Made by a program: the position numbers and the translations under genes
Part shown: one piece after another, positions 1-60,094 of the stretch
Layout of the letters: the number at the start of each line of letters is the position of its first letter
Position numbering within the stretch: the stretch's first letter is position 1
Sequence record: PZ445424.1
Strand: one strand, 5' to 3'
Source: a phage
DNA length: 60,094 bases
The notes under the pieces: generated by a model
The model's input: the letters and a program-made list of their open reading frames with translations, nothing else
Told to the model about the DNA's origin: nothing
Database searches by the model: none

Positions 1-1560
1 ATGGAGCTAAACCGACAACCTGATAACATGCCGCGAGTAGTCTGGAAGCCACATCCAGGTTCACAGACACTCGCTCTATCCTGTCCTGCTGATATCATTT
101 TATACCACGGTACTCGCGGTCCTGGAAAGACGGACTGCCAGCTTATGCGTTTCCGTAAGAATGTTGGCGTAGGGTACGGTAAATTCTGGAAGGGTATTAT
201 ATTCGATCGTGAATATAAAAACCTTGATGACCTTGTGACCAAATCACAGCGTTGGTTCCCTGAATTTAAAGATGGTGCTAAATTCCTTAGCTCGAAGTCT
301 GATTATAAATGGGTTTGGCCCACTGGGGAAGAATTGCTGTTCCGTGTTGCTTGCAAAGAAAAGGATTATTGGTCTTATCATGGTCACGAATACCCGTTTA
401 TCGGATGGAACGAATTAACAAAGTATCCGGACGGGCGTTTGTTTGAAGCAATGATGTCCTGTAACCGTTCATCCTTCCTACCCGAAGATAATCCAATTAT
501 CAATCCGGACGGTACTGTCACATATTTACCAGACATTCCTCTGGAAGTGTTTGCTACAAGTAACCCGTTTGGTGCGGGGCATAACTGGGTTAAGAAACGC
601 TTCATTGACGCTGCACCGATGGGTAAAATACTCAGGAAAACTACGCGAGTGTTTAACCCGCGGACGCAGAAAGAGGAAGATGTGGTTACGACGCAATGCC
701 ATATCTTCGGATCTTATCGTGAGAACAAAAACCTAAGCCCAAAATATATTGCAGAGCTTATGTCCATCACAGACCCGAATAAACGCGCTGCATGGTTAGG
801 CGGTAGCTGGGACATTACCTCCGGCGGTATGTTTGATGATCTGTGGCGTAGCACTGTTCATAAAATACGCCCATTTCCAATCCCATCAAGCTGGAAGATT
901 ACACGTTCTTTCGACTGGGGTTCTTCAAAACCATTCTCCGTTGGCTGGTGGGCTATTAGTGACGGTTCGGATGTTGTGCGTGAGGATGGTACTACATTCT
1001 CTACTGTTCGCGGTGACTTGTTCCGTATTAACGAATGGTACGGCACTAACGGTAAAACAAACGAAGGTCTACATTTGCTGGACTCAGAGATTGCAAGCGG
1101 TATACTGGAGCGGGAATTGGCCTGGGGTATACACGACCGTGTAGTTCCTGGACCTGCGGATAACTCTATTTGGGATCTGGAGAACAATAACTCTACCGCC
1201 GCAACAATGGCGAAGAAAATCCGTCTTAACGGCAAGCTGTATAACGGTATCCATTGGAAGAGAAGTGATAAATCTGCTGGGTCGCGTAAACGCGGATGGC
1301 AGAAAATGCGTGAGTTTCTTAAAGCTGCATTGCGGGAAGATGCAAACGGTAAACCTTTGCCGGGACCACGTGAAAATCCAGCAATGTATGTTTTCGATAA
1401 CTGCAATTATTTCTTTGAACTGGTTCCAAGTCTCCCGCGCGATGAAGTAGATCAGGACGACGTTGATACGGAATGTGAAGACCATATGGGCGATGAAGTA
1501 CGTTATATGGTTCTGGATCAAGCTGTTTATACAGGCGTTGGTAAAACTATCGGTATTTAA
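1..1560 (+). CDS. terL: Terminase large subunit
   Basis: 519 aa ORF with P-loop-like motif GTRGPGKTD near N-terminus; first gene of structural operon, followed by portal. Starts at window edge, so true 5' end not verifiable. Confidence 0.8.
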   Translation: MELNRQPDNMPRVVWKPHPGSQTLALSCPADIILYHGTRGPGKTDCQLMRFRKNVGVGYGKFWKGIIFDREYKNLDDLVTKSQRWFPEFKDGAKFLSSKSDYKWVWPTGEELLFRVACKEKDYWSYHGHEYPFIGWNELTKYPDGRLFEAMMSCNRSSFLPEDNPIINPDGTVTYLPDIPLEVFATSNPFGAGHNWVKKRFIDAAPMGKILRKTTRVFNPRTQKEEDVVTTQCHIFGSYRENKNLSPKYIAELMSITDPNKRAAWLGGSWDITSGGMFDDLWRSTVHKIRPFPIPSSWKITRSFDWGSSKPFSVGWWAISDGSDVVREDGTTFSTVRGDLFRINEWYGTNGKTNEGLHLLDSEIASGILERELAWGIHDRVVPGPADNSIWDLENNNSTAATMAKKIRLNGKLYNGIHWKRSDKSAGSRKRGWQKMREFLKAALREDANGKPLPGPRENPAMYVFDNCNYFFELVPSLPRDEVDQDDVDTECEDHMGDEVRYMVLDQAVYTGVGKTIGI

Positions 1561-1571
1561 CTGGAGGGTAT

Positions 1572-3068
1572 ATGGGTATTGATGCAACTCACCCGCTATA
1601 TGACAAGTGGAAGGATGCATGGGTTAAGTGCAACGACTGCTATGAGGGTGAAGATAAAATTAAGGAAGAAGGTGTTAAATATCTACCACCTTTAGCTTCC
1701 ATGATTATTGATGGGATGAATAACCCTAATGATTTGGGCTTTCAACGTTGGCTCGCTTATCGTTTGCGTGCTAACTTCCCTGACGATTATTCAAGTGCTG
1801 TCACAAATAATTTAGGTCTGTTGCACCAGAAGCCGCCTACAATCCAGCTTCCTCCTGAAATGGAGTACATGCGGGAGCTGTGTACTGCGGATGGTGAAGA
1901 CATTATTGCTCTGCTACGTCGCATCAACGAAATGCAGTTAAAAAATGGACGTTTGGGCCTGCTGCTGGACTTACCAAAAGGTGAGGATGTAAATAACAGA
2001 CCGTATATTAGCGTTTATGATGCTTTATCCATTATCAACTGGGATGATGGTAAAGATGAACTGGGTAATATCAACTTGAACATGGTTGTACTGGATGAAA
2101 GCGGTCCTGTACGTGTTAATCAGTTTGACTGGAAAGAAGAGAAGCGTTATCGAGTTCTGCAATTAGGTCCGATGGACACAGATGAAGTTGCAGGCGGGGC
2201 GGTCTACTCCCAGCATTTATTCATCAACAATACCAATTATGATGAAGGGCAAATGATTGCTCCTTATTATAAAGGTAAGACTCTGGACGAAATACCTTTC
2301 CAGTTTGTTAATACAACAGATATTACCCCAGCACCGGAAGCGCCTCCATTGTTGGGGCTAGCTAACATCTGCTTAAGCATGTATCGAAGTGACGCTGATT
2401 ACCGTCAAAGTCTGCATATGCAAGGTCAGGACACGTTAGTTGTTGTTGGTGGCTCTGGCGAGAATGGGGATAAAGCCCCTCAACGTATTGGTCCTGGTGC
2501 GGTGATTAACGTTGCTCTTGGGGGTGACGCTAAATATGTAGGCGTTAGCGGCGATGGTTTGTCCGAGCAACGCCTTGCATTGGCGGCGGATAAGCAGGAA
2601 GCTCAGATTAAAGCTGGGCAGATGGTAAACAACACCAAGAGCACGCAGGAATCAGGCGAAGCTATGAAAACGCGTATTGCTGCGCGTACCGCTAGCCTGA
2701 TTCGAATTGCGTATACTGGTGCGGCAGGTTTGGAAAACTTGCTGAAGGTCTGCGCTAAATGGATGGGTGCTGATCCAGAGAAAGTTGTGGTTAAGCCTAA
2801 TCTTGAATTTACCAAGAGCATGTTTAACGGTCAGGACTTTGTTCAAATTATTACTGCACGCAACCTTAAGGCTCCGATCAGTTTGCAGTCTATTCATGGC
2901 TGGCTTGTTGATCAGGGCTTAACCACACTAAGCTTTGAAGAAGAAATGGCAATTCTTGAAGAAGAGCTTAAGAAGTGGCCTCTGCCCGATGATGCTAAAG
3001 CTGATTTAAACGCAGAGCAGCAAGTAAACAAAGATCCTAAGGAAGACAACGCTTCCGATAAAGAATAG
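1572..3068 (+). CDS. Portal protein
   Basis: 498 aa ORF directly downstream of terminase with GGAGGG RBS; size and synteny typical of siphovirus portal; no diagnostic motif confirmed. Confidence 0.65.
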   Translation: MGIDATHPLYDKWKDAWVKCNDCYEGEDKIKEEGVKYLPPLASMIIDGMNNPNDLGFQRWLAYRLRANFPDDYSSAVTNNLGLLHQKPPTIQLPPEMEYMRELCTADGEDIIALLRRINEMQLKNGRLGLLLDLPKGEDVNNRPYISVYDALSIINWDDGKDELGNINLNMVVLDESGPVRVNQFDWKEEKRYRVLQLGPMDTDEVAGGAVYSQHLFINNTNYDEGQMIAPYYKGKTLDEIPFQFVNTTDITPAPEAPPLLGLANICLSMYRSDADYRQSLHMQGQDTLVVVGGSGENGDKAPQRIGPGAVINVALGGDAKYVGVSGDGLSEQRLALAADKQEAQIKAGQMVNNTKSTQESGEAMKTRIAARTASLIRIAYTGAAGLENLLKVCAKWMGADPEKVVVKPNLEFTKSMFNGQDFVQIITARNLKAPISLQSIHGWLVDQGLTTLSFEEEMAILEEELKKWPLPDDAKADLNAEQQVNKDPKEDNASDKE

Positions 3069-3163
3069 TTGCAACTTGCAAGTTGATCGGTTTATATTAA
3101 CGAACACGGGGCTGGGACGGCTCAGCTCCAAAAACGTCACACGGGTGACAACGGAGATAAGAA

Positions 3164-4036
3164 ATGAAAAAGAGTTCTGTAGCTATTAGTGTTGGTATGG
3201 CTTTAATTAATCCACGCGCTCGCGGTGAAGGTGATGTGGAACTGGAATACGAATATGCATCTGCGGAAGAGATCCCGGCAGAGTTTGCAACTCTTTACGC
3301 AGAGCAGGGCGGTAAATACGTTCTTGCAAAAGTTAAAGGTGTAGCCCCTGCTGATAGCGTTCGTCGTCTGGAAAGTGCGTTAGCTAAAGAACGTAACGAC
3401 CATCGTCAGGTGAAGCAACAGATTAGCGCACTTGGGCGTCCGGTTGAAGAAGTCCTTGCGGACCTTGATCGTATCCCTCAACTGGAAGCTGCCGCTAACG
3501 GTAAAGGTACTCCGGAAGACATCGAAAAGATGGTTAAAGCCCGTCTTGCTCCGCTCGAGCGTCAATTACAAACTGTAGCAGCTGAACGCGATTCCGTTAA
3601 GCAGGAAATTGAAGGCTACCGCACTCGCGAAACTAAAGCGAAAATTAAAGACGCAGTTATTGCTGCTGCATCCGGTGCTAAGCTGCGTCCGTCTGCTATC
3701 GAAGATGCGGTGACTTATGCACAGTTGCAAATGACCGTCGACGAGAACGGCAATGTGGTTACGAAAGATGGGGCTGGTGTAACTCCATACCTGACTCCGG
3801 CTGATTGGCTGAACGAAATCCTTCCGAAACGTCCGCACTGGGTTGAAGGATCTGCTGGTGGTGGTGCATCTGGTCCGGGCGCTGGCGGACATCACGGCGA
3901 AGACCCTTACAGTCACGACGGTTGGAACATCTCTAAACAGATGAATCTCTGGAAAACTAATCAATCTTTAGCTAAACGCTTAGCTGAAAAGAATGGCGTA
4001 GACCCGCTGAAGCCTGTACGTCCTGCTAAGAAATAA
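3164..4036 (+). CDS. Scaffolding protein (putative)
   Basis: 290 aa highly charged, predicted helical protein between portal and major capsid genes; GGAG RBS; no protease motif seen. Confidence 0.45.
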   Translation: MKKSSVAISVGMALINPRARGEGDVELEYEYASAEEIPAEFATLYAEQGGKYVLAKVKGVAPADSVRRLESALAKERNDHRQVKQQISALGRPVEEVLADLDRIPQLEAAANGKGTPEDIEKMVKARLAPLERQLQTVAAERDSVKQEIEGYRTRETKAKIKDAVIAAASGAKLRPSAIEDAVTYAQLQMTVDENGNVVTKDGAGVTPYLTPADWLNEILPKRPHWVEGSAGGGASGPGAGGHHGEDPYSHDGWNISKQMNLWKTNQSLAKRLAEKNGVDPLKPVRPAKK

Positions 4037-4050
4037 GTTGACATCCCGAC

Positions 4051-4083
4051 GTCCCTGATGTTAAGTTTCAACACATCAGGGAC
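4051..4083 (+). promoter_or_regulatory. Perfect 11-bp inverted repeat (GTCCCTGATGT / ACATCAGGGAC) in scaffold-capsid intergenic region; possible RNA processing or attenuation stem-loop
   Basis: Read directly from sequence; no downstream T-run, so not a classical intrinsic terminator. A TTGACA hexamer lies just upstream (~4038-4043). Confidence 0.35.
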
Positions 4084-4158
4084 ACGGGTTCCTAAACAGC
4101 CTTCCACGGGGAAAGGCTACCAACAGTAAACAAATCAATCCTTTTCCTGGAGACAAGT

Positions 4159-5220
4159 ATGTCTAAATCTAAAATTATTCTACCATTTGGTCGTGGTGAA
4201 ACTGACCTGACTCGTTTGAAGGATGTCATTGTCCCTGAGATCTTCACTGGTTATGTGCAGACGCAGACCGCTGAACTTTCTGCTCTGATTCAATCCGGTG
4301 CGGTTGTAATGGACGAGCGTTTATCTGCTAACCTTGCTGGTGCAGGTCTGACTTTTAACGAGCCGTTCTATAACGACCTGAAAGATGAAGACGAAGATAT
4401 CGCTGTTGATAAAGGCGATCCGTCCAAACCGTCTAACATCACTACCGGATCTGAAGTTCAGGTTCGTATGAGTCGTTCAAAATCCTGGGGTTCTGCGGAT
4501 CTGGTATCAGCTTTGATTGGTAACGACCCAATGACCGCTATCGGTAACCGCGTGTCTGCGTGGTGGGTCCGCCGTCTGCAAGCTGCATACATCGCAACCT
4601 GGAAAGGTGTATTTGCTAATGCGAAGAAATCTCATAACGACGATTTGACTTTCGACATCTCTGGTTCTTCTTTTGTAAATAACCAGACCAACTTTACCGC
4701 GTCTAACTTCATCAACGCAACTGCAACGATGGGTGATGCTGCCCGCGGTCTGACTATGATTATGGTACACTCTACCGTTCGTAACCGTATGCGTCAGTTG
4801 AACCTGATCGACTTCATTCCAGATGCTCGCGGTGAAACTCAGTTTGAGTATTATCAGGGTCTGCGTATTATTGAAGACGACTCCATGCCACACGATCCGT
4901 CTACTGGTGTGTTTGAAAGCTGGCTGTTCGGCCCGGGCGCAACTGCAATGGGTGCTGGATCACCGAAAGTTCCGACCGCTGTGGTGCGTGACGAAGCCGC
5001 TAACCAAGGCGCTGGTGAAGAAGTTCTTCACAACCGTGTTGAATGGATTCTGCATCCGGTTGGCCATGCTTGGGCTGCTGCTCAAACTGCTAAAGGTGGT
5101 CCGTCTAACGCTGCTACCACTAACAACCTGGCCCATGAAGATTCCTGGCGTCGTGCGTTCCCTGAGCGCAAGCAGCTTAAAGTTGCACGCCTGATCACTC
5201 GTGAGTATCAGGGTTCCTAA
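4159..5220 (+). CDS. Major capsid protein
   Basis: 353 aa ORF with GGAG RBS, positioned after portal/scaffold and followed by a strong intrinsic terminator, as expected for a highly expressed capsid gene. Confidence 0.7.
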   Translation: MSKSKIILPFGRGETDLTRLKDVIVPEIFTGYVQTQTAELSALIQSGAVVMDERLSANLAGAGLTFNEPFYNDLKDEDEDIAVDKGDPSKPSNITTGSEVQVRMSRSKSWGSADLVSALIGNDPMTAIGNRVSAWWVRRLQAAYIATWKGVFANAKKSHNDDLTFDISGSSFVNNQTNFTASNFINATATMGDAARGLTMIMVHSTVRNRMRQLNLIDFIPDARGETQFEYYQGLRIIEDDSMPHDPSTGVFESWLFGPGATAMGAGSPKVPTAVVRDEAANQGAGEEVLHNRVEWILHPVGHAWAAAQTAKGGPSNAATTNNLAHEDSWRRAFPERKQLKVARLITREYQGS

Positions 5221-5251
5221 GGCTTCACTCAACGCCGCGCTGTAGTATTTT

Positions 5252-5278
5252 GGGGACATCTTATGTCCCCTCTTTTTT
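5252..5278 (+). terminator. Rho-independent terminator after capsid gene
   Basis: GGGGACAT-CTT-ATGTCCCC stem-loop followed by TCTTTTTT. Confidence 0.7.
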
Positions 5279-5290
5279 AGGAGAACAACC

Positions 5291-5614
5291 ATGCGTTATC
5301 AACGTTATGAACGACATGACTTGATGGAAAAATCGTTGCAGGTGGAGCCAATTTCAATTACTCTCGATCCTGCTACGATTGACACCACAACTTCAGAAGT
5401 AAAAACGGTTACTGTTAAAATAAACTTTGTCCCAGGCGGAACTACAAACAAAGCGTATAGCGCGTCAGTTGACGGTTCCTCTGCTACAATTAAAGACAAC
5501 GGGGACGGTACAATTACTGTGACCACAACCGCAAGCAGTGGTACTTCAAACTTGACAGTAACGTCCAAGGCAAAGGATAGTGTTACTGGTACATGTGTTA
5601 TTAATGTGACCTAA
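5291..5614 (+). CDS. Ig-like (Big_2-type) domain protein, possible head decoration protein
   Basis: 107 aa, Thr/Ser/Val-rich beta-strand pattern (TVKINFVPGG...TITVTTTASSG...TCVINVT) typical of bacterial Ig-like domains; strong RBS AGGAGAA. Confidence 0.5.
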   Translation: MRYQRYERHDLMEKSLQVEPISITLDPATIDTTTSEVKTVTVKINFVPGGTTNKAYSASVDGSSATIKDNGDGTITVTTTASSGTSNLTVTSKAKDSVTGTCVINVT

Positions 5615-5630
5615 AAATAAGGATTAAACA

Positions 5631-6284
5631 ATGAAGACATTAATTGAAGCATTGTTAGAACTTGATCCGGAAAACCCGAATCATTGGACCAGCGATGGCT
5701 TACCTAAAGTAGACGCTCTGCGTTTCGCTACCGCTAACCCGTCTTTAACCCGCGACGATATTACGACTGCTGCCCCTCTATTCACCCGCGATAACCGCGT
5801 GCTGGAAGAGCCCGAGCCAGTGGAACCTGTTAAATCTGCTGATCCAGTTTTACATGAAGCTGTCAAACAGGAGAAAGCTCATGAAGAACAAAAGAAAGTC
5901 GCGGTTGCAACGATGCAAATCGAAGTTAAGATTAGCGAAGCACTGCGTGCTCTTCTGGAGCCGGAAAAAATCGGTGACGCTTCCAGCTTAACCGATGAAG
6001 AACTGAAAGCGAAGCGCGAAAAGCTTAGCAATGTGGTTAAAGAGATTGCCCACACTAAGCACGCGTTGGAGCTCGCTATCGCAGACGTTCAAGCGGATCT
6101 GGATAAGATTATTGTTGAGCAGGAGCGTCGTCGCCCTAAGTCCGGTCTTACTGCAACTCAAATGTATCTTGAAGCGCAGAAAAAACGTAAACCTGAAGAC
6201 ATGCTTTCTGACCATCGCTTCCAGAATCCTATTGACGATCCGGTCGCCCGTATGGTTGCACGTAATATGATGCGTCGAGGTTAA
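5631..6284 (+). CDS. Hypothetical protein (charged, coiled-coil-like)
   Basis: 217 aa ORF in head module, RBS AAGGA; no recognisable motif. Confidence 0.4.
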   Translation: MKTLIEALLELDPENPNHWTSDGLPKVDALRFATANPSLTRDDITTAAPLFTRDNRVLEEPEPVEPVKSADPVLHEAVKQEKAHEEQKKVAVATMQIEVKISEALRALLEPEKIGDASSLTDEELKAKREKLSNVVKEIAHTKHALELAIADVQADLDKIIVEQERRRPKSGLTATQMYLEAQKKRKPEDMLSDHRFQNPIDDPVARMVARNMMRRG

Positions 6285-6339
6285 CCATGGAAATGAGCCA
6301 TAGACAATATGTGTTGTGGCTCCTCCGACGTAATAGAAA

Positions 6340-6367
6340 ACGGCGTCAAGAAGACGCCGTTTCTGTT
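6340..6367 (+). terminator. Putative intrinsic terminator
   Basis: ACGGCGTC-AAGAA-GACGCCGT hairpin followed by TTCTGTT. Confidence 0.5.
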
Positions 6368-6422
6368 CCTGAAGAAGAGCTCCCACCACTTATCCCTACA
6401 ACCATCGCAATGAGGAAGAAAG

Positions 6423-6929
6423 ATGGAGATTCCACTGATAGTTGAAGATGGTACTGGTGTACCGGACGCCAACAGTTATGTCACCATTGAACAAGTCCGC
6501 ATGTATGCAGCAATGCGAGGTATTGTACTTCCAAGTGAAGACGAAGATCTAAAGACAAAGATCTTTGACGCTATGGATTTTGTGGAAGGGTACAGCCAAC
6601 GCTTTAAAGGTTATAAAATTAACCCACAGCAACCGCTAAATTGGCCACGCTACGGGGTGTTTGTGGACGGGTTCGAGCTACCCCAAAGCCCCTTACCAAA
6701 GGCGCTTATAAACGCTGTTTGCCAGCTTACAGCGGACTCAGCTACTGGCGGTCCTCTTAATGGGAAAACTACTGCATATGCAGTCAAAAGAACTAAAGTA
6801 GAAGGTCTTGAGATTGAATACGCAACTGGTAGCACAGCACAGTCAGGTCCAGCAAAAACATATGATAAAGCTATGACGTTTTTATCACCTTTGCTGGGTT
6901 ATCAAATGGGTAATAGATTGATACGGTGA
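6423..6929 (+). CDS. Head-tail connector / head completion protein (putative)
   Basis: 168 aa ORF, position between capsid and tail genes. Confidence 0.4.
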   Translation: MEIPLIVEDGTGVPDANSYVTIEQVRMYAAMRGIVLPSEDEDLKTKIFDAMDFVEGYSQRFKGYKINPQQPLNWPRYGVFVDGFELPQSPLPKALINAVCQLTADSATGGPLNGKTTAYAVKRTKVEGLEIEYATGSTAQSGPAKTYDKAMTFLSPLLGYQMGNRLIR

Positions 6930-6932
6930 TTT

Positions 6933-7313
6933 ATGAGCTTTCCTTACGAGCAGCTAGTTGAAGCTGCAAAGCAAATGATCAACGATGCTGGTGTTAACTG
7001 TACCCTTGTTGTTATGGAGCAAGGGGAAGGTCAAGATGAATGGGACGATCCGAGCGTTGAAAAACGATACCCATTCATTGGAGCTTTCCTTTCACCGAAG
7101 GAAAAGATGATTGGTGGCAGTCTTGTTTCTGCTGGTGAACTGAAAGTGTTGACTTACCCAATGACACCTCCATTGACTCGCGATAAAGCAATGACTGCAC
7201 GCATTGAGCGTGTGTCACCGGATGGGGAGCTGGAAGTGTGGACAATAAATGAGTTTGTTGATACACGACCAGCTAACGTTTCTGTTCTTTACACTTTTAA
7301 GGTGACGCGATAA
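6933..7313 (+). CDS. Head-tail adaptor (putative)
   Basis: 126 aa ORF tightly packed in head-tail joining gene series. Confidence 0.4.
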   Translation: MSFPYEQLVEAAKQMINDAGVNCTLVVMEQGEGQDEWDDPSVEKRYPFIGAFLSPKEKMIGGSLVSAGELKVLTYPMTPPLTRDKAMTARIERVSPDGELEVWTINEFVDTRPANVSVLYTFKVTR

Positions 7314-7720
7314 TGGGATTCGGGGCGGATATTCGACGTGCAAGTCAGAAGGTACTTGTTCAGACAAGCGAGCAAGCCAAAAAAGTCGTTGTCAAGTTCA
7401 CAGAGAACGTGATACAGGATACTCCTGTTAAGACCGGACGCACAAAAGGTGGTTGGCGGTCATCCATTGGTGCGCCGTATGCAACGGAAACTATCCGCCT
7501 CGATCCTACTGGAGAGATGGCTAAAGCTGAAGCCCGAGTTGTTGCACGCCAACTACCTAATGATAAAGACTGGACTTTCTATTTTAGCAACCTGACACCA
7601 TATGCTGGCAAACTGGAGTTCTTAGGTTGGTCACAGCAAGCCCCGAACGGTATGGTTCGTATTAACGTAGCGAAGCTTCCAATGTTGATACGTCAAGCTA
7701 TAGCAGAAGGAAAACTATAA
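7313..7720 (+). CDS. Neck / tail completion protein (HK97 gp10-like, putative)
   Basis: 135 aa; contains DTPVKTGRTKGGW resembling the conserved TG-R motif of HK97 gp10-like proteins; overlapping stop-start with neighbours. Confidence 0.5.
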   Translation: MGFGADIRRASQKVLVQTSEQAKKVVVKFTENVIQDTPVKTGRTKGGWRSSIGAPYATETIRLDPTGEMAKAEARVVARQLPNDKDWTFYFSNLTPYAGKLEFLGWSQQAPNGMVRINVAKLPMLIRQAIAEGKL

Positions 7721-8169
7721 TGCTTGGATACGATTTCATTAATGATGCATTTAATAAGATGCTACGCGAAGCAGTTGGACCGGATATTGGTATAGCGTGG
7801 AAGAATAAGAAGTTCACACCTAAAGCCAACCAGATGTGGTTAAAGGCAATCAATGCTCCCGCTTCCACTTACGCTGCAACGCTAGGTGATAACGGTCTGA
7901 ATGAAATTCCAGGCTTCTACCAAATCACAGTATATAGTCCTTTAAACACTGGAATGTCTAAGCAGAATCAAATCTTGGATTCTATTCGGAAAAAGTTTAA
8001 ACTGGGCTTGCGTATCCCGTGCCCGGATGACCACACGTTACGGATTGTCAGTTTAGACTTTTCGCAAGGTGGACAAACTTCGCTGAACGATTTTACCAAA
8101 GGCGGGGTTGAAGATAACTGGGACGTTAACTTTATCACAATCTATTGGTCGGCTCGTGAGCCGAGGTAA
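7720..8169 (+). CDS. Tail terminator protein (putative)
   Basis: 149 aa ORF immediately upstream of major tail protein gene; synteny only. Confidence 0.4.
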   Translation: MLGYDFINDAFNKMLREAVGPDIGIAWKNKKFTPKANQMWLKAINAPASTYAATLGDNGLNEIPGFYQITVYSPLNTGMSKQNQILDSIRKKFKLGLRIPCPDDHTLRIVSLDFSQGGQTSLNDFTKGGVEDNWDVNFITIYWSAREPR

Positions 8170-8183
8170 GAGAGGATCTAAAT

Positions 8184-9107
8184 ATGGCTACAGGTTCACG
8201 TTATTCGTGTTATTACGTCAAAGAAGATGTGAGCAACACAACTCCAGCAAGCGCGAAGTTTACCCCGTTTCGTGTAACGAGTTCCGGTCTGGATATTAAC
8301 ATTGCGACGCTGGAGTCTGAAGAGCTGCGTGATGACGCAGAAACCGCAGACTTCCGTCTTGGCGCTCGAAGCGTTGAAGGTACGGTAACAGGCGAAATGT
8401 CATTCGGTACATTTGACGACCTCATTGCGGCAGCACTGCGCGGTGAATGGCAGGACAACGTTCTTAAAGGTGGTATTATCCGCCAGTCATTTACTTTTGT
8501 AGACTATAACGCAGATCTGCCATCTGGTAAATACACAATCTATCGCGGTTGTGAAGTTAACAGCATGACTTTCTCATTGTCTGCTGAAAACATGACCACA
8601 GTAGAGTTCGGTATTGTTGGTCGTTCTATGGAGATTGCGGAATCCTTACCTGCTGGATCTTCTATCAAAGCGCGTACAACTACTTCTCCGATGGACGGCT
8701 TCTCTGGTCGCTTGCTGGAAAACGACGAAGAGATTAGCGTTATTACGGAAATCGGTCTTACTGTTGAAAACGATATTGCACCGCGCTTTGTTGTTGGTTC
8801 TAAGTTCTCCATTGAACCGTCCGCTGGTCGCCGTGCGGTAACTGGTACAGCTAACGTTTACTTCCTGGATAACAAGCTGCGTATGAAGTATCTGGATGAA
8901 GTGGAAACTTCAATCAAGTTTGATCTGATTGACCCAAGCAATCCGGAACAAAAATACACTGTGGAAATCCCTCGCGTGAAATTCACTGAAGCCCCACGTC
9001 CTATTGACGGTGAAGGAGATATCATGCTTAATATGGGCTACCGCGGATTGCTTGACCCAACAACCGCAAGTTCCATCAAAATTACCCGCGTTTTAGCGGC
9101 AGCATAA
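8184..9107 (+). CDS. Major tail (tube) protein
   Basis: 307 aa ORF preceding tail assembly chaperone and tape measure genes; RBS GAGAGGA. Confidence 0.6.
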   Translation: MATGSRYSCYYVKEDVSNTTPASAKFTPFRVTSSGLDINIATLESEELRDDAETADFRLGARSVEGTVTGEMSFGTFDDLIAAALRGEWQDNVLKGGIIRQSFTFVDYNADLPSGKYTIYRGCEVNSMTFSLSAENMTTVEFGIVGRSMEIAESLPAGSSIKARTTTSPMDGFSGRLLENDEEISVITEIGLTVENDIAPRFVVGSKFSIEPSAGRRAVTGTANVYFLDNKLRMKYLDEVETSIKFDLIDPSNPEQKYTVEIPRVKFTEAPRPIDGEGDIMLNMGYRGLLDPTTASSIKITRVLAAA

Positions 9108-9116
9108 GGATAAGAA

Positions 9117-9524
9117 ATGACCGACACCAAAAAAGGCAAAGTTGCAGTAGCTAAAAGCTTCCGTGATTTTAAAACTGTGAGCCGGGCAAACGACCCGGCA
9201 AACACTAAGCCTATGAATGTGGTTATTCCTGGTGTAGGCGACACTGGCGAAAAACTCTACATTCGTAGCCGCTACTGCACAGAGTATCGTGACGCAGAAT
9301 TGAAAGCACAGCGTCAACTGTTGGCGCTTATGCAGGGTAAAGACGGTGAAGTAACGGATGCTATGAAGGAAGATATCCTTACCCGTTCACTGTGTAACCT
9401 TGTAGCAGGTTGGACTTTTGACGAGCCACCGACTGTTGATAACGTGTTTGAGTTCTTAACGGAGAACCCAACTGTTCGAGAAGACCTTAACGTATTTGCC
9501 GCTAAAGATAGTAATTTTTTCTAA
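9117..9524 (+). CDS. Tail assembly chaperone (G-like)
   Basis: 135 aa acidic protein directly upstream of tape measure gene; ends in slippery sequence T TTT TTC TAA. Confidence 0.55.
   Translation: MTDTKKGKVAVAKSFRDFKTVSRANDPANTKPMNVVIPGVGDTGEKLYIRSRYCTEYRDAELKAQRQLLALMQGKDGEVTDAMKEDILTRSLCNLVAGWTFDEPPTVDNVFEFLTENPTVREDLNVFAAKDSNFF
9515..9521 (+). promoter_or_regulatory. Candidate -1 programmed ribosomal frameshift slippery heptamer U UUU UUC
   Basis: Heptamer X XXY YYZ sits on the last two sense codons of the chaperone ORF; the -1 frame is open from here to the tape measure start. Confidence 0.45.
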
Positions 9525-9922
9525 AAGCGCGCAGACAGTTAATTGATAAGAAGATCCTCCAATGGGAACTAAATAGTAAAGCCCCCGGCGGGGGATCTTC
9601 TTTATTATCGCAACTGCAAAAGGTTGAGGAACAGTCTGGTAAGACGCCCCCTAAGCTTAAAGAATATCGGGAAAAGGAAATACCGCTTTGCTTCGAATAT
9701 CTATCTACTTTATTTGATGATATCTACACTGGAGGAGATTTTAGTTATACAGAATTGCACAGCTATCAAGTGACAATGGGCTTACATCTTCAACCGTACG
9801 AATGTGAAATACTGCGGCAGCTATGGCTTGAAAAGCGCGTGTCAGAAGCTGAACAAAATGCTAAACTCATGGAAAGTCAACTGCAAAATCAAAATAAAGG
9901 TAGAAGAAAAAGGAGAAGATAA
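9521..9922 (+). CDS. Frameshift extension of tail assembly chaperone (GT-like fusion, putative)
   Basis: 133 stop-free codons in the -1 frame (LKARRQLIDKK...KGRRKRRR) with no strong internal start; stop TAA overlaps the tape measure ATG (TAATG). Not in ORF track because it lacks a start. Confidence 0.45.
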   Translation, partial: LKARRQLIDKKILQWELNSKAPGGGSSLLSQLQKVEEQSGKTPPKLKEYREKEIPLCFEYLSTLFDDIYTGGDFSYTELHSYQVTMGLHLQPYECEILRQLWLEKRVSEAEQNAKLMESQLQNQNKGRRKRRR

Positions 9923-12900
9923 TGGCCGAAACCGCTTCGCTAGTAATCAGAGTTGACGCGAGAGGGATTAGTACCGCGGACTCTATGTTGCGGAACTTAG
10001 CGCGTACAGGTGACACAGCGGAGCGGTCTGCTCAACGTGTTACCTCCAGCTATAAAACATTGTCTAACACATCTAACGAACTTGCAACTGTCACAAGTCG
10101 TTTGGATGCTGCAATTGTAGGAATGATTAGCGTTGACACTATTAGCCGTGTTATATCGCTGTCTGACTCCTGGACCATCCTTACCAACAAACTTGAACTA
10201 GCTCGCATGGGTAATGAAACAGTTGCGGATTCTCAGCAACGTGTATTTGATATTGCCCAGCGTTCGCGTACAAGCTTAGAAGCAACTGCAACTCTGTACT
10301 CCCGTCTCCAGCGTGCGATGAAGAATACTGGCATGACAGGTATGGAGCTCGGGCGCATCACTGAAACAATCAACAAAGCAATGATCGTTTCTGGTGCAAC
10401 GTCCCACGAAGCAAGTGCTGCCCTTATTCAGTTTTCGCAAGCGATGGCATCCGGTGTTTTGCGCGGGGATGAATTCCGATCTGTTGCGGAACAAGCACCG
10501 CGCCTAACTCAAATCATGTCCGATGCATTAGGTGTTACCATTGGACAATTGCGTGAGCTGGCGTACAGCGGAAAGTTAACAGCTGATGTGGTTATCAAAT
10601 CGTTGTCTGGTGCTGCGGATACAATTGATAAAGAATTTAGCCGCACTATGCCAACGTTCAACCAGCAATGGACGGTTGCAACAAACAACCTGACTAAGTT
10701 TATGGGCGAATCCCAAAAGACTCAAGGTGCGGTCGCTGCATTGGGACAGACGTTTGTTGCATTATCTGAAAACTTAGGAACGGTTGTAACGGTTGGTTCA
10801 GCTTTAGCCACAGTGATTACCGCCCGTATCATTACGGCAATGCTTGCTAAGACTAAAGCGTCTATAGCTGCTGCAAAAGCATCACAAATGGAAGCTGCAC
10901 AAACAGCGGCAACTACTGCGGTGATGCAAAGCTCTATTGGCGTTACTGCACAGAAAGCGGCTGCGGATCGTGCTGCTTCGCTTGCAGCGTTACAGGTTGC
11001 TCGCGGGTCATTAGCGGTTGCTAAAGGTACGGCAGCGGAAGCGGGCGCACGTCTTGCCCTTATTAATGCTACCCGTGCGCATTCTGCGGCAATTATGGCG
11101 GACGTGCAAGCGCGGCAAGCGCTCAATGCTGCGCTTAATGCAACTGTACCAGCCGCAAGCCGGGCAGCTACAGCAATGAGCGTGCTGCGCGGTGCTATGG
11201 GGTTAATTGGTGGTCCTGTTGGTGTAGCAATGCTGGCAGCGGGTGCAATTTACTCCTATAAAGCGTCGCTGGAAGCAGGTCGTGCGGAAAACAATCAGTT
11301 TGCGGATAGTGTTGATTCTGTACGCGAAAAACTGATGCAAATGACGGAAGCTCAGCTCGCAGCTAACGCTGTCAAAGCTAGAGCAATCCTTCCTGAGCTT
11401 GAAGAGCAACTGAAGCGGGAGCAGAACGCTCTAAAATCTGCAACAGAAACACAGAAGTTCTATGAAGCACAATTAAAACGCCGTGCCGCGTCCGGCCGTG
11501 ATACAGCTAGTGCCGAGAAGAACTTACAAATTGCAACGGATAACGTCAAGCTTGCTGCCGAGCGTGCTGAAGAAGCTCAACGCCGTTACAACAATGTCTT
11601 AGAAATGACAAGCCCTGCTATCGAGAAGATAATTCCGTTAGCTCGTCAGCTTGCTGCTGATATGAAGGCTGTTCTTAACATCAAATCCGGTCCACTTATT
11701 GACGAGAAAGTCCTTGACCGTTTTAAAGGTCAGTTAGGTGACGTTAACCGTGAGATTGACGTTAACACGGTTAAGGGTGCTGGCAATGCTCGCCAAGCTG
11801 CAATCCTTAGTGGACTGTATCAGACGCTGGGCAAGGATGCAGACACCTATGGAAGTCTAATTCGCAAAGTAGCTATGGGGCAGGACGTTAGCTCAGAGGC
11901 AACAAGCGAATCCGCTAAAGAGCTTGTTAAATATGCTCAAGATTTAGCCCAAGCTCTTGGCAAAAACTACGATCTTGAAGAAGCAGAGAGAAACCGAACT
12001 AAAGCGACAAAAGACGGTATTAAAGCAGAACAACAGAACGCCAAAGTTATTGACGATTTACGCAATAAGCTTAACGAAGTAACCACAGGGGTTAAGGAAA
12101 ACGCCAAAGCGAAAGCGCAAGCGGTAGCACTTAATAAGCTCAATGCGTCTGCAACGGCTGCGGAAAAAGCAGAAGTCGTTAGTCTTGCTGCTGCAATTTA
12201 CGATGCAGAAGAAGCTCAAAAGAAACTGGACGAGCGTAAGAAGAATCGTAAAGCTGCCGAAGACTTGTTAGGGGAAGGTAGAACAGACTACGCTAAAATT
12301 GAATACGAAATGCAAGAAAAGATCATGAAGCTTCATAGGGATCAAGAAGCAGATGACCTTGAGCATTACAAACTGTATGAGGATGCTAAGACTCAAGTAT
12401 TGGCGCAAGCTAACCTTCAAAGGGAAAACCTGAATAAAGTTCTTATGAACAGGATGATATCCTTTTCTCAGGACTCGTTAGGAATTATAATGGATGGTCT
12501 GTCACAGGCTGTAAGCCAGCAGAACTTCTTTTATAAAGCCATGTTTGCCGCACAGAAAGCAATGCAAATCCCGTCAATCCTTGCCAACACGGAAACGGCA
12601 GCATCCGCGGCGCTTGCATGGGGTACACAGCAAGGCGGTGCTACAATGGGCGCAACAATGGCAGCTATAGTGAAAACTATGGGTTATGCCTCGGCTGCTA
12701 CTGTGGGCGGCTTAGCAATTGCTGGTATGGCTCACGATGGTATTGATAACGTTCCGCGTGAAGGTACATGGTTGCTGGATAAGGGTGAACGTGTACTTAA
12801 TGCTCCGTCTAATGACAAGTTAAATCGCTTCCTGGATAGTCAAGCTTCACAACAAGGTGGCGTGAATATGTCCGGTGGTGTTAGCATTGTTCAGTATATC

Positions 12901-13038
12901 ACGGTGCAAGGAAATGGCGATGCCGCACTCACACAAGCCATGCAAAAAGCAGCCCGTGATGGCGCTGAGCAGGGATATAATAAAGTTCTTAATGACTTTG
13001 CATCCCGAGGAACAATTCGTAGAACTGCAATGGGGTAA
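9922..13038 (+). CDS. Tail tape measure protein
   Basis: 1038 aa, Ala/Gln-rich helical protein with Gly-rich hydrophobic segment; canonical position after chaperone. Confidence 0.85.
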   Translation: MAETASLVIRVDARGISTADSMLRNLARTGDTAERSAQRVTSSYKTLSNTSNELATVTSRLDAAIVGMISVDTISRVISLSDSWTILTNKLELARMGNETVADSQQRVFDIAQRSRTSLEATATLYSRLQRAMKNTGMTGMELGRITETINKAMIVSGATSHEASAALIQFSQAMASGVLRGDEFRSVAEQAPRLTQIMSDALGVTIGQLRELAYSGKLTADVVIKSLSGAADTIDKEFSRTMPTFNQQWTVATNNLTKFMGESQKTQGAVAALGQTFVALSENLGTVVTVGSALATVITARIITAMLAKTKASIAAAKASQMEAAQTAATTAVMQSSIGVTAQKAAADRAASLAALQVARGSLAVAKGTAAEAGARLALINATRAHSAAIMADVQARQALNAALNATVPAASRAATAMSVLRGAMGLIGGPVGVAMLAAGAIYSYKASLEAGRAENNQFADSVDSVREKLMQMTEAQLAANAVKARAILPELEEQLKREQNALKSATETQKFYEAQLKRRAASGRDTASAEKNLQIATDNVKLAAERAEEAQRRYNNVLEMTSPAIEKIIPLARQLAADMKAVLNIKSGPLIDEKVLDRFKGQLGDVNREIDVNTVKGAGNARQAAILSGLYQTLGKDADTYGSLIRKVAMGQDVSSEATSESAKELVKYAQDLAQALGKNYDLEEAERNRTKATKDGIKAEQQNAKVIDDLRNKLNEVTTGVKENAKAKAQAVALNKLNASATAAEKAEVVSLAAAIYDAEEAQKKLDERKKNRKAAEDLLGEGRTDYAKIEYEMQEKIMKLHRDQEADDLEHYKLYEDAKTQVLAQANLQRENLNKVLMNRMISFSQDSLGIIMDGLSQAVSQQNFFYKAMFAAQKAMQIPSILANTETAASAALAWGTQQGGATMGATMAAIVKTMGYASAATVGGLAIAGMAHDGIDNVPREGTWLLDKGERVLNAPSNDKLNRFLDSQASQQGGVNMSGGVSIVQYITVQGNGDAALTQAMQKAARDGAEQGYNKVLNDFASRGTIRRTAMG

Positions 13039-13041
13039 CAT

Positions 13042-13626
13042 ATGCTCACTTGGCCCGAAGAAATTAGACCGTCCGAAATGGAATGGTATCTTGTTTCAAA
13101 CTCTGTAGAATTTACAAGCCCCTTCAATGGGGCTTCACAAACTGTATCCTATCCTGGGTCACGATGGGAAGCAACATTAACGTTCAGCAATTTAAATGAC
13201 TGGCAATCCAGAAAGATTGAATCAACGTTAGCTAAGCTTGACGGTAAAGCTGGTCGTATCATGCTTCAGGATTTTGGTCGCTGGGGTCGTGCACCGATTG
13301 GATCACCTGTGGTTAATGGCGCAAACAATACGGGGACAACTTTATCAACCAAAGGTTGGACTCCTAACAGAAAGGTTCTATGGGAAGGGGATTACATCGC
13401 AGTAAACAATGAATTAAAATTAATAACCGAAGATGCTTGGAGCGATTCTTCTGGTAACGTGATTTTAAATATTGCCCCAATGCTGAGGACCATTCCACCA
13501 AACGGGGCTAAAATTGAGACGCAGAAACCACAAGGAGCTTTTCGTTTATCTGACAACACTAACGGGGTTAAGCGTCAACCAGCTTTTAATAATTCATTTA
13601 CTTTAAAATTCTCGGAGGCGTTCTAA
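13042..13626 (+). CDS. Minor tail protein (distal tail, lambda M-position)
   Basis: 194 aa ORF directly after tape measure gene. Confidence 0.5.
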   Translation: MLTWPEEIRPSEMEWYLVSNSVEFTSPFNGASQTVSYPGSRWEATLTFSNLNDWQSRKIESTLAKLDGKAGRIMLQDFGRWGRAPIGSPVVNGANNTGTTLSTKGWTPNRKVLWEGDYIAVNNELKLITEDAWSDSSGNVILNIAPMLRTIPPNGAKIETQKPQGAFRLSDNTNGVKRQPAFNNSFTLKFSEAF

Positions 13627-14210
13627 TGCTATTCAGCCCTTTCAGCAATACGCTTCTTAATGCGATGGAGCAGCCAAACGTTAGTTTGGTCCTTGCTGCG
13701 GAAATTGACTTTCCTTCTGGCGTAACGCGTGTACATACTGGCACAGGTGTTGTTGTTATTAATGGACAGACGTTCCTGGGTGTCGGTACGCTTGGCGACG
13801 TAGGATCTGTAACGGAAGAAAACAGCACAAGCTCCAGCACAATGTCCATGGCGCTAAGCGGTCTGGATATGAGTCTTGTTGGGGAGACGTTAAACGAAGA
13901 AGTTATCGGACGTAATGTTGTCTGCTATATTGCAGTGATGAACGATCAAGGTAACGTCATTGCTGCTAATATTTTGTTTGAAGGTTTCATTACAGACACC
14001 GCATTACAAGCAGGTCAACAGAATGCATTGAGTTATGTTATTTCCAACGTGTTTGAGCGTTGGTCACAAGGTTTACCGGATCGCTATACGGATGAAAGTC
14101 AACAGCGTTTATATCCGGGCGACCGTTTCTTTAGATATATTGCACAAATGGCTGAACGTTCAATCTTTTGGGGGAGTAAAAAAGATGCGCCAGGGTTCTC
14201 CTATGAGTAA
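13626..14210 (+). CDS. Minor tail protein, lambda gpL-like
   Basis: 194 aa; N-terminal region (VSLVLAAEIDF) resembles gpL N-terminus; overlapping stop-start. Confidence 0.5.
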   Translation: MLFSPFSNTLLNAMEQPNVSLVLAAEIDFPSGVTRVHTGTGVVVINGQTFLGVGTLGDVGSVTEENSTSSSTMSMALSGLDMSLVGETLNEEVIGRNVVCYIAVMNDQGNVIAANILFEGFITDTALQAGQQNALSYVISNVFERWSQGLPDRYTDESQQRLYPGDRFFRYIAQMAERSIFWGSKKDAPGFSYE

Positions 14211-14619
14211 GTTGCCAGGCTGGCAGACACGTTTATTAACCACAGTAAAGGAGTTGTCATCGACTCCTTTTTCTTGGGGTGAAAATGATTGCTGCACCTT
14301 CGCGGCAAAATGTGTTGATGCGCAATACGGAACAAATATCTACGAACAAGTCGCTGGAAAATATAGTACAGAGCTTGGAAGTAAAAAGTTCACTATTGAA
14401 AGAGTTGGAACCGCTTACCTTCCATTGTTATTGGATACATATCTGAGCGAACGCGTTGACAAGAACTATGCGCAAAGGGGCGATGTGGTTACATTTGAGG
14501 GAGCATTGGGCTTAACTGCTGGCATATTATGGACTGGATATGTATGGGCTATGGGTCCGAACGGTGTGGAAACATTCCCGCTTAATAAGATCAAAATCAC
14601 GGATATTTGGAGGGTCTAA
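14185..14619 (+). CDS. Tail assembly protein K-like (NlpC/P60-like domain)
   Basis: Start refined to ATG at 14185 (GGGGAG RBS 7 nt upstream); ENDCCTF and QRGDVV motifs resemble the C-terminal domain of lambda gpK. Confidence 0.5.
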   Translation: MRQGSPMSKLPGWQTRLLTTVKELSSTPFSWGENDCCTFAAKCVDAQYGTNIYEQVAGKYSTELGSKKFTIERVGTAYLPLLLDTYLSERVDKNYAQRGDVVTFEGALGLTAGILWTGYVWAMGPNGVETFPLNKIKITDIWRV

Positions 14620-17600
14620 TGCCACCAGCAATAATTGGAGCAGCAATAGCTTTAGGTGCGTCGGCTGCTGCTGCGGCTAGTATTATTTCAGCAACTACTG
14701 CTCTCGTTATCGGTATTGCTGCAACTGCGGCAGGTGCTCTTTTAACTAAGACACCAAATATGAACTTTGATGCTTACAAGGGGCAGCAAGAGCGTAAACA
14801 GGTTCTGCGTGCGGCTACAGCGTCACGTTCTGTTGTATATGGCACGACCGTAGCGTCCGGACTATTAGCATTTGCGGAGGAAGAAGCTGGAGATCAAGAT
14901 GAAGGTGAATGGATGCATCTTGTTGTTGTTCTTGCTAGTCATAAATTGGAAGGTATTGAAACGATTTGGTTGGGTGATGACGGAATCGATTGGTTTGGTG
15001 AAAACGCTACTTGGGAGTTTCATAACGACCGTCAGACTGTTGACCCATTCATGTTAAGACATTGTCCTTCCTGGAAGGAGGATATGATTGGCAAGGGTAT
15101 TGCATGGCTACGTTTAAGCTTAAAGTTTGATGCTGAAAAATTCCCATCAGGTTTGCCAAACGTCAAGGTGTTGAAAAAGGGACGTAGAGTCTATGACCCA
15201 CGTTCCGGTCAAACTGTCTTTAGCGATAATGCTGCTCTTGTTATTCTTGATTATTTCCGCACGTATTTAAAGCGCAAGGACGAGAATATTAACTGGGACC
15301 AATTCAAGGAAGCTGCTAACATCTGCGATGAGTTTGTTACTAACGCAGATGGCACTACGGAAAGACGCTACCGCATTAACGGTGAGTTTGAAGTGGATGA
15401 AGCACCTGCCAAAATCCTTGATGCTATGCTTGAAGCTTGCGGCGGGGAGCTTACCTATATTGGTGGTAAACACGGTCTGTTAGTTGGTGCTTATTACGGT
15501 CCAGCTACCATGACTCTGGATGAAAGCTGCATTGCTGGGGACATTAAGATTATCCCTGAGACATCTTATAAAGAACGCACCAATACCATTACAGGTACAT
15601 TTGTTGACCCGAAGCAAACATACGCTGAAGCAGATTTTCCTCCAGTTGTGGTTAAGGAATGGGTGGAAAAAGATGGAGGCGAAATAACGCAAGACATGGA
15701 TTTCCGCTTCGTTACAAGTGAATATCAAGCGCAACGGCTCGCTAATATTATTTTACGTCGTAAGCGTGTTGGTCGAACAATTGAAGTGCCGTGTAACATG
15801 AAGGGGTATAAATTCCGCCCGGGCATGTATGTCAACGTGGCAATTTCAAATATTGGAATGAAAAATGTTGAGATGCGCGTCACTAAATGGTCATTTGATC
15901 CTAAAGGTGGGATTAATCTTGTCCTTCGTCAAGACTTCCTGGAAATGTGGGACGACGCTATTGGTAAACCAATGGAGCGCCCGGATCTGGTAGACCTTCC
16001 GTCTGGTGCTATTGCTCAACCGCAAAACCTTCAGTATCAGGTATTGCAGATTAGCGATGTTGTGCAGGGTGTTTTAACGTGGAGCAATATTGGACAGGTA
16101 GCGTATAACCGCGTAGCCGTGCGACAGGGAGGTACAACGGTTTGGACCGCACAAGTCCCTGGCCAAAATGTTCGCGTTACTGGGTTGCTGCGTGGCGCGT
16201 ATACAGCGCATGTTCAAGCGGTAGCTTATAGCGGAGCAATATCGCCGGAAGCATATCTGGAATTCAATATTCAAGCACCACCTCCGCCAACTTCTATTGA
16301 AGTGCAACAGGGTTACTTTGCTATAAGTTTGATCCCAAAATCTGCGGATATTGCAAACGTTAGCACGCAATATGATTTCTGGACGTCCGGTGAAACAAGA
16401 TTGTCTTCCGTATCTACGGATATTGTGGAACGAGAAGCAACTCGTAAAGGTATGGGTACAACATGGACTTCAGAAGGCTTGAAGAATGACCACACTTATT
16501 ACTGGTATGTTCGAACCATCAACGCTTTTGGATCGTCTGCATTTGTAGAGGTTGCTGCATTGTGCTTCACAACCGCTACAGACCTGATGCCGCAGATTGA
16601 CGCAGAGTTCAAAAATACGGAAACGTTTAAAGAGCTCACTGCTGAGATTTCAGGTGTCAAAGATGGCGTTACCCAACTCAGTCAAACTGTAGTAGATACA
16701 GAAAAGCGTTTAAGCCAAAGTGTTAGCAACGTTCAGCAGAGCGTTATTACTTTGGACGGTGTTGTTCAGGATCAAGGTGTTACCATCAATGAACAAGGAC
16801 AGCTCATTGATGCACAGGGTAAATTGATTGATACTCAAGGTAAGACCATTGAGACGGTTAGCGCAACTGTACAGGAGACAAGTAAAGCGATTGTAGATCT
16901 GGAAGGTAATGTTAACGCTCAATGGGGTGCTAAGGTACAGGTTGACAGTAAAGGACAAAAATACGTTGCTGGTATCCAGTTGGGTATGGAAGGGTCTGGT
17001 GGTGCTGTCCAATCTTACTTCATGGTAAGTGCCAACAACTTTGCAATTTATAACCCGACAAATAGCGTAGCAGAATTGGCATTTGCTGTTAAGAACGGTC
17101 AAGTGTTCATGAAGGCTGCGTTTATTGAAAACGGTACGATTGATAGCGCTAAAATTTCAAACCAGATTCAGTCAACAAACTACGCTAGCAATAGCGCGGG
17201 TTGGATGATTAACAAGAATGGTAGTGCTCAGTTTAACAACGTAACGATAAGAGGTACTGTATACGCTAGCAACGGGTCTTTCACGGGTACAGTCAACGCC
17301 ACAAGCGGTAAATTCAAGGGTACTGTGGAAGCTACCAGTTTTGTGGGTGATGTTGCGAATATGTGTGTCATTGCTGAGTCTGCAATACCAAACACACAAA
17401 CTACAAGTTCAAGAACCTGGACAAAAACTTTCAAAGACTCATCTGGTTCAACATTATCTAAAGACTTTGTGTTGCTATTAAGTTATAGTTTAACTGCATA
17501 TACATCAAGTCAAGCAAGTCGTATAATTGTGACTGCTAACATAGGGGGGACATCAGTTACAAGGAGGATTGAGCGAGCTGCTAATGGTTCCGCCATGGAT

Positions 17601-17741
17601 GTAACCATACCTTTAGCAGTGAAAGGAAAGACAGCGTCGAGCGTAACAATAAGCGTTAAGGAGGAATATACGAATGTCTATGGGAGTTGCTTGCGTCCGT
17701 CTGTAATATTAATGACTCGCGGAACTGGTAGTTGGTCGTAA
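14619..17741 (+). CDS. Tail tip / host specificity protein, lambda gpJ-like
   Basis: Start refined to ATG 14619 (GGAGGG RBS, TAATG overlap). Clear similarity to lambda J central region (GYFAISLIP, YYWYVRTINAFGSSAFVEV, KYVAGIQLGMEG); hydrophobic Ala-rich N-terminus. Confidence 0.85.
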   Translation: MPPAIIGAAIALGASAAAAASIISATTALVIGIAATAAGALLTKTPNMNFDAYKGQQERKQVLRAATASRSVVYGTTVASGLLAFAEEEAGDQDEGEWMHLVVVLASHKLEGIETIWLGDDGIDWFGENATWEFHNDRQTVDPFMLRHCPSWKEDMIGKGIAWLRLSLKFDAEKFPSGLPNVKVLKKGRRVYDPRSGQTVFSDNAALVILDYFRTYLKRKDENINWDQFKEAANICDEFVTNADGTTERRYRINGEFEVDEAPAKILDAMLEACGGELTYIGGKHGLLVGAYYGPATMTLDESCIAGDIKIIPETSYKERTNTITGTFVDPKQTYAEADFPPVVVKEWVEKDGGEITQDMDFRFVTSEYQAQRLANIILRRKRVGRTIEVPCNMKGYKFRPGMYVNVAISNIGMKNVEMRVTKWSFDPKGGINLVLRQDFLEMWDDAIGKPMERPDLVDLPSGAIAQPQNLQYQVLQISDVVQGVLTWSNIGQVAYNRVAVRQGGTTVWTAQVPGQNVRVTGLLRGAYTAHVQAVAYSGAISPEAYLEFNIQAPPPPTSIEVQQGYFAISLIPKSADIANVSTQYDFWTSGETRLSSVSTDIVEREATRKGMGTTWTSEGLKNDHTYYWYVRTINAFGSSAFVEVAALCFTTATDLMPQIDAEFKNTETFKELTAEISGVKDGVTQLSQTVVDTEKRLSQSVSNVQQSVITLDGVVQDQGVTINEQGQLIDAQGKLIDTQGKTIETVSATVQETSKAIVDLEGNVNAQWGAKVQVDSKGQKYVAGIQLGMEGSGGAVQSYFMVSANNFAIYNPTNSVAELAFAVKNGQVFMKAAFIENGTIDSAKISNQIQSTNYASNSAGWMINKNGSAQFNNVTIRGTVYASNGSFTGTVNATSGKFKGTVEATSFVGDVANMCVIAESAIPNTQTTSSRTWTKTFKDSSGSTLSKDFVLLLSYSLTAYTSSQASRIIVTANIGGTSVTRRIERAANGSAMDVTIPLAVKGKTASSVTISVKEEYTNVYGSCLRPSVILMTRGTGSWS

Positions 17742-17747
17742 TAAATA

Positions 17748-17777
17748 ATTAACCCCTCAAACGAGGGGTTAATTTTC
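17748..17777. terminator. Bidirectional intrinsic terminator between J-like gene (+) and lipoprotein gene (-)
   Basis: AACCCCTC-AAAC-GAGGGGTT hairpin flanked by T-rich tracts on both strands. Confidence 0.6.
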
Positions 17778-18009
17778 AATAATCAATCACACAGTTTGAA
17801 GGTGAACCAATTCTTCGGTATTCATGATCAATCTCATGGCACCATTGTCCAGTCATTGGAAGCTTTTCGGTATCATAAATTAAAGAACCGTTACCATCAC
17901 GATCTAACGGTTTTGGAATTACGCCGGAATTAGGTTTACCAGTATTTAAACCGTTACCACATGCAGTGAGGGATAAAGTTAATGCCAGCATAATTAAAGC
18001 GCGTTTCAT
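17776..18009 (-). CDS. Small lipoprotein, candidate receptor-blocking superinfection exclusion protein (Cor/Llp-like)
   Basis: 77 aa; signal peptide with lipobox LTAC-G (MKRALIMLALTLSLTACGNG); strong RBS AAGGAGG; antisense between host-specificity gene and tail fiber gene. Confidence 0.55.
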   Translation of the reverse strand: MKRALIMLALTLSLTACGNGLNTGKPNSGVIPKPLDRDGNGSLIYDTEKLPMTGQWCHEIDHEYRRIGSPSNCVIDY

Positions 18010-18045
18010 TGGGCCTCCTTTGTGTTGTTGTCAAGGTTCAATTCT

Positions 18046-18073
18046 AATATACTTGTTGTGTTGAGTAAGTCAA
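18046..18073 (-). promoter_or_regulatory. Sigma70-like promoter for lipoprotein gene (TTGACT-16 nt-TATATT on - strand)
   Basis: Read on reverse complement: -35 TTGACT (18068-18073), 16-nt spacer, -10 TATATT (18046-18051), ~30 nt upstream of the RBS. Confidence 0.45.
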
Positions 18074-18091
18074 ATAAATGTGGGAGATATT

Positions 18092-21000
18092 ATGGCAACT
18101 CGTTTACGTGGTACTTTAGTTGATGGTTTAAATAAACCAATTGTCAACGCTACAGTTGCGCTTTTAGCAAAAGGGAATAGCTTATTGGTATTATCAGGCA
18201 GTGAAGCTATCTTTAAAACAAGCGCAACCGGAACATATGATATTACAGTCCAAACAGGCTATTACAAGGTTATTATCGGTCCGCAAGGTAGCGAGCCTTA
18301 TAAAGCTGGTGAAATTGCTATTTACGCGGACAGTAAAGAAGGTACGCTCAATAACTATTTAACTTCCTGGGCACCGGAAGAGCTAACTCCGGAAGTCATT
18401 GCTCAGGTAAAAGATTTGGTTGCACAAGCTGAGACAGCTAAAAATGCTTCTGCTGCATCTGCAACTAAATCCGAGCAGGAACGCGTTAAAGCAGAGACTG
18501 CGGCTCAGAATGCTGTAAACACTGCTAACGGTATGAAAGCTTCTATTGGTTTGACTACTGCACCTAGACATGTTCCTGATATCACAGTAGAACCTACAGC
18601 ATTCTTAGGTTTCATACGAATCGTACGATCTACCACAGTTGGTTATCCGGATATAGCTTCATCAGAAAACGTATTGGCTGGTTTTGTCACTGCTATGGAC
18701 GGAACCCCTGGATATGTTGGGGTATTTGTTGGCGACTTCACCGGAACAGTATATACCTATCGTTGGACAAAGAACGTCGGCGCGGTGTGGTGGAAGCAAG
18801 TTAATTATTCTACTGTAAACAGATACTCCCAGCTTAACGCAGAGACTAATTTTACAAACCAATTAGGTAATGCGAAAGTCCTTATTGATAATAATAAAGT
18901 TTGGGGTGCTTATGATAACGACAATAAACGCTATATACCCCTTGCAATAGCTCAGGGTGGTACTGGAGCGGTGAATGTTAATGATGCTTTGGAAAACTTT
19001 GGGTTAGGTCGTAACTCCGCGCCACGTTTCAAACATCTTGATCTGGACAATGCATCAAATTCTACACAAGCCGCTTCTGGGATTCTAAACGGCTATCTCC
19101 GTGATTCTAGCGGTGTGCAAAGAACTAAGCATAGATTATATTCAGAAATTAAAAGCGACGGCAAAGCGTGGCTAACCATGCAAATCTATTCTGATGAATC
19201 CACACAGAAGACTTTAGGTTATAACATTGACGGCGATTTCCAAATCGTACGTAATTTTATCGGGCAGTCCTTACAATTATCGGATTTAACCACAACTCAT
19301 AAAAATCTACAAATTGATAGATTCAAGCAGTTGTCTTCTGGCACAAGGGTCTACGGAGGTCCAGCCGATGAGCGATATTTTGAAGTTCATACTGGAGCAT
19401 GGGGTGTTTATAACGTAACAGAAAATAAATGGATACCTTTAGCTATATCACAAGGCGGGACTGGCGCTGTTACAGTTGCAGACGCCAAAAAGAACCTTTT
19501 AATCCCCGACGGTGGACTTGATACAGCCACCCGTGTGGATAAACCTGCTGGGGCAGAAGATAATAAATACTATCCAATTATTATCAGCCAACCTAGCGGT
19601 TATGATGGTAGTTACCTAACAGAGATTGAAATGACTACCCCTTCGCGGAGTGCTTCACAAAGTCCTAACTGTAACATTTTAAGAGCTTGGGTTCGAAGTG
19701 CTGGATGGGGCGATAAAGGAACTGTTGGCTTTGCTAATTTCTTTGCTTATGACAGTAAAGAGGTTGCAATTTTATGTATACGTGGTACGACTAAAGGTCA
19801 ATACCCTCATAACGCTGTATATGTGAAGGGTGACGCTTTTCCTGTTTATATTAGAAAAACAGTTGGATCGCGTATCACTGTTCCTACTGCGGATTGGTCT
19901 GCGGATGCAAGCGCATCCGACAAATGTATTTATAAATGGGGAATTACCGGTGATCAAGATGGCGTAGGTGACGAATATGGATGCAGAAATATACTAGACT
20001 TTGTCAAAGGCTTAAATGGATTTTACTGCAATGATTATTTCCGTGATGCTGGAGGAAATGCTTATCTTAAAGACGGTATGAACTACGGCGGGGATATAAA
20101 ATTACAAGTCCGTAAATTGGAAATAAATGGTAATCTTACAGCAGGAAACGCTATAACGGCTTTTGGTCCTACTGTAGCAAATAATACATTTGTATCACAG
20201 TTAACGAATGCGGATGCTAGCCAAGCATTACATCAAAGCGAGTTTAGAGCCGGGGAAAGCGGTGGGCAAATTGTTGTTCGAGATATGACCTCATCTGCTA
20301 ATCATAAATTCTTTAACTTTAATCTGGACGGGAGCTTTAGTCCTCCAAATGGTTTGTTAAGCTCCACTGGTGTAGATTGGAACAGTCAAATTAATACCGT
20401 CAATAAGTTCTATGGAATTGCTGGACAAGTCAACTCAGCAGAAAACAATGTTGTTTACGGGGGCATTCACGTAGGTTTTAGCGGTAATTATGCATTTCAA
20501 CTAGCTGGTAGGAATAACAAAGCAAGTTTTCGTACATTTGAAGCAGGAACTCCTGGGCCTTGGATGCGTCTTATCACGGATCAGTATGCAGACTTCAAAG
20601 TACCAATTTTTGCTAACAAGAATGGTGAAGCTATAACCATTAAATCGACAGTAGCTGACAACTCTGAATCTGGCTATATTGCTGGGAGAAATAATGCCAA
20701 TGCCCGTTTATGGTATATAGGAAAATCCGGTCCTCAAGAAACTGTGGTTATCCGTAACGATATGAACGGAAACCAAATACTGTTAAGGGATGGTGCTGGC
20801 GATATAAGCTTGGATACAAAGGACGGGAACAAGGTTGTATACGCAAACGCGTCGAACTTTAGACTTGTTAATAGTAATGGAAAATATACAAGATTAGTAA
20901 CATCCGGAACTTCAACTCATGCAATTAGCATGGATAATTGGGGTACAACTACAAGACCAACTGTATTTGAATGTAAGTACGAAGATCCTTCTACTTCTGC

Positions 21001-21478
21001 TAACGTTAGTTGGATATTCTACGGTCAAGTAAATACCGATGGATCTAGAGTATTTCAAGTTAATGGTTCCGTTAACTGTGTAACTTTAAATCAAAGTTCC
21101 GACCGTGATCTTAAAGACAATATTAAACCAATCAAAGACGCAACAAATGCTTTGCGGAAAATGAATGGTTATACATACACACTCAAAGAGGACGGCTTAC
21201 CCTATGCTGGTGTTATTGCTCAGGAAGTGATGGAAGCTTTACCTGAAGCTGTTAGCAGCTTCACAAAACACGAGTATATGGAAGGTCAAGATGAAGACGG
21301 TAATGATACCAGATATGATTTTGGTAAGCGATATCTTAGCGTCGACTACTCCGCAGTAACTGGACTTCTTGTTCAGGTCTGCCGTGAAGCGGATGATAGG
21401 ATTAGTAAACTTGAAACTGAAGTTGAGGAACTCAAAAAGTTAGTTGCAACACTTGTTAATAAAGAACCTCTACCATAA
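18092..21478 (+). CDS. Tail fiber protein with C-terminal intramolecular chaperone (peptidase S74-like) domain
   Basis: Start refined to ATG 18092. C-terminus (DRDLKDNIKPIKDATNALRKMNGYTYTLKEDG...GVIAQEV) matches the S74 autoproteolytic chaperone motif; internal repeat QGGTGAV occurs twice. Confidence 0.8.
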   Translation: MATRLRGTLVDGLNKPIVNATVALLAKGNSLLVLSGSEAIFKTSATGTYDITVQTGYYKVIIGPQGSEPYKAGEIAIYADSKEGTLNNYLTSWAPEELTPEVIAQVKDLVAQAETAKNASAASATKSEQERVKAETAAQNAVNTANGMKASIGLTTAPRHVPDITVEPTAFLGFIRIVRSTTVGYPDIASSENVLAGFVTAMDGTPGYVGVFVGDFTGTVYTYRWTKNVGAVWWKQVNYSTVNRYSQLNAETNFTNQLGNAKVLIDNNKVWGAYDNDNKRYIPLAIAQGGTGAVNVNDALENFGLGRNSAPRFKHLDLDNASNSTQAASGILNGYLRDSSGVQRTKHRLYSEIKSDGKAWLTMQIYSDESTQKTLGYNIDGDFQIVRNFIGQSLQLSDLTTTHKNLQIDRFKQLSSGTRVYGGPADERYFEVHTGAWGVYNVTENKWIPLAISQGGTGAVTVADAKKNLLIPDGGLDTATRVDKPAGAEDNKYYPIIISQPSGYDGSYLTEIEMTTPSRSASQSPNCNILRAWVRSAGWGDKGTVGFANFFAYDSKEVAILCIRGTTKGQYPHNAVYVKGDAFPVYIRKTVGSRITVPTADWSADASASDKCIYKWGITGDQDGVGDEYGCRNILDFVKGLNGFYCNDYFRDAGGNAYLKDGMNYGGDIKLQVRKLEINGNLTAGNAITAFGPTVANNTFVSQLTNADASQALHQSEFRAGESGGQIVVRDMTSSANHKFFNFNLDGSFSPPNGLLSSTGVDWNSQINTVNKFYGIAGQVNSAENNVVYGGIHVGFSGNYAFQLAGRNNKASFRTFEAGTPGPWMRLITDQYADFKVPIFANKNGEAITIKSTVADNSESGYIAGRNNANARLWYIGKSGPQETVVIRNDMNGNQILLRDGAGDISLDTKDGNKVVYANASNFRLVNSNGKYTRLVTSGTSTHAISMDNWGTTTRPTVFECKYEDPSTSANVSWIFYGQVNTDGSRVFQVNGSVNCVTLNQSSDRDLKDNIKPIKDATNALRKMNGYTYTLKEDGLPYAGVIAQEVMEALPEAVSSFTKHEYMEGQDEDGNDTRYDFGKRYLSVDYSAVTGLLVQVCREADDRISKLETEVEELKKLVATLVNKEPLP

Positions 21479-21495
21479 CCACATCTAACTTCAAC

Positions 21496-21521
21496 AGCGC
21501 GTCTTCGGGCGCGCTTTTTAT
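21496..21521 (+). terminator. Rho-independent terminator after tail fiber gene
   Basis: AGCGCG-TCTTCGGG-CGCGCT hairpin followed by TTTTTATT. Confidence 0.7.
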
Positions 21522-21649
21522 TGGCTGTCAATCCTAATTTACAAAATCTTTACATATGGATCATTGTAAAAACCATGTTAAGGGGTATGCTTTACTTCGT
21601 AACCAGTTGGTTACATCCGCTTAACAAATCCATATATGGAGATTTTCCT

Positions 21650-21934
21650 ATGTCTGACATGACTCTTTTACCTACTAATCTCGGTGGCGACGGTTTCGGT
21701 GGTGAAGCTGGTGCGGCTGGTATCGGTGGCGCGATCGGTGGCTTAATTGGTTCCTGGATCGGTAATGGTTGGGGTGGCAATGGTGGTTGGGGTGGTCGCG
21801 GTAACTTTGCCGGCCCGGTGGAAGTGCAAGCTTCTGTTGACACCAACGCAATTCTGCAAGCTATCAACAACGGTACTCTTCAGACCATTCAGGGGCAGAA
21901 CGGTACTAACCTGACTGTTGGATTATGGGAGTGA
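21650..21934 (+). CDS. Glycine-rich small protein (membrane-active peptide-like)
   Basis: Start refined to ATG 21650 (GGAG RBS). Gly-zipper tract GGDGFGGEAGAAGIGGAIGGLIGSWIGNGWGGNGGWGG. Confidence 0.4.
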   Translation: MSDMTLLPTNLGGDGFGGEAGAAGIGGAIGGLIGSWIGNGWGGNGGWGGRGNFAGPVEVQASVDTNAILQAINNGTLQTIQGQNGTNLTVGLWE

Positions 21935-22158
21935 TACCGCCTACGCCGGGCACTATCGAACGACCCGTGAATGTGATGTATGTCGGCTTCCACCAGTTTA
22001 AAATCACGATCGCTCCAAACTCCATTAGTCAGTCAGATCTTGATCGTATGCACGTTTACGTCAGCGATGGTACAGACTTTGCAGGTGATTTTATTAATAA
22101 GTTTCTTGGCGTGCAACCGGAGCAACCTGTAGAAGCCCGCGAACATATTAGTCCGTGA
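21925..22158 (+). CDS. Hypothetical protein
   Basis: 77 aa ORF overlapping end of preceding gene; weak RBS; start uncertain. Confidence 0.25.
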   Translation: MGVIPPTPGTIERPVNVMYVGFHQFKITIAPNSISQSDLDRMHVYVSDGTDFAGDFINKFLGVQPEQPVEAREHISP

Positions 22159-22240
22159 CCACCAATGATTGATCAGGAAGTGTTGCAGCCAAAGACCGCT
22201 CAAACGGTCCCTCAGAAACCGGAGCAGAAGGTGAAACCAA

Positions 22241-22525
22241 ATGACGAAGAATGAAGGTATTGATAAAGTTGTTGAAGGACTTTCTATTCGTGCTCATGTC
22301 ATAGTCGATGAAGGTCATGATCAACTCACAATTATGAAATCTGCATTCAGCGATTTCAAGTCGCTTGGAAACTTAAGCGGGTTAATGACAGTAGTGTCGA
22401 CCGGAAAATTAACCCAGCAGCAAATCAGTCTGGCTCAGCGTATTGCTGTTAAAGTTATTGCGGTACTTGGGATGATTGAAGCTGAAAAGCCCAGTTCCAA
22501 GCAGGATAACGAAAGCGACCTTTAA
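22241..22525 (+). CDS. Hypothetical protein
   Basis: 94 aa ORF with RBS GAAGGTGA. Confidence 0.4.
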   Translation: MTKNEGIDKVVEGLSIRAHVIVDEGHDQLTIMKSAFSDFKSLGNLSGLMTVVSTGKLTQQQISLAQRIAVKVIAVLGMIEAEKPSSKQDNESDL

Positions 22526-22536
22526 GGAGGTCTACG

Positions 22537-22740
22537 ATGTGTGGTAATACTAACCGTTGCTGTCTAGGCAGTCCTGCAACACAAGCAGGTATACTTCAGG
22601 GGCAATTAGCTCAAGCAGCGTGTAATTGCAAAACTTTTCAACCAGTAGCGCCAACTCCTGTGTTTGTGAATGCTTTTGCACCGCCTGTTTTCAATACTTT
22701 TGGCGTATACCCATACGGTGCTTTCTTTCGTATATTCTAA
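22537..22740 (+). CDS. Hypothetical small Cys-containing protein
   Basis: 67 aa, N-terminal cysteines (CGNTNRCC, CNC); strong RBS AAGGAGG; last + strand gene before the convergent terminator. Confidence 0.4.
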   Translation: MCGNTNRCCLGSPATQAGILQGQLAQAACNCKTFQPVAPTPVFVNAFAPPVFNTFGVYPYGAFFRIF

Positions 22741-22748
22741 GAAGAGAA

Positions 22749-22768
22749 AAGGGGGCAAACGCCCCCTT
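22749..22768. terminator. Bidirectional intrinsic terminator at late/early block boundary
   Basis: AAGGGGGC-AAAC-GCCCCCTT hairpin between convergent genes, T-tracts on both strands. Confidence 0.65.
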
Positions 22769-22771
22769 TCT

Positions 22772-23053
22772 TTAACGCTTATGAAAAGCTGACAGGATTG
22801 CAAGTGTTACAGCACCCAATCCGACGACGGTAGCATAAGTGAGTTGATGTTGAACTTTAACAAAACCGTAATAGGTGCTAGGGATCTCCACAACCCCAAA
22901 CGCCATAGCAAAACTTGTCCCAAGCAGTGCAACAGCAAGGGCGCGTAATAACGCCCTGCTCATTGCTATAAAACCTTTCTCGTTACTGTCTCCCGTCATT
23001 ATAACCACAATTATAAGAAACAGTGCAACAACTACCAGAAGCAATTCCATCAT
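22772..23053 (-). CDS. Small membrane protein (about 3 TM segments)
   Basis: 93 aa with hydrophobic stretches LLLVVVALFLIIVVIM and VTLAILSAF. Confidence 0.45.
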   Translation of the reverse strand: MMELLLVVVALFLIIVVIMTGDSNEKGFIAMSRALLRALAVALLGTSFAMAFGVVEIPSTYYGFVKVQHQLTYATVVGLGAVTLAILSAFHKR

Positions 23054-23262
23054 TTGCGTCTCCTGTACATGTATTGATCATAAGCAGTCGCAATAATAGT
23101 GACTGGCCAGCAAGCGAGTATACATAGAAGACTTACAATCTTCTCCCAACGTTTCTTATAGGCTAGCGCATAATCATAGTTATTCCAACAAAAGAAATAA
23201 GTCATTGCTGCAATAACTGCGCCAATTACAAAATACATAACCACATATTCAGTCATTAACAA
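23050..23262 (-). CDS. Small membrane protein (2 TM segments)
   Basis: 70 aa; two hydrophobic segments and basic C-terminus RRRK; overlapping stop-start with neighbours. Confidence 0.45.
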   Translation of the reverse strand: MLMTEYVVMYFVIGAVIAAMTYFFCWNNYDYALAYKKRWEKIVSLLCILACWPVTIIATAYDQYMYRRRK

Positions 23263-23446
23263 ACTCCCATGTTAAATGATTACGATATACACCGTTGTCT
23301 ACATACCGTCCGGGACGTGGATCAAAGCTAGGTACAGTAAATGCTAACGTTCCCGCAGTGTAAAGTTGCACCTTTTGTCCGTCCCACGGTCCGCCTATCA
23401 ATTTAAAGGTCTGTCGATAACCTTTTGCTGCTCTAGCCATATTCAC
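23249..23446 (-). CDS. Hypothetical protein
   Basis: 65 aa ORF in tightly packed - strand series. Confidence 0.4.
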   Translation of the reverse strand: MNMARAAKGYRQTFKLIGGPWDGQKVQLYTAGTLAFTVPSFDPRPGRYVDNGVYRNHLTWEFVND

Positions 23447-23483
23447 TCCTTAAAATACCCGCGCGAACGCGGGTATTATTTTA

Positions 23484-23690
23484 TTACGCTTCCGGTGATT
23501 CCGGAGTTGACTCATCTGGAACAACAATAACGTCCGCTAAAACTTTTAACGCTTCTTGCTGCTCCGCGGTCATATTATTCCAGTAATAGACGTGAATGTA
23601 AACTACTGGTTTATCCCCATGTTGCCACGGTTCGCGACTTACTACATCCACACCTAAATCGCTTGCTACGCTCTTTTCTTTACCAGCCAT
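23484..23690 (-). CDS. Hypothetical protein
   Basis: 68 aa acidic ORF. Confidence 0.4.
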   Translation of the reverse strand: MAGKEKSVASDLGVDVVSREPWQHGDKPVVYIHVYYWNNMTAEQQEALKVLADVIVVPDESTPESPEA

Positions 23691-23722
23691 GCTAATATAC
23701 CCCTTTAAGGTTTTACACGCGG

Positions 23723-24016
23723 CTAGCCCCCAAAAGTACCCCTATGATCAAGGGTTCTAATGCGCTGCTCCAGCCAACGTGCGTTCTTTTCAAAATGTTT
23801 ATTGGTACGCGCTGCTTTGCACGCATCAATAATACCTAACTCACATCCAAGCTGCGTTTGCCCCATCACGTAAGAATGAGTTAACATGCTGGATACAAGG
23901 TCTTCACATTGTAACTTAATAGGATGGTCTTGGCATAGTTTCTTTGCTGCATCTTTTAAATCCACAGCTTGGACACCAGGCGCTATCAGCAAAGTTACGA
24001 GTAATAAACGTTTCAT
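23723..24016 (-). CDS. Secreted protein (signal peptide, Cys-containing)
   Basis: 97 aa; N-terminal signal peptide MKRLLLVTLLIAPGVQA with AxA-like cleavage site; four Cys in mature part. Confidence 0.45.
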   Translation of the reverse strand: MKRLLLVTLLIAPGVQAVDLKDAAKKLCQDHPIKLQCEDLVSSMLTHSYVMGQTQLGCELGIIDACKAARTNKHFEKNARWLEQRIRTLDHRGTFGG

Positions 24017-24300
24017 TATGCTTTCCCTTTACGACATAAGGCTTGAAGTTCCAGAAGCGCATCAATGTCTTCCTGTGGAGTTACACCAACGTGAATTGGA
24101 TATTTAGCGCGGCATTCGTTGCCGACTTCAACAGTGTGGTTAATGTAGCCGTAAACACATCCACCAATAACAGTGAAGATAAGCGCAACAATCATTGTAA
24201 GGTATTTACCTTGTTTGCGTTCTTCATTTTGTTTATTAAGCTGACGGTTAAGTTCCACAGCATCAATTTTACCTTTATTGTAATCGTCTACTAAGCTCAT
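24016..24300 (-). CDS. Membrane-anchored protein (single TM)
   Basis: Start refined to ATG at 24300 (RBS AGAGGAGA); TM segment LTMIVALIFTVIGGCVYGYI. Confidence 0.45.
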   Translation of the reverse strand: MSLVDDYNKGKIDAVELNRQLNKQNEERKQGKYLTMIVALIFTVIGGCVYGYINHTVEVGNECRAKYPIHVGVTPQEDIDALLELQALCRKGKA

Positions 24301-24364
24301 TTTGTATCTCCTCTTGTTGTATGCATATATTAAAACAGACCCGCGAAGGGTCTGCAAGTAGAAT

Positions 24365-26350
24365 TTAGGCGTATCCCATGTCTTCGAGATACTTCTCTGC
24401 TTTAGCTATATAAGCATCATAATCTATGTCGTCCGGTACTTTATCCGGTAGCGTCATGATCGGAACACCTCCCGCGCTACCAGCTACACGGTTGCCCGAG
24501 TTAGCATAGATTATTTCAGGTGTTTCTTCATTAGTGCTTAAGTACCAGCGTACAACCTTACCCAAAAATTCGCCATTCCATACCGCACCGCCTTTTACCG
24601 CACGTAGGATAATGAATTTTCTAATATCGTTGCAATTGCGTATAGTACGAGAAACAGGCGTACCGTGGGCCAAACATTCACATACAGCTTCCATAATAAT
24701 TTCACCAGTACAGTTCTTTTGAAGACCTGTTTTTGCGAACCACCCTTTACGTTTGATTTCAACATTTCCTTCCTCGTCAGGTTCTTTTACTGCTACATAG
24801 TTGTTGACGTTAGCACTGTACAACTTGTCATAGTAGTTGGATTCCATTTCAAAACCTGTGACAGACTCCCACCACTTGATCATGCTATCGACGAACTCCT
24901 GCATGTGGTCAGGGTACTTAACCACAATACCATCCGTGTTAGCTGAAATTACTTTAACACCGTTCAGTTCAAACGCTTCAATAAGCATTAACAGCGATAG
25001 CTGTCCGGTTAATGTAACTTGTATCAATAATTGCGGAGCGTACAGTACGGACCACATTGATCCCAACTTACCGAACGATCCGTTGATTACGATCTTCAGC
25101 GTATTGGCTGTGTTCTTGTCCCCTGAGTGCTTAGCTGCAATACGTCGGTCTACAATGCTTTTATAAACACGAAGAAACGCTGGTCCCAACTGCTCAGGAT
25201 ACAAGCCCTGATTAAGAATAATAGAAGGGTAATAGGACGTTACGTCAATGTCCCGCTTCTTAATACCTGGCTCTTTACCGTGACCAGCACATTCTTCAGA
25301 GCTGTGCAAACCGCCAATACCCATACGGTAAACACCGTCTGCAATCTTAATCTCAAGCCCTGTTAACGCTGGGGGTAGGCTAACACCACCGTTATCGCTA
25401 ACAACAAAGCGGCAGTCCCGAACAATATCCAAAACACTATTCATTAGAGGTGTTTGAAAACGAATGAAATCCGGTATGTTGTATGCATACTTTGTTCCAG
25501 GATAAACTTGTGGACGCTGTGGGCGCACGCCCGTCAACGCTTGAATTTCGTGTTTAATTACGTCTTCTGCAATCTGCGCATCAGAACGTGAACGCAGATC
25601 CACACCATATTCTTGCGACATAATTTCACGCAAGTGAATAGGCTCTTGCAATGCAATAAAACATTCTTCCGTCTGTACAAGGTCGTTAATACAGTACCAG
25701 CGTACAATTAACATCTGGTCCTGCGTTAACATTGTATTTGGCTTGAACGGTAAATCCTGCATACGGCGAGTATGTACACGTCCGCCATATTGTTTCAAAC
25801 CACCAGATCCAGGCAGAACTTCCATAATATCAATGTGGTTAACGTTCTGCATACGCTTAAGGCGGTAACTCTTCAACACATCGGAAGGACGCCAGTCTTC
25901 CACGATTATCTTATCGGTTGCATCTTTAAGCTGAGCATTAGAGCAGCCGTTAAGCGCAAGCGTAGCAATGGGCATATCGTACCCGTTACCGTTAAAGCTT
26001 ACGATAAGGAAGTTTGTCATTACCCAGTTAAGTAACAAGCAATTCAAACTACAACCGTGATACATCTCGAAGTAGACAACTTTCTTAGTTCGTACTCCGC
26101 GAAATGCAATTAAGAAATAGTTTGGATAACATTCGATATCGTATACAAGCGGTTCGCGGTTAATCCATGCTTGAATAAGTTCATCCTGCGTATACAGGTT
26201 GTATTGGAAGTTCCGTGCTTCCTCAAGGTTAGGTAGATAATCCGGGCGCTCCCAAGTGCGCTCCGGCGGTAAACGTTTAACTTTTTCTTTCTTTGCTTTT
26301 GGCTCAGGCGGTAAGTCCTGCCAAAAGAAACCAATAGCATCTGTCCGCAT
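24365..26350 (-). CDS. DNA polymerase, family B-like
   Basis: Start refined to ATG 26350 (TAATG coupling with upstream gene). Exo I DxE (VYDIECYP); motif A DxxSxYPSII (DVTSYYPSIIL); motif B KxxxNSxYG-like (KIVINGSFGKLG); motif C variant SANTDGI in place of YGDTDS. Confidence 0.7.
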   Translation of the reverse strand: MRTDAIGFFWQDLPPEPKAKKEKVKRLPPERTWERPDYLPNLEEARNFQYNLYTQDELIQAWINREPLVYDIECYPNYFLIAFRGVRTKKVVYFEMYHGCSLNCLLLNWVMTNFLIVSFNGNGYDMPIATLALNGCSNAQLKDATDKIIVEDWRPSDVLKSYRLKRMQNVNHIDIMEVLPGSGGLKQYGGRVHTRRMQDLPFKPNTMLTQDQMLIVRWYCINDLVQTEECFIALQEPIHLREIMSQEYGVDLRSRSDAQIAEDVIKHEIQALTGVRPQRPQVYPGTKYAYNIPDFIRFQTPLMNSVLDIVRDCRFVVSDNGGVSLPPALTGLEIKIADGVYRMGIGGLHSSEECAGHGKEPGIKKRDIDVTSYYPSIILNQGLYPEQLGPAFLRVYKSIVDRRIAAKHSGDKNTANTLKIVINGSFGKLGSMWSVLYAPQLLIQVTLTGQLSLLMLIEAFELNGVKVISANTDGIVVKYPDHMQEFVDSMIKWWESVTGFEMESNYYDKLYSANVNNYVAVKEPDEEGNVEIKRKGWFAKTGLQKNCTGEIIMEAVCECLAHGTPVSRTIRNCNDIRKFIILRAVKGGAVWNGEFLGKVVRWYLSTNEETPEIIYANSGNRVAGSAGGVPIMTLPDKVPDDIDYDAYIAKAEKYLEDMGYA

Positions 26351-27303
26351 TAGACACGTTCTCCAATTAATACACCGCGAAGATTTTCCCCAAAGAATGC
26401 GCAAGGTTGGGGGTATAAACTAAAGTCCGCAGTCTTAACCACATTTTCAAGCAATAGCAGGATGTCAATATTGTACACTCCCGTTATTGTGCGGTCCTGT
26501 AATACGAAGCTTGCACCTTCTGCATCATCATAGTGAGTACGGGCTAGACCGTTTTCAATATATACGCGAGGTCGGTCTTCTGCGAACGGTTTAATTTTAT
26601 GCAAGCCTTCAAAAAGACCTGGATCAACAGGATGTGCATTGCATGGAACATTTAAAATACGACGTATATCGGGCCATTCCGCATCAATAAGCTGTGTCCG
26701 CAACCAGCGACCTTCCGGATAATGAAACGTTACGTTATTTTTACTAACCTGAATATGCGTCGGGTTAGCTTTAATACGCAGTATTTCTTTAATTGCAACG
26801 GAAGGTATTATGCAATCGATAGGGAACTGATTACCAAACCAGTATTCCGCAATAGTGACGTTATTTGTAGCAAACAGGCTACCGTTATTAATCAGGATAC
26901 CGCAAGCCCACGGACGGGAAGCATCGGACCCAACAAATGGAGCAACGGACTTTACACCATGCACGAAGCGAGCACCGTCTATTTCGTACAAATCACCTTC
27001 AGGGAATACGTGAGGCGTTTCCTTGTCAATGCAGCGTATAGCAACACGAAACGGTCCGGACTTGATATTAAGTTTACCGTTAGCCATCATTGTTAACTGT
27101 ACGGTTTCGTCACAGTTTGAAATAGCTTTAATCATAGGCCCAGCTTCGGGCTTGCAATCAATATCCAGCTCAATAGGGCTACCCAGTGCAATAACACCGT
27201 TAAAGCCTTGCACCTGCCCGTCACGAATAAGAAAACTGGTAAGCCCTTCTACCAGTTCCTTTTTAGCAACGGAACCTTGAACAAATTTAAGAGCGTCAAG
27301 CAT
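26350..27303 (-). CDS. Hypothetical protein, translationally coupled to DNA polymerase
   Basis: 317 aa ORF, stop overlaps polymerase start; no motif recognised. Confidence 0.4.
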   Translation of the reverse strand: MLDALKFVQGSVAKKELVEGLTSFLIRDGQVQGFNGVIALGSPIELDIDCKPEAGPMIKAISNCDETVQLTMMANGKLNIKSGPFRVAIRCIDKETPHVFPEGDLYEIDGARFVHGVKSVAPFVGSDASRPWACGILINNGSLFATNNVTIAEYWFGNQFPIDCIIPSVAIKEILRIKANPTHIQVSKNNVTFHYPEGRWLRTQLIDAEWPDIRRILNVPCNAHPVDPGLFEGLHKIKPFAEDRPRVYIENGLARTHYDDAEGASFVLQDRTITGVYNIDILLLLENVVKTADFSLYPQPCAFFGENLRGVLIGERV

Positions 27304-27539
27304 TAGGAGTCCCCATCTAAGTCTACAAGATACTCAATCTTTAATCTAAAAGGCCCCATATACGATGTAATGGCCATAATACGACCCTCGTTTTTCTCCC
27401 ATATCCAGGGCTCAGGGGGTGGTGGGGTAACTTTTGGTACATAGCCCGCGTTTGTTAACTTAGCGATAGCAACACGACCTACCGCTTTACCCCCAGCTTT
27501 AGATTGGGAAGTAATATATTCTTCACACACAGGTGTCAT
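27303..27539 (-). CDS. Hypothetical protein
   Basis: 78 aa ORF; contiguous with DpdA-like gene. Confidence 0.4.
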   Translation of the reverse strand: MTPVCEEYITSQSKAGGKAVGRVAIAKLTNAGYVPKVTPPPPEPWIWEKNEGRIMAITSYMGPFRLKIEYLVDLDGDS

Positions 27540-27766
27540 TAGCGATCCTCGATTGCTCTAATTGTGGTTAAATCTAATTCACAGGTTGGAGGGTATCCAT
27601 AAAGTCCCATTTGTTTTCCTTGTGCATTAAACCATGTGCCTGACGGATCCTGCCACTGCTTGGGTGTCTTGTGGAGAAATACTACTCTGTTTTCACCGTA
27701 ATAATTAATTCTTACGCCTGTGTGAGTATATTTACGTTTACCTTTTGGTCTTCTTAAGTTAGCCAT
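27539..27766 (-). CDS. Hypothetical protein
   Basis: 75 aa basic ORF immediately downstream of DpdA-like gene. Confidence 0.4.
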   Translation of the reverse strand: MANLRRPKGKRKYTHTGVRINYYGENRVVFLHKTPKQWQDPSGTWFNAQGKQMGLYGYPPTCELDLTTIRAIEDR

Positions 27767-28686
27767 CAGAACAACTCCATTACACGATCACGGAATGTGC
27801 CGTCATGGGTAGCGTTAATGTTTGCAGCAATTACACCATACGCCCATAAGTTGAAGGCAGCACGTGATTCATAGATTGTTGATAAACGTTCGTAAGTGAA
27901 ACCGTTTTGCTCAAGGTATTTAAGGACAGCGTCTTGTTCAATTTCAGTTAATGTTGAAACATGCTTACCAAAATGATGGCGGTCCGGTGACTTATCAGAT
28001 ACGCGCATTGGACCCCACGGAGGAGTAACCACACTTCCAAACGCAGCCGCTTGAATCCAGGAGGATGAGTCACAGCTATACCACGGATAACGCTCCATGA
28101 TGGTAGTGGACGTAATACCAAATGCATGAAGCTTAATCTTAGGGCGACCGCTACCATCGCAAATGTATTTGTCCCACATGCGGTCCAACCAAGTTTTAAG
28201 CGTGTCCGTGGAACGCCCTACCATGCCCCCAATCGTGATATATTCGTAGTTCTTCATGTAGTATTCAAGATAGCGGAAGTCCTCCCCAAAGTGAAAGCAC
28301 GGTAACGGTTTAGCACCGCGTGCTTCCATTTCAAGCTGGTTACGGTATGTTTGCAGCGGATCACCGATACCGTCGAGCACTGACGCCATTACAGCACCAT
28401 CTTCTACGCGAAGGATGTCTTTGTTGCGCTTGATGTATTCGCAGTATTCAACAATATCAATGTGAGCACCCAAAGAGTGCGCAGAGAATGCACCGGAGTC
28501 GAGAAACACTTTAGCCCCATCCGCACGCATTTGATCAACATACTTCTGACGTCCAACGTAGTGGTATGATTCCAAAATATGGGGCAGATTGCGCGTGATA
28601 TTTTTCTCATGCTCAGACAGCTTTTCATAACGCTGCTGTCCAGGCATATATCCGTTTGTGTAAACTGCTGCCATAAAAACGTTCAT
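27766..28686 (-). CDS. dpdA: DpdA-like DNA-guanine transglycosylase (TGT superfamily)
   Basis: 306 aa; VFLDSGAFS matches the catalytic-Asp DSGG(F)Q motif of tRNA-guanine transglycosylases; embedded among FolE/QueD/QueC/QueE genes; GGAG RBS. Confidence 0.65.
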   Translation of the reverse strand: MNVFMAAVYTNGYMPGQQRYEKLSEHEKNITRNLPHILESYHYVGRQKYVDQMRADGAKVFLDSGAFSAHSLGAHIDIVEYCEYIKRNKDILRVEDGAVMASVLDGIGDPLQTYRNQLEMEARGAKPLPCFHFGEDFRYLEYYMKNYEYITIGGMVGRSTDTLKTWLDRMWDKYICDGSGRPKIKLHAFGITSTTIMERYPWYSCDSSSWIQAAAFGSVVTPPWGPMRVSDKSPDRHHFGKHVSTLTEIEQDAVLKYLEQNGFTYERLSTIYESRAAFNLWAYGVIAANINATHDGTFRDRVMELF

Positions 28687-28689
28687 TTC

Positions 28690-28896
28690 TTACTCCACGT
28701 TGTTTAAAGCGACTACTTCAATGAGATAATTTTCTTTCTTAAAGCATTGCTCGCTTAAGATCTGTTCAACTCTAACATGCAGATCCGCATGAATTTGTTT
28801 TGCGTTACTGCTTTCAGCAATACCGTCCATACATAACAGAACTCTGAAAGTACCTTTTTCTACAGCTCGAACGTTGAAAAAGTATTGTCTTACCAT
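28690..28896 (-). CDS. Hypothetical protein
   Basis: Start refined to ATG at 28896 (GGAGGG RBS); 68 aa. Confidence 0.35.
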   Translation of the reverse strand: MVRQYFFNVRAVEKGTFRVLLCMDGIAESSNAKQIHADLHVRVEQILSEQCFKKENYLIEVVALNNVE

Positions 28897-28912
28897 ATTC
28901 CCTCCAATGACT

Positions 28913-28949
28913 AAAAAGCCCATACCAGTATTATGACCGATATGGGCTT
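28913..28949 (-). terminator. Putative intrinsic terminator inside the deazaguanine cluster (downstream of folE)
   Basis: On - strand: AAGCCCATA / TATGGGCTT 9-bp stem with 16-nt loop, followed by TTTTT. Confidence 0.4.
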
Positions 28950-28967
28950 GATCTGTAAAGCTATCTA

Positions 28968-29609
28968 TTATTTACAAGCTTCGAGGAACTCCCGGCGCCA
29001 TTCTTTACCAATATTGCTACCATGCTCCAGTTCTGTAGCGCCCCGGAATGCTTTGGTAATAGTAGAGCTGCCGCATACCTGCTTGACCCCGCGCGACTCC
29101 ATACACATATGCTTAGCATCGATGTAAACGCACACAGCTTTCGGGTCTAAATGCTCCTGGATGGCATCTGCAATCTGGTTAGTAAGACGTTCCTGAACTT
29201 GCAGTCGACGACTAAAAGCATCAACCACGCGAGACAGTTTACTGAGCCCCACAATGCGACCGTTAGGAACGTACCCCACAACAGCACGACCAATAATGGG
29301 AGCCATATGGTGCTCGCAATGACTGTAAACAGGAATATCCCGTACAATAACCATTTCATTAGTATTTTCCGCCCCATCCTCAAAGGTCTTAAACAGCCCA
29401 GCAATATCTGCATCGTAACCGCTAAACCATGTAGCATAAGCTTTAGCTACACGATCTGGAGTCTCTGCTAATCCTGGACGTAACTCAATGCAATCTTCAA
29501 TCTGAGTTAGTAAAGTATGCACCGCGCGAGCAATACGGAATTGAGTACCTTCGTTATCAATAGTAAATTTTGGCATGGTTTGCAGTTTCCTTGTTGTTAA
29601 TGTGGTCAT
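28968..29609 (-). CDS. folE: GTP cyclohydrolase I
   Basis: 213 aa; canonical motifs [10 protein letters not shown] and [10 protein letters not shown]...RLQVQERLT. Confidence 0.85.
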
Positions 29610-29610
29610 A

Positions 29611-30126
29611 TTACAGGCTATAGTTTACGTGACATTTCGAAGTTTCTTCGATGGTGCATTCTACAAGTTGAACACCATGTTCGTCAAGCAGTTGCGGCCC
29701 AATCACGTTAACCATATATGCAGCTAAGTTTTCCGCAGTTGGGTTGAACGGCAGTGATACCAATGAACCTAAATAATCCATTTGATCCCGATGCGACATA
29801 TTGTCCATAGTTGTCGTATCTACAAATTTATTTAAGCTCTCAATGAGTTGATCATGCTCCCAATGCAGGAACTTATGATCCCAGTTGTTTTCCAGCCACT
29901 GGCAAAGTGTAGTCTTAACCACACTAAAGTCGATAACTCGCCCAACATCGTCCAGTTGCTTAAGGGACGCAAAGTCAGCTTCGTGCATGACTGTATAAGG
30001 AACTTTTGGTGCAACCTTAAAATGAAACTTATAGTTGTGACCGTGAAGATGACGGCACTTGCTTTCATGACCTACAACACGATGTCCGGCGCAAATTTCA
30101 TGTGAACGAATTACTGTATAGCTCAT
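29611..30126 (-). CDS. queD: 6-carboxy-5,6,7,8-tetrahydropterin synthase
   Basis: 171 aa; zinc-binding motif CRHLHGHNY and N-terminal CAGHR typical of QueD/PTPS. Confidence 0.8.
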
Positions 30127-30713
30127 TTTAATACCTCTTTAGACTGTTCGATTTCTAACGCACGCTGTGCGGATGCAATAATATCTTTCAAGTCTTCTAC
30201 CAGACTTTTATGACCGCGTTCGCCAGGCTGCAACGCCTTTTTAATCAAATGTTGTAAAGCTGGGTTAGTTGTTTTCCAAGCTTCCAAGACATCATACACG
30301 TCCACGATGCATTTTACAACATTTCCGTTTTCATCTTTACCATAAATAATTTTCTGATATTTATTCATGGGAATTTTAGATGGTTCGTATTTCGTAAAAA
30401 CTGCACCATTAAATGTATTACTTATGCTTATTTCACTAGAAGGTTGATGATACACTCCGGAGCGAGTATTTTCCCGGGCTTGTTTGACGTAATCATCCGC
30501 AACGATATATCTCCAGGCTATAATATCTTGAATTTTATAAGGGCTATTCTCATCCATAGCTGAACGCCCTTCTATAGCCCAGTCCCATCCATGTAATAGA
30601 TTCTTAACGTGTGTGCCGTTTCGCAAACGAACTTCAAACTTTTCATTGCGAAGAAAGATTGGCATTCCTTTCCCATCGTGCTGGTGCCAAATTTTATTAA
30701 GATTATCTTTCAT
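30123..30713 (-). CDS. Hypothetical protein embedded in deazaguanine cluster
   Basis: About 196 aa (start taken at ATG 30713, weak RBS); no recognisable motif; flanked by queD and the transporter gene. Confidence 0.45.
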   Translation of the reverse strand: MKDNLNKIWHQHDGKGMPIFLRNEKFEVRLRNGTHVKNLLHGWDWAIEGRSAMDENSPYKIQDIIAWRYIVADDYVKQARENTRSGVYHQPSSEISISNTFNGAVFTKYEPSKIPMNKYQKIIYGKDENGNVVKCIVDVYDVLEAWKTTNPALQHLIKKALQPGERGHKSLVEDLKDIIASAQRALEIEQSKEVLK

Positions 30714-30715
30714 TT

Positions 30716-31195
30716 TTACGCTCTCGCTGTACGTGAATGAACTTCGTAAACAACCCAAAGGATGGCAGATGCTGTGAACTTACTTAAGCTCATTGCTACC
30801 ATCGATCCTGGATTAACAATACCTATAATACTTAAGAACACAATGGAGTCAATCGGTACAGCTACCAAAGAGCTAATAAATACACGTTGATGAAACGGCT
30901 TCTTAGTAATCGTGTATACCGCATAGTCCGCAAACTCGCTAAGAGCAAAGGATGCAACGGATGCAACTACAACAGCAGGATCCCCAAATACCCAGCTAAG
31001 GATGCAACCCACAATCATTGCAGGAATAACGCCTTTGCCAGCGTTACGCTGTGCGTAGTCACGCAACACAAAGATAATACCTACAAAGAAAGCCATCATC
31101 GGGACTACGCCAAGAGGCGTATTGAGCATTGGAAGGTAGGAAAAGCCCAGGTTTACGAATGTAATTGCAGCCAGATAAGCGACGATAAATTTCAT
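30716..31195 (-). CDS. Queuosine-precursor transporter, YhhQ/DUF165-like membrane protein
   Basis: Start refined to ATG 31195 (RBS GGAGAA). Multi-TM protein; FFVGIIFVLRDYAQRNAG and VPIDSIVFL resemble conserved YhhQ segments (FLATDLTVRIFG, NVSDTLAFF). Confidence 0.55.
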   Translation of the reverse strand: MKFIVAYLAAITFVNLGFSYLPMLNTPLGVVPMMAFFVGIIFVLRDYAQRNAGKGVIPAMIVGCILSWVFGDPAVVVASVASFALSEFADYAVYTITKKPFHQRVFISSLVAVPIDSIVFLSIIGIVNPGSMVAMSLSKFTASAILWVVYEVHSRTARA

Positions 31196-31315
31196 ACTTT
31201 TGTTCTCCAGTTTTAACAGCGTTATTCGCTGGTTGTTGGGTTTAAAAGCTTTAGTAGTATAGTTGGGTTCCCGCACCCTAAACAATGCGCTAGCGGTGCG
31301 GTTTTCTTGGTAAGA

Positions 31316-32023
31316 TCAAGCTTTGCTAATAAATTCGCTGTACCCTTTAGCACGCAGTTTGCACGCAGGACATTCACCGCAACCATAACCCCAGTCATGC
31401 AGAGTACGACGGACGCCGTTATAGCAAGTATGGGACTGTTCAATTACTGTGGTTAAGAAGCCAACCTTATCCGCCAGCTCAAACGTTTCTGCTTTATTTA
31501 AACGCATAAGCGGGGTAACGAAATGAATATCTGTTTCATATCCAACGTTTAACGTAGCTTCAAGCAAGTCTACAAACTGCTGGCGGCAATCCGGATAACC
31601 GCTATAGTCTGTTTCACAGACGCCTGTAACCACATATCGGGCACCAACTTTCTGCGCGTAGGCGTGCGCGGTAGTCAGGAAAAGAGCATTACGGTTTGGC
31701 ACAAAGCTTGCTGGAAGGTTGTTGTGCTGTTCGTGATGTTCGTTAACATCACCTTCGTTCCCAATTAAAGCGCTATTGCCAATCTGTTTCAAAGCAGGTA
31801 ATTCAAAGACAACAAATGGGACATCGTGCTCTTTACAAATTTGATTAGCACAAGCCAGCTCAATGTTATGACGTTGACCGTATGCAAAACCAATAGCGTA
31901 GACCTTATCATAGTTATTAAGGGCAAGACCCAAACAGGTCACGCTGTCCTGGCCGCCAGACAGGACGACAACGGCGGAGTTATGATTTTTTACAGGGAAT
32001 ACCAGTTTATCTAACTTATTCAT
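31316..32023 (-). CDS. queC: 7-cyano-7-deazaguanine synthase
   Basis: 235 aa; PP-loop VVLSGGQDSVTC; C-terminal zinc motif CGECPAC; not fused to an amidotransferase domain. Confidence 0.85.
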   Translation of the reverse strand: MNKLDKLVFPVKNHNSAVVVLSGGQDSVTCLGLALNNYDKVYAIGFAYGQRHNIELACANQICKEHDVPFVVFELPALKQIGNSALIGNEGDVNEHHEQHNNLPASFVPNRNALFLTTAHAYAQKVGARYVVTGVCETDYSGYPDCRQQFVDLLEATLNVGYETDIHFVTPLMRLNKAETFELADKVGFLTTVIEQSHTCYNGVRRTLHDWGYGCGECPACKLRAKGYSEFISKA

Positions 32024-32024
32024 T

Positions 32025-32213
32025 TTAGAAACCTTTAAGGCTAATATTAAGGTTAACGACTACTTGTTCAACTACATCTTCAGAGGTCATCTGACGCTTA
32101 TGAATTTCAAGCTCCGAGTATATTTTCTTGGATGCAGCACGACAAATAGCGTCATTTAACTCGTCCTGTAAACGTTGAATTTTCTGCATAAGAATTACAG
32201 TCTCTTCATTCAT
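32025..32213 (-). CDS. Hypothetical protein
   Basis: 62 aa ORF between queE and queC. Confidence 0.35.
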   Translation of the reverse strand: MNEETVILMQKIQRLQDELNDAICRAASKKIYSELEIHKRQMTSEDVVEQVVVNLNISLKGF

Positions 32214-32418
32214 CTTCTACACCTTTAATATGGCAAGGGTTGATTGTTACGTTTGACATCACAATTGGATGATTGCGTGCCCCGATTGTACTAACGTGAT
32301 TAATATCTAATTCAACATGCACACCCTGCATAGTAGCGTGAGCAATTGCAGAATTAAGTTTTTCTACCAGCTCAGTGATCATTTCCTGATGCTGTTTCGC
32401 TTCTTCCAAAGTGATCAT
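32206..32418 (-). CDS. Hypothetical protein
   Basis: 70 aa ORF. Confidence 0.35.
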   Translation of the reverse strand: MITLEEAKQHQEMITELVEKLNSAIAHATMQGVHVELDINHVSTIGARNHPIVMSNVTINPCHIKGVEDE

Positions 32419-32676
32419 TTAAACCTCCGTTAATGTTTGAGTCCAGTCTAAGCCTTCAAGGTCTACATCAGCTATTTCATCGTACTCGTAAGCTCCCGGA
32501 TCTGCTGGCAGCCATCTATCAAATCGATGGCTGAGTTCTGGAGGAATTGCTTCATACCCCCAAACCTTCCCATCCTTGTCGGCTGCTAGATAATCAACTC
32601 GACTTGGAACGGTTAAAGTGACACCACAAAAATTAACATCTTTAGTATGCACAACCTGACTTAACACACGCATCAT
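32419..32676 (-). CDS. Hypothetical protein (paralog of 54548-54847)
   Basis: 85 aa; shares DGKV...Y.A.P and VDLEG-DW--TL-E motifs with the + strand ORF at 54548. Confidence 0.4.
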   Translation of the reverse strand: MMRVLSQVVHTKDVNFCGVTLTVPSRVDYLAADKDGKVWGYEAIPPELSHRFDRWLPADPGAYEYDEIADVDLEGLDWTQTLTEV

Positions 32677-33380
32677 TCAACCCCAATATATTTGTGAACC
32701 TGAAGCTGCAAAGTGTACCCGTGTTTCATACAGCTTTGGACAACGGCTTGGATATTACTGTGGTTAAGGTCTTCATCCTGCTCGTCCATTGGCTGTAAAT
32801 ATATCTTACCCTTGAACCCCTTCGGAGGTCTAGCGATAAATGGCGTAGCTTGATGATCTAATGCTTGAAGAGGTAAACCGTCTTCCACGTTTACACAGCA
32901 CGCTTTAAGTACATATTTAAATGCATTAGCTCGGTACAGCACAGAAGGATGAATCTTTGAGGTTTTAGGACTACATACAATCACAGGCAACTGTGAAAAG
33001 TTCTTAGGTAAAGGCATAGACCCATTAGTTTCAATCTGCACCAAATAGCCGCGCGATAACAGTTGTTCAATAAACGGGTTAATTTGCTGACGGAACGGTT
33101 CACCCCCAGTGATAACCACAAGTGAGGTGGTATTACCAGATTCCAACTTGCGGCTTTCAATTAAACGCATAATATCGACAATGTGATAAAGACTACGACC
33201 AACAGTATAATCTGTATCACAGCCCGGACATTGCAGGTTACACCCAGCAAGTCGCACAAATACAGCAGGTTGGCCGCAGAACGGACCTTCACCCTGAATG
33301 GTAGAGAATACCGAATGCACGTCTAAATACATATCGTTTTCTTTAGAACGAGACTCGGGAGCTTGTTGATTAATATTCAT
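32673..33380 (-). CDS. queE: 7-carboxy-7-deazaguanine synthase (radical SAM)
   Basis: 235 aa; CNLQCPGC (Cx3Cx2C) cluster motif and VVITGGEP SAM-binding motif; RBS AGAGGA. Confidence 0.8.
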   Translation of the reverse strand: MNINQQAPESRSKENDMYLDVHSVFSTIQGEGPFCGQPAVFVRLAGCNLQCPGCDTDYTVGRSLYHIVDIMRLIESRKLESGNTTSLVVITGGEPFRQQINPFIEQLLSRGYLVQIETNGSMPLPKNFSQLPVIVCSPKTSKIHPSVLYRANAFKYVLKACCVNVEDGLPLQALDHQATPFIARPPKGFKGKIYLQPMDEQDEDLNHSNIQAVVQSCMKHGYTLQLQVHKYIGVE

Positions 33381-33449
33381 CTTAAATCCTCTAGTGAAAA
33401 AGAAAGCGCCTCATTGGGCGCCTTCATTATAACGTGATATGTTTTGATA

Positions 33450-34250
33450 TTACAAGCCGTTCAAGGCTTCCGGTACTGGTACAGGTACGCGACCAGTCAC
33501 ACCATTAAATTTCTTCCAGCGTGCATACTGGGTTTTAACGGTATCTTCGTTCAGACCATGTCGACCAGCCAGGTTCAGAACATAAGAGATCGGAGCAGGC
33601 TGACCCAGCGTAGCGCTAATCTGGTCCATCAGAGCCCAAGCACGACCGCAGGAAGTTTCCGGTTGCGGACGACGAACACCGTTCTGTTCCGGCATACGAT
33701 TAGCTTCTTTTTCTTTCTCGCGGAGCTCTTTAGCGCGCGCTTTTTCCGCTTCTTTTTCTGCCTGTTTTGCAGCACGGATCTTGTCTTTGAAGCCTTTAAT
33801 AGTAGCTTCCAGACCATCCACCAGACCCTGAGCAGAAGTTACAGCACCAGACAGGTCTTCACCTTTAGACTTCTTAACGACAGCTTTCAGCTCTTTCAGA
33901 GCTTCTTTAATGGTCTTCAGGTTTGCAGATCCCTGAGTTTCTGCTTCCGTGATCTGTTCAACAGTGCTTTCGTCGGTGACGGTAGCCAAAGAGTTTTTCA
34001 GAATATCAGCAGCGTTAGCAATCGCATTAAATTTGTTTTCCGCTTCAATGCGGATTTCAGCTTGTTTCTTTTCAGCGGCAGCTTTTTTCTCTGCTTCTTT
34101 TTTCTCTTTTGCTACGCGTGCAGCTTCAGCAGCAGCGGCTTTCTTAGCTTCTGCGTCATTCACAGTAGCTTCTTTCTTTGCAGGTTTAGCAGATTTTGCA
34201 GCGGCAGCGGCGGCTGCGGCAGCAGCTTTTTTGTCTTCAATGTTGCTCAT
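33450..34250 (-). CDS. Ala/Lys/Glu-rich low-complexity protein with structured C-terminal domain
   Basis: Start refined to ATG 34250 (GGAGTG RBS). Poly-Ala run and KAAAEKK repeats encoded by GCN-rich DNA; the overlapping + strand ORF is an antisense shadow. Confidence 0.5.
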   Translation of the reverse strand: MSNIEDKKAAAAAAAAAAKSAKPAKKEATVNDAEAKKAAAAEAARVAKEKKEAEKKAAAEKKQAEIRIEAENKFNAIANAADILKNSLATVTDESTVEQITEAETQGSANLKTIKEALKELKAVVKKSKGEDLSGAVTSAQGLVDGLEATIKGFKDKIRAAKQAEKEAEKARAKELREKEKEANRMPEQNGVRRPQPETSCGRAWALMDQISATLGQPAPISYVLNLAGRHGLNEDTVKTQYARWKKFNGVTGRVPVPVPEALNGL

Positions 34251-34377
34251 TCTCTTCACTCCGAATTGTTATGGGTTCGTTTGTTACCAACGGGGTTAAA
34301 TGTACCAAAGGATTTTGTGACACGCAACCCCTTATCTGAACATTTTTAAAAATATTTTTGATCAAGCTTAGAACTTA

Positions 34378-34872
34378 CTAGCTCTTTGCCCCTCTGCCCG
34401 GCGTCCATGCGGCTTGCAATGCGGGTTGCTCACAAACGACCCTGGCACCGGAAATAATACCACCCTCCCGTTCAGCATCGTATTTGACACGGGCAGGTTT
34501 CCAAAGTCCTTCATCCATTGACGGAACGTATTGCCCAATTTGAGGTGAGCAAAAGCCTTGGATATCGTATTCCACACAGAATTCGGCTTGTGCGCTGATT
34601 TGGGTGTGATCCATGATTGTTTCTGGAAGTTGCGTAAAGTAATCAAACAAAATGCGCTCAACGATTTCCCGTTCATAAGGTGCAGCTCCTAAGTTTTCTG
34701 TCAAGTTAATATAAAGCATTTGAAGATCAACATCTTCAAGATCGTGTAAATCGTCTACTGGTGTTACCAGTGTTGACTCAGGGCAACAAATAATTCCAAG
34801 TTGGTGTAGTGTCAGCCAATTGGGATGCTTTGCCAAGAGTTCAAATTTATCTGTATCAATCAGGACGTACAT
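34378..34872 (-). CDS. Hypothetical protein
   Basis: 164 aa ORF. Confidence 0.4.
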   Translation of the reverse strand: MYVLIDTDKFELLAKHPNWLTLHQLGIICCPESTLVTPVDDLHDLEDVDLQMLYINLTENLGAAPYEREIVERILFDYFTQLPETIMDHTQISAQAEFCVEYDIQGFCSPQIGQYVPSMDEGLWKPARVKYDAEREGGIISGARVVCEQPALQAAWTPGRGAKS

Positions 34873-35291
34873 TGTTCAGCTTCCTTTAACATTAGAAAGA
34901 CAATCATAACCGCGCGAAAGGGTCTTGCATCTGTATATTCGAATCCAGTCACCTTTACCCCCAACCAAGACATATCAATGTCTGTAGTTGCTGTCCATCC
35001 ACGATCGGTAGAAAGAAGACTTATGTTATTTTCTTCAAGGATAGACAAACCTTGAGAAGCATTTGAACAAGGATCAAAGTCAATTCTAACAGGCTCCCCA
35101 TCGCTAAAGTACGCACTGTCAATATTCGTATAATCTAGAATGAAAGGCCCATCCTCATCAATTTGAATGTCACAGTATCTTGCCACTAATGTATTGATTT
35201 CAGAGTCTGTAAGTTTGCTGTAATCCGTCATTTTTCTAACCCTATAAATAAGTAATGCCCCAATAGTAGGGGCATTAGATGTTGAAGTCAA
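34860..35291 (-). CDS. Hypothetical protein
   Basis: 143 aa acidic ORF. Confidence 0.4.
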   Translation of the reverse strand: MTSTSNAPTIGALLIYRVRKMTDYSKLTDSEINTLVARYCDIQIDEDGPFILDYTNIDSAYFSDGEPVRIDFDPCSNASQGLSILEENNISLLSTDRGWTATTDIDMSWLGVKVTGFEYTDARPFRAVMIVFLMLKEAEQCTS

Positions 35292-37274
35292 TTAGAACGG
35301 GACGTAATCCGGATCATCTACTTGTACAGGATTAACCACATTATTCACTGTTATGCCTTGCGTATTCTGTGAAACAATATCATCCCAGCTCACATCATCG
35401 TTATAGCTTGGACCTTCGGTTGTTCCATCCTGCCCGTATACTTTAACCTGAATAGCTTCGTCGTCCTGCGGTGCTTCAAACTTACCGAAACACGTACCAT
35501 CATAATCATAGTTCAATATTTCAGGCCATTTCTTATTGGTATGAACTTTGATGTATTTCGGCGTTTTGAGCATTGCAGCAACATCAAGAGCTTCTTCAAT
35601 AGTTTGTGGTAAAGGAAGATGAGTCCTTTTCTTCCACCATGCAACCGCTTTACGACCTGCCCAGTCACCGTGAAGTAGAGCTACCCATTCGCTGAATATT
35701 TTACTACCGCAATAATAAGTCACCTTCATTGTTGGAGGTTTGGAGCTGTCATTGCGTTTAGTGTGCTTCGCATAAGTGACATGCGTAACTTTAAAGTCTT
35801 CAACTACCGGAATGTCCTGTTTGATCAGTGCTTCTGTACTTGCCGCCTTTTTAAGTTTCGTCTGGAACTTAAACTCATGACCGCAAAATCCTTCTTTAAC
35901 ATAATCCGTTCCACGTAGTCTGAATCCCTTCAAATATAATTGTTGAGCTTGTTCCTGTGTAACGCTGTCCATAGGAATTGGTGCAAAGCCACCGCAATAG
36001 CGAGCAGATGCATGATTATACGACCCGCACACATCGCATTCTTTAACCGGAGCAGTACCAGCACCTTTTTCGCCCGGGCGCTTGGGTTTAACAGGGTCGT
36101 TAATAGGGCCCAAACGGCGCGTATTACCGCTGAAATCCAGTACAAGGCAGTTTTGCTTGGGGCTTGCTGCAATAGCTTGCAAGCGGCCTTCCTGCGTGGA
36201 AAGATCAAAGCCTTCAGCGTATACCGGACGCGTACCGCGACCCAGCATCTGAACCCATAGCACCGCCGACGCAGTGGGGCGAAGCATAATAATCAGATCA
36301 AGCATCGGATGGTCGAAACCTGTGGTTAGGACGTTGTTATTCGTCAACGCTCGAAACTCTCCACGCTTGAACTTTTCAATAATTTCATCACGCTCTTTTG
36401 CATCAAGCTTTGAATGGATACATCCGCAACTAATACCCATATCGTTCAGCATATCACACGCGTCTTTAGCGTGTTCAATGCCAGAACAAAATATAAGCCA
36501 GCTTTGGCGGTCTTCACCACATTCAATGGCTTCCTCAAGCGCGCGGAGTGTTGCATCGTCGCGGTTCACCGCGCTTTGCAGCTCACTCTGGATAAACTCA
36601 CCGCCGCGTTTACCTACCCCGTTGAGGTCCAGCTCCATCTTAGTACGCTTTGGTACAACCGGAAGAAGATAACCTTGCTCCAGGAACCAGTTGAAGGCTT
36701 CCGGAGTAGTTGCATCGAACGTTACCTTATCAAATAACGCATCATCGTCTTCGTTTTCCTTAACGATTGAACCATACCCCAGTCGATAAGGTGTAGCGGT
36801 AAGACCGATGATTTTTAAATACGGGTTAACTTCACGCAATGCTGCAAAGAACTTCTTATACATTGTTGCATCACGCGGACTAATAAGGTGCGCTTCATCC
36901 ACAAAGATTAGATCAACCTTGCCGAACTTTTTAGGATGCTTAGCGACGGAAGCAATCCCCGCAAATGTGATAAGATTATAAACTTCTTTACGCTTCAAAC
37001 CTGCACTGTAAATACCTGCTGGCGCTTCAGGCCAGACTTTCATTAATTTATCATAGTTTTGCGCAATCAACTCTTTGACGTGAGTTAACATCATTACGCG
37101 CTGGTTTGGATACCATTTATAAAGCAGATCGAGGAACCCCGCGATAACGAGCGATTTTCCTGTCCCTGTTGGTAACAGGATCAAAGGGTTCCCCGCGTTA
37201 CCCTTTTCAGCATCAAAATAGCGGAATACGCTATAAACTGCTTCCTGTTGATAATCGCGGAGCTGCATAATCAA
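35292..37274 (-). CDS. DNA helicase, superfamily 2 (DEAH box) with C-terminal Cys cluster
   Basis: 660 aa; DYQQEAV, Walker A LLPTGTGKS, DEAH box (FVDEAHLIS), TATPYR motif; C-terminal CDVCGSYNHASARYCGG zinc-ribbon-like. Confidence 0.7.
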   Translation of the reverse strand: MIMQLRDYQQEAVYSVFRYFDAEKGNAGNPLILLPTGTGKSLVIAGFLDLLYKWYPNQRVMMLTHVKELIAQNYDKLMKVWPEAPAGIYSAGLKRKEVYNLITFAGIASVAKHPKKFGKVDLIFVDEAHLISPRDATMYKKFFAALREVNPYLKIIGLTATPYRLGYGSIVKENEDDDALFDKVTFDATTPEAFNWFLEQGYLLPVVPKRTKMELDLNGVGKRGGEFIQSELQSAVNRDDATLRALEEAIECGEDRQSWLIFCSGIEHAKDACDMLNDMGISCGCIHSKLDAKERDEIIEKFKRGEFRALTNNNVLTTGFDHPMLDLIIMLRPTASAVLWVQMLGRGTRPVYAEGFDLSTQEGRLQAIAASPKQNCLVLDFSGNTRRLGPINDPVKPKRPGEKGAGTAPVKECDVCGSYNHASARYCGGFAPIPMDSVTQEQAQQLYLKGFRLRGTDYVKEGFCGHEFKFQTKLKKAASTEALIKQDIPVVEDFKVTHVTYAKHTKRNDSSKPPTMKVTYYCGSKIFSEWVALLHGDWAGRKAVAWWKKRTHLPLPQTIEEALDVAAMLKTPKYIKVHTNKKWPEILNYDYDGTCFGKFEAPQDDEAIQVKVYGQDGTTEGPSYNDDVSWDDIVSQNTQGITVNNVVNPVQVDDPDYVPF

Positions 37275-38179
37275 TCTTTCCCGTAATAGTTAGCTACTTG
37301 ATAGTTTTGACAACCAACTTTTTGACCCTGAGTATCTACTGCAACGGAATGGAAATTGCAATACCATGTTCCATCATCTTTTGGCTCAAGAAATTGACAT
37401 GTGCGACAGTTTACTTCCGGCATAGTTTTACGCCAGCACAATGAGGAGTGGTCACACCATTTGCATTCGAAGAAGGTAGAGTCTTTGAATGCACGGTCAG
37501 GAATATCAGTAGCAATAGCAATCTGCACACCACGATCAATATACATGTCCGCAGTGACCGGATCAAATGGAATAATTTCTGCGTAAACTTCATCATCGTT
37601 CTTGTTTACAGCAAGATATAACGCTGCGCCAAGTCCAAGCTTTCGCATGTACACGTTCATCTGTACATAGTGCTCAGGTTTAGCTTCTTTGACACCTTTA
37701 GCTTTCAGCTTCTTGAAAGACTTATCATTATGGGTCTTCATTTCAGTAAGCACAGGCATTCCAGGCTGCACGTCCGGACAACCTATAACCACACCATCGC
37801 AGGAACCGCCAAAGTGTCCACCCGCTTCACTGATACGGAACTGGTGTCCGTTTTCATCCTGCTGGTAGACCTGCATACCTGCCGCAAGAAGCATAGCAAT
37901 AAAGCGCGCTTCTTCCAGATGTCCGCGGTTAAATAAGCGGAGCTGGCGTCCATCAAACTCTTTACGCGTAGCCCAGCGATATCCGTAGAACAGCTTGCGA
38001 GCACATTGCTGTCCAATAAGGGAAGCACCTAAGTGGCTGCGATTTCCGCTTTCAGGACGATATGCGTCTTCAATTGTGGGAATAACTACGCCGAGATATT
38101 TACGGTAAGTCCCACCCTGATCTTTTTGCACACCGTCATTGATTGCTTGAAGTGTTTTTTCTGCAATATAAATAGCCAT
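37271..38179 (-). CDS. PD-(D/E)xK exonuclease, RecB/Cas4-like with predicted Fe-S cysteines
   Basis: 302 aa; D...EMK core, QxxxY motif (HYVQMNVY), N-terminal Cys plus C-terminal Cys cluster CKWCDHSSLC...C. Confidence 0.55.
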   Translation of the reverse strand: MAIYIAEKTLQAINDGVQKDQGGTYRKYLGVVIPTIEDAYRPESGNRSHLGASLIGQQCARKLFYGYRWATRKEFDGRQLRLFNRGHLEEARFIAMLLAAGMQVYQQDENGHQFRISEAGGHFGGSCDGVVIGCPDVQPGMPVLTEMKTHNDKSFKKLKAKGVKEAKPEHYVQMNVYMRKLGLGAALYLAVNKNDDEVYAEIIPFDPVTADMYIDRGVQIAIATDIPDRAFKDSTFFECKWCDHSSLCWRKTMPEVNCRTCQFLEPKDDGTWYCNFHSVAVDTQGQKVGCQNYQVANYYGKD

Positions 38180-38244
38180 TGGAGTACCTTAGAAAAATAA
38201 GCCGTCTTTCGACGGCTTAGGGACACTACAGAGGGAGGGTTAAC

Positions 38245-39114
38245 TTACTGCTGCCACGGCGGGACTGCTGCTTGTGCCGGATGCGGTTCAGCTTGCTGCT
38301 GTGGCTGCGCTTGCTGCTGTGGTGCTGCTGCCTGGCCCGGCTGTGCTACCTGCTGCGCCCACGGCTGCTGAGCTGCTTCCGGTGCTACTGGCTGTTGTAC
38401 CGGAGCTTGCTGAACTGGCTGCTGCGGCGCTGCGTTTTGAGCAGGATTATCCCACGGCTGCGGTGCTGCGTTCTGCCACGGTTGAGCTGCTGCGCCCTGC
38501 TGCGGTGCTGGTTGCTGAACAGGCTGCTGTTGCTGTACCGGAGCTTGCTGCTGTACAGGTGCTTGCTGTTGCTGAGCAAACGGGTTAGCTGCTGGTTGCT
38601 GTGGCGCTGCGCCCGGGAAAGTTGGCTGCTGTGCTGGCGCACCTGCACCAAACGGGTTAGCTACTGCTGGAGCACCCATTGATGGAGCCTCTGCTGCTTT
38701 TTCTGCATATTTAACCGGATCGTTAATGTTAGCGTAACCGTTAGGCTCGTTGCTGTCTTCATAACCTTCCTGAGAACGAACTTTCAGACGCAGGTTCAGC
38801 GGAATGTTATGCAATTGAGCAGGAGTATCCCAGCGAATTACACCAACTGCATGAGACAGAGCGCCCAGTTGCTCGTAAGCGATACGAACAGTATCTTCGT
38901 TGTCATTGATGACGTTATAACGAGCGAAGATTTTACGACCTTTAGCAAAACCGTCAATGATGCTAAACGTTACCTGGATCGCCATACCGCCATTTTTGGT
39001 CGCTTTAAACTCAGACGCTTCAATTACTGCTTTATACCAACCTTTTGGCAATGCGCCGTAAGAAGGTGCTTGATATTGGCTCGCGTCAAAGGTGAATTTA
39101 GTTGGCATAGTCAT
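38245..39114 (-). CDS. DUF669-like ssDNA-binding protein with Gln/Pro/Ala-rich C-terminal tail
   Basis: 289 aa; structured N-terminal ~130 aa followed by QQPxxQQ low-complexity tail; adjacent to Sak4-like ATPase, the usual DUF669 context. Confidence 0.45.
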   Translation of the reverse strand: MTMPTKFTFDASQYQAPSYGALPKGWYKAVIEASEFKATKNGGMAIQVTFSIIDGFAKGRKIFARYNVINDNEDTVRIAYEQLGALSHAVGVIRWDTPAQLHNIPLNLRLKVRSQEGYEDSNEPNGYANINDPVKYAEKAAEAPSMGAPAVANPFGAGAPAQQPTFPGAAPQQPAANPFAQQQQAPVQQQAPVQQQQPVQQPAPQQGAAAQPWQNAAPQPWDNPAQNAAPQQPVQQAPVQQPVAPEAAQQPWAQQVAQPGQAAAPQQQAQPQQQAEPHPAQAAVPPWQQ

Positions 39115-39842
39115 TAGTTAATACCTTTCATTTTGTTGATAACAGAACCTAAGTGTGGGACTTCAACCGCATCTAAACGTCCCGAACGATCCTTAGCGAT
39201 TGTATTAAAGTCCGGTTGAGTTTGCAAGTAACGATATGAGTTACCTTGCTGATCTTTATTTACATTCAGACGAAATACTTCGTCGAAGAAATAAGGGAGC
39301 ATTTGTCCCAATTTGGACCCAGGCATAGATGGAGCATACGCGGTAACACCGGAGACTTCATCTTTGTCTTTGCCCATTTTAGCAGACATATAAACATGTT
39401 TGCCAGGGATATCGCGAAATTTACGGATCAGATCTTGCATCTTTTCAAGCAAAGTACCATAAGCTTGACGAGGATCTTTTGTTCCTTTTTTCGCATTGTT
39501 TAAACATTGTTCAGCAATTTCGCTCAAGCTGTCAAGCGCAATAGAATCGAAATACTGCTGGTTAGCTGGAGTTACACACCACTGATAAGCAGCTTCAACG
39601 TCCTCCAGACATTTAACTTCGATAACAGGAATGTCATAAACAATCGGCAATCCCATGTTACCATAAACACGATTAAGGTTTTCCGCTGCAATAGATAACA
39701 GACCGGACTCTGCGCTGATCAAAATTGGTTTAGGTAGTGTGGCTACAAGGCTGGTTTTACCCATACCCGCTTCACCGTAAACCAGAATTTTAACGCCTGT
39801 GTCTTGCACTACTTGTGAAGACATTTTAATTTCAATGGCCAT
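39114..39842 (-). CDS. Sak4-like RecA-family ATPase (AAA_24)
   Basis: 242 aa; Walker A VYGEAGMGKTS near N-terminus; size and context typical of phage Sak4. Confidence 0.6.
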   Translation of the reverse strand: MAIEIKMSSQVVQDTGVKILVYGEAGMGKTSLVATLPKPILISAESGLLSIAAENLNRVYGNMGLPIVYDIPVIEVKCLEDVEAAYQWCVTPANQQYFDSIALDSLSEIAEQCLNNAKKGTKDPRQAYGTLLEKMQDLIRKFRDIPGKHVYMSAKMGKDKDEVSGVTAYAPSMPGSKLGQMLPYFFDEVFRLNVNKDQQGNSYRYLQTQPDFNTIAKDRSGRLDAVEVPHLGSVINKMKGIN

Positions 39843-39907
39843 TTAACGCCTCTCTTTTAAGTTCGTGCTCATTGTAACGTAATATACTTTGAACCCTCAA
39901 TTACTTT

Positions 39908-40822
39908 TTAATCTAAAGCCTGATCAGTTTCATCGCGGAAATGCATAAAGTTAGCAAAACGCGGTTTATCTTTAACTCCATGAGGGAAGTGCTTATATGA
40001 AATAGTCCGACCTTTAATCTTATCAGGATTATTCCAATAATAAATCTTATCCTCTTGCGTTAATTTACCAGGACTAACGTTGATTGTATTGCCCGTCTTA
40101 ACGTCTTTACAAACAAGCGTCCCGATCATACCATTAGGAACTTTATTTTCCTGATGTGAAGATCGTGTAGTCCTTCCCAGCTCGTTAACAGTAGCTTCAT
40201 TAAGATTAGTTTCACCCTCAATAATATCGAGGACAATAGCGTCTTCCTGAATAAAGCGTTTAATACGAAGATATCCACCTTCTCGAACTGTACCGCGCCC
40301 ATGCTTATAAGGCTTTTCAGGATCACGGATAATAATACCTTCATAACCCATATCAAGCCAGATGTTTTCCCAGTAGAGCAGCTCTTGCAAAGACTTAACC
40401 ACATACATCGGCACAACTTGCAGGTCGAGCAGTTCACCTTTCGCGTGCTGTGTGGTTATAAAATCTTTCATCATGTTGTAGCGTGCTTCATAGCCCAGCT
40501 CTGCAACACTTTCCGCGCACAGATCAAAGATGTGCCATTTCAGGAACGGTTCGCCTTCAATTGTGTTTACCGCACTGGTTGTTTTACGACACAGATCCGG
40601 GTCCGTTTCAACACCTGCTGCAAGCTCGCCGTCATAGCCCATGTACTGGGGACCGCTGAAAATTGCGCTTGTATGGCGGTTTTTAAACAGCTTTAAGCTG
40701 CGCCCTACTATTTGCCCATCCGGATTTAAACCGCGTACACCGTCGATTTTAGGCAGTATGCAGCACGGAAACTTAATCTTTTCTTCAATCGCGTCAGTTG
40801 CTAAATGTGGTTTAAAAGACAT
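39908..40822 (-). CDS. ATP-dependent DNA ligase
   Basis: 304 aa; adenylation motif I KIDGVRG (KxDGxR); EGIIIRDP resembles motif IV. Confidence 0.7.
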   Translation of the reverse strand: MSFKPHLATDAIEEKIKFPCCILPKIDGVRGLNPDGQIVGRSLKLFKNRHTSAIFSGPQYMGYDGELAAGVETDPDLCRKTTSAVNTIEGEPFLKWHIFDLCAESVAELGYEARYNMMKDFITTQHAKGELLDLQVVPMYVVKSLQELLYWENIWLDMGYEGIIIRDPEKPYKHGRGTVREGGYLRIKRFIQEDAIVLDIIEGETNLNEATVNELGRTTRSSHQENKVPNGMIGTLVCKDVKTGNTINVSPGKLTQEDKIYYWNNPDKIKGRTISYKHFPHGVKDKPRFANFMHFRDETDQALD

Positions 40823-40823
40823 A

Positions 40824-41447
40824 CTACAACCTCATCCAAGTTTGATAGTCAGCTTCTGTATAATGCTGTTCACGCTCACGTTTAGTAAGCATATCAGCTT
40901 TCTCTTTCATACGGGTATTACGACGTAAATGCCCGCTACCATTTTTAGGTCTATTCTCCTTTTTCTTTGCTTCGGAAATAAGCTCTTTGCATTCCTGCAA
41001 ACGGATTTTGCTTCTTTCCAACCGCATAGCAGAACGCGCACGTTCATCACAAAATCTTTGAGCTTTGCTACGCTGGTCCTGATTACTTGTATGACCTTTA
41101 ACGTGGCGAAACTCAATAGTAAGGTTATATTTACGAAGTTGATCGTTCAACCATTTGAAAGCTGTACCTTCCTGTTCGCTTTTCCAGCTTGCCTCTTTAT
41201 ACACTTTAATAGCAGTTGAACAATCTGTTTGCACAATTAGATGATCTCCCGATTGAATCAAATTAGCTTTCAATCCTTCCCAAATAACATTACAAATTGC
41301 CATTGTTTCGGCTGCATTGTTATCCGGAGCACCGCGTAATGGGCCACCATTAGCATTATTTCCACGGTTACAGACTACCCATCCACCATATCCCGCGGCT
41401 TTTGTATTTGGGCAAAAACTTGCATCAGAAATAATTGTTACTCTCAT
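40824..41447 (-). CDS. Ribonuclease H (type 1) with basic C-terminal extension
   Basis: 207 aa; RNase HI motifs ISDASF...AGYGG, NNAAETMA, QTDCSTAI, HVKGH...DERARSA. Confidence 0.75.
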   Translation of the reverse strand: MRVTIISDASFCPNTKAAGYGGWVVCNRGNNANGGPLRGAPDNNAAETMAICNVIWEGLKANLIQSGDHLIVQTDCSTAIKVYKEASWKSEQEGTAFKWLNDQLRKYNLTIEFRHVKGHTSNQDQRSKAQRFCDERARSAMRLERSKIRLQECKELISEAKKKENRPKNGSGHLRRNTRMKEKADMLTKREREQHYTEADYQTWMRL

Positions 41448-41492
41448 TGTTTTTCCTTAATAAAAAGGGGGGTCGAAAGACCCCCTTGTAAG

Positions 41493-41723
41493 TTATGCAG
41501 GAATAGATTCTTCCGGTTCTTCAGGGATCACGATTTCAATCTCTTCTTCATTTTGGAAGGTTAGACGGAAACCATCTCCTGGGCGCCCGAAAGCAAAAGT
41601 AAGGGCTATCGTATTATCCTGCTCGTAATGACAGATACTTTCTACTTTCATTTCGTTACCGTAAAAGTCACGGTAAATCATTCCAGGAAGCGCATCGGTC
41701 GCTTTGATCTTTCTTACAGCCAT
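41493..41723 (-). CDS. Hypothetical protein
   Basis: 76 aa ORF. Confidence 0.35.
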   Translation of the reverse strand: MAVRKIKATDALPGMIYRDFYGNEMKVESICHYEQDNTIALTFAFGRPGDGFRLTFQNEEEIEIVIPEEPEESIPA

Positions 41724-41734
41724 TATTCCCCCGT

Positions 41735-42538
41735 TTACAGTTTGTCTTTGAACTCTTCAATATATTGCTCGATCGGATACTGCTTACGCTTGAAACGATC
41801 AAACAAGATTTTAGCAGATTCTACGTCTTCGTCGCTCTCTTTACTTGCGCCCGGTGCCATAAAATCACGCCATGTAAAACCGTTCAGATTATGCATCTTA
41901 GCGATGTGTTTATTGTAACGACTTTCCCAGTCAATACGCTGAGCACGACCCTGGAGCTGAGCTGGCGGAATACCGCGTCCAAGAACTTGCACATATAGAT
42001 CTTTCTGACGTTGTACAGCTTCGCCGTTATAAGGTCCGGTTTTAAACTCAACAACACTACCTTTAAGATCTACACCATCCGCAAAGTTGTGTAGCATAGT
42101 TTCAATAACGTCATTCAATGTTGGAACAGTCACTTTGCCCTGGGCAATACCTGCCAAATAACCGACATTTTCTTCACCGTACAACTCGATCAGTTCTTTC
42201 TTGGTCGCTTCTGCTTCTTTGTTTGCGGACAAAGCCAACATCTGTTGTTCGAACATGTGCTCCTGTTCCAGGAAGTGGGCATAGCGTTCTTCGTCCACTT
42301 TGCAAACAATCCATTTATATTCAACATCCTTGCTGAAGTCCGGATACTGATCCACTTCTACTACTTCCGTAGTAAAGAACTTGCCGTTATATTGAATAAC
42401 AACAGTATCGCCCGGCTGTAATTCGTCGCTTTCCAGGGCACGGTAGGTATAAAGACGACCACCTGCTTCAAACTTAACTTTGACAGTTACAACACCTTTT
42501 AACAGGGCATGATACGCTTTCTGAAATTCTTTACGCAT
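41735..42538 (-). CDS. Hypothetical protein
   Basis: 267 aa ORF, no motif recognised. Confidence 0.45.
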   Translation of the reverse strand: MRKEFQKAYHALLKGVVTVKVKFEAGGRLYTYRALESDELQPGDTVVIQYNGKFFTTEVVEVDQYPDFSKDVEYKWIVCKVDEERYAHFLEQEHMFEQQMLALSANKEAEATKKELIELYGEENVGYLAGIAQGKVTVPTLNDVIETMLHNFADGVDLKGSVVEFKTGPYNGEAVQRQKDLYVQVLGRGIPPAQLQGRAQRIDWESRYNKHIAKMHNLNGFTWRDFMAPGASKESDEDVESAKILFDRFKRKQYPIEQYIEEFKDKL

Positions 42539-42579
42539 TTTAGTTTCCTCTTGGGCGGATCAACCGCCCGTTAATGTGG

Positions 42580-42990
42580 TTAAGCTTTATTTGGAACGAT
42601 TTCCAGTGACGCGGAACCAACTTTCGATTCAACGCACTGGTTAAAGACTGCGGCTTGCTCCGCTGTAAGTTTACGCCAAGCCGCAACTTTCAACACAGGT
42701 TTATTTTCTACAAGCTGATCAACGTTAACACCAACTTTAATCAGATCGCCCAGGATTCCGTTAAGACTTGGAAGATCAATCTTACGATCAATCTTGTGAG
42801 TCATTTTCATAACCCCGCCAGTAATTTCAACTTTATTAGTCCCCTCAGACGGCGCTGGGAAATATGATTTAATAATCTTTTCGCGTAGTGCTCGCTCGCG
42901 AGCTTGAAGCTTTTGTAATTCTGCTTTGGTTTTATACCACTCAATAACATCTGCTTCGGTTGCTTGTACTGCTTTATCTGCGTCGAACAT
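42580..42990 (-). CDS. Hypothetical protein
   Basis: Start refined to ATG 42990 (RBS AGAGGA); 136 aa. Confidence 0.4.
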   Translation of the reverse strand: MFDADKAVQATEADVIEWYKTKAELQKLQARERALREKIIKSYFPAPSEGTNKVEITGGVMKMTHKIDRKIDLPSLNGILGDLIKVGVNVDQLVENKPVLKVAAWRKLTAEQAAVFNQCVESKVGSASLEIVPNKA

Positions 42991-43231
42991 TTTTCTATCC
43001 TCTGTTGTGTTTCGATGTATGTATAATAGCACATCCATGTGACAGGGCAAGACTCAATCTGTATCAATTAATCTTTTTAAACGGATTAGTAATCTAGCAA
43101 CCTTCCTCCATTCAGCATCCTCCATTAATGGTGAAGGCTTATACGCTTCAGGTATCGGACAAGGTATATAGGGTTCCATGTCAGATATTACTTGCTTTGA
43201 TAACTTTTTCTTCCGTTTACCCATAAATAAC

Positions 43232-43819
43232 CTATTTCAAATAGCGGGAAGTCATGATTGGATGCAAAGACACTTCTTCCTCAGATGTAACCACATTGGC
43301 AGACGTGCCCGTGGACCCAAAGCCATTAGCACCGCGCTCAGTAGTCTTAAGCTCGTCCACTTCTACCAGTTGCACGCAAGGCACCTTAATAAGCATAGCT
43401 TGCGCAATACGATCACCATGACTAACGGTAAAACTACCATCATGATCAATAGTAAGCTTAACTTTAACTTCGCCAGTGTAGTCGCTATCAATAACGCCCA
43501 CGCAGTTTGCCAAACGCACGTCATTTTTGAATCCATGTCCGCTACGGGAATAGACCATAAGCGCATATCCTTTAGGGATATCAAACGCTAACCCTGTGCG
43601 GAATATGTGCTCGTAAGAGAAAATGATTTGTTCACAACCGTCTTCACTTTTGAGATCCGCGTGCAGGTCAAAGCAAGCTGCCCCGGCAGTGGCGAACGCT
43701 GGTAGAATTGCGGTGTCCGTTAAGCGCTTCACACCGACCGGAATTGTGCTTAATGATGCGGCAAATTTTTCAACATCAATTGCAAAAGAATTTTTTGTGA
43801 TATTTAATACGTCAGTCAT
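43232..43819 (-). CDS. dut: dUTP diphosphatase (dUTPase)
   Basis: 195 aa; five dUTPase motifs: AGAACFDL, YSRSGHGF, GVIDSDYTGE, GDRIAQ, RGANGFGSTG; N- and C-terminal extensions. Confidence 0.8.
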   Translation of the reverse strand: MTDVLNITKNSFAIDVEKFAASLSTIPVGVKRLTDTAILPAFATAGAACFDLHADLKSEDGCEQIIFSYEHIFRTGLAFDIPKGYALMVYSRSGHGFKNDVRLANCVGVIDSDYTGEVKVKLTIDHDGSFTVSHGDRIAQAMLIKVPCVQLVEVDELKTTERGANGFGSTGTSANVVTSEEEVSLHPIMTSRYLK

Positions 43820-43828
43820 AATTTCACC

Positions 43829-44296
43829 TTATTGAATTGAACCGCGATCAATTAACCATTGTTTCGCGTGCGCTTTAAAAATAATGCGATAGTCATCAAG
43901 ACTAATCTCCGCGCGGATGGAATCTTTAACTTCGTACCACTGCCACTCGCCATTGCTAAAGACAACTGGATTGAGTGGTAGAACAACCTTCCATCCTTTA
44001 CGTTCTATTTTATACATCAGAACTGGATATCTGCCAAGCTCTTTAGCGGATTGAACAGTCTGCTTCCACCATGTGTTCACCTGTGGTGTAGCATGGTTTT
44101 TTACTTCAACCGCATGGTGGCATGTATTGCTAATGTCGCAACCACCGACCGCACTTTGATTCTGGTTACGCTGAGCAATAGGTTTCTCCGGTAACTGCAT
44201 CCCCAGCTCTGCGTAGATTTCGGCATAAATTGCATTAAAGAAATCGCATACTTCCCGCTCACCGCGTTGACCTTTAGCGCGAATATTTACTGCCAT
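43829..44296 (-). CDS. Putative PD-(D/E)xK nuclease (Holliday-junction resolvase-like)
   Basis: 155 aa; GERE...GGCD...VEVK pattern compatible with a PD-(D/E)xK core; weak assignment. Confidence 0.35.
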   Translation of the reverse strand: MAVNIRAKGQRGEREVCDFFNAIYAEIYAELGMQLPEKPIAQRNQNQSAVGGCDISNTCHHAVEVKNHATPQVNTWWKQTVQSAKELGRYPVLMYKIERKGWKVVLPLNPVVFSNGEWQWYEVKDSIRAEISLDDYRIIFKAHAKQWLIDRGSIQ

Positions 44297-44297
44297 T

Positions 44298-44600
44298 TCA
44301 AATCCCCTTTAAAGACTCACCAATAATCCGTTTAATTTTACATAGTCTGCGAACTTGAGTAAAGAACGCTCCGTTTTTCCATGGTACGCCAAAATCTCCG
44401 GTTGTGATTGGTTGCATAAAACCTGGAAGAACAATGCTAGCGCTAGCTGTAACTCCATCCGGTTTATTGTCAATAGTGATAATATAGTCTTCGTCCATTT
44501 TACTCATAATGCAACCAGACTCGACATCCGTCCCCATATAACGCACTTGCACAGACCATCCTGATTGCGACAGGTGCTGTTTAAATTCTTCATATGTCAT
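44298..44600 (-). CDS. Hypothetical protein
   Basis: 100 aa ORF; candidate promoter TTGAGA-15-TATAAA immediately upstream on - strand. Confidence 0.4.
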   Translation of the reverse strand: MTYEEFKQHLSQSGWSVQVRYMGTDVESGCIMSKMDEDYIITIDNKPDGVTASASIVLPGFMQPITTGDFGVPWKNGAFFTQVRRLCKIKRIIGESLKGI

Positions 44601-44672
44601 ATAATCTCCAAAAGTTGAATATAAAACACTTCATAAAGAATTTTATATTGAAGTTCTGTTGATCTCAAGGAA

Positions 44673-44704
44673 CAAAAAAGCCCAGGCATAAGGATTCCTG
44701 GGCT
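44673..44704 (-). terminator. Rho-independent terminator (- strand)
   Basis: On - strand: AGCCCAGG-loop-CCTGGGCT followed by TTTTTT. Confidence 0.6.
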
Positions 44705-45016
44705 CTCTTGATTGTCGGATAGCTTACTTTGACTGCCGTCTTCGTCTATCCTGGCCTACTTGTACAGCCTCGCCAAAGGCTGGTGACGGTTTGGTACATC
44801 TGGCGCCGTCGCGTTAAACATCGTTCACATCGTTCAGTAAGTTGCGGGTTTACCCTGTCCGCTCCAGGAAGCCCAGCGAAAGTAGTTGCTGTAAGGAGGT
44901 ACAGCTACCGCTTTCAAGGGCTTGAGTTAAGCATCGTTCACTAAGTTAATGTTGTTAAATTGTTAAACCTCGTTAACTGTGGTTATCTTAAAGGATGCAG
45001 TCTTGAATGGCAAGCT

Positions 45017-45334
45017 TCAATTTTGCGCGGTCCCCTTTGCCGCTTTTGGTGCTAAAGTACCATCATTTAACATCAACTCAAAACCTGTTACTTGATCGGT
45101 TGGAACAATAGGGTAATTCATGATAGCCATGTGGATACAACACCCTCCATCACATTCGTCGATGTATTCACTACCCCAATAGTATAAATGACCATCTCTT
45201 CGAATATCCATTGCTGTAGGGAAATCTACAAGAATTCTTTTGATTTCTTTTCGTCCTTCTTTATGCAGATTAGTTTCAATACGGATAAGCTCCGCATAAA
45301 TTGCTTCACAGATAGTATTTACAATTCCCATCAT
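45017..45334 (-). CDS. Hypothetical Cys-rich protein
   Basis: 105 aa; ECDGGCCIH motif. Confidence 0.4.
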   Translation of the reverse strand: MMGIVNTICEAIYAELIRIETNLHKEGRKEIKRILVDFPTAMDIRRDGHLYYWGSEYIDECDGGCCIHMAIMNYPIVPTDQVTGFELMLNDGTLAPKAAKGTAQN

Positions 45335-45529
45335 TTACCCCCTTAAGTTTTGAATCATTCTATCACAGGCAGCTTTTACAGAAGAGTTCTGCCAGTCTTC
45401 TTCAATTTGTGAAGGTTCTTCAGGCGAATAAGCAGCACTAATCAAGCACTGATTATAACCTTCAATATAAGCTTGCTTTGCGGTATCGACTATTGCTCGT
45501 AAAGCGATATTGAATAATTGTTGATCCAT
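45335..45529 (-). CDS. Hypothetical protein
   Basis: Start refined to ATG 45529 (RBS GAGGTG); 64 aa. Confidence 0.35.
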   Translation of the reverse strand: MDQQLFNIALRAIVDTAKQAYIEGYNQCLISAAYSPEEPSQIEEDWQNSSVKAACDRMIQNLRG

Positions 45530-45537
45530 TTTACACC

Positions 45538-45612
45538 TCACAGAATGTACATAAACCAGAAATAACCAGCTACGAAAATAGCACCCGCAAATAATTTTAA
45601 AAGCTCGAACAT
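45538..45612 (-). CDS. Candidate small hydrophobic peptide (24 aa, MFELLKLFAGAIFVAGYFWFMYIL)
   Basis: Unlisted mini-ORF with strong RBS GGAGGG 4-5 nt upstream of ATG; its stop overlaps the RBS of the next gene; single TM-like helix. Confidence 0.3.
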   Translation of the reverse strand: MFELLKLFAGAIFVAGYFWFMYIL

Positions 45613-45770
45613 TGTTCCCTCCGTTAACTTTATGCTGTAAGTATAGCAGGACTTACGATGTATGCAACAACTTTAGACTTGAAATACATCTATAAAATAG
45701 CACGATTTGCCTTTACCTCTGATCCGTCTAGCTGTACTATTAACACATAAACAGAGCGGAGGATTACAAA

Positions 45771-45995
45771 ATGGTCATGCTGAATAAAGTATATAGCACA
45801 ATGGGCGCGGATTATAAAGTTGTACGTCACCCGCGTACTGGTAAATTTGAAGCATATATCCGTCCAATGGGTGAAGGTTGGATGTATTACGGTACTTATG
45901 ACGACGCTGAGCAAGCTTATGAAGAAGCGGAAAGTGCGGCGGAAGCATCCGAAATTATGGCAAGGTACGACATCGATAATTACTACCTCAACTAA
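45771..45995 (+). CDS. Hypothetical acidic protein (lone + strand gene inside - strand block)
   Basis: 74 aa; strong RBS GGAGG 8 nt upstream; followed by a bidirectional terminator. Confidence 0.5.
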   Translation: MVMLNKVYSTMGADYKVVRHPRTGKFEAYIRPMGEGWMYYGTYDDAEQAYEEAESAAEASEIMARYDIDNYYLN

Positions 45996-46000
45996 CAATA

Positions 46001-46027
46001 AAGGGCCGAAAGGCCCTTTATTTATTT
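46001..46027. terminator. Bidirectional intrinsic terminator (GNRA-loop hairpin)
   Basis: AAGGGCC-GAAA-GGCCCTT followed by TATTTATTT on + strand and a T-rich tract on - strand. Confidence 0.65.
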
Positions 46028-48358
46028 GCTTAAGTCTTTGAAAACACTCTCAATTGACTCGTCTATATACCATCCCAACCCCCTGAAATTACGCTTTAAC
46101 GCATCCTCACGTGTGACTGGGACGAGTGCTCCCATATCTACAAGTTGTTTGATAGTGAGGTCTGTTGCAGTACCTGCTCCCATCCTGTGATTCTTGAATG
46201 CTGCCAAGCCGTAGGTTCTGCGTGTGATGGTTGCCTTCGGAATAATACCGTCAACGCGCAGCTCCTTACGATCACATGCAATTTTACCGCCAAGATAGTC
46301 TTTGCAGACCTGACAGATAGCCTTCACACGCGTTTCATCATCACCACCGATAGTACCTTTTTCCCATGCGTTGATCATAATGTCCTGCCCATGCGTAACA
46401 AAATCTACTGCCCATTGCATGTGATTAGGCTGAACGACAGGATTGATCCAGTTTTCCCCAACTGCTAGCAGGGATGCAAGACGCAGAGCTTTAAGGTGTG
46501 CACGGTTCCACGGCTGACGAATTGCTTCGTCTTTTGTTGCGTTAATGTGTTCATCGCACAACAAGTTAAACTCCCGTTCAATCCTTTCCGCTTCAGGGCT
46601 TAACTGGACGGTAACGGTCTGGAACTTTGCCATTGTCACTAACGTGTGGTTAACGAGATGGCAAACCATGTCCTTTAATTGTTGTGGCATTGTGATTTCA
46701 GGATTTTCGTTTGCAGGAACACGATCCCCTTCATATTGCACAATGTGGAAACGGGACAAGAAACCGTCTTCCATCATTTCACGGGTTAATGCTTCAAAGA
46801 AGGTGTCCGGTGTTGTTTCACCCAGTATGCTGAATGCCACCCCTTCCATTGTCTTGGTATTATTAGCCTTATCAGAATATCCGATACCGCCAACAACATC
46901 CATCGCACCAGATTTTTGATACACATCTGTAATAGTTTGCTTCAAGGTGTAGTTCGCAGTGCCAGGCTGAGCTGTCGCCATACCTTTGATGGTTTTACCG
47001 AACTCACCGTTAATATTCACAAACGAAGTGTGATCCGCAAAACTTTTACGCAAGGCAGGACCGGAAGCATAGTTAGTCATATCTACAAATTCATGCACTT
47101 GCGGTAATTGCTCGCCCACTTGCTTACAAATATAGCTGGGCCCAGCGTGAAGCATTTCTTTACCCACACCTGATCGGGCAATGAGCACAAAGTAACCGTT
47201 CAACCCTGTATTGGTGATAGTATTCCACACCTTACCGCACACTCCGGATAAGAATGCTAACGATGCGGTGATTGCAATTTCTTTCACCGGACGCTGCGAT
47301 GCCTTGTAGATATACTTCGCAAGCTCCCCAGCAAGCCCCGGCGGCCATTCAATAGCGGTTGCATCAATGGACGTACTTTCTGCAACTACTATTTCACCGG
47401 ACGGGCTAACTGTGGTCACAGGCATTTCCGTTACCTGCTGCATTGCACTGTGTGCGGCTTGCATACGGGCAGCGTAATCCCGCGCCAGCGCCGCTACGTT
47501 TTCCTGGGCAATGCGCTCACGCTCCATGCGACCGCGACACATGCGCAAACAACGGTCAATATGAACATTGTTCTTATTAGCCTTCTCACGTTTGCCCAGT
47601 GCACTGTAACGGAACAGACGGCGACATTGCTCATTACTTTCTGTGTAGAATGCATACATGGAAATAAGGGCAAGATCTGCTTCAGACTGGGAAGGGAATC
47701 CCATTTCAACCCATTCACCATTGAATAGGCGTGCATACTTATCCCCGTTGTCCGCTTCAAGCGCACGCTGATGAATGGTTGCATCGTCTTCTACCGGATC
47801 TTTTTCTACCAGTTCAATTTCATATGTCTTGCGTTGAAGATCAATTTCATTCACAAGCATAGTAAGATAATGATCACGTTCTGCAACTGGTTTGTTATAG
47901 ACAGGATTGCCCGTGCAGATAATAAAACGCTCCTGACTATAAACTTCGACACCATCACGACGGCGACCTTTACCGATATTTCCTCTTAACCACAGGTGGA
48001 CACCCAAGCCTGAGCGACTTACTTCGGTGTAAGTATCAAACGCAGTCATGATCTGTTCGAAGCGGCGCAACTGCTCCGGCGTCGTGTGCTTCTTAGGATC
48101 CGGTTCATTGGTTGCATTCTTCACATCCAGGTCGATGCAGGTGAACGGGTCTTGCGCAGTAAGCACAAAGCCAATATAAGGTTTATTGAAATGAGCAGCA
48201 CAACCTTTGGCAGCTTCAAACGTCATTAGCATATCCGGATCGGTAACATCCGCAGCCATCAGGCGCCCGATATCGTTATCCCACACAAGCGGCTTTTTAT
48301 CCGCATCGGCGACCGCCCATTGTGGGAAAGCTTTAATTTCAGCGGGAAACAATTCCAT
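46022..48358 (-). CDS. Replication protein with primase-polymerase (Prim-Pol) N-terminal domain
   Basis: 778 aa; Prim-Pol motif I CIDLDV and motif II SRSGLGVHLWLRG; central SQSEADLAL resembles primase C-terminal region; possible P-loop VLIARSGVGKE. Confidence 0.6.
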   Translation of the reverse strand: MELFPAEIKAFPQWAVADADKKPLVWDNDIGRLMAADVTDPDMLMTFEAAKGCAAHFNKPYIGFVLTAQDPFTCIDLDVKNATNEPDPKKHTTPEQLRRFEQIMTAFDTYTEVSRSGLGVHLWLRGNIGKGRRRDGVEVYSQERFIICTGNPVYNKPVAERDHYLTMLVNEIDLQRKTYEIELVEKDPVEDDATIHQRALEADNGDKYARLFNGEWVEMGFPSQSEADLALISMYAFYTESNEQCRRLFRYSALGKREKANKNNVHIDRCLRMCRGRMERERIAQENVAALARDYAARMQAAHSAMQQVTEMPVTTVSPSGEIVVAESTSIDATAIEWPPGLAGELAKYIYKASQRPVKEIAITASLAFLSGVCGKVWNTITNTGLNGYFVLIARSGVGKEMLHAGPSYICKQVGEQLPQVHEFVDMTNYASGPALRKSFADHTSFVNINGEFGKTIKGMATAQPGTANYTLKQTITDVYQKSGAMDVVGGIGYSDKANNTKTMEGVAFSILGETTPDTFFEALTREMMEDGFLSRFHIVQYEGDRVPANENPEITMPQQLKDMVCHLVNHTLVTMAKFQTVTVQLSPEAERIEREFNLLCDEHINATKDEAIRQPWNRAHLKALRLASLLAVGENWINPVVQPNHMQWAVDFVTHGQDIMINAWEKGTIGGDDETRVKAICQVCKDYLGGKIACDRKELRVDGIIPKATITRRTYGLAAFKNHRMGAGTATDLTIKQLVDMGALVPVTREDALKRNFRGLGWYIDESIESVFKDLSK

Positions 48359-48364
48359 ATTTAA

Positions 48365-48568
48365 TTAAGACCTCCGACGCTTATCGCCTTGCATCTTTTC
48401 CAGGACGGGTTCTGCTAATGAACGTTTATAGATGTACACGCTACCGATTTTAATAGCGCCGGGAATGCATTCGCGCATTCTGGAGAGCTTAAATTTTGAA
48501 ATACCGAACTGGTTTTCAATTTCGGTAGTTGTTATATAGTTGTGATTAAATTCTTCGACGTGGGTCAT
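48365..48568 (-). CDS. HTH DNA-binding protein (AlpA/excisionase-like)
   Basis: 67 aa; ITTTEIENQFGISKFKLSRM helix-turn-helix-like; basic C-terminus; directly upstream of the Prim-Pol gene, as in AlpA-primase pairs. Confidence 0.45.
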   Translation of the reverse strand: MTHVEEFNHNYITTTEIENQFGISKFKLSRMRECIPGAIKIGSVYIYKRSLAEPVLEKMQGDKRRRS

Positions 48569-48629
48569 AGCTCCTCCTTTGTCCGCACACTATACACAGA
48601 TAAGAGGAGCCATTGCAATGCGTTTTGCG

Positions 48630-49376
48630 TTACACGATATGGGGGCAATAATATTTATCCATAACAAACTGAAAAACTTCTTCAGGTGTACGGTCATTAC
48701 GAAGTTCAATCATATGATTGTCCAGCCATTGCAAACTCTCCTCAGCCTTATCTCTATTATTAAAGTGCAATAGCGCTGAAGGTGTATCGCCATGAGGTAT
48801 AACTTCAAGTCTAAATACACCTGTTTCCAGATGCGTTATGTTGCAAGTCGGCCAAACGCCGCGGTTTTCCCATACAGAAGGCGCATCCTCAAACCTGCAT
48901 GAGCTATACCATTTATTGCGAAGAGATGTGATCTCCTTACTTGTTAACGGGGCACCCTTAACCCTTTCATGCTCCTCCAGCCAGGCTTTAAATTTTGGGT
49001 TAGGTTTGCGCCCGGGCTTCCCGCCTTTCGCCTTTGCGCTTTCTTTAAACGCTTGCTCATATGGGTCTGAACCCTTGCCCATGTGGTAATTGAATTTTCC
49101 CGTATAGCTGCGAAGCTCTTTGGCATCCAACTCACGTCCCAACTTATCGCTCACCCATGCAAGGAAAGCCTCCCGCTCTGCATCCAGCTTACCCGCTTTC
49201 GGTCTTACAGATTTTTTAACTGGCTGCTCCACATCCTCGTTGAAGTAATCTTCCACCATAGCAAGCGCCTGTAATTTGGTTGGAGCACCACGCAACCGTG
49301 AGCACGCTTGCACAACCCAAGCCGCGAAGCACATATCCTTAACCACAGTGTTGGAGGTAATAATTTCTTCACTCAT
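48630..49376 (-). CDS. Hypothetical protein
   Basis: Start refined to ATG 49376 (RBS AGGTGG); 248 aa, basic central region; first gene downstream of the repeat-rich region. Confidence 0.45.
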   Translation of the reverse strand: MSEEIITSNTVVKDMCFAAWVVQACSRLRGAPTKLQALAMVEDYFNEDVEQPVKKSVRPKAGKLDAEREAFLAWVSDKLGRELDAKELRSYTGKFNYHMGKGSDPYEQAFKESAKAKGGKPGRKPNPKFKAWLEEHERVKGAPLTSKEITSLRNKWYSSCRFEDAPSVWENRGVWPTCNITHLETGVFRLEVIPHGDTPSALLHFNNRDKAEESLQWLDNHMIELRNDRTPEEVFQFVMDKYYCPHIV

Positions 49377-49476
49377 AATCCACCTGTACGCGTAGAAAGA
49401 AAGGTAATCATATAACAAAGTTTTTGTAATCGCAAAACCTTCGCAAAACTTTGTCTTTCCTGCATTATATTAAACG

Positions 49477-49706
49477 ATAGTGCTAGTGGCCAGCATAGTG
49501 GCATCACCGCTTATAGTGCGCCGTTACTGGCTTCACTATAGTGTGCCACTATACGCTCACTATACACTAATAACTAATTTTATTTTGTTTAGTGGTAATA
49601 AAGTTTTGGGTTTTTGGGGGAGACCCCTATATATCCCGGAAAAAACAAAGAAATAGTAGTAGTAGTGAAAAACATAGTGAAATGCCACTATCTCACTATC
49701 ACTACT
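49477..49706. repeat. Iteron-like cluster: at least 11 copies of hexamer ATAGTG/CACTAT including palindrome CACTATAGTG and (TAG)4
   Basis: Copies at 49477, 49495, 49513, 49534-49543 (palindrome), 49547, 49558, 49653-49667, 49674, 49686, 49694; followed by an AT-rich tract at 49740-49900. Confidence 0.6.
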
Positions 49707-50081
49707 AATTTAATGTGATTCATGGGGGTGTCTATGTACCAAAAACCTAAAACTTTCAGTCAACAGACTAAAAACGGATAGAAACTAAAAGTTAATAAGT
49801 AATACCATAAATATATATAAAATAAGGATTTATTAGTAATGTATATAGTACCTATTGGTATTATTTGAATGTTTTTGGGTCATTGTTAAAAAGTCCCAAA
49901 ACTCGCAAAACCTGAACGGATGCAGATCAAAAGTGAGAAGTCAAGTGCTTTTGAGGGAAATTTATTGAACTATTGTGATCGGAAGGTATATCAAGCTATA
50001 ATGCGCTTAATCGCGGGATATTGGAGGAGGACTTTATTGCGCGGTTAACCGGACCAGTAGGAGGGCTGGCCCGGAAGTAGT

Positions 50082-50408
50082 TTAGAGCTGTACAGGTGTG
50101 AAGTGGGTTAGCATATCGTCGGACATGATACCCGACAGTTTTTCGCTTACCCATTCGGACCAAATACTATCCGGTTCCTGGCGGTGCACAAACCAGATTT
50201 CGGATGTGCCTTCTTTGCGCATCGGTTGCACTTCTACAAGGAACTTGTCCTGCATAAGGCGGGTGAAGCATACGCTGGTCATTGGAACCGGCTTTTCGTC
50301 TTTATTGTAATAAGGAATTAATATTTTATTTCCGAAGTTGGCAACTTCATAAACTGTTCCTTTGCGAAGCCCTCTGATGTCTGTGTAAGAGAGGATAAAT
50401 GTTCTCAT
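50082..50408 (-). CDS. Hypothetical protein
   Basis: 108 aa ORF with GGAG RBS. Confidence 0.45.
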   Translation of the reverse strand: MRTFILSYTDIRGLRKGTVYEVANFGNKILIPYYNKDEKPVPMTSVCFTRLMQDKFLVEVQPMRKEGTSEIWFVHRQEPDSIWSEWVSEKLSGIMSDDMLTHFTPVQL

Positions 50409-50458
50409 GTTTACTCCTAGGGCTCCCGCAGAAGCCCGTTGGTTAATGTGGTTATAGA

Positions 50459-50941
50459 TTATGCGTCAAGTCCGTGGTTGGCGTGAAATTTGTAATGCTC
50501 TTCCGCTTGTTTACGGGCCTGTTTTGCGTCCTCTATAGTATCATATAAACCTAGATACTTTTTCAATCCGTTTATTTGAATGTAAGCCTGAAATTTACAT
50601 GCCTTTTTATTAAAGTAAACTCCTGTTACTCCGGTAGAGTTGTTTATTGCCCTGCTAAGATTTTTACTATTATCGCTTGGCAACACTAAGCGCAAATTCT
50701 CTATGCGGTCGTCCCATGTACAATGATTAATATGGTCTATTTGATGCCCTTCCGGTATCGGGCCTTTATGCAACTCCCATACTAACCTTGAACGACGATA
50801 TAGTTTTCCCTTGTATCCTATCAGGATGTATCCGCGCTTATTTGGTACACCAGCTTTACTACCGATAGAAATCTGTTTAGCTGGTTTTATTTTCCAAAAT
50901 AATTCTCCGTTTTGATAGCTGAAGATATTATTTAAGTCCAT
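50459..50941 (-). CDS. HNH homing endonuclease with AP2-type DNA-binding domain
   Basis: 160 aa; HNH motif EGHQIDHINH...NDRIENLRLV; AP2-like SGVTGVYFNKK...KYLGLYDTIEDA. Confidence 0.8.
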   Translation of the reverse strand: MDLNNIFSYQNGELFWKIKPAKQISIGSKAGVPNKRGYILIGYKGKLYRRSRLVWELHKGPIPEGHQIDHINHCTWDDRIENLRLVLPSDNSKNLSRAINNSTGVTGVYFNKKACKFQAYIQINGLKKYLGLYDTIEDAKQARKQAEEHYKFHANHGLDA

Positions 50942-51539
50942 GATAAGTTCTCCAAGCGTAGAACTGAATGGCGACCGTTGTCCCGTTGTAAGAAGGCATT
51001 GCAGCTTTCATTTCTTTCAGCTCCGGCGTGCGGCCCAGTTCGGCTAAAAGTTTGTCGCCCATTGCCCACACTTCGGCGGTTTTTCCTTTCAGAGGCTTGC
51101 GAGCGCCATTTTTGAAATCGCAGCGAGCAGCTTTTGCATCCTGTTTTGGCGCGGCAGCTTTTGGCTCTTCAATTTTGATTTCAGAAACCTGCGTGGCAGC
51201 TTTTGCATGTTTCATATCTTTCTCTTCCTCCTGCTCCAGAGCTTCGAGGCAGCTTTTGACAATTTCCGGATTTACCATCGGGCGCAGTACCGAGACGCTG
51301 GCAGCTGGCGCGGCGGTCGGTGCCGGAACTTTCTGCTCCGGCTGTTGCGCTTTTTTATGGTCGCGCAGCACCTGAAGCACTTCCTTCTCGACGATGTAAA
51401 AACCGATCTCGTCCTGATGGATTAGCTGTTCGTGTGCGTCGCGTGCAACCTGGCCCCAGCGGGTCTTCAGAGCGCGGCGTGCATTCGTTTTCATGGTGTA
51501 ACGCATTTTGTCCTGTTCGCGGTGAGTTACTTTAGACAT
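50928..51539 (-). CDS. Hypothetical protein (Ala/Pro/Lys-rich centre)
   Basis: ORF track 50928-51584 uses a GTG start; first ATG gives start ~51539. Local reading of the printed sequence showed a 1-nt inconsistency here, so the exact start is uncertain. Confidence 0.4.
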   Translation of the reverse strand: MSKVTHREQDKMRYTMKTNARRALKTRWGQVARDAHEQLIHQDEIGFYIVEKEVLQVLRDHKKAQQPEQKVPAPTAAPAASVSVLRPMVNPEIVKSCLEALEQEEEKDMKHAKAATQVSEIKIEEPKAAAPKQDAKAARCDFKNGARKPLKGKTAEVWAMGDKLLAELGRTPELKEMKAAMPSYNGTTVAIQFYAWRTYHGLK

Positions 51540-51612
51540 GGTATAGCTCCTTTCGTTAATATTAGTTTGCTTATTACTGCCCACCGTAATGATGAGCAGT
51601 GTATAAGAAAAC

Positions 51613-51861
51613 TTATTGCACGATTGCTACGAAATCGGCGGTTGCGATATCCATGCTTGCGAAAGCAACGATGCTATAGTCGGTGTCGTTGTCCGCGTTA
51701 AAAGCTTTGAGGAACTGCTGTACTGCTGCTTTATGGTTAAGAGTTACGTCGATAGCATAGTCCCAGCTATAGACTTTGCGCTTGCCAAAACCTTTAACTG
51801 CAATGCGAGCGCTTTTAGTGTTGGTTGGTGCCAAAAATTTGGTGACGATAGAAGTAGCCAT
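51613..51861 (-). CDS. Hypothetical protein
   Basis: 82 aa ORF. Confidence 0.4.
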   Translation of the reverse strand: MATSIVTKFLAPTNTKSARIAVKGFGKRKVYSWDYAIDVTLNHKAAVQQFLKAFNADNDTDYSIVAFASMDIATADFVAIVQ

Positions 51862-51929
51862 AATGTAATCCTCGTTTTGTTTAAGTTGACTTATTATTGC
51901 CCAGTCAGATCAACTAGGCAAGATATAAA

Positions 51930-52142
51930 TCACTTAATTTGTACCAAATCGTATTCTTTGTAAATTTCGCTAATGTACATATCGAACTGACCCATTAAGA
52001 AGATTTCGGCCTCCTCCCAGCTTGGGGCAGATACATAACCAGCTATTTTACCGGACGCGAGTTCCACTAATTTGAATTCCATGATGCAACCCTTAATGTG
52101 GTTAAGCAGTATTGCTTTGTTGAAGTAATAATAGCCTTGCAT
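51930..52142 (-). CDS. Hypothetical protein
   Basis: 70 aa ORF; first gene of the - strand block next to the divergent intergenic region. Confidence 0.4.
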   Translation of the reverse strand: MQGYYYFNKAILLNHIKGCIMEFKLVELASGKIAGYVSAPSWEEAEIFLMGQFDMYISEIYKEYDLVQIK

Positions 52143-52408
52143 CGTGATATTGAATAGGCCAAAAGTGCTATTTTAGATCTATTTCGTATCTATAGTTGCG
52201 CACATGCAGCTACGTAAAAATTTAGCGCGAACAATACTGCAGACAATATAGATTTTGTGTGCGTCTTCCATAGTGCAGATAACGTCTATTATGTTAAATA
52301 GCTAAGTTGTTGATTTATGGTATGCCCTGCAATGCATTGGATAGTTAAGTGGTCTAAGTTATTGTTTTAAAAGGAGTTAAAATTTTGCTGTCTGCCAGCT
52401 GTAAAACG

Positions 52409-52429
52409 TTATGTCATTTACTGACATAA
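52409..52429. promoter_or_regulatory. Perfect palindrome TTATGTCA-TTTAC-TGACATAA in divergent intergenic region (candidate operator)
   Basis: 8-bp arms, 5-nt spacer, within the ~600-bp non-coding region separating - and + strand blocks. Confidence 0.4.
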
Positions 52430-52759
52430 AATGTTGTCACCGAAATAGCACGTTTGGCCTAGACACAGATCAGGTCATGCGGTACTATATAGTCAAAGGA
52501 AAGGGAAGCAGAAGTTGCAAAGTACCAATCCCCGAGTAGTAAAGGTTAGGGAAAGCTGAATAGCTAAAGTACCTAACAGGTAGTCGGAAGGTGAATCGTC
52601 CGGATGAAAAAGGCCGGCAAGTGTTGAGACAAGGGCACGTTGAGTAACTCCCGAACAGGGGGTCTCCAAGACACCTTCTCCGGTCCTGCGGGATCCGGGA
52701 CTTTCCGGGACTACCAACCAAAGAAGCGACAAAATAGTAGACAAAGAGAGGTAGGTATC

Positions 52760-52903
52760 ATGACACGCAAATACACGCTTACACGCGCACAGCACGCGCT
52801 ATTATTGCAGGTCATGCGCATGGAGTACGAAGAGACTACATGGGCGCAGGCTATGCAGACAGGGCGTGAGTTCTACGCGCAACTAATAGCACAAAATGCC
52901 TAG
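52760..52903 (+). CDS. Hypothetical small protein
   Basis: Start refined to ATG 52760 (RBS GAGAGG); 47 aa. Confidence 0.35.
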   Translation: MTRKYTLTRAQHALLLQVMRMEYEETTWAQAMQTGREFYAQLIAQNA

Positions 52904-52961
52904 ACAACATGATCGGTCTGGTGGATACTACACACATCAACCAAACAACGGGGTAAACAAA

Positions 52962-53189
52962 ATGCGTAGTTTCAAATGTGTAAGCGTAAATGCTACTGGT
53001 AACGGTCTGTTCACAGCAGGTAATGTATATGACTTCAACATGGAAAGTTATAAAGACACAACGCTTACAGGTGTAATGTTCGGTGGCGCTCGTGTCGTTC
53101 GCTGCCATTTAAACAAGAACACGGAAAATGAATATACCCTTATCAGTCGCTACACGGGCGAGCCGTTAGCTGTGTTCCATGCAGCTTAA
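52962..53189 (+). CDS. Hypothetical protein
   Basis: Start taken at ATG 52962; 75 aa. Confidence 0.4.
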   Translation: MRSFKCVSVNATGNGLFTAGNVYDFNMESYKDTTLTGVMFGGARVVRCHLNKNTENEYTLISRYTGEPLAVFHAA

Positions 53190-53217
53190 GCTATAACGCA
53201 CACAGCGCCACGCTAGC

Positions 53218-53254
53218 GAGCTAATGCACATAGGCAATGGTAATGCATTAGCTC
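53218..53254. repeat. Perfect 11-bp inverted repeat GAGCTAATGCA / TGCATTAGCTC with 15-nt loop
   Basis: Read directly from sequence in the intergenic region upstream of the second HNH gene. Confidence 0.5.
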
Positions 53255-53265
53255 GGGCGAAACAG

Positions 53266-53318
53266 GCGCACAGCGTCGCGCACAGCTCGCACAGCGCACA
53301 CAGACCCACACAGGCCCA
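53266..53318. repeat. Imperfect tandem repeats of GCGCACAGC (about 5 copies)
   Basis: gcgcacagc gtc gcgcacagc tcgcacagc gcacacagac ccacacaggcc; an additional copy at 53197-53210. Confidence 0.5.
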
Positions 53319-53419
53319 GCCGTGCAACCCGACCCATCCTTTTCCAGGTACTTGGAGTGCTGGGGAGTGCCCTGTCCATCCTGATAGTAAGTCCTTGTCT
53401 AAATCTCACCTGTCACATA

Positions 53420-53432
53420 CCCCCCCCCCCCC
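53420..53432. repeat. Homopolymeric poly(C) tract, 13 nt
   Basis: 13 consecutive C in intergenic DNA about 100 nt upstream of the HNH endonuclease gene. Confidence 0.6.
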
Positions 53433-53530
53433 ACCTACCATAAAAAGTGACCCTTAGGAGTTTCACGCTTTCTATATACTGGGTTTAGTGCTAAAATATA
53501 GGTGATGTAAACTTGATCAGAGGCATTGAA

Positions 53531-54004
53531 ATGAACTGGAATAACATATTTGAATACAGGGATGGTGTTCTGTATTGGAAGGTGAGTAGACGATGTATAA
53601 ACGCAGGAGACAGAGCTGGATACGTTCAAGAGGACGGATACACGAGAATAGCATTTGAAGGCAAGCAATACCTGCGTCACCGAATAGTGTGGTTAATGCA
53701 CGGAAGAACTATTCCGGAAGGTATGGAAATTGACCACATTGACCATGACCGCCAAAATGACCGAATTGAAAATTTACGTTTAGTTACTGCTGTAGTAAAC
53801 TGTCAAAATAAAGGAAAATATATCAGTAACACAAGCGGCGTTACTGGTGTAAGCTGGGACAGAAAGAATTTAAAATGGTTTGTAACTATAAGAGTCAATA
53901 AAAAGAATGTATTTTTAGGTCGTTTTGACAAATTTGATGAAGCAGTTAAGGTACGAAAGGAAGCGGAATTGCTGTATAATTTCCACGAAAACCACGGTAA
54001 ATGA
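53531..54004 (+). CDS. HNH homing endonuclease with AP2-type domain (paralog of 50459-50941)
   Basis: Start refined to ATG 53531; motifs EGMEIDHIDH...NDRIENLRLV and SGVTGVSWDRK shared with the - strand paralog. Confidence 0.8.
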   Translation: MNWNNIFEYRDGVLYWKVSRRCINAGDRAGYVQEDGYTRIAFEGKQYLRHRIVWLMHGRTIPEGMEIDHIDHDRQNDRIENLRLVTAVVNCQNKGKYISNTSGVTGVSWDRKNLKWFVTIRVNKKNVFLGRFDKFDEAVKVRKEAELLYNFHENHGK

Positions 54005-54023
54005 TGGTTAAGCGGAGGAAATT

Positions 54024-54209
54024 GTGAGACTTGGACCTTATCTTGGTTTCTATGGTCGTGCTTTTTGGAATGATGAAACAAACAGGTTTGAAGGTTGGCT
54101 AATTACACCAGATCGTTTTACATTTCACAGTGTGAAAGAGAAGAACATCGTTCTTAATTTTCAAAAATGTGTCACTAAATATGTAGAGGAGCAAGAAGAA
54201 TGCGTGTAG
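54024..54209 (+). CDS. Hypothetical protein
   Basis: 61 aa ORF, non-ATG start in ORF track. Confidence 0.3.
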   Translation: MRLGPYLGFYGRAFWNDETNRFEGWLITPDRFTFHSVKEKNIVLNFQKCVTKYVEEQEECV

Positions 54210-54496
54210 AAGAAATTGTTGAAGGTAAAGAGTACCGTTTGCTAACCGATATCGGTGCTGTAGGCTATACTCCGGACGGTGCAGCTTGTTTTAATGTCTT
54301 ACCGCAAGCGGCAATTGTCACAGTTAATAAGGTTGTGACAAATTTATACACTACTTCGCCTGACGGCAATTGGCCACATGCTGTTATTGTCACCTTCGGT
54401 AAAGATGGTTATGTTGATCTTGAAGATGACGAAAATGACGCTTATGAAGTAAGTTATACCGGACTTGTAAGTCCTAATTTCCTGGAGGAAGTGTAA
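54200..54496 (+). CDS. Hypothetical acidic protein
   Basis: 98 aa ORF with RBS GGAGCAAG. Confidence 0.4.
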   Translation: MRVEEIVEGKEYRLLTDIGAVGYTPDGAACFNVLPQAAIVTVNKVVTNLYTTSPDGNWPHAVIVTFGKDGYVDLEDDENDAYEVSYTGLVSPNFLEEV

Positions 54497-54547
54497 TTAT
54501 CAATCTATAATGGGCTCTACGGAGCCCTTAATTATCTGGAGGTTGTT

Positions 54548-54847
54548 ATGCTGTATTTAGGAATGGACGAAACTGGACACGCAATTCCTTCTGTTAACAA
54601 AGAGACGCAAGTATTTACAGACTATTACGGGTCTGCTATCCCTGTAGAGCCCTGGGCTAACTTTATCGCTGTAGACGCAGACGGTAAAGTACATTGTTAT
54701 GACGCCAAACCTTCTTGCTATGAATCTGGTAAGCAATGGATGCTTGGCGTATACGGATCACATGTCCGCTACTGCGGTGAAGTTGACCTTGAAGGTATGG
54801 ACTGGCGCGATACGTTGAAGGAGATTACTACATATGTCCGCAGCTGA
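54548..54847 (+). CDS. Hypothetical protein (paralog of 32419-32676)
   Basis: 99 aa; shares C-terminal VDLEGMDWRDTLKE motif with the - strand ORF; RBS GGAGG. Confidence 0.45.
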   Translation: MLYLGMDETGHAIPSVNKETQVFTDYYGSAIPVEPWANFIAVDADGKVHCYDAKPSCYESGKQWMLGVYGSHVRYCGEVDLEGMDWRDTLKEITTYVRS

Positions 54848-54923
54848 AGTTACCACATTCATAATAGCTTTTGCGGTTGCTTTATTTCTTCTAGCTAAGT
54901 TAGATTTATTTATGGGGTGACTC

Positions 54924-55148
54924 ATGCGATTACTTATGGTTATTGGCGTTATAGTTGCCGCTTTCGTTGTATTTGAAATTGTAGACTCTAAAGAAATGGA
55001 GCGACAGAATTGCCAACGTACTGGTAACAGCCGGGATGATATCATTTGGCAATATATTTACGATGCAAAAGGTAACGTTATGTCAATGTATCCTCAGGTT
55101 ATTACTGAGTATGAATATAAATGTGATGACCGTAACAGGTGGAGATAA
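54924..55148 (+). CDS. Small membrane protein (1 TM)
   Basis: 74 aa; N-terminal hydrophobic helix LLMVIGVIVAAFVVF. Confidence 0.4.
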   Translation: MRLLMVIGVIVAAFVVFEIVDSKEMERQNCQRTGNSRDDIIWQYIYDAKGNVMSMYPQVITEYEYKCDDRNRWR

Positions 55149-55150
55149 TA

Positions 55151-55420
55151 ATGGAAGTTACTGAAGCTGCTAAACGCATGGTGAAATTCTATGTTGGTTC
55201 TGATTCACCTTTAATTCGCGCTTTTGGTCAGGAGCTTTATGTTTTCCAGGGTGATCGAGAGGAGGCTGAAGAGGTTGCTCAGAAGATTCTTGATTTACAA
55301 GAAAAAGCTAAACGGGCGGATGCCCTGGAAGCTGTAGCAAAGGACTTCCTGCGTCGTAACGCTAACGGTCCTTTGTTCTATCGTGATTTGTATAACCGTT
55401 TTAAGGAGATTGTGAAATGA
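55151..55420 (+). CDS. Hypothetical protein
   Basis: Start refined to ATG 55151 (RBS AGGTGGAGA); 89 aa. Confidence 0.4.
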   Translation: MEVTEAAKRMVKFYVGSDSPLIRAFGQELYVFQGDREEAEEVAQKILDLQEKAKRADALEAVAKDFLRRNANGPLFYRDLYNRFKEIVK

Positions 55421-55686
55421 TTACTGCTCAAGAAGCTCGTGAATTAAGTGATAAGCTGGATATTAGCGAAGATATTGCAGTCATTAGTGATAGTATTCGC
55501 GCAGCTGCTACAAAGGGATACAACAAAGTATTACTGGTGACTAAATACGGAGCTGTTGGTAATCCTGACACTCAAGACCCGACCACTATGAAGATTGCTA
55601 AATGGTTAGCAGATTCAGGTTTTACTGTTCTATACTATCCTTCAATGGACCAACGGGATAACGAGCGTACTGAGGTGGCATGGTGA
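55417..55686 (+). CDS. Hypothetical protein
   Basis: 89 aa ORF with overlapping start-stop. Confidence 0.4.
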   Translation: MITAQEARELSDKLDISEDIAVISDSIRAAATKGYNKVLLVTKYGAVGNPDTQDPTTMKIAKWLADSGFTVLYYPSMDQRDNERTEVAW

Positions 55687-55753
55687 TTGAAGAAAATATC
55701 AAATATTGGAAAGGTTTTATTGACGAAATGCTGAAACCATTGGAGAAGAAATA

Positions 55754-56146
55754 ATGCTATTAGTCGTCACCGGAGGTCGAGATTTTAAGCATGTGGAGTA
55801 TATTTACGCTCAATTGGATAAGCTGCATATGCAAAGAAGGATAACCACACTTCGCCACGGTGACGCTGACGGTGTTGACCGGATTTGCGCACATTGGGCG
55901 GAGCGGAACGGTATTAAGACGGAGGCGTTTCCTGCGCCGTGGGACAATCTTTCGCTTCCAAATACTAAGATACGGTATAACGCCAGAGGTGCTTATAATG
56001 CACAAGCGGGCGCTTACCGTAATCAATTAATGCTGGATACTGATCCTAAACCAGATCACGCTATTGTGTTTCCGGGCGGGGCTGGTACTATGGACATGTA
56101 CAGACGGATTAAAGCATCCGGTATTCCTTACACATTAGCGGAGTAA
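55754..56146 (+). CDS. SLOG/DUF2493-like Rossmann-fold protein (putative)
   Basis: 130 aa; LLVVTGGRDF...HGDADGVDR...IVFPGGAGT pattern resembles the SLOG/LOG-like fold. Confidence 0.4.
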   Translation: MLLVVTGGRDFKHVEYIYAQLDKLHMQRRITTLRHGDADGVDRICAHWAERNGIKTEAFPAPWDNLSLPNTKIRYNARGAYNAQAGAYRNQLMLDTDPKPDHAIVFPGGAGTMDMYRRIKASGIPYTLAE

Positions 56147-56149
56147 ATA

Positions 56150-56620
56150 ATGGCTGACGTTAAAACTATTGTTGATGCAATGAACGAATCCAAAGATTGC
56201 CAACTGAAGAAGTCGTTTGAAGTAAAACAGGTTACAGAGACTCAGTTGGTCTGTAATTTTGCGCGTTATTGTGGACTGGGGCGCGGGAAAGACTGGAACG
56301 GGCTTATTGTTATGCCCACATCACAGATCCTTGTCTATGTCCGTAATGTTGTAGAAGATCTTTTACGTCTCCAAATAGATATTGGTGACGTAGAAATTAA
56401 CATGACCGCGAGCTCTACTATTGTGGTTAAATGGCAGTCGGGCGAGACACTTCGTTTGGAAGCGTGTCATTGTGCTAAGAGCTTGCACCACCTGCGCGGT
56501 TGTCACTACCAGTTTGTTGGGTTTGTGCATCCGCAAGGGTTGAGCGAGCGTACGGCGCTGGTAGCGCGTTTGCTGCTGCGTCCTTATAATAACGAGCCAG
56601 AAGTCATATACGAGGCATAA
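56150..56620 (+). CDS. Hypothetical protein
   Basis: 156 aa ORF. Confidence 0.4.
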   Translation: MADVKTIVDAMNESKDCQLKKSFEVKQVTETQLVCNFARYCGLGRGKDWNGLIVMPTSQILVYVRNVVEDLLRLQIDIGDVEINMTASSTIVVKWQSGETLRLEACHCAKSLHHLRGCHYQFVGFVHPQGLSERTALVARLLLRPYNNEPEVIYEA

Positions 56621-56622
56621 AA

Positions 56623-57048
56623 ATGTCAGTAAATTTTGTCAAACAGCCAACTTTAAATACATGCGTTTCTGCGTGTTTGGCAATGATCCTTAATAAACCT
56701 GTTGAGAAGGTGATTGAGGAATTTCATAGTCGTTATTATAACAACTGGGAAATCACTATCAGCGAATATTTGACTAAAAACGGCGTCCAGCATCATTGTT
56801 CAGAAGGTGGTGGGCGCGAAACTTTGCATATGGGAGGTTTGTTCCTGTGCACTGTCCCAAGTCTCAATGTTCCTGGAGCACTGCATCAGGTTGTGATCGA
56901 TACAACCAATCACAAGTTTATTGTACATGACCCGATTAAAGGTTGGGAAGGTAAAAAGTTCTACGTTGGTCCGGATCAAGATCCTGAACAGCCAGGAGCA
57001 TTTATCATTCATACTTGGGTTAAAGATGTTGAAATTGTGCTTAATTAA
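56623..57048 (+). CDS. C39-like (papain-fold) cysteine peptidase domain protein
   Basis: 141 aa; QPTLNTCVSACLAMIL matches the Q...C(G)xAxLxM catalytic-Cys motif of peptidase C39 domains; His candidates in LHQVVID / IVHDP. Confidence 0.45.
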   Translation: MSVNFVKQPTLNTCVSACLAMILNKPVEKVIEEFHSRYYNNWEITISEYLTKNGVQHHCSEGGGRETLHMGGLFLCTVPSLNVPGALHQVVIDTTNHKFIVHDPIKGWEGKKFYVGPDQDPEQPGAFIIHTWVKDVEIVLN

Positions 57049-57110
57049 AAACCTTGCTATCAGATAACCATTCATTGTATTGTGTACCCATCGAATAAGA
57101 GGGGTACACA

Positions 57111-57296
57111 ATGACCAAACTATACGCCGGATTGTTTTTATTTGCGACGTTAATGTTCGCTGGGCTTTATACCTATACAGTAGTCGAACAACCTTCCACG
57201 GTTATCCGAATCTTTGCAAGTACAGGGCTTTGTATCTGTCTTATTCTATTTGTTTTATGCATTGTTATTATCCAAGACCAAAGGAAAATTAAATGA
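57111..57296 (+). CDS. Small membrane protein (2 TM)
   Basis: 61 aa; two hydrophobic helices; strong RBS. Confidence 0.4.
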   Translation: MTKLYAGLFLFATLMFAGLYTYTVVEQPSTVIRIFASTGLCICLILFVLCIVIIQDQRKIK

Positions 57297-57757
57297 CCAC
57301 AATTGCGTTTGATGGAAAAGTATTAGCTGCGGACCGTGGAGTTATGCGCGGGGAAGCTGTGACTGCTTATAAGAAAGTTCATAGCGTAAATGGACATCGT
57401 GGACGGTTTTTACTGGGATTGTGCGGCCTTACAGCATTTACCGATCAGGTGTTGCGTTATTTTAATAGCGCGGAACCTGTTAAGTTCCCTGATATTAAAC
57501 TTTACAGCAAAGATGATGATTACGGGCAAACTTGCGGTCTTGCTGTCACTCCGGAAGGCACTTGCCATTTTATTTATAACGATGGTACTTTGAGCGAACC
57601 CATGCTGGATGGATGGGGATCTGAGGGTAGCGGTTGTGTGTTTGCTGCTGGCGCGTTAGCTGCTGGTGCAAGTGCGAGCGAAGCTATTGAGTTAGCAATT
57701 AAACACACCACATGCGCATTCCTAGGAGTTGATACAATATCATTTGAGGGTTTTTAA
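57293..57757 (+). CDS. HslV/proteasome beta-subunit-like Ntn-hydrolase (putative threonine peptidase)
   Basis: 154 aa; N-terminus MTTIAFDG with Thr at position 2 as in HslV (MTTIVSV); GSEGSGCVFAAGALAAG parallels HslV GSGGPYAQAAARAL. Confidence 0.5.
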   Translation: MTTIAFDGKVLAADRGVMRGEAVTAYKKVHSVNGHRGRFLLGLCGLTAFTDQVLRYFNSAEPVKFPDIKLYSKDDDYGQTCGLAVTPEGTCHFIYNDGTLSEPMLDGWGSEGSGCVFAAGALAAGASASEAIELAIKHTTCAFLGVDTISFEGF

Positions 57758-58018
57758 ATGACTACATTCAGTCACCTGATCCCACCTGCTTATCATAGTA
57801 AGGTAGTTGACCACGGGACGCATGTTGTAATTGGTGGCGAAATCTTTATCACAGATAACGAGGAAATCGCCATTGCAATTATTGACAGCACTCAGCATGA
57901 CTTTATGGTTATCCTGCAACACGAACCAGATAACTTCACTTTTTACTCCAGCTACGGGGTCGATAAAGGTGGAGAAAGCCTTGTTAGCTGGTACATTAGC
58001 GAGTGGTTTGACGGGTAA
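57758..58018 (+). CDS. Hypothetical protein
   Basis: 86 aa ORF. Confidence 0.4.
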   Translation: MTTFSHLIPPAYHSKVVDHGTHVVIGGEIFITDNEEIAIAIIDSTQHDFMVILQHEPDNFTFYSSYGVDKGGESLVSWYISEWFDG

Positions 58019-58100
58019 TCTCCTTAGATCAATTCTCCTTGCGCCGTATCAAGTTTCTCTGTTACCCTTGAGTGGTTCATGTCAAGCGGAGGAACTCGAT

Positions 58101-58538
58101 ATGGCACTTCAACCTCGTGGTATTCGTAATAACAATCCAGGTAATATTCGCTGGGGTGACAATTGGCAGGGCTTAGTTCCTGCTGATAAGCGAACCGATA
58201 AATCTTTTGCTCAATTCACGCAACCGATTTACGGCATTCGTGCGCTAGCGAAAATCCTGACAAACTACACCAAACGTGAAGGCTTGCCCAATGTGGGTAA
58301 GAAAAACATCGACACTGTACGTGAAATTATCGCTCGCTGGGCACCGCCTAACGAAAACGATACGGAAGCGTATATTCGCTCTGTTGCCAAAGCAATTGGT
58401 GTTCAACCTAACGATCCAATTAATGTCTTTGACAAGGCAATTATGTCAGGATTGGTGAAAGCAATCATTCGTCATGAAAATGGCATGATGCCCTATACCG
58501 ACGACGTAATTAACCGCGCTATTGCAATGGTAATTTAA
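58101..58538 (+). CDS. Putative endolysin (peptidoglycan hydrolase), assigned by position
   Basis: Start refined to ATG 58101 (GGAGG RBS); 145 aa soluble protein directly upstream of holin and spanin genes; motif GIRNNNPGNIRWG; enzymatic class not identified. Confidence 0.4.
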   Translation: MALQPRGIRNNNPGNIRWGDNWQGLVPADKRTDKSFAQFTQPIYGIRALAKILTNYTKREGLPNVGKKNIDTVREIIARWAPPNENDTEAYIRSVAKAIGVQPNDPINVFDKAIMSGLVKAIIRHENGMMPYTDDVINRAIAMVI

Positions 58539-58574
58539 CTGACGGGGCGTTAGCCCCTTTTATTTGGAGGGAAC

Positions 58575-58919
58575 ATGTTCAATTCACCCAACGAACATTG
58601 GGCAGTTCTAGCGGGGTTTGCGTTTATCTCCCTCATTGGGGGAGCTCTCGGTTATGTCATGCGTACAATAGACGCTGGTAAGAAAGTACGGGCAAGCATT
58701 GCATTTCTTGAAGGCTTATCCGCCGCTTTCTTTGGCGTTATAATGTATGCGATCTACAGGGAGTTTAACATCAGCCTTTGGTTCGCTTTTGGCCTTGCTG
58801 GCCTATTTGCTTGGGCAGGTTCACGTGCTACGCTAAAAGCCCTAACGTCGCTTATAGCTTCACGGACAGGGATCAAACTCGATTCAGGGGACTGCAAACA
58901 TGAAAACGATTCTAAATAA
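58575..58919 (+). CDS. Holin (3 TM segments)
   Basis: 114 aa; three hydrophobic helices and charged C-terminus; located between putative endolysin and spanin genes. Confidence 0.55.
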   Translation: MFNSPNEHWAVLAGFAFISLIGGALGYVMRTIDAGKKVRASIAFLEGLSAAFFGVIMYAIYREFNISLWFAFGLAGLFAWAGSRATLKALTSLIASRTGIKLDSGDCKHENDSK

Positions 58920-59376
58920 CTTCTTCGGTTTTATAAAAACTAAACCGCGTCTGTTTATCGAGTATTTGATGATCGGCGCGGTTGTGTTTTTATGCGGGGT
59001 GGCTGCTTACTTGTGGTCACAGAACGAGCTCAGCAAAACTAATTTAAATCATGCTGAGCAAAGACTAACCGTTGTAGAACAGGACAATGCAAAGCTGGGC
59101 GAGGCTGTTGTATTTCTTGCTTCCCAACGGGAGAAGGATACTGAATCATATCGAAAATTGGCTTCAGCAATTGAAAGTGAGCAACATAACCACAGGTTGC
59201 TTCAGGACAAATTAAAAGCACTGGAGAAAAGCAATGCCGACGTCAAAGCTTATCTTAATGAGCGTGTTCCTGATGATTTGCGCAGGCTGCTCGACGGAGA
59301 TACAACCTCCACCACCGCCGCAGATAGTGAAGATAAAACTTCCAGCTCATCTGTTGGTAGAATGTCGGGAAGTTGA
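58900..59376 (+). CDS. Inner-membrane spanin (Rz-like)
   Basis: 158 aa; N-terminal TM helix (LMIGAVVFLCGVAAYLW) followed by coiled-coil-like periplasmic domain; overlapped by a lipoprotein ORF in another frame. Confidence 0.6.
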   Translation: MKTILNNFFGFIKTKPRLFIEYLMIGAVVFLCGVAAYLWSQNELSKTNLNHAEQRLTVVEQDNAKLGEAVVFLASQREKDTESYRKLASAIESEQHNHRLLQDKLKALEKSNADVKAYLNERVPDDLRRLLDGDTTSTTAADSEDKTSSSSVGRMSGS

Positions 59377-59539
59377 TAAATATCCTTTGGTTTATACAAG
59401 GGATATTATCCAACGTTTGCAGGATACAGAAACAGCTCTGACTGAATGTAAACTGAGGGTTAAGGAAATCATACGCTATGAAGCTGAAAATGTTTCGCTT
59501 GATTTTGTAGGATCAAGCAATTATATTCAGCCTAAATAG
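59234..59539 (+). CDS. Outer-membrane spanin lipoprotein (Rz1-like)
   Basis: 101 aa in +1 frame, starting inside the i-spanin gene and extending past its stop; signal peptide with lipobox-like ICAG-C followed by PPPPP tract. Confidence 0.5.
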   Translation: MPTSKLILMSVFLMICAGCSTEIQPPPPPQIVKIKLPAHLLVECREVDKYPLVYTRDIIQRLQDTETALTECKLRVKEIIRYEAENVSLDFVGSSNYIQPK

Positions 59540-59559
59540 CAATAAGAAAGGGGGCTTCC

Positions 59560-60094
59560 ATGAACGGGGCAAGTCAAGAGCAATATGATCGTGACTGGAC
59601 GAATTACATCCAGTATGCAAATAGCTTGTCCGCTGACGAGATGGCAATACGTGACAAAGTTGTTGCTGAGTATATGTTCGACTACAATTGGACTAACGCT
59701 TGCATGAGATGCGGGTTCAATGCTATGTTTGCACAGGAGCTTGGCCAACGCTTTGCCACGGACTGTTACGTTCGATGGAAGCTCAAGGAGATTGAAAGAT
59801 CCCGTGTTCAACGTACTTCTGAGCAAGCTAACATTGAAGCAGACCTAGAGCGTCAGCATATCATTGAAGCATTAAAACGTGAAGCTCATTATACAGGACC
59901 GGGATCTTCTCAAGCTGCTAGAGTAGCCGCATTGGGCAAGCTTGCACAAATTTATGATTTGGATGCTCCCAAGAAGGCTAAAATTGATGTTACTAACAGA
60001 GGCGGCGTAATGATAGTCCCTGCTGTAGCAAATATTGACGAATGGGAAAAAACTGCATCCGAGTCTCAACAACTGCTAGTTAAAGAGACTGAAG
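59560..60094 (+). CDS. Terminase small subunit (putative), 3' end beyond window
   Basis: Open frame from ATG 59560 (RBS AAGGGGG) to the window end with no stop; absent from ORF track because truncated; would sit directly upstream of terminase large subunit on a circular map. Confidence 0.45.
   Translation, partial: MNGASQEQYDRDWTNYIQYANSLSADEMAIRDKVVAEYMFDYNWTNACMRCGFNAMFAQELGQRFATDCYVRWKLKEIERSRVQRTSEQANIEADLERQHIIEALKREAHYTGPGSSQAARVAALGKLAQIYDLDAPKKAKIDVTNRGGVMIVPAVANIDEWEKTASESQQLLVKETE

Follow-up and report, generated by a model that had tools for sequence, protein, structure and literature searches.

Two probable free-standing homing endonuclease genes of the HNH-AP2 type, independently acquired, in the divergent early operons of Escherichia phage WildeMaa

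The locus described here raises the question of whether two related HNH endonuclease genes act as an inverted pair on the DNA between them or are separate mobile genes. The window analysed, i.e. the whole 60,094-nt stretch of sequence record PZ445424.1, is Escherichia phage WildeMaa (Bas23, Seuratvirus) at 99.9% identity. HNH motifs occur twice in the window, in HNH-1 and HNH-2 only, which lie in opposite orientation with a gap of 2589 bp. Both open reading frames listed by the initial annotation are present with the coordinates given in Table 1, and the motifs it quoted, QIDHINHCTWDDRIENLRLV and EIDHIDHDRQNDRIENLRLV, were located in the pair. Its estimate by eye of about 40% identity was slightly low, since BLASTP gives 45% identity and 66% positives over 157 aa (E 4e-48), a similarity far beyond chance. 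With a probability of roughly 0.8, HNH-1 and HNH-2 were acquired independently of each other and are free-standing homing endonuclease genes of PHROG 99, residing in divergent early operons. The element type is an already known kind, namely that of ordinary phage homing endonuclease genes.

Table 1. Features of the two HNH loci in the window (positions in PZ445424.1).
Feature	Coordinates	Strand	Description
HNH-1 (bas23_0074)	50459..50941	-	160 aa, ATG start, HNH endonuclease with AP2-like domain, free-standing
HNH-1 3' end	50459..50479	-	right junction of the insertion, AACCACGGACTTGACGCATAA
bas23_0075	50928..51539	-	host gene receiving HNH-1 at its 3' end; PHROG 22313
Recoded bas23_0075 3' tail	50928..50954	-	embeds GGAG ribosome-binding site and the ATG of HNH-1
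HNH-2 cassette leader	53422..53530	+	extended -10-like element; AGAGG ribosome-binding site before ATG
HNH-2 (bas23_0081)	53531..54004	+	'putative homing endonuclease', 157 aa, ATG start, AP2-like domain, free-standing
orf61 (bas23_0082)	54024..54209	+	PHROG 24875

In GenBank, bas23_0074 is labelled as 'hypothetical protein' only. For bas23_0081, a TTG codon upstream at 53513 is an alternative, unlikely start.

Both proteins match PHROG 99 (E 1.3e-62 for HNH-1 and 1.1e-64 for HNH-2), and their homologues amount to more than 3000 phage records. The HNH motif proposed for both open reading frames was borne out by the Pfam profile HNH_3 (PF13392), which scored 58.3 bits in HNH-1 and 64.1 bits in HNH-2, above its gathering threshold of 24.8 bits. 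An alignment of 22 sequences shows no variation at D69, H70, N91, or N94 and almost none at N82; it drew on a word-index search of a protein database with 21 homologues, a sample adequate for modelling and not a census. The D-H, NLR, and N residues of HNH-2 align with the catalytic motif of I-HmuI (PDB code: 1u3e). In the AlphaFold2 model of HNH-1 (mean pLDDT 88.8), a beta-beta-alpha core is formed by strands 67-70 and 83-86 and helix 88-94.

The AP2 part of the initial annotation holds at the level of fold but not at that of the Pfam profile. AP2 (PF00847) scored 15.3 and 16.6 bits in the two proteins (E 0.026 and 0.0096, respectively), both below the threshold of 33.3 bits, and a precomputed match to this profile was found in just three of the 21 homologues. 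Single-sequence searches of the PDB with the C-terminal 65 aa and with full-length HNH-1 returned nothing meaningful. In the model, residues 108-149 of HNH-1 fold into three strands (108-111, 116-123, and 126-133) followed by a helix (136-149). Solved AP2 domains superimpose on this C-terminus: that of AtERF1 (PDB code: 1gcc; 33% identity, probability 1.00) over 48 columns with an rmsd of 1.5 A, and that of TEM1 (PDB code: 7et5; probability 1.00) over 49 columns with an rmsd of 1.7 A. A further match, to 3igm, has a probability of 0.91, and the whole-chain Foldseek E-values of these AP2 matches are weak (0.08-0.3). An AP2-like C-terminal fold is therefore supported by structure, as modelled for HNH-1.

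It had been suggested that the inverted pair could promote inversion of the segment between the genes, or gene conversion between the two copies. The genes are indeed homologous and inverted with respect to each other, and relatives differ strongly in the 2.6-kb segment between them. Homologous recombination, however, generally calls for perfectly matching stretches of roughly 20-30 nt. By blastn, longest common substring, codon-register identity, and a repeat search, the two genes were found to be only 53% identical at the DNA level in codon register, with a longest common exact run of 9 nt and a best local match of 37 nt at 76%, and no inverted repeat of at least 14 nt connects them. Since the DNA identity is too low, the HNH pair cannot flip the segment. 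When gene order was compared with relatives, as had been proposed, each HNH gene proved to be present in some and absent from others, and all twelve relatives were collinear with the window over 47.0-57.5 kb (blastn), with no inversion. The pair does not explain the variability of the interval either, which is equally high whether a phage has a single HNH gene or lacks both; many indels at 52.2-53.2 kb occur among relatives that lack any HNH gene. An inversion would presumably also turn the divergent early operons into convergent ones, cut off from their promoters. Inversion or inter-copy conversion driven by these genes is thus so improbable that it can be set aside. The opposite orientation of HNH-1 and HNH-2 reflects instead the co-orientation of each gene with its own divergent early operon.

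The term 'paralogous' stands insofar as the two genes belong to one family with 45% protein identity, but not in the sense of a local duplication. Judged by their relatives, HNH-1 and HNH-2 are independent acquisitions from one family, because each has closer relatives in other phages (53-59% identity for HNH-1 and 58-66% for HNH-2) than in its neighbour (45%). Their distribution is sporadic. Among about 31 Seuratvirus genomes, the HNH-1 allele is present in four, and the 100%-identical protein is found only in CAjan, KS_A3, KS_S4, and WildeMaa. The HNH-2 allele is likewise present in four of the about 31 genomes, its protein being 100% identical in Skure and 96% identical in Dru_SM1 and phiG7; a 66% variant occupies the same site in SA80RD. 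WildeMaa is the sole carrier of both genes in this set. Greed and SeppeHuegi lack an HNH gene at either site, slur01 has the empty bas23_0075 allele, and CAjan has the HNH-less orf61 allele. An IMG/VR census by exact junction patterns yielded three contigs, one with HNH-1 and an empty HNH-2 site and two empty at both, which is consistent with this distribution, three contigs being too few for statistics. The claim that these are free-standing mobile HNH genes is accordingly upheld by their sporadic occurrence in close relatives, clean empty sites, mosaic junctions, and linked flanking alleles, which are described below for each gene.

HNH-1 is a 466-bp net insertion within the last codons of bas23_0075, and the empty sites are clean. 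The tail of bas23_0075 reads TGGAGAACTTATCATGGACTTAAATAA in carriers and TGGCGCAAATATAACGGACTGGACGCATAA at empty sites such as that of Skure. The recoded tail, with 7-8 substitutions in about 20 nt, is present in all four HNH-1 carriers and in none of the nine non-carriers examined, while the 100 nt upstream of it are nearly identical in carriers and non-carriers. The ancestral tail core, TGGCGCAAATA(T/C)AA, is conserved in 9/9 of the non-carriers examined, and the last few codons vary. At the other junction, HNH-1 ends on codons (G L D A, stop) that ancestrally closed bas23_0075. A metagenomic contig (L014) carries a 59%-identical HNH gene at the same site with the same 3' junction. Among carriers, HNH-1 is 99.0-99.6% identical at the nucleotide level, whereas the 3' parts of their primase genes are 90.9-92.1% identical to that of WildeMaa; the nearest relatives of WildeMaa in the backbone, Skure, Greed, and SD04 (all 94.9%), are without HNH-1. 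These identities clearly point to a recent lateral spread of the HNH-1 allele among its carriers. The predicted target site of HNH-1 is the tail of the empty bas23_0075 allele.

HNH-2 lies in a cassette of about 700 bp (about 53422-54121). On its left side, homology to HNH-less phages stops at about 53421, next to the leader, whose identity to the window is 97.8-100% in Skure and SA80RD and 84% in SD04. A C13 tract lies within 53415-53432, where the window differs by 4 nt from MZ501112.1. The latter phage shares the leader and has two small ORFs in place of HNH-2. The extended -10-like element of the leader, TGCTAAAAT at 53489-53497, may serve as a promoter. The left-junction motifs CACCTGTCAC and CCCACCTACC were not enriched in the window. 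On the right side, the cassette extends into orf61, whose HNH-linked allele comprises the first ~100 nt of the gene (54024 to about 54121) together with a new GGAGG ribosome-binding site and GTG start (54012-54026). This 5' allele was found in 5/5 HNH carriers and 0/8 HNH-less phages, i.e. in perfect linkage across 13 phages. Compared with the window, orf61 is 93.5-97.8% identical in the four other carriers and 77-79% identical in the eight HNH-less phages; the differences are dense up to about 54121, beyond which both classes share the 3' 75 nt. At the start of the gene, five synonymous changes fall in the first five codons of the conserved MRLGPY; the corresponding start of the HNH-less allele in Greed is ATGCGATTAGGTCCATATCGCGGCTATTATGG. 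The 5' end of this HNH-less orf61 allele is the predicted target of HNH-2. Among the HNH-2 copies, only that of Skure looks recently shared, with 99.6% nucleotide identity to the WildeMaa copy against a backbone of 94.9%; those of phiG7 and Dru_SM1, at 93.7-95.1%, are at backbone level.

The observations made here are the family assignment, the sporadic distribution, the exact junctions, the linkage of alleles, and, for HNH-1 and the Skure copy of HNH-2, a nuclease gene identity higher than that of the backbone. By analogy with studied systems such as T4 seg/mob and I-HmuI, we infer nuclease activity, target sites, and actual homing for HNH-1 and HNH-2. The likely scheme can be described as follows. 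In a mixed infection, the nuclease encoded by a carrier would nick or cut the HNH-less allele of the neighbour gene in a co-infecting relative, i.e. the 3' tail of bas23_0075 for HNH-1 and the 5' end of orf61 for HNH-2. Repair templated by the carrier genome would then transfer the nuclease gene, together with a short stretch of flanking DNA, to the recipient, and the recoded flank of the carrier would protect its own DNA. Both cassettes carry translation signals of their own and leave the neighbour genes intact: the ribosome-binding site and ATG of HNH-1 are written into a look-alike bas23_0075 tail, and the HNH-2 cassette provides orf61 with its new ribosome-binding site and GTG start.

The genes may instead be inactive or irrelevant passengers, moved by ordinary homologous recombination in a mosaic region. 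The region is a mosaic hot spot in which nuclease-free cassettes are exchanged too, as in SD04, where the alternative cassette was swapped at the same place, and passive movement by ordinary recombination is therefore possible. The frequent indels at 52.2-53.2 kb without an HNH gene and the internal mosaicism of the SA80RD variant of HNH-2 also fit such exchange. Against it, both open reading frames are full length with intact catalytic residues, and HNH-1 has kept its near identity on backbones differing by 8-9%. Moreover, the recoding sits exactly at the insertion junctions with the amino-acid sequence kept, which is expected for target-site protection and is not predicted by passive exchange. 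Purely passive movement is hence considered unlikely.

It is less likely still that the two proteins are domesticated nucleases serving the phage, whether by degrading host or competitor DNA, by excluding related phages, or as AP2-type regulators of early genes. Both genes are located in early operons beside the divergent promoter region, and phage AP2-domain proteins can reportedly be transcriptional silencers (bioRxiv 10.64898/2026.02.23.707548); homing and domestication are also regarded as indistinguishable by sequence analysis alone (PMC10448857). However, either gene is missing from most of the genus, so that no conserved phage function rests on them, and neither adjoins a terminase, unlike the HNH nucleases of HK97-type packaging.

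The combination of HNH and AP2 is a recognised homing endonuclease architecture (Magnani et al. 2004, as cited in PMC10448857). Members of this family in phages, cyanobacteria, and protists (PHROG 99) have the same order of an HNH part and a C-terminal AP2-type domain of three strands and a helix, and are small (about 160 aa), free-standing, and sporadic; the AP2 part of the present proteins differs in scoring under the Pfam gathering threshold. The 'IPA-HNH' genes of phage ICP1 (PMC10448857) differ from the present genes, in which the HNH part is a canonical HNH_3.

The closest solved structure by sequence is I-HmuI, the intron-encoded nicking HNH enzyme of Bacillus phage SPO1 (E 1.1e-5 with residues 31-95 of HNH-2), and it is also the closest fold to the HNH-1 model (Foldseek E 6.6e-4, probability 1.00). 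Common to both are a beta domain at the N-terminus, the metal-binding beta-beta-alpha core, and the D-H...N...N residues. The C-terminal DNA-binding part of I-HmuI is reportedly helical with a helix-turn-helix, and not AP2. I-HmuI also sits in a group I intron, whereas the present genes are free-standing, between or overlapping open reading frames, and no intron was detected by Rfam. A group I intron or structured RNA around the HNH genes was rejected on the basis of Rfam scans: the whole window gave no match at the gathering threshold, and within 49.3-54.3 kb a search by E-value turned up nothing beyond a chance snoRNA match (E 0.094). Separately, the fold of the 270-nt leader at 52489-52762 is no better than that of shuffled versions (z -0.81).

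The 'intronless homing' of the T4 Seg and Mob enzymes resembles the present case in that the gene lies between or overlaps conserved genes and that the target is predicted in the neighbour gene of genomes without the nuclease. In T4-type homing, polymorphisms protect the carriers, and the DNA beside the gene is converted along with it over short tracts. A general description of free-standing homing of this type is given in PMC10448857. The domains are different: Seg enzymes are GIY-YIG, and Mob enzymes are HNH with a zinc finger, not AP2 (PMC10448857). In addition, activity was shown for several T4 enzymes; that of the two genes described here is predicted.

A tentative extension, which we consider possible though doubtful, is that both positions are long-lived homing 'slots' of Seuratvirus in which one diverged nuclease allele is exchanged for another. 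A second allele is known for each slot, namely the 66% HNH-2 variant of SA80RD and the 59% HNH-1 variant of the metagenomic contig, with identical or nearly identical junctions, and the N-terminal and AP2 DNA-binding parts of the SA80RD variant are just 50-60% identical at the nucleotide level. If true, the slots would represent a natural swapping of the specificity modules of homing endonucleases at a fixed site. In Seuratvirus DNA, dPreQ0 replaces about a third of dG (PMC8594841); slots in phages carrying this modification would imply nucleases that tolerate 7-deazaguanine.

The value of the result is mostly housekeeping. The product of bas23_0074 is corrected from 'hypothetical protein' to HNH endonuclease, the inversion hypothesis is removed, and both sites are flagged as places where gene conversion will distort whole-genome phylogenies of Seuratvirus. 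Beyond this, the exact junctions and the two predicted targets, the tail of bas23_0075 and the start of orf61, make homing by this family testable in an accessible collection of E. coli phages (BASEL), as well as whether such enzymes cut dPreQ0-modified DNA.

From 49500 to 55000, the window matches Escherichia phage WildeMaa (Bas23, MZ501112.1; 60,090 bp), a Seuratvirus of the Queuovirinae, at 99.9% identity, and about 31 other Seuratvirus genomes at 88-96%; subtracting 535 from a record coordinate gives the window coordinate, as far as about 53.4 kb. The two related ORFs reported in the initial annotation, HNH-1 (bas23_0074) and HNH-2 (bas23_0081), are both present as described, and their proteins share 45% identity over 157 aa by BLASTP (E 4e-48). 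The HNH motif proposed for them is borne out, as both proteins score well above the threshold of Pfam HNH_3; they are assigned to PHROG 99 'HNH endonuclease' (E about 1e-63), and no further HNH motif occurs in the window. By sequence, the one relative with a solved structure is I-HmuI, an HNH homing endonuclease (PDB code: 1u3e; E 1.1e-5); its D-H, NLR, and distal Asn positions align, and D69, H70, N91, and N94 (HNH-1 numbering) are invariant in an alignment of 22 sequences. The AP2 motif proposed alongside is sub-threshold by sequence in both proteins (15-17 bits versus a cut-off of 33.3), but it is recovered by structure: in the AlphaFold2 model of HNH-1 (pLDDT 88.8), a C-terminal unit of three strands and a helix superposes on the AP2 domain of AtERF1 (PDB code: 1gcc; rmsd 1.5 Å, 48 columns, probability 1.00) and on that of TEM1 (PDB code: 7et5), while the best whole-chain match is I-HmuI. 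The observation as a whole is confirmed, and proteins that join an HNH nuclease to an AP2 domain are recognised as a family of homing endonucleases (PMC10448857).

Features of the HNH region, in window coordinates
Feature	Position	Strand	Remark
Region amid leftward genes	49420-50081		~660 nt, GC about 40%
Inverted repeat, 18-nt	49600-49617 / 49739-49756		94% complementary
HNH-1 (bas23_0074)	50459-50941	-	GenBank label: hypothetical protein
22-nt motif	52151-52172	-	
22-nt motif	52444-52465	+	
Untranslated leader	52489-52762		270-nt
22-nt motif	52885-52906	+	
ORF with C13 tract	53224-53457		
ACAT	53415-53418		absent from MZ501112.1
C13 tract	53420-53432		
Extended -10-like TGCTAAAAT	53489-53497		HNH-2 cassette leader
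HNH-2 (bas23_0081)	53531-54004	+	GenBank label: 'putative homing endonuclease'

By tblastn against all 50,697 phage records, the HNH-1 protein is found at >=99% identity only in four phages (WildeMaa, CAjan, KS_A3, and KS_S4), and the next-best match is 53%. The HNH-2 protein is found in four as well (WildeMaa, Skure at 100% identity, and Dru_SM1 and phiG7 at 96%), with a 66% variant at the same position in SA80RD; remaining matches are 58% or less. Both genes occur together in WildeMaa only. In IMG/VR, a 60.7-kb contig combines the HNH-1 junction with an empty HNH-2 site, and both sites are empty in two contigs. A metagenomic contig carries in the HNH-1 slot (477-959 of the contig), with the same 3' junction, a gene for a protein 59% identical to HNH-1. 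Each HNH gene is closer to genes of other phages than to its neighbour; the two were acquired independently and did not arise by local duplication. Diverged alleles thus named, at 66% and 59% aa identity, are seen in both slots with identical or near-identical junctions. A third Seuratvirus HNH slot lies at the junction of the primase and the next gene (about 48361-48365) and is empty in the window; in Dru_SM1 and SA80RD, a 174-aa HNH protein, about 51-53% identical to HNH-1, is encoded immediately 3' of the primase gene (836-1360 and 835-1359 of the respective comparison loci), and a stretch of ~50 nt from the 3' end of the primase gene (window 48312-48361) flanks the insert on both sides.

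HNH-1 lies at the 3' end of bas23_0075 (PHROG 22313), which in nine HNH-less relatives has the common tail core TGG CGC AAA TA(T/C) AA. The full empty-site tail, seen in Skure, slur01, Greed, and SeppeHuegi, ends AAC GGA CTG GAC GCA TAA (W R K Y N G L D A, stop), and in three of these four the next gene follows after a spacer of 50 nt. In all four carriers the tail reads TGG AGA ACT TAT CAT GGA CTT AAA TAA (W R T Y H G L K, stop), a look-alike embedding, in a different reading frame, a GGAG ribosome-binding site and the HNH-1 ATG, with an overlap of 14 nt between the genes. HNH-1 itself ends CAC GGA CTT GAC GCA TAA (50459-50479), so it uses the final codons and the stop that bas23_0075 had ancestrally; the insertion adds a net 466 bp. 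Seven to eight linked substitutions are packed into about 20 nt of the tail, and the preceding 100 nt are nearly invariant in all 13 genomes. Nucleotide identity among carriers is 99.0-99.6% for HNH-1, the primase segments of these phages match that of WildeMaa at 90.9-92.1%, and the nearest backbone relatives of WildeMaa (Skure, Greed, and SD04, each 94.9%) all lack HNH-1.

At the second site, homology to HNH-less phages ends at about 53421 and restarts at about 54000, and where the HNH-2 cassette would be, these phages carry unrelated sequence of about 245 bp. The cassette leader, with its extended -10-like element and an AGAGG ribosome-binding site, may function as a promoter, and the cassette provides the downstream gene orf61 (bas23_0082; PHROG 24875) with a new GGAGG site and GTG start. 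Over its first ~100 nt (to about 54121), orf61 exists as two allele classes perfectly linked to the presence of an HNH gene, and the last ~75 nt are common to both; the identity of orf61 to the window is 93.5-97.8% in the four other carriers versus 77-79% in the eight non-carriers. The first six residues, MRLGPY, are kept with all of the first five codons differing. The SA80RD variant (5650-6427 of its locus) is an internal mosaic, 100% identical to HNH-2 in the leader and last ~25 codons, 80-93% in the HNH core, and 50-60% in nucleotides in the N-terminal and AP2 parts.

Sporadic occurrence, a fixed site, and recoded flanks are together the usual signature of a free-standing homing endonuclease gene, and they support the mobility claimed initially. 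The recoded flanks would protect the carrier and mark a short tract of co-conversion; for both proteins, cleavage, target sites, and homing are predicted. Passive movement of the HNH genes by ordinary recombination is a minority possibility, favoured by the mosaicism of the region persisting without a nuclease gene, as in the Aeromonas phage SD04. There (6060-6690 of its locus, against window 53441-54004), the HNH-2 leader with its promoter-like sequence is kept at 84% and is followed by two small ORFs, one of them coding for a hydrophobic peptide of 31 aa, before HNH-less sequence resumes, which suggests alternative cargo behind one common leader.

The C13 tract at the left junction of the cassette is the sole window homopolymer passing a scan for at least 8 C/G or 9 A/T, and Skure has C4 there. 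It lies inside the 3' end of an ORF, so its length sets the C-terminus of that ORF; the tract, which ACAT immediately precedes, may be prone to slippage or may reflect uncertainty in the assembly.

Neither the inversion initially suggested nor gene conversion between the two copies is supported, since the gene DNA is 53% identical in codon register and the relatives are collinear (12 of 12). In register, no identical run exceeds 8 nt; in any register, the longest exact common string has 9 nt, blastn aligns at best 37 nt at 76%, and no inverted repeats of >=14 nt joining the genes were found. Nor is the pair needed to explain why the interval varies, since it also does so in phages that have a single HNH gene or lack both. 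The layout of the operons accounts for the opposite orientations: leftward genes extend to 52142, rightward genes begin at about 52760, and between them lie promoter-like sites and a 22-nt motif in three copies. This motif, AATAGCACnnnnGsCCTAGACA, is confined to the divergent early region (three observed versus 0.12 expected by chance), and the TAGACA end of both rightward copies is the -35-like hexamer of a promoter-like site; the sites are probably early promoters with a common upstream or operator element. The untranslated leader, running from the rightward promoter-like site to the first rightward ORF, is present in some relatives only (SA80RD, 83%), has no Rfam match, and folds no better than shuffled sequence (z -0.81). 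The region at 49420-50081 gave no convincing ORF and no Rfam match; it holds several promoter-like sites besides its inverted repeats.

Where phages exchange genetic material, nuclease genes are known to lie at the boundaries (PMC10448857). Overall, HNH-1 and HNH-2 are a well-known kind of element, already so annotated in sister phages, and the useful by-products are precise junctions, a pair of predicted target sites, and the correction of one annotation.

Follow-up and report, generated by a model that had tools for sequence, protein, structure and literature searches.

The genome of Escherichia phage WildeMaa carries a run of 13 cytosines in non-coding DNA (positions 53420-53432, + strand; G13 on the - strand), and this run is found at that length in none of the related sequences to which it was compared. 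We estimate at roughly 60% the probability that the tract is a real and neutral slipped-strand expansion, private to WildeMaa and without demonstrable regulatory output.

The window, i.e. the whole stretch of 60,094 nt that was analysed, was identified by megablast as Escherichia phage WildeMaa (Bas23 of the BASEL collection; Queuovirinae, Seuratvirus; MZ501112.1). It is 100% identical to this record over positions 1-25000 and from 35100 to about 59560. Position 1 of the window is position 536 of MZ501112.1, the window beginning at the ATG of terL and the GenBank record at terS. The lengths of the two versions (60,094 versus 60,090) differ by 4 nt, and the sole difference seen between them is a 4-nt 'CATA', present at 53416-53419 of the window, at the 5' edge of the tract. 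Given this difference and the rotation from terS to terL, the window is therefore a revised or independently processed version of the WildeMaa genome.

Structural genes occupy the + strand from 1 to ~22.5 kb and are followed by a long block of replication and metabolism genes on the - strand, which extends to ~52.1 kb. A block of small early genes lies on the + strand from ~52.6 kb onward. The tract sits in this last region, in a gap of 341 nt between an early gene encoding 97 aa (52896-53189, + strand), for which no family match was found in Pfam or PHROG, and a gene encoding an HNH endonuclease, which starts at 53531.

The tract and its counterparts in related phages

Direct reading of the sequence and a run-length census both give exactly 13 C at 53420-53432, as stated by the first-pass annotation, and the C13 run is also present in MZ501112.1. 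On the + strand, the tract and its immediate flanks read CTGTCACATA-CCCCCCCCCCCCC-ACCTACC, and the wider context is CTAAATCTCACCTGTCACATA-C13-ACCTACCATAAAAAGTGACCC. The rarity that had been claimed for such a run is borne out by the census of all 60,094 bp (44.3% GC): C13 is the sole homopolymer longer than 6 nt, the next-longest runs reaching 5 nt for C and 6 nt for G, A and T. A first-order chain fed with the run table of the census (P(C|C) about 0.20, P(G|G) about 0.22) predicts that about 1e-4 runs of at least 13 C or G would occur by chance in the window. Hence, C13 is not a compositional accident; something generated the tract, either slippage or an artefact. No C7 or G7 run was found in the other 30 loci compared, WildeMaa's own record apart.

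A mechanical ORF of 77 aa (53224-53457, + strand) runs through the tract, which would then be read as PPPPP. In GenBank, it is annotated as a CDS (bas23_0080, 'hypothetical protein'; MZ501112.1 53759-53974, L001 1825-2040) that is very probably spurious. It has no Pfam or PHROG match, and no gene with this exact product is on record in the contig collection. Equivalent ORFs in relatives differ in length and show frameshifts or stops: the reading frame is frameshifted or stopped in OddieOddie, SD04, SA80RD, slur01 and SeppeHuegi, with 1-nt indels in OddieOddie and SD04. Furthermore, the variable columns are distributed among the codon phases as 17/15/17, with no third-position excess. Since relatives carry frameshifts or stops, since variation is flat across codon phases and since family matches are absent, we rejected the coding reading and do not consider this ORF to be a gene. 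The ORF thus has no coding signature, and the intergenic position previously assigned to the tract holds. In KurtStettler, a CDS of 171 aa is annotated over the same non-coding DNA.

The presence of an HNH gene downstream was confirmed as well, 98 nt separating the tract from its ATG at 53531. This gene (53531-54004, + strand) encodes a homing endonuclease of 157 aa that belongs to the HNH_3 family (PF13392, E=8.8e-18; phrog_99, 1.1e-64) and has, besides HNH_3, a weak AP2-like match. It is labelled 'putative homing endonuclease' in MZ501112.1.

The comparison with related genomes, which the first-pass annotation had called for, included 33 sequences: 17 GenBank Seuratvirus genomes, six metagenome or IMG/VR contigs retrieved with the core of the conserved module described below, and 10 ENA or Logan contigs obtained via exact-protein look-ups. 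When the tract flanks were used as query against IMG/VR and metagenomes, they gave nothing or chance matches. In relatives, the orthologous site reads ACCCCACCTACC. Of the 33 sequences, 30 have C4 there, KS_A8 has C6 and CAjan reads CCAC, and phiG7 lacks the site; C13 is found in WildeMaa only. Therefore, a single isolate has the long tract, which is not conserved. Its absence from related genomes is one of the two observations that the first-pass annotation had named jointly as refuting its reading. The long tract corresponds to the C4 of the module-end motif ACCCCACCTACC, lengthened by 9. Its last four C form with the following ACCTACC the motif CCCCACCTACC (53429-53439, + strand), which is intact despite the expansion. 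This motif is nearly invariant in the alignments and in metagenome, ENA and Logan contigs, and the window has one perfect copy of it.

Three of these relatives (Skure, ENA scaffold VALL22-1_25 and one Logan contig) encode an HNH protein identical to the 157-aa protein of WildeMaa and read CACATA-CCCC-ACCTACC at the site. SA80RD, which encodes a related, non-identical HNH protein, also has C4. Hence, there is no link between the long tract and the endonuclease. Moreover, the segment located between TCAC(A/T)T and CCCCACCTACC measures 0, 21 or 52 nt among relatives. This indicates that the spacing 5' of the motif is not constrained and that 9 extra bases are within the natural length variation of the locus.

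Probable slippage expansion or possible assembly artefact

According to the scenario that we favor, slipped-strand mispairing of replicating DNA would have extended the conserved C4 (the first four bases of CCCCACCTACC) to about C13 in the lineage leading to a single plaque-purified isolate, WildeMaa/Bas23. The expansion would have been tolerated because it affects non-coding DNA, because the length of the spacer is unconstrained and because the conserved motif is intact. The slippage-proneness attributed to so long a run by the first-pass annotation is upheld as a general point, high-frequency slippage being associated with homopolymers of about 7-8 nt or more, a length that C13 exceeds. The 13-nt tract would now be length-unstable within phage stocks, and the deposited '13' would be only an estimate.

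The C6 of KS_A8 (L018, around 770-790) is the only other length variant at the site. It is an intermediate step between C4 and a longer run and suggests that the site has some intrinsic tendency to slip. Against the expansion, C4 would have had to pass through several rare early steps before reaching C13, and runs of C7 to C12 are absent from relatives. Furthermore, the strict conservation of C4 (30/33) could mean that the site is under constraint, in which case a 9-nt insertion would be less obviously neutral.

Alternatively, the true sequence might be CACATA-CCCC-ACCTACC, as in Skure, the extra C deriving from two-colour poly-G read tails that were built in at a contig join or during circularisation over a short C run. 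We consider such a sequencing or assembly artefact a serious possibility, albeit a rather unlikely one. The two-colour NextSeq platform is prone to poly-G/C problems. BASEL genomes were obtained on such an instrument (Illumina NextSeq 550); the Geneious assembler gave circular contigs, which were then re-linearised, a procedure by which a join can end up inside the genome (PMC8594841). Assembly ambiguities were settled by PCR and Sanger sequencing (PMC8594841). In addition, none of the 33 related sequences shares the tract, and it is exactly there that the two genome versions show their single observed difference, MZ501112.1 reading TCA+C13 and the window TCACATA+C13. This 4-nt disagreement at the edge of the tract is compatible with a contig join and indicates that the locus is hard to resolve. 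It is this disagreement, together with the sequencing and assembly history, that gives the artefact its weight.

On the other hand, the count of 13 C is the same in MZ501112.1 and in the window. In the latter, the CACATA conserved in the family is restored and the tract is nevertheless present, which gives the impression that the locus was looked at again; since all relatives have CAC(A/T)T at this place, the version of the window is the more credible one at the 5' edge. Poly-G tails normally follow the adapter, and correct downstream genome sequence does not come after them. By contrast, both flanks of the WildeMaa tract are orthologous to those of relatives, from which we infer that it differs from read-end poly-G artefacts. 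No other poly-G/C run was seen in the WildeMaa assembly or in the parts read of three other BASEL Seuratvirus genomes produced by the same method, and the C6 of KS_A8 is genuine slippage at this very site. Exact-protein look-ups in the ENA/Logan/NCBI contig index revealed no independent assembly of WildeMaa, and the BASEL follow-up paper makes no mention of re-sequencing. A genuine expansion by slippage is thus the reading that we retain.

A genome terminus or cos site at the tract locus was also considered, the record of SLUR75 (LR025197.1) ending at window ~53263. This record has apparently the same 127 bp at both ends (window 53137-53263), which looks like an overlap that the assembler left untrimmed on a circular contig and does not suggest a physical terminus. 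As SLUR75 only has this 127-bp terminal overlap and other records break elsewhere, the terminus reading was rejected; no terminus data for Seuratvirus were found in the literature.

The tract matters mainly for the data quality of the Bas23/WildeMaa reference. The length of 53416-53432 should be treated as uncertain in variant calling of escape mutants, primer design and synthetic rebooting. If real, the tract would provide a natural reporter of polymerase slippage in a phage with 7-deazaguanine in its DNA.

The host module, its leaders and possible roles of the tract

The tract is located at the 3' end of a conserved non-coding Seuratvirus module of ~247 nt (53193-53439, + strand), the stop codon of the 97-aa gene lying 3 nt before it. 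Identity of the module is 91-96% in most of the 36 matching phage records, and metagenome contigs also carry it. Its 5' edge, ATAACGCACACAGC, is fixed behind at least four unrelated upstream sequences. Its GC content is 58-66% versus a genome average of 44%, and its GC skew is negative in an otherwise G-skewed operon. The module includes a perfect 12-bp inverted repeat, CGAGCTAATGCA / TGCATTAGCTCG, with a 15-nt loop (53217-53255, + strand). At one stem position, 11 sequences have U-G and five have C-G, an alternation that, on comparative grounds, would fit stem pairing in the + strand RNA. No T-run follows this repeat, and no terminator was called there. Further downstream are five iteron-like CACAG(C) repeats with a GCGCACAGC core, spaced by 9-12 nt (53266-53313, + strand); six of the 74 CACAG copies of the window are found within 150 bp at the module.

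A known RNA family was searched for in 52000-54300 and this candidate was dismissed, no Rfam match being obtained there (a chance snoRNA match was obtained elsewhere). The RNA fold of the module is no better than that of shuffled sequences (z-score 0.2), and its consensus fold has one pair with a compensatory change. A dispersed regulatory motif was likewise discarded, CCACCTACC not being enriched in the genome. As candidate functions, the module might load Rho or terminate transcription, or it might bind proteins at iteron-like sites. It is viewed here as a more promising object for follow-up than the tract itself.

A second allele of the module is found in Skure (L002, 1189-1564). Its two ends (~58 nt on the 5' side, ~55 nt on the 3' side) are kept, and an unrelated segment of ~250 nt replaces the centre that carries the CACAG repeats, i.e. 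a cassette-like exchange inside a non-coding element. This allele is also present in GottfriedDienst, SHIN8, Dru_SM1, SLUR25/63, SA126VB and ECP2304.

The motif ACCCCACCTA(CC) is nearly invariant across the 33 sequences and usually present twice (copies at 53429-53439 of the window, 1738-1759 of CAjan L003, and 1454-1469 and 1547-1562 of Skure L002). The distance to the second, upstream copy (CCACCTAC) is 21 nt in most relatives, against 93 nt in Skure. Two leader alleles begin directly 3' of ACCTACC: type 1 (TTCTTTTTGAATATA...), which is the commoner, and type 2 (ATAAAAAGTGACCC...), which is carried by WildeMaa, Skure, SA80RD, SD04, L033, L035 and L041. Judging from its position at the start of these alternative leaders, ACCCCACCTA(CC) may be a recombination linker or a binding site. 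In WildeMaa, the type 2 leader is AT-rich and extends from the motif to the start codon of the HNH gene (53440-53530, + strand), in place of the type 1 leader of most relatives. In SD04 (L020, 885-1380), it precedes a different small ORF, without HNH.

The first-pass annotation proposed that the tract could be a phase-variable element affecting the downstream operon. This proposal is not supported, since no real ORF contains the tract, promoter hexamers do not flank it and its long form is not kept in relatives. Neither a sigma-70-like hexamer pair nor an intrinsic terminator was found bracketing the tract, and no promoter of the type 2 leader (53440-53530) exceeds the scan threshold. The nearest pair, a weak one that may be promoter-like (TTTAGT-18-TAAACT, 53484-53513), starts 51 nt downstream of the tract, so the length of the tract cannot set a -35/-10 spacing. 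Phase variation through a promoter spacer was therefore rejected.

The same annotation also evoked a recombination or nuclease hot spot. A mosaic junction does exist 7 nt 3' of the tract, where type 1 and type 2 leaders diverge; the part of the claim that does not stand is the long tract as its cause, since genomes with C4 have the junction equally. Beyond this junction, the HNH insertion replaced the 5' end of a small gene (phrog_24875; 54024-54209, + strand; GTG start at 54024; positions 23-83 of the 85 of the profile matched), removing its first ~14-22 codons and deleting the resident leader. Homology to CAjan resumes at window position 54000 (CAjan L003 1975), inside the CAjan gene 1933-2184. 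The regions compared here were 53440-54023 of the window, 1760-1974 of CAjan L003 and 885-1380 of SD04 L020.

The vicinity of the endonuclease gene might also point to a repair scar: repeated nicking or cleavage by the HNH protein near the cassette boundary, followed by error-prone repair, would have made the run, which could possibly shield the genome that carries it from self-cleavage. Indeed, the point where the two leader types diverge is 7 nt away from the tract and the HNH start 98 nt away, and a 21-nt segment was also lost from the left flank of HNH-carrying genomes. However, Skure, SA80RD, the ENA scaffold and the Logan contig encode the same or a near-identical HNH protein and yet have C4, so the long tract does not co-occur with the endonuclease gene across genomes. 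In addition, the type 2 leader also occurs without HNH, in SD04. Among all the explanations, we consider this one the least probable.

Poly(C) is the classical strongest activator of the Rho ATPase. The tract might be viewed as a hypermutable element of the early-operon leader, in which the C run would strengthen rut-like Rho loading or the G13 of the template strand would form a G-quadruplex. Read-through into the HNH gene and the early genes beyond it would then be adjusted by the number of C in the run. Nowhere else on the + strand of the genome does C exceed G as strongly as in 53245-53404 when the tract is present (C minus G of 27 per 100 nt, z 3.7). With C4, the module is still C-rich (C minus G of +19 to +21, z 2.7-3.4) in an operon that is otherwise G-skewed. 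As in rut sites, C exceeds G over at least 70-80 nt of transcript, the GC skew being -0.24 to -0.46 over 53250-53499. The module is also not more structured than shuffled sequence, which is expected of a rut site, although it has the perfect 12-bp hairpin at its 5' end. By contrast, the skew with C4 is not exceptional genome-wide, and about 24% G, as counted in the module, is a high value for a rut site. C4 is enough for all relatives, among them the three with the identical HNH protein; thus, the long tract is not a selected feature of the family. Folding in silico does not reveal any length-dependent switch either: refolding of the RNA according to tract length was dismissed, the MFE staying between -88 and -85 kcal/mol across C4, C6, C9, C13 and C16. 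Hence, a hypermutable leader element is very unlikely.

A Rho-loading role of the module itself would be conceivable and could not depend on the long tract, which every relative lacks. As for the tract acting as a hypermutable length-tuner, via Rho loading or via a G-quadruplex or R-loop of the G13 strand, we hold this to be, if anything, still more improbable than the element just described. If true, WildeMaa populations would hedge their level of read-through, low or high, into the gene of the homing endonuclease and the downstream host-takeover genes, and a virulent coliphage would possess a contingency locus in non-coding DNA. Even taken together, the functional and scar readings are improbable. 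The tract would be of biological interest only if its length were shown to alter early transcription.

Comparison with known systems

Poly-G tracts of Campylobacter phages are mononucleotide contingency loci. Mononucleotide repeats are also contingency loci in agt of T2 and rIIA of T4, and BASEL genomes were scanned bioinformatically with a minimum homopolymer length of 6 nt (Gomez, Barrick & Waters 2025 preprint, PMC12633550). Like these loci, the WildeMaa tract is slippable, belongs to a BASEL coliphage and likely originates from polymerase slippage, from which heterogeneity in length would be expected. However, the contingency loci described in that preprint are located in ORFs and are switched on and off by frameshift (PMC12633550), whereas the WildeMaa tract is non-coding. 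Unlike contingency loci, it also lies outside any promoter spacer and its long form is not conserved. Furthermore, it is far longer than the 6-8-nt runs typical of coliphages.

The tract also shares properties with the poly-G artefacts of two-colour Illumina instruments (NextSeq/NovaSeq): the genome was sequenced on a NextSeq 550, one strand reads G13 and the records disagree at the edge. However, such artefacts sit at the ends of reads or contigs, whereas the WildeMaa tract has orthologous flanks and survives in two versions of the genome.

Like rut sites such as lambda tR1, the WildeMaa stretch is C-rich, G-poorer and located on the sense transcript between early genes; it may also be weakly structured. 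Unlike them, the module is relatively high in G and the long C run is absent from all relatives; for this latter reason, the long run cannot be the rut mechanism of the family.

Poly(C) tracts are also known from the 5' UTR of cardioviruses and aphthoviruses, which are RNA viruses; these tracts measure 60-400 nt and are conserved as a class feature. As in WildeMaa, a C tract is found there in a non-coding viral leader, and its length varies between isolates of these viruses; this is a resemblance only, with no homology or shared mechanism. A role as a genetic switch not being supported, the WildeMaa tract is most likely an ordinary homopolymer expansion private to one isolate, or possibly an assembly error.

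Follow-up and report, generated by a model that had tools for sequence, protein, structure and literature searches.

The two closely spaced predicted peptidases of phage WildeMaa are, on sequence comparison and predicted structure, real and have intact active sites, but they come from large phage families that are already catalogued. One of them, a protein of 154 amino acids (aa), belongs to the PPH family and represents a stripped-down HslV/proteasome-beta subunit. The other, of 141 aa, is soluble and free-standing and is related to the C39 double-glycine leader peptidases. We consider it probable that these are two independent accessory enzymes and not parts of one machine, their genes being adjacent because of the gene order of the Queuovirinae.

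The window we analyzed, a stretch of 60,094 nucleotides, matches Escherichia phage WildeMaa (Bas23, Seuratvirus) at 100% and contains its whole genome in a version rotated by 531 nt. The three ORFs listed in the initial annotation are all present on the + strand at the coordinates given there. They are the C39-like gene (56623-57048; bas23_0090; PHROG 4049), which encodes a stand-alone, papain-fold cysteine peptidase of 141 aa; a gene for a 61 aa protein (57111-57296), which matches PHROG 22841 only; and the PPH gene (57293-57757; bas23_0092; PHROG 1040), which encodes the 154 aa mini proteasome-beta/HslV homolog, an N-terminal-threonine hydrolase. The stop codon of the middle gene overlaps the start codon of PPH (ATGA), and a Shine-Dalgarno-like motif lies 5′ of each ORF. 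In comparisons with other Seuratvirus genomes pN/pS was 0.00-0.02 for PPH, 0.11-0.12 for the C39-like gene and 0-0.15 for the 61 aa gene; the PPH and C39-like genes are, to judge from these sequences, both under purifying selection. The three genes, which the initial annotation had placed in a putative early region, are at the far end of a block of small rightward genes that begins at a divergent intergenic region (∼52.1-52.8 kb of the window), and directly downstream of them are the endolysin, holin and spanin genes, followed by the terminase. A promoter scan returned no more sites than were found in shuffled sequence, and only two terminator-like hairpins were seen in the same scan, bracketing the block. 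The middle gene product is hydrophobic in two segments (residues 7-25 and ∼30-58), in agreement with its earlier description as a small membrane protein located between the peptidases. The sequence motifs that had drawn attention to the region are likewise present: the 141 aa protein contains VKQPTLNTCVSACLAMIL, which includes Q8 and C14, while the 154 aa protein begins MTTIAFDG and includes GSEGSGCVFAAGALAAGASA, and all of their codon positions were checked. These motifs go beyond chance, since the catalytic positions are invariant, or nearly so, across distant homologs (60 for the C39-like protein and 145 for PPH).

Identification of the 154 aa protein as an HslV/proteasome-like Ntn-hydrolase, first suggested from its N-terminus, is backed by structure prediction, profile comparison and Foldseek. 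The AlphaFold model (pLDDT 95.6) has helices only at residues 47-58, 115-123 and 128-138 and ends after a strand at residues 146-149. When this model was used as a Foldseek query, the best matches were HslV, beta5 and BPH, the beta-proteobacterial proteasome homolog (probability 1.0; TM 0.6-0.66; E ∼3e-6 for HslV and beta5). A PPH family profile compared with the PDB matched HslV with an E value of 2.5e-9, and BPH and proteasome beta subunits with values of 4e-6 to 1e-4. The protein is also matched by PHROG 1040, ‘peptidase HslV family’ (E 5.4e-32), and scores 15.4 bits against the Pfam Proteasome model (PF00227), under the gathering cut-off of 22.4. Conservation of the active site was assessed in 145 distant relatives of 23-37% identity. 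Thr2 (57296-57298; codon verified), the predicted N-terminal nucleophile after loss of Met1, is kept as Thr by 135 of them and replaced by Ser in the other 10, and in 142 the Thr or Ser stands immediately after the start codon, with no propeptide. Asp14 (57332-57334), Lys28 (57374-57376) and Gly45 (57425-57427) are conserved in 144, 145 and 145 relatives, respectively; according to the HslV alignment and PMC8665760 they are the equivalents of proteasome Asp17, Lys33 and Gly47. Gly112-Ser113-Gly114 (57626-57634), in which both glycines are found in all 145 relatives and the serine in 124, aligns on the ‘IGSGG’ of HslV and corresponds to the conserved G-S-G loop of HslV and proteasome beta subunits. 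The predicted structure has no second helix at residues 59-79, so that helix H2 is missing, and in the profile alignment HslV carries 13-14 residues after H1 that are absent from PPH. Without H2, rings might assemble differently or not at all. Two groups lacking this helix, PPH and RPC, have been described, and unprecedented quaternary structures were thought possible for some of the new proteasome homologs (PMC8665760).

The initial annotation had regarded proteasome-type threonine proteases as rare in phages and had been unable to assign these genes to any described system. Neither view is supported. Fuchs et al. (2021; PMC8665760) presented PPH as a genuine proteasome homolog of viruses, and the family is represented by PHROG 1040; our PPH profile found 7,900 clusters (50% identity) at E≤1e-10, nearly all of them 140-155 aa in length and matching from residue 1. 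The ortholog in phage CAjan was already labelled ‘putative protease’ at deposition and is ‘peptidase HslV family’ in RefSeq. We confirmed 144 PPH loci in viral contigs. Domain fusions were considered in the longer PPH relatives and discounted, as their C-terminal extensions had no Pfam match. A census of gene context, taking two genes on each side of PPH at 63 de-duplicated viral loci, showed that the downstream genes encode mostly TerL (PHROG 2 in 12 proteins and PHROG 979 in 8), TerS, portal and Neck1, and the upstream genes mostly TerL, TerS, adaptor Ad1, portal and major capsid protein. Neither the genes neighboring PPH nor the full WildeMaa annotation included an AAA+ gene or unfoldase. 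Because PPH usually lies beside terminase, portal and neck genes elsewhere, and in WildeMaa immediately precedes the genes for lysis and packaging, its context suggests that it acts late in infection. By analogy with E. coli HslV, Met1 would be removed by the host methionine aminopeptidase, and the exposed Thr, its amino group free, would serve as the nucleophile. Rings may then form from the subunits and cleave at least one protein substrate. Our literature search on PPH found no experimental work, activity, oligomeric state, expression timing or substrate.

The 141 aa protein had been described as a C39-like cysteine peptidase, and it does have a predicted papain-like fold closest to C39 domains, with conserved catalytic residues. 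Its AlphaFold model has a pLDDT of 96.2, and alignment of the family with authentic C39 domains by hhalign (96.1%) placed the catalytic residues in register. These are Gln8 at the oxyanion-hole position (56644-56646), the predicted nucleophile Cys14 (56662-56664), the predicted general base His88 (56884-56886) and the orienting acid in Asp103-Pro104 (56929-56934), all with verified codons. Each of the five residues is invariant in 60 homologs (29-94% identity), and they align on Q26, C32, H105 and D121-Pro122 of CvaB, whose Q, C, H and D are invariant in eight authentic C39 domains. Cys32 and His105 of CvaB are reported to be critical residues (PMC3335142). The match of the phage protein to Pfam Peptidase_C39 (PF03412) is 14.8 bits, under the gathering cut-off of 22; within the family this model gave weak matches only, in 15 of 60 members (best E 0.0034), and Pfam C39_2 gave no match to the phage family. 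Single-sequence searches of the PDB returned nothing significant for either peptidase, nor did a profile of the C39-like family searched against PDB sequences, and structural and profile-profile comparisons were therefore needed. Taken together, the folds predicted for the two proteins and the conservation of their catalytic residues uphold both of the proposed peptidase assignments.

The C39-like family comprises at least 150 related clusters; the sequenced phages that carry it number at least 192 and come from several groups that are not related. No transporter was found among the WildeMaa neighbors or at 29 de-duplicated C39-like loci. The enzyme would be expected to work without a transporter; its target may be a phage or host protein of the cytoplasm, cut behind a short motif of small residues resembling Gly-Gly. 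A pattern search across every ORF of the window revealed no convincing Gly-Gly leader, although the pattern was a simple one that a divergent substrate, or one encoded by the host, could escape; the sole match in a real gene was the holin, where the Gly-Gly is inside a membrane helix. As for PPH, we found no experimental work, activity, oligomeric state, expression timing or substrate in the literature on phage C39-like proteins. Essentiality data for the Queuovirinae were found neither in phage functional-genomics papers nor in the Seuratvirus comparative paper. The Avs2 paper that names Seuratvirus deals with terminase recognition and has no bearing on either peptidase.

The initial annotation had also suggested that the C39-like peptidase, the 61 aa membrane protein and PPH could form a single module acting in host takeover, in anti-defence or in the timing of lysis, a reading that we now find quite improbable. 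Its appeal is in the local layout, in which the genes are co-directional, tightly packed to the point of the stop/start overlap noted above, and directly upstream of the lysis cassette. Moreover, the order of C39-like gene, one gene, then PPH recurs in two Nonagvirus-like loci, in loci L130 and L135 and in Vid5, and in six lambdoid-type loci the two peptidase genes are no more than ∼5.1 kb apart. However, a conserved module was tested from the side of each gene and rejected on locus counts. Not one of 78 distant PPH loci had a C39-like gene within 6 kb. Conversely, PPH was nearby at only 13 of 71 distant C39-like loci (in six of the 13, ∼3.2-5.1 kb downstream of the C39-like gene) and absent at the remaining 58, and it accounted for just three of the 106 proteins encoded up to two genes to each side of C39-like genes at the 29 de-duplicated loci. 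Six C39-like loci on contigs of 156-160 kb, and others on further large contigs, have no PPH within 6 kb, and TBLASTN places C39-like genes in many other phage groups. Where both genes do occur in lambdoid loci they are in separate functional regions, the C39-like gene in the nin region and PPH before the terminase. Nor is the middle gene conserved: the 61 aa membrane protein is confined to Seuratvirus, and unrelated genes fill this slot in other Queuovirinae-like phages, so that depending on the genus it holds the membrane protein, a 117 aa protein or a SLOG protein. A conserved trio with a SLOG/YspA gene was likewise set aside, such a gene being present in Seuratvirus and Vid5 while the middle gene of Nonagvirus-like phages lacks this domain. 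We therefore prefer to regard the peptidases as two independent accessory enzymes. Seuratvirus-, Nonagvirus- and Vid5-like phages have kept the order of C39-like gene, one gene, then PPH despite protein identities of only 33-38%, and there may therefore be some functional link in that lineage.

Several more specific roles can be weighed for each enzyme. The 141 aa protein might not be a leader-type endopeptidase at all, its Cys/His/Asp triad serving instead in another chemistry such as deamidation, acyl transfer or the removal of ubiquitin-like or other Gly-Gly-linked conjugates that host defence systems make. This would fit with the lack of an evident Gly-Gly-leader substrate in the phage proteome and of any conserved neighbor pointing to a phage substrate, but we judge it unlikely, given that every top match, by structure or by profile, is a true C39 leader peptidase and that the Gln oxyanion residue and the His…Asp-Pro motif are of the C39 type. 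For PPH, the genes for terminase, portal, adaptor, neck and capsid that dominate its surroundings in many unrelated phages raise the idea of an assembly-linked protease, one that takes away or trims scaffolding or further proteins of the head, or on which packaging depends in some other way, where a prohead protease of the HK97 or ClpP type is lacking. Two T7-like loci have PPH between the portal gene and a scaffold-sized gene; L045-type loci have it between adaptor Ad1 and Neck1 and share scaffold PHROG 206 and capsid PHROG 247 with WildeMaa, whose own head module consists of portal, scaffold and capsid with no recognizable protease. On the other hand, the entire lysis cassette and one small ORF lie between PPH and the head genes in WildeMaa, and a literature search turned up no virion proteomics that places PPH in particles. 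The slot beside the terminase is also a common site of accessory genes and HNH endonucleases, and heads of the SPP1, P22 and T7 types mature without any protease. We thus hold a role in assembly or packaging to be rather improbable. Its narrower form, in which PPH would be a late, assembly-linked threonine protease that clears or trims scaffold or other proteins of the head and neck where the head module has no canonical prohead protease, is something of a long shot; if true, phage morphogenetic proteases would gain a third mechanistic class beside the HK97/herpesvirus and ClpP/S49 types. Very improbable, in our estimation, is that PPH takes over HslU, the unfoldase of the host, or poisons the HslV rings of the host, thereby redirecting or blocking HslUV proteolysis. 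HslUV is encoded by the host, HslV is the closest characterized relative of PPH by sequence, and the MTTIA start of PPH resembles that of E. coli HslV (MTTIV). Yet PPH is missing helix H2 and ∼13-14 HslV residues and falls under the Pfam Proteasome threshold, and its family is spread over phages that infect many different hosts, never with an adjacent AAA+ gene at the loci examined; the WildeMaa genome has no annotated unfoldase either.

Both families are very widespread in phages. WildeMaa grows on E. coli K-12 and is part of a public reference collection, and is therefore a convenient system in which the function of a viral mini-proteasome subunit and of a transporter-free C39 peptidase could be studied. 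The neighborhood census offers a lead, in that PPH behaves as a gene of the packaging/head module and the C39-like gene as one of the replication/nin region; this difference argues for studying each peptidase separately.

Comparison with characterized systems places both proteins near, and in one case within, a described group. The C39 domains of CvaB, ComA, PCAT1 and LahT are parts of exporters, whereas the phage protein is a free, cytoplasmic protein of 141 aa and not the N-terminal domain of an ABC transporter; it further differs from them in falling under the Pfam C39 threshold, in having no Gly-Gly-leader substrate gene nearby and in its location among replication/nin-type genes. Stand-alone C39-like proteins such as that of Bacillus anthracis (PDB 3erv; Pfam Peptidase_C39_2) are, unlike the phage protein, bacterial, larger and equipped with extra decorations. 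PPH shares its fold and active-site architecture with BPH and 20S beta subunits, but these are cellular and not viral, are ∼185-220 aa in length, have H2 and often have H5 or a propeptide. With HslV (ClpQ), the nearest characterized relative, it has in common the Ntn fold, the catalytic residues and an N-terminal Thr bared by Met removal (predicted for PPH); it is, however, ∼20 residues shorter, lacks H2, is under the Pfam threshold and has no hslU-like partner gene. The closest correspondence is with the PPH of Fuchs et al. (2021), for which WP_042125023.1 is one of the reference sequences and which is likewise of ∼140-155 aa, starts with Met-Thr without a propeptide, keeps the equivalents of Thr1, Asp17, Lys33 and Gly47, lacks helix H2 and the C-terminal S12/H5 elements (in the WildeMaa protein, according to its predicted structure), and is encoded by a tailed phage of a proteobacterium. 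We see no substantive difference between the two, the 154 aa of the WildeMaa protein being at the long end of the family range.

Nucleotides 55700-59600 are 100% identical to Escherichia phage WildeMaa (MZ501112, BASEL phage Bas23; Queuovirinae, Seuratvirus) and match 34 further Seuratvirus-type genomes at 92-97%. The window is a 531-nt rotation of the entire 60-kb WildeMaa genome (window position equals record position minus 531), with a length of 60,094 nt compared to 60,090 in the WildeMaa record. The last part of TerS is found at the right-hand edge and TerL begins at position 1 (1-1560), with the portal (1572-3068), scaffold (PHROG 206; 3164-4036, +), major capsid (PHROG 247; 4159-5220, +) and tail genes extending as far as ∼22 kb. 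Replication and 7-deazaguanine genes occupy the minus strand from ∼22.8 to 52.1 kb, and a rightward block of small genes runs from near 52.8 kb through the lysis cassette and, over the junction of the window ends, to the terminase genes. Within this block the ORF at 53513-54004 (+) is a candidate HNH homing endonuclease, as judged from how its sequence reads (HIDHDRQNDRIENL); the WildeMaa record has a "putative homing endonuclease" at the equivalent position.

The three ORFs proposed initially were located at 56623-57048 (141 aa), 57111-57296 (61 aa) and 57293-57757 (154 aa), all on the plus strand, and contain the motifs that had been quoted for them. Each is preceded by a Shine-Dalgarno-like motif. 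The 61-aa gene, whose product has two hydrophobic stretches, ends in a stop codon that overlaps the 154-aa start codon. When compared with CAjan, slur01 and two related contigs, the 154-aa gene has a pN/pS of 0.00-0.02, the 141-aa gene 0.11-0.12 and the 61-aa gene no more than 0.15. As judged from these sequence features, all three appear to be expressed, constrained genes. Their description as an early region could not be established, as the peptidase genes are the last small rightward genes ahead of an 86-aa ORF and the lysis genes. That ORF (57758-58018, +; PHROG 23528, no function) directly follows the 154-aa gene and has no match in a slur01-type locus, so the slot is variable within the genus; it is followed by the endolysin (58101-58538), the holin (58575-58919, +), and the i-spanin and o-spanin genes. 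The holin N-terminus (…FISLIGG|ALGY…) was the only real gene fitting a crude double-glycine-leader pattern, probably by chance since the Gly-Gly pair falls within the first membrane helix predicted for the protein. A consensus scan of the region revealed no excess of promoter-like sites over shuffled sequence. Terminator-like GC-rich hairpins with T-runs at 54512-54527 and 58544-58557 (+) flank a block of ∼4 kb containing both peptidase genes and the endolysin gene; terminator-like sites in the region numbered 9 versus 5.7 ± 2.5 in shuffled sequence, which is not clearly above expectation.

Both folds had been assigned correctly. For the 154-aa protein, Pfam returned Proteasome alone and below threshold (15.4 bits vs 22.4), while PHROG 1040, "peptidase HslV family", was matched at E 5.4e-32. 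GenBank lists its CAjan ortholog as "putative protease" and RefSeq as "peptidase HslV family"; in the WildeMaa record the protein itself is a "hypothetical protein". A family profile built from 22 homologs matched HslV in the PDB at E 2.5e-9; further matches were BPH and the beta subunits of archaeal and eukaryotic proteasomes. AlphaFold modelled the protein with high confidence (pLDDT 95.6), and Foldseek placed the model with HslV, beta5 and BPH (probability 1.0, TM about 0.66). In this predicted structure helices H1 (47-58) and H3/H4 (115-123, 128-138) are present and H2 is absent; HslV has 13-14 extra residues at the H2 position that have no counterpart here. Across 145 representatives of 23-37% identity, position 2 is Thr in 135 and Ser in 10, Lys28, Gly45, Gly112 and Gly114 are invariant (145/145 each), Asp14 is found in 144 and Ser113 in 124, and the nucleophile immediately follows the start codon in 142. 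This conserved set corresponds to the active-site residues of HslV and the proteasome.

Every feature tested of PPH, a family of ∼140 residues described in Caudovirales and prophages, was found in the 154-aa protein. PPH falls within the HslV/BPH group and lacks the propeptide, H2 and the C-terminal S12/H5 elements (PMC8665760, Fuchs et al. 2021). The literature searched contained no experimental follow-up on it. Proteasome-type proteases had been considered rare in phages, a view contradicted by our profile search of 1.84 billion cluster representatives, which identified 11,461 proteins at E≤1e-3 and 7,900 at E≤1e-10, nearly all of 140-155 aa and aligned from residue 1. In three longer relatives from the deep search (P0169, P0190 and P0197; 212-252 aa) the C terminus is extended by a shared segment that carries a conserved motif (…TDGTIVDAYD…ARFVQGLWYE…TPRTF-EWR) and has no Pfam match; these proteins probably represent the "RPC" group of Fuchs et al. 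(PPH-related, with a C-terminal extension).

The 141-aa protein belongs to PHROG 4049, which has no function attached, and to a family of at least 150 clusters of proteins of ∼140 aa found by profile search. Pfam gave a sub-threshold Peptidase_C39 match at residues 3-25 (14.8 bits vs 22). The homolog in phage Vid5 is "Peptidase C39 domain-containing" in UniRef, and one Salmonella phage record reads "ABC-type bacteriocin transporter peptidase domain". For comparison we collected eight genuine C39 domains of exporters encoded on plasmids, CvaB and ComA among them; a CvaB N-terminal sequence served as a probe only, and matched the real cvaB at 100%. Alignment of the phage family with these domains by hhalign gave 96.1% probability (E 3e-9, 105 columns) and placed Q8, C14, H88 and D103-P104 in register with CvaB Q26, C32, H105 and D121-P122. 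Together with C18 and M21, these phage residues are invariant across 60 homologs. Cys32 and His105 of CvaB are reported to be critical (PMC3335142).

The initial annotation had further proposed that the two peptidases and the intervening membrane protein could form a module, which was not supported. We ran both family profiles on viral loci taken with 6 kb of sequence on either side, 80 of them containing PPH relatives and 74 containing C39-like relatives. Outside Seuratvirus, not one of 78 PPH loci had a C39-like gene within these flanks, and PPH was present in 13 of 71 C39-like loci, in every case downstream of the C39-like gene and in the same orientation. Of these 13, seven are Queuovirinae-like siphoviruses (Nonagvirus-like phages, loci L130 and L135, and Vid5) with the order C39-like gene, one gene, PPH. 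The middle gene differs: Seuratvirus has the 61-aa membrane protein, Nonagvirus-like phages an unannotated 117-aa protein and Vid5 a SLOG/DUF2493 protein. In the remaining six loci, which are of lambdoid type, the C39-like gene lies between replication/helicase-loader genes and NinB/NinG, with PPH ∼3.2-5.1 kb beyond it, upstream of TerL in three. By TBLASTN the C39-like protein was detected in 192 of 50,697 phage records, including ∼157-kb Salmonella and Escherichia, ∼92-kb Pseudomonas and 40-kb Vibrio phages and a jumbo Erwinia phage, whereas WildeMaa PPH at equal sensitivity gave only 60 records, mostly WildeMaa relatives. In 29 de-duplicated loci, 106 proteins are encoded no more than two genes away from the C39-like gene in either direction; they were of mixed DNA metabolism (methyltransferases, helicase, topoisomerase, NinB, RusA, HNH), and only 3 were PPH. 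Neither gene requires the other, and their adjacency in WildeMaa is best explained as lineage-specific gene order.

SLOG domains are thought to bind nucleotides. A SLOG protein related to YspA/cpYpsA (Pfam PF10686, E 4.9e-18) is encoded at 55754-56146 (+), two genes upstream of the C39-like gene in Seuratvirus; its Vid5 counterpart (6462-6827 of that locus, annotated DUF2493) lies directly between the C39-like gene and PPH. In two Nonagvirus-like loci (L104, 7647-8144; L130, 7693-8232) a DUF2514 protein (Pfam PF10721, E 1.7e-12) is encoded after PPH and before the endolysin gene, so that PPH abuts the lysis genes there too.

We examined the two same-strand genes downstream of PPH, and likewise those upstream, in 63 de-duplicated loci. 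Downstream, large terminase was most frequent (PHROG 2 in 12 proteins, PHROG 979 in 8, PHROG 3717 in 4), then small terminase from several families, portal (5 and 4) and Neck1 (4); upstream, large and small terminase were joined by adaptor Ad1 (5), portal, major capsid and, in some cases, NinB. Three arrangements are seen in individual maps: TerL, PPH, portal; a T7-type portal, PPH, scaffold-sized gene; and scaffold, capsid, Ad1, PPH, Neck1, the last sharing its scaffold (PHROG 206) and capsid (PHROG 247) families with WildeMaa. Since PPH adjoins terminase and head genes in other phages, its late expression is likely by analogy. The same proximity to terminase, portal, adaptor and Neck1 genes, and a WildeMaa head module (portal, scaffold, capsid) in which no recognisable prohead protease was found, could point to a role in assembly. 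However, accessory genes are also often housed in the slot beside terminase, and heads of this type usually need no protease to mature, for which reasons we consider an assembly-linked role unlikely.

With its fold, active-site residues and Met-Thr start, PPH would lose Met1 to methionine aminopeptidase, an enzyme that tolerates Thr in the second position, as happens in E. coli HslV. This removal would leave Thr as the N-terminal nucleophile, assisted by Lys28 and Asp14, with Gly45 forming the oxyanion hole; activity would probably depend on oligomerisation, and the enzyme may act late in infection. The C39-like protein, with its fold and Gln/Cys/His/Asp set, may act in the cytoplasm as a thiol endopeptidase on a substrate that has small residues preceding the cleavage site, like C39 enzymes. 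WildeMaa offers an easy test system for the two families.

PPH differs from HslV proper, whose curated score the 154-aa protein does not reach and whose helix H2 and partner unfoldase gene are missing; it belongs to a previously described and very common phage family. The best match of any C39-like family member to Pfam C39 was only E 0.0034, and the phage protein is free-standing, with no transporter nearby, in contrast to C39 exporters. Because its catalytic residues are in register but the Pfam match is weak and a transporter is absent, we assign it as a divergent stand-alone C39-like peptidase, a non-canonical family member with predicted C39-type action. It looks new, yet belongs to an already automatically annotated stand-alone branch of a known kind of peptidase.
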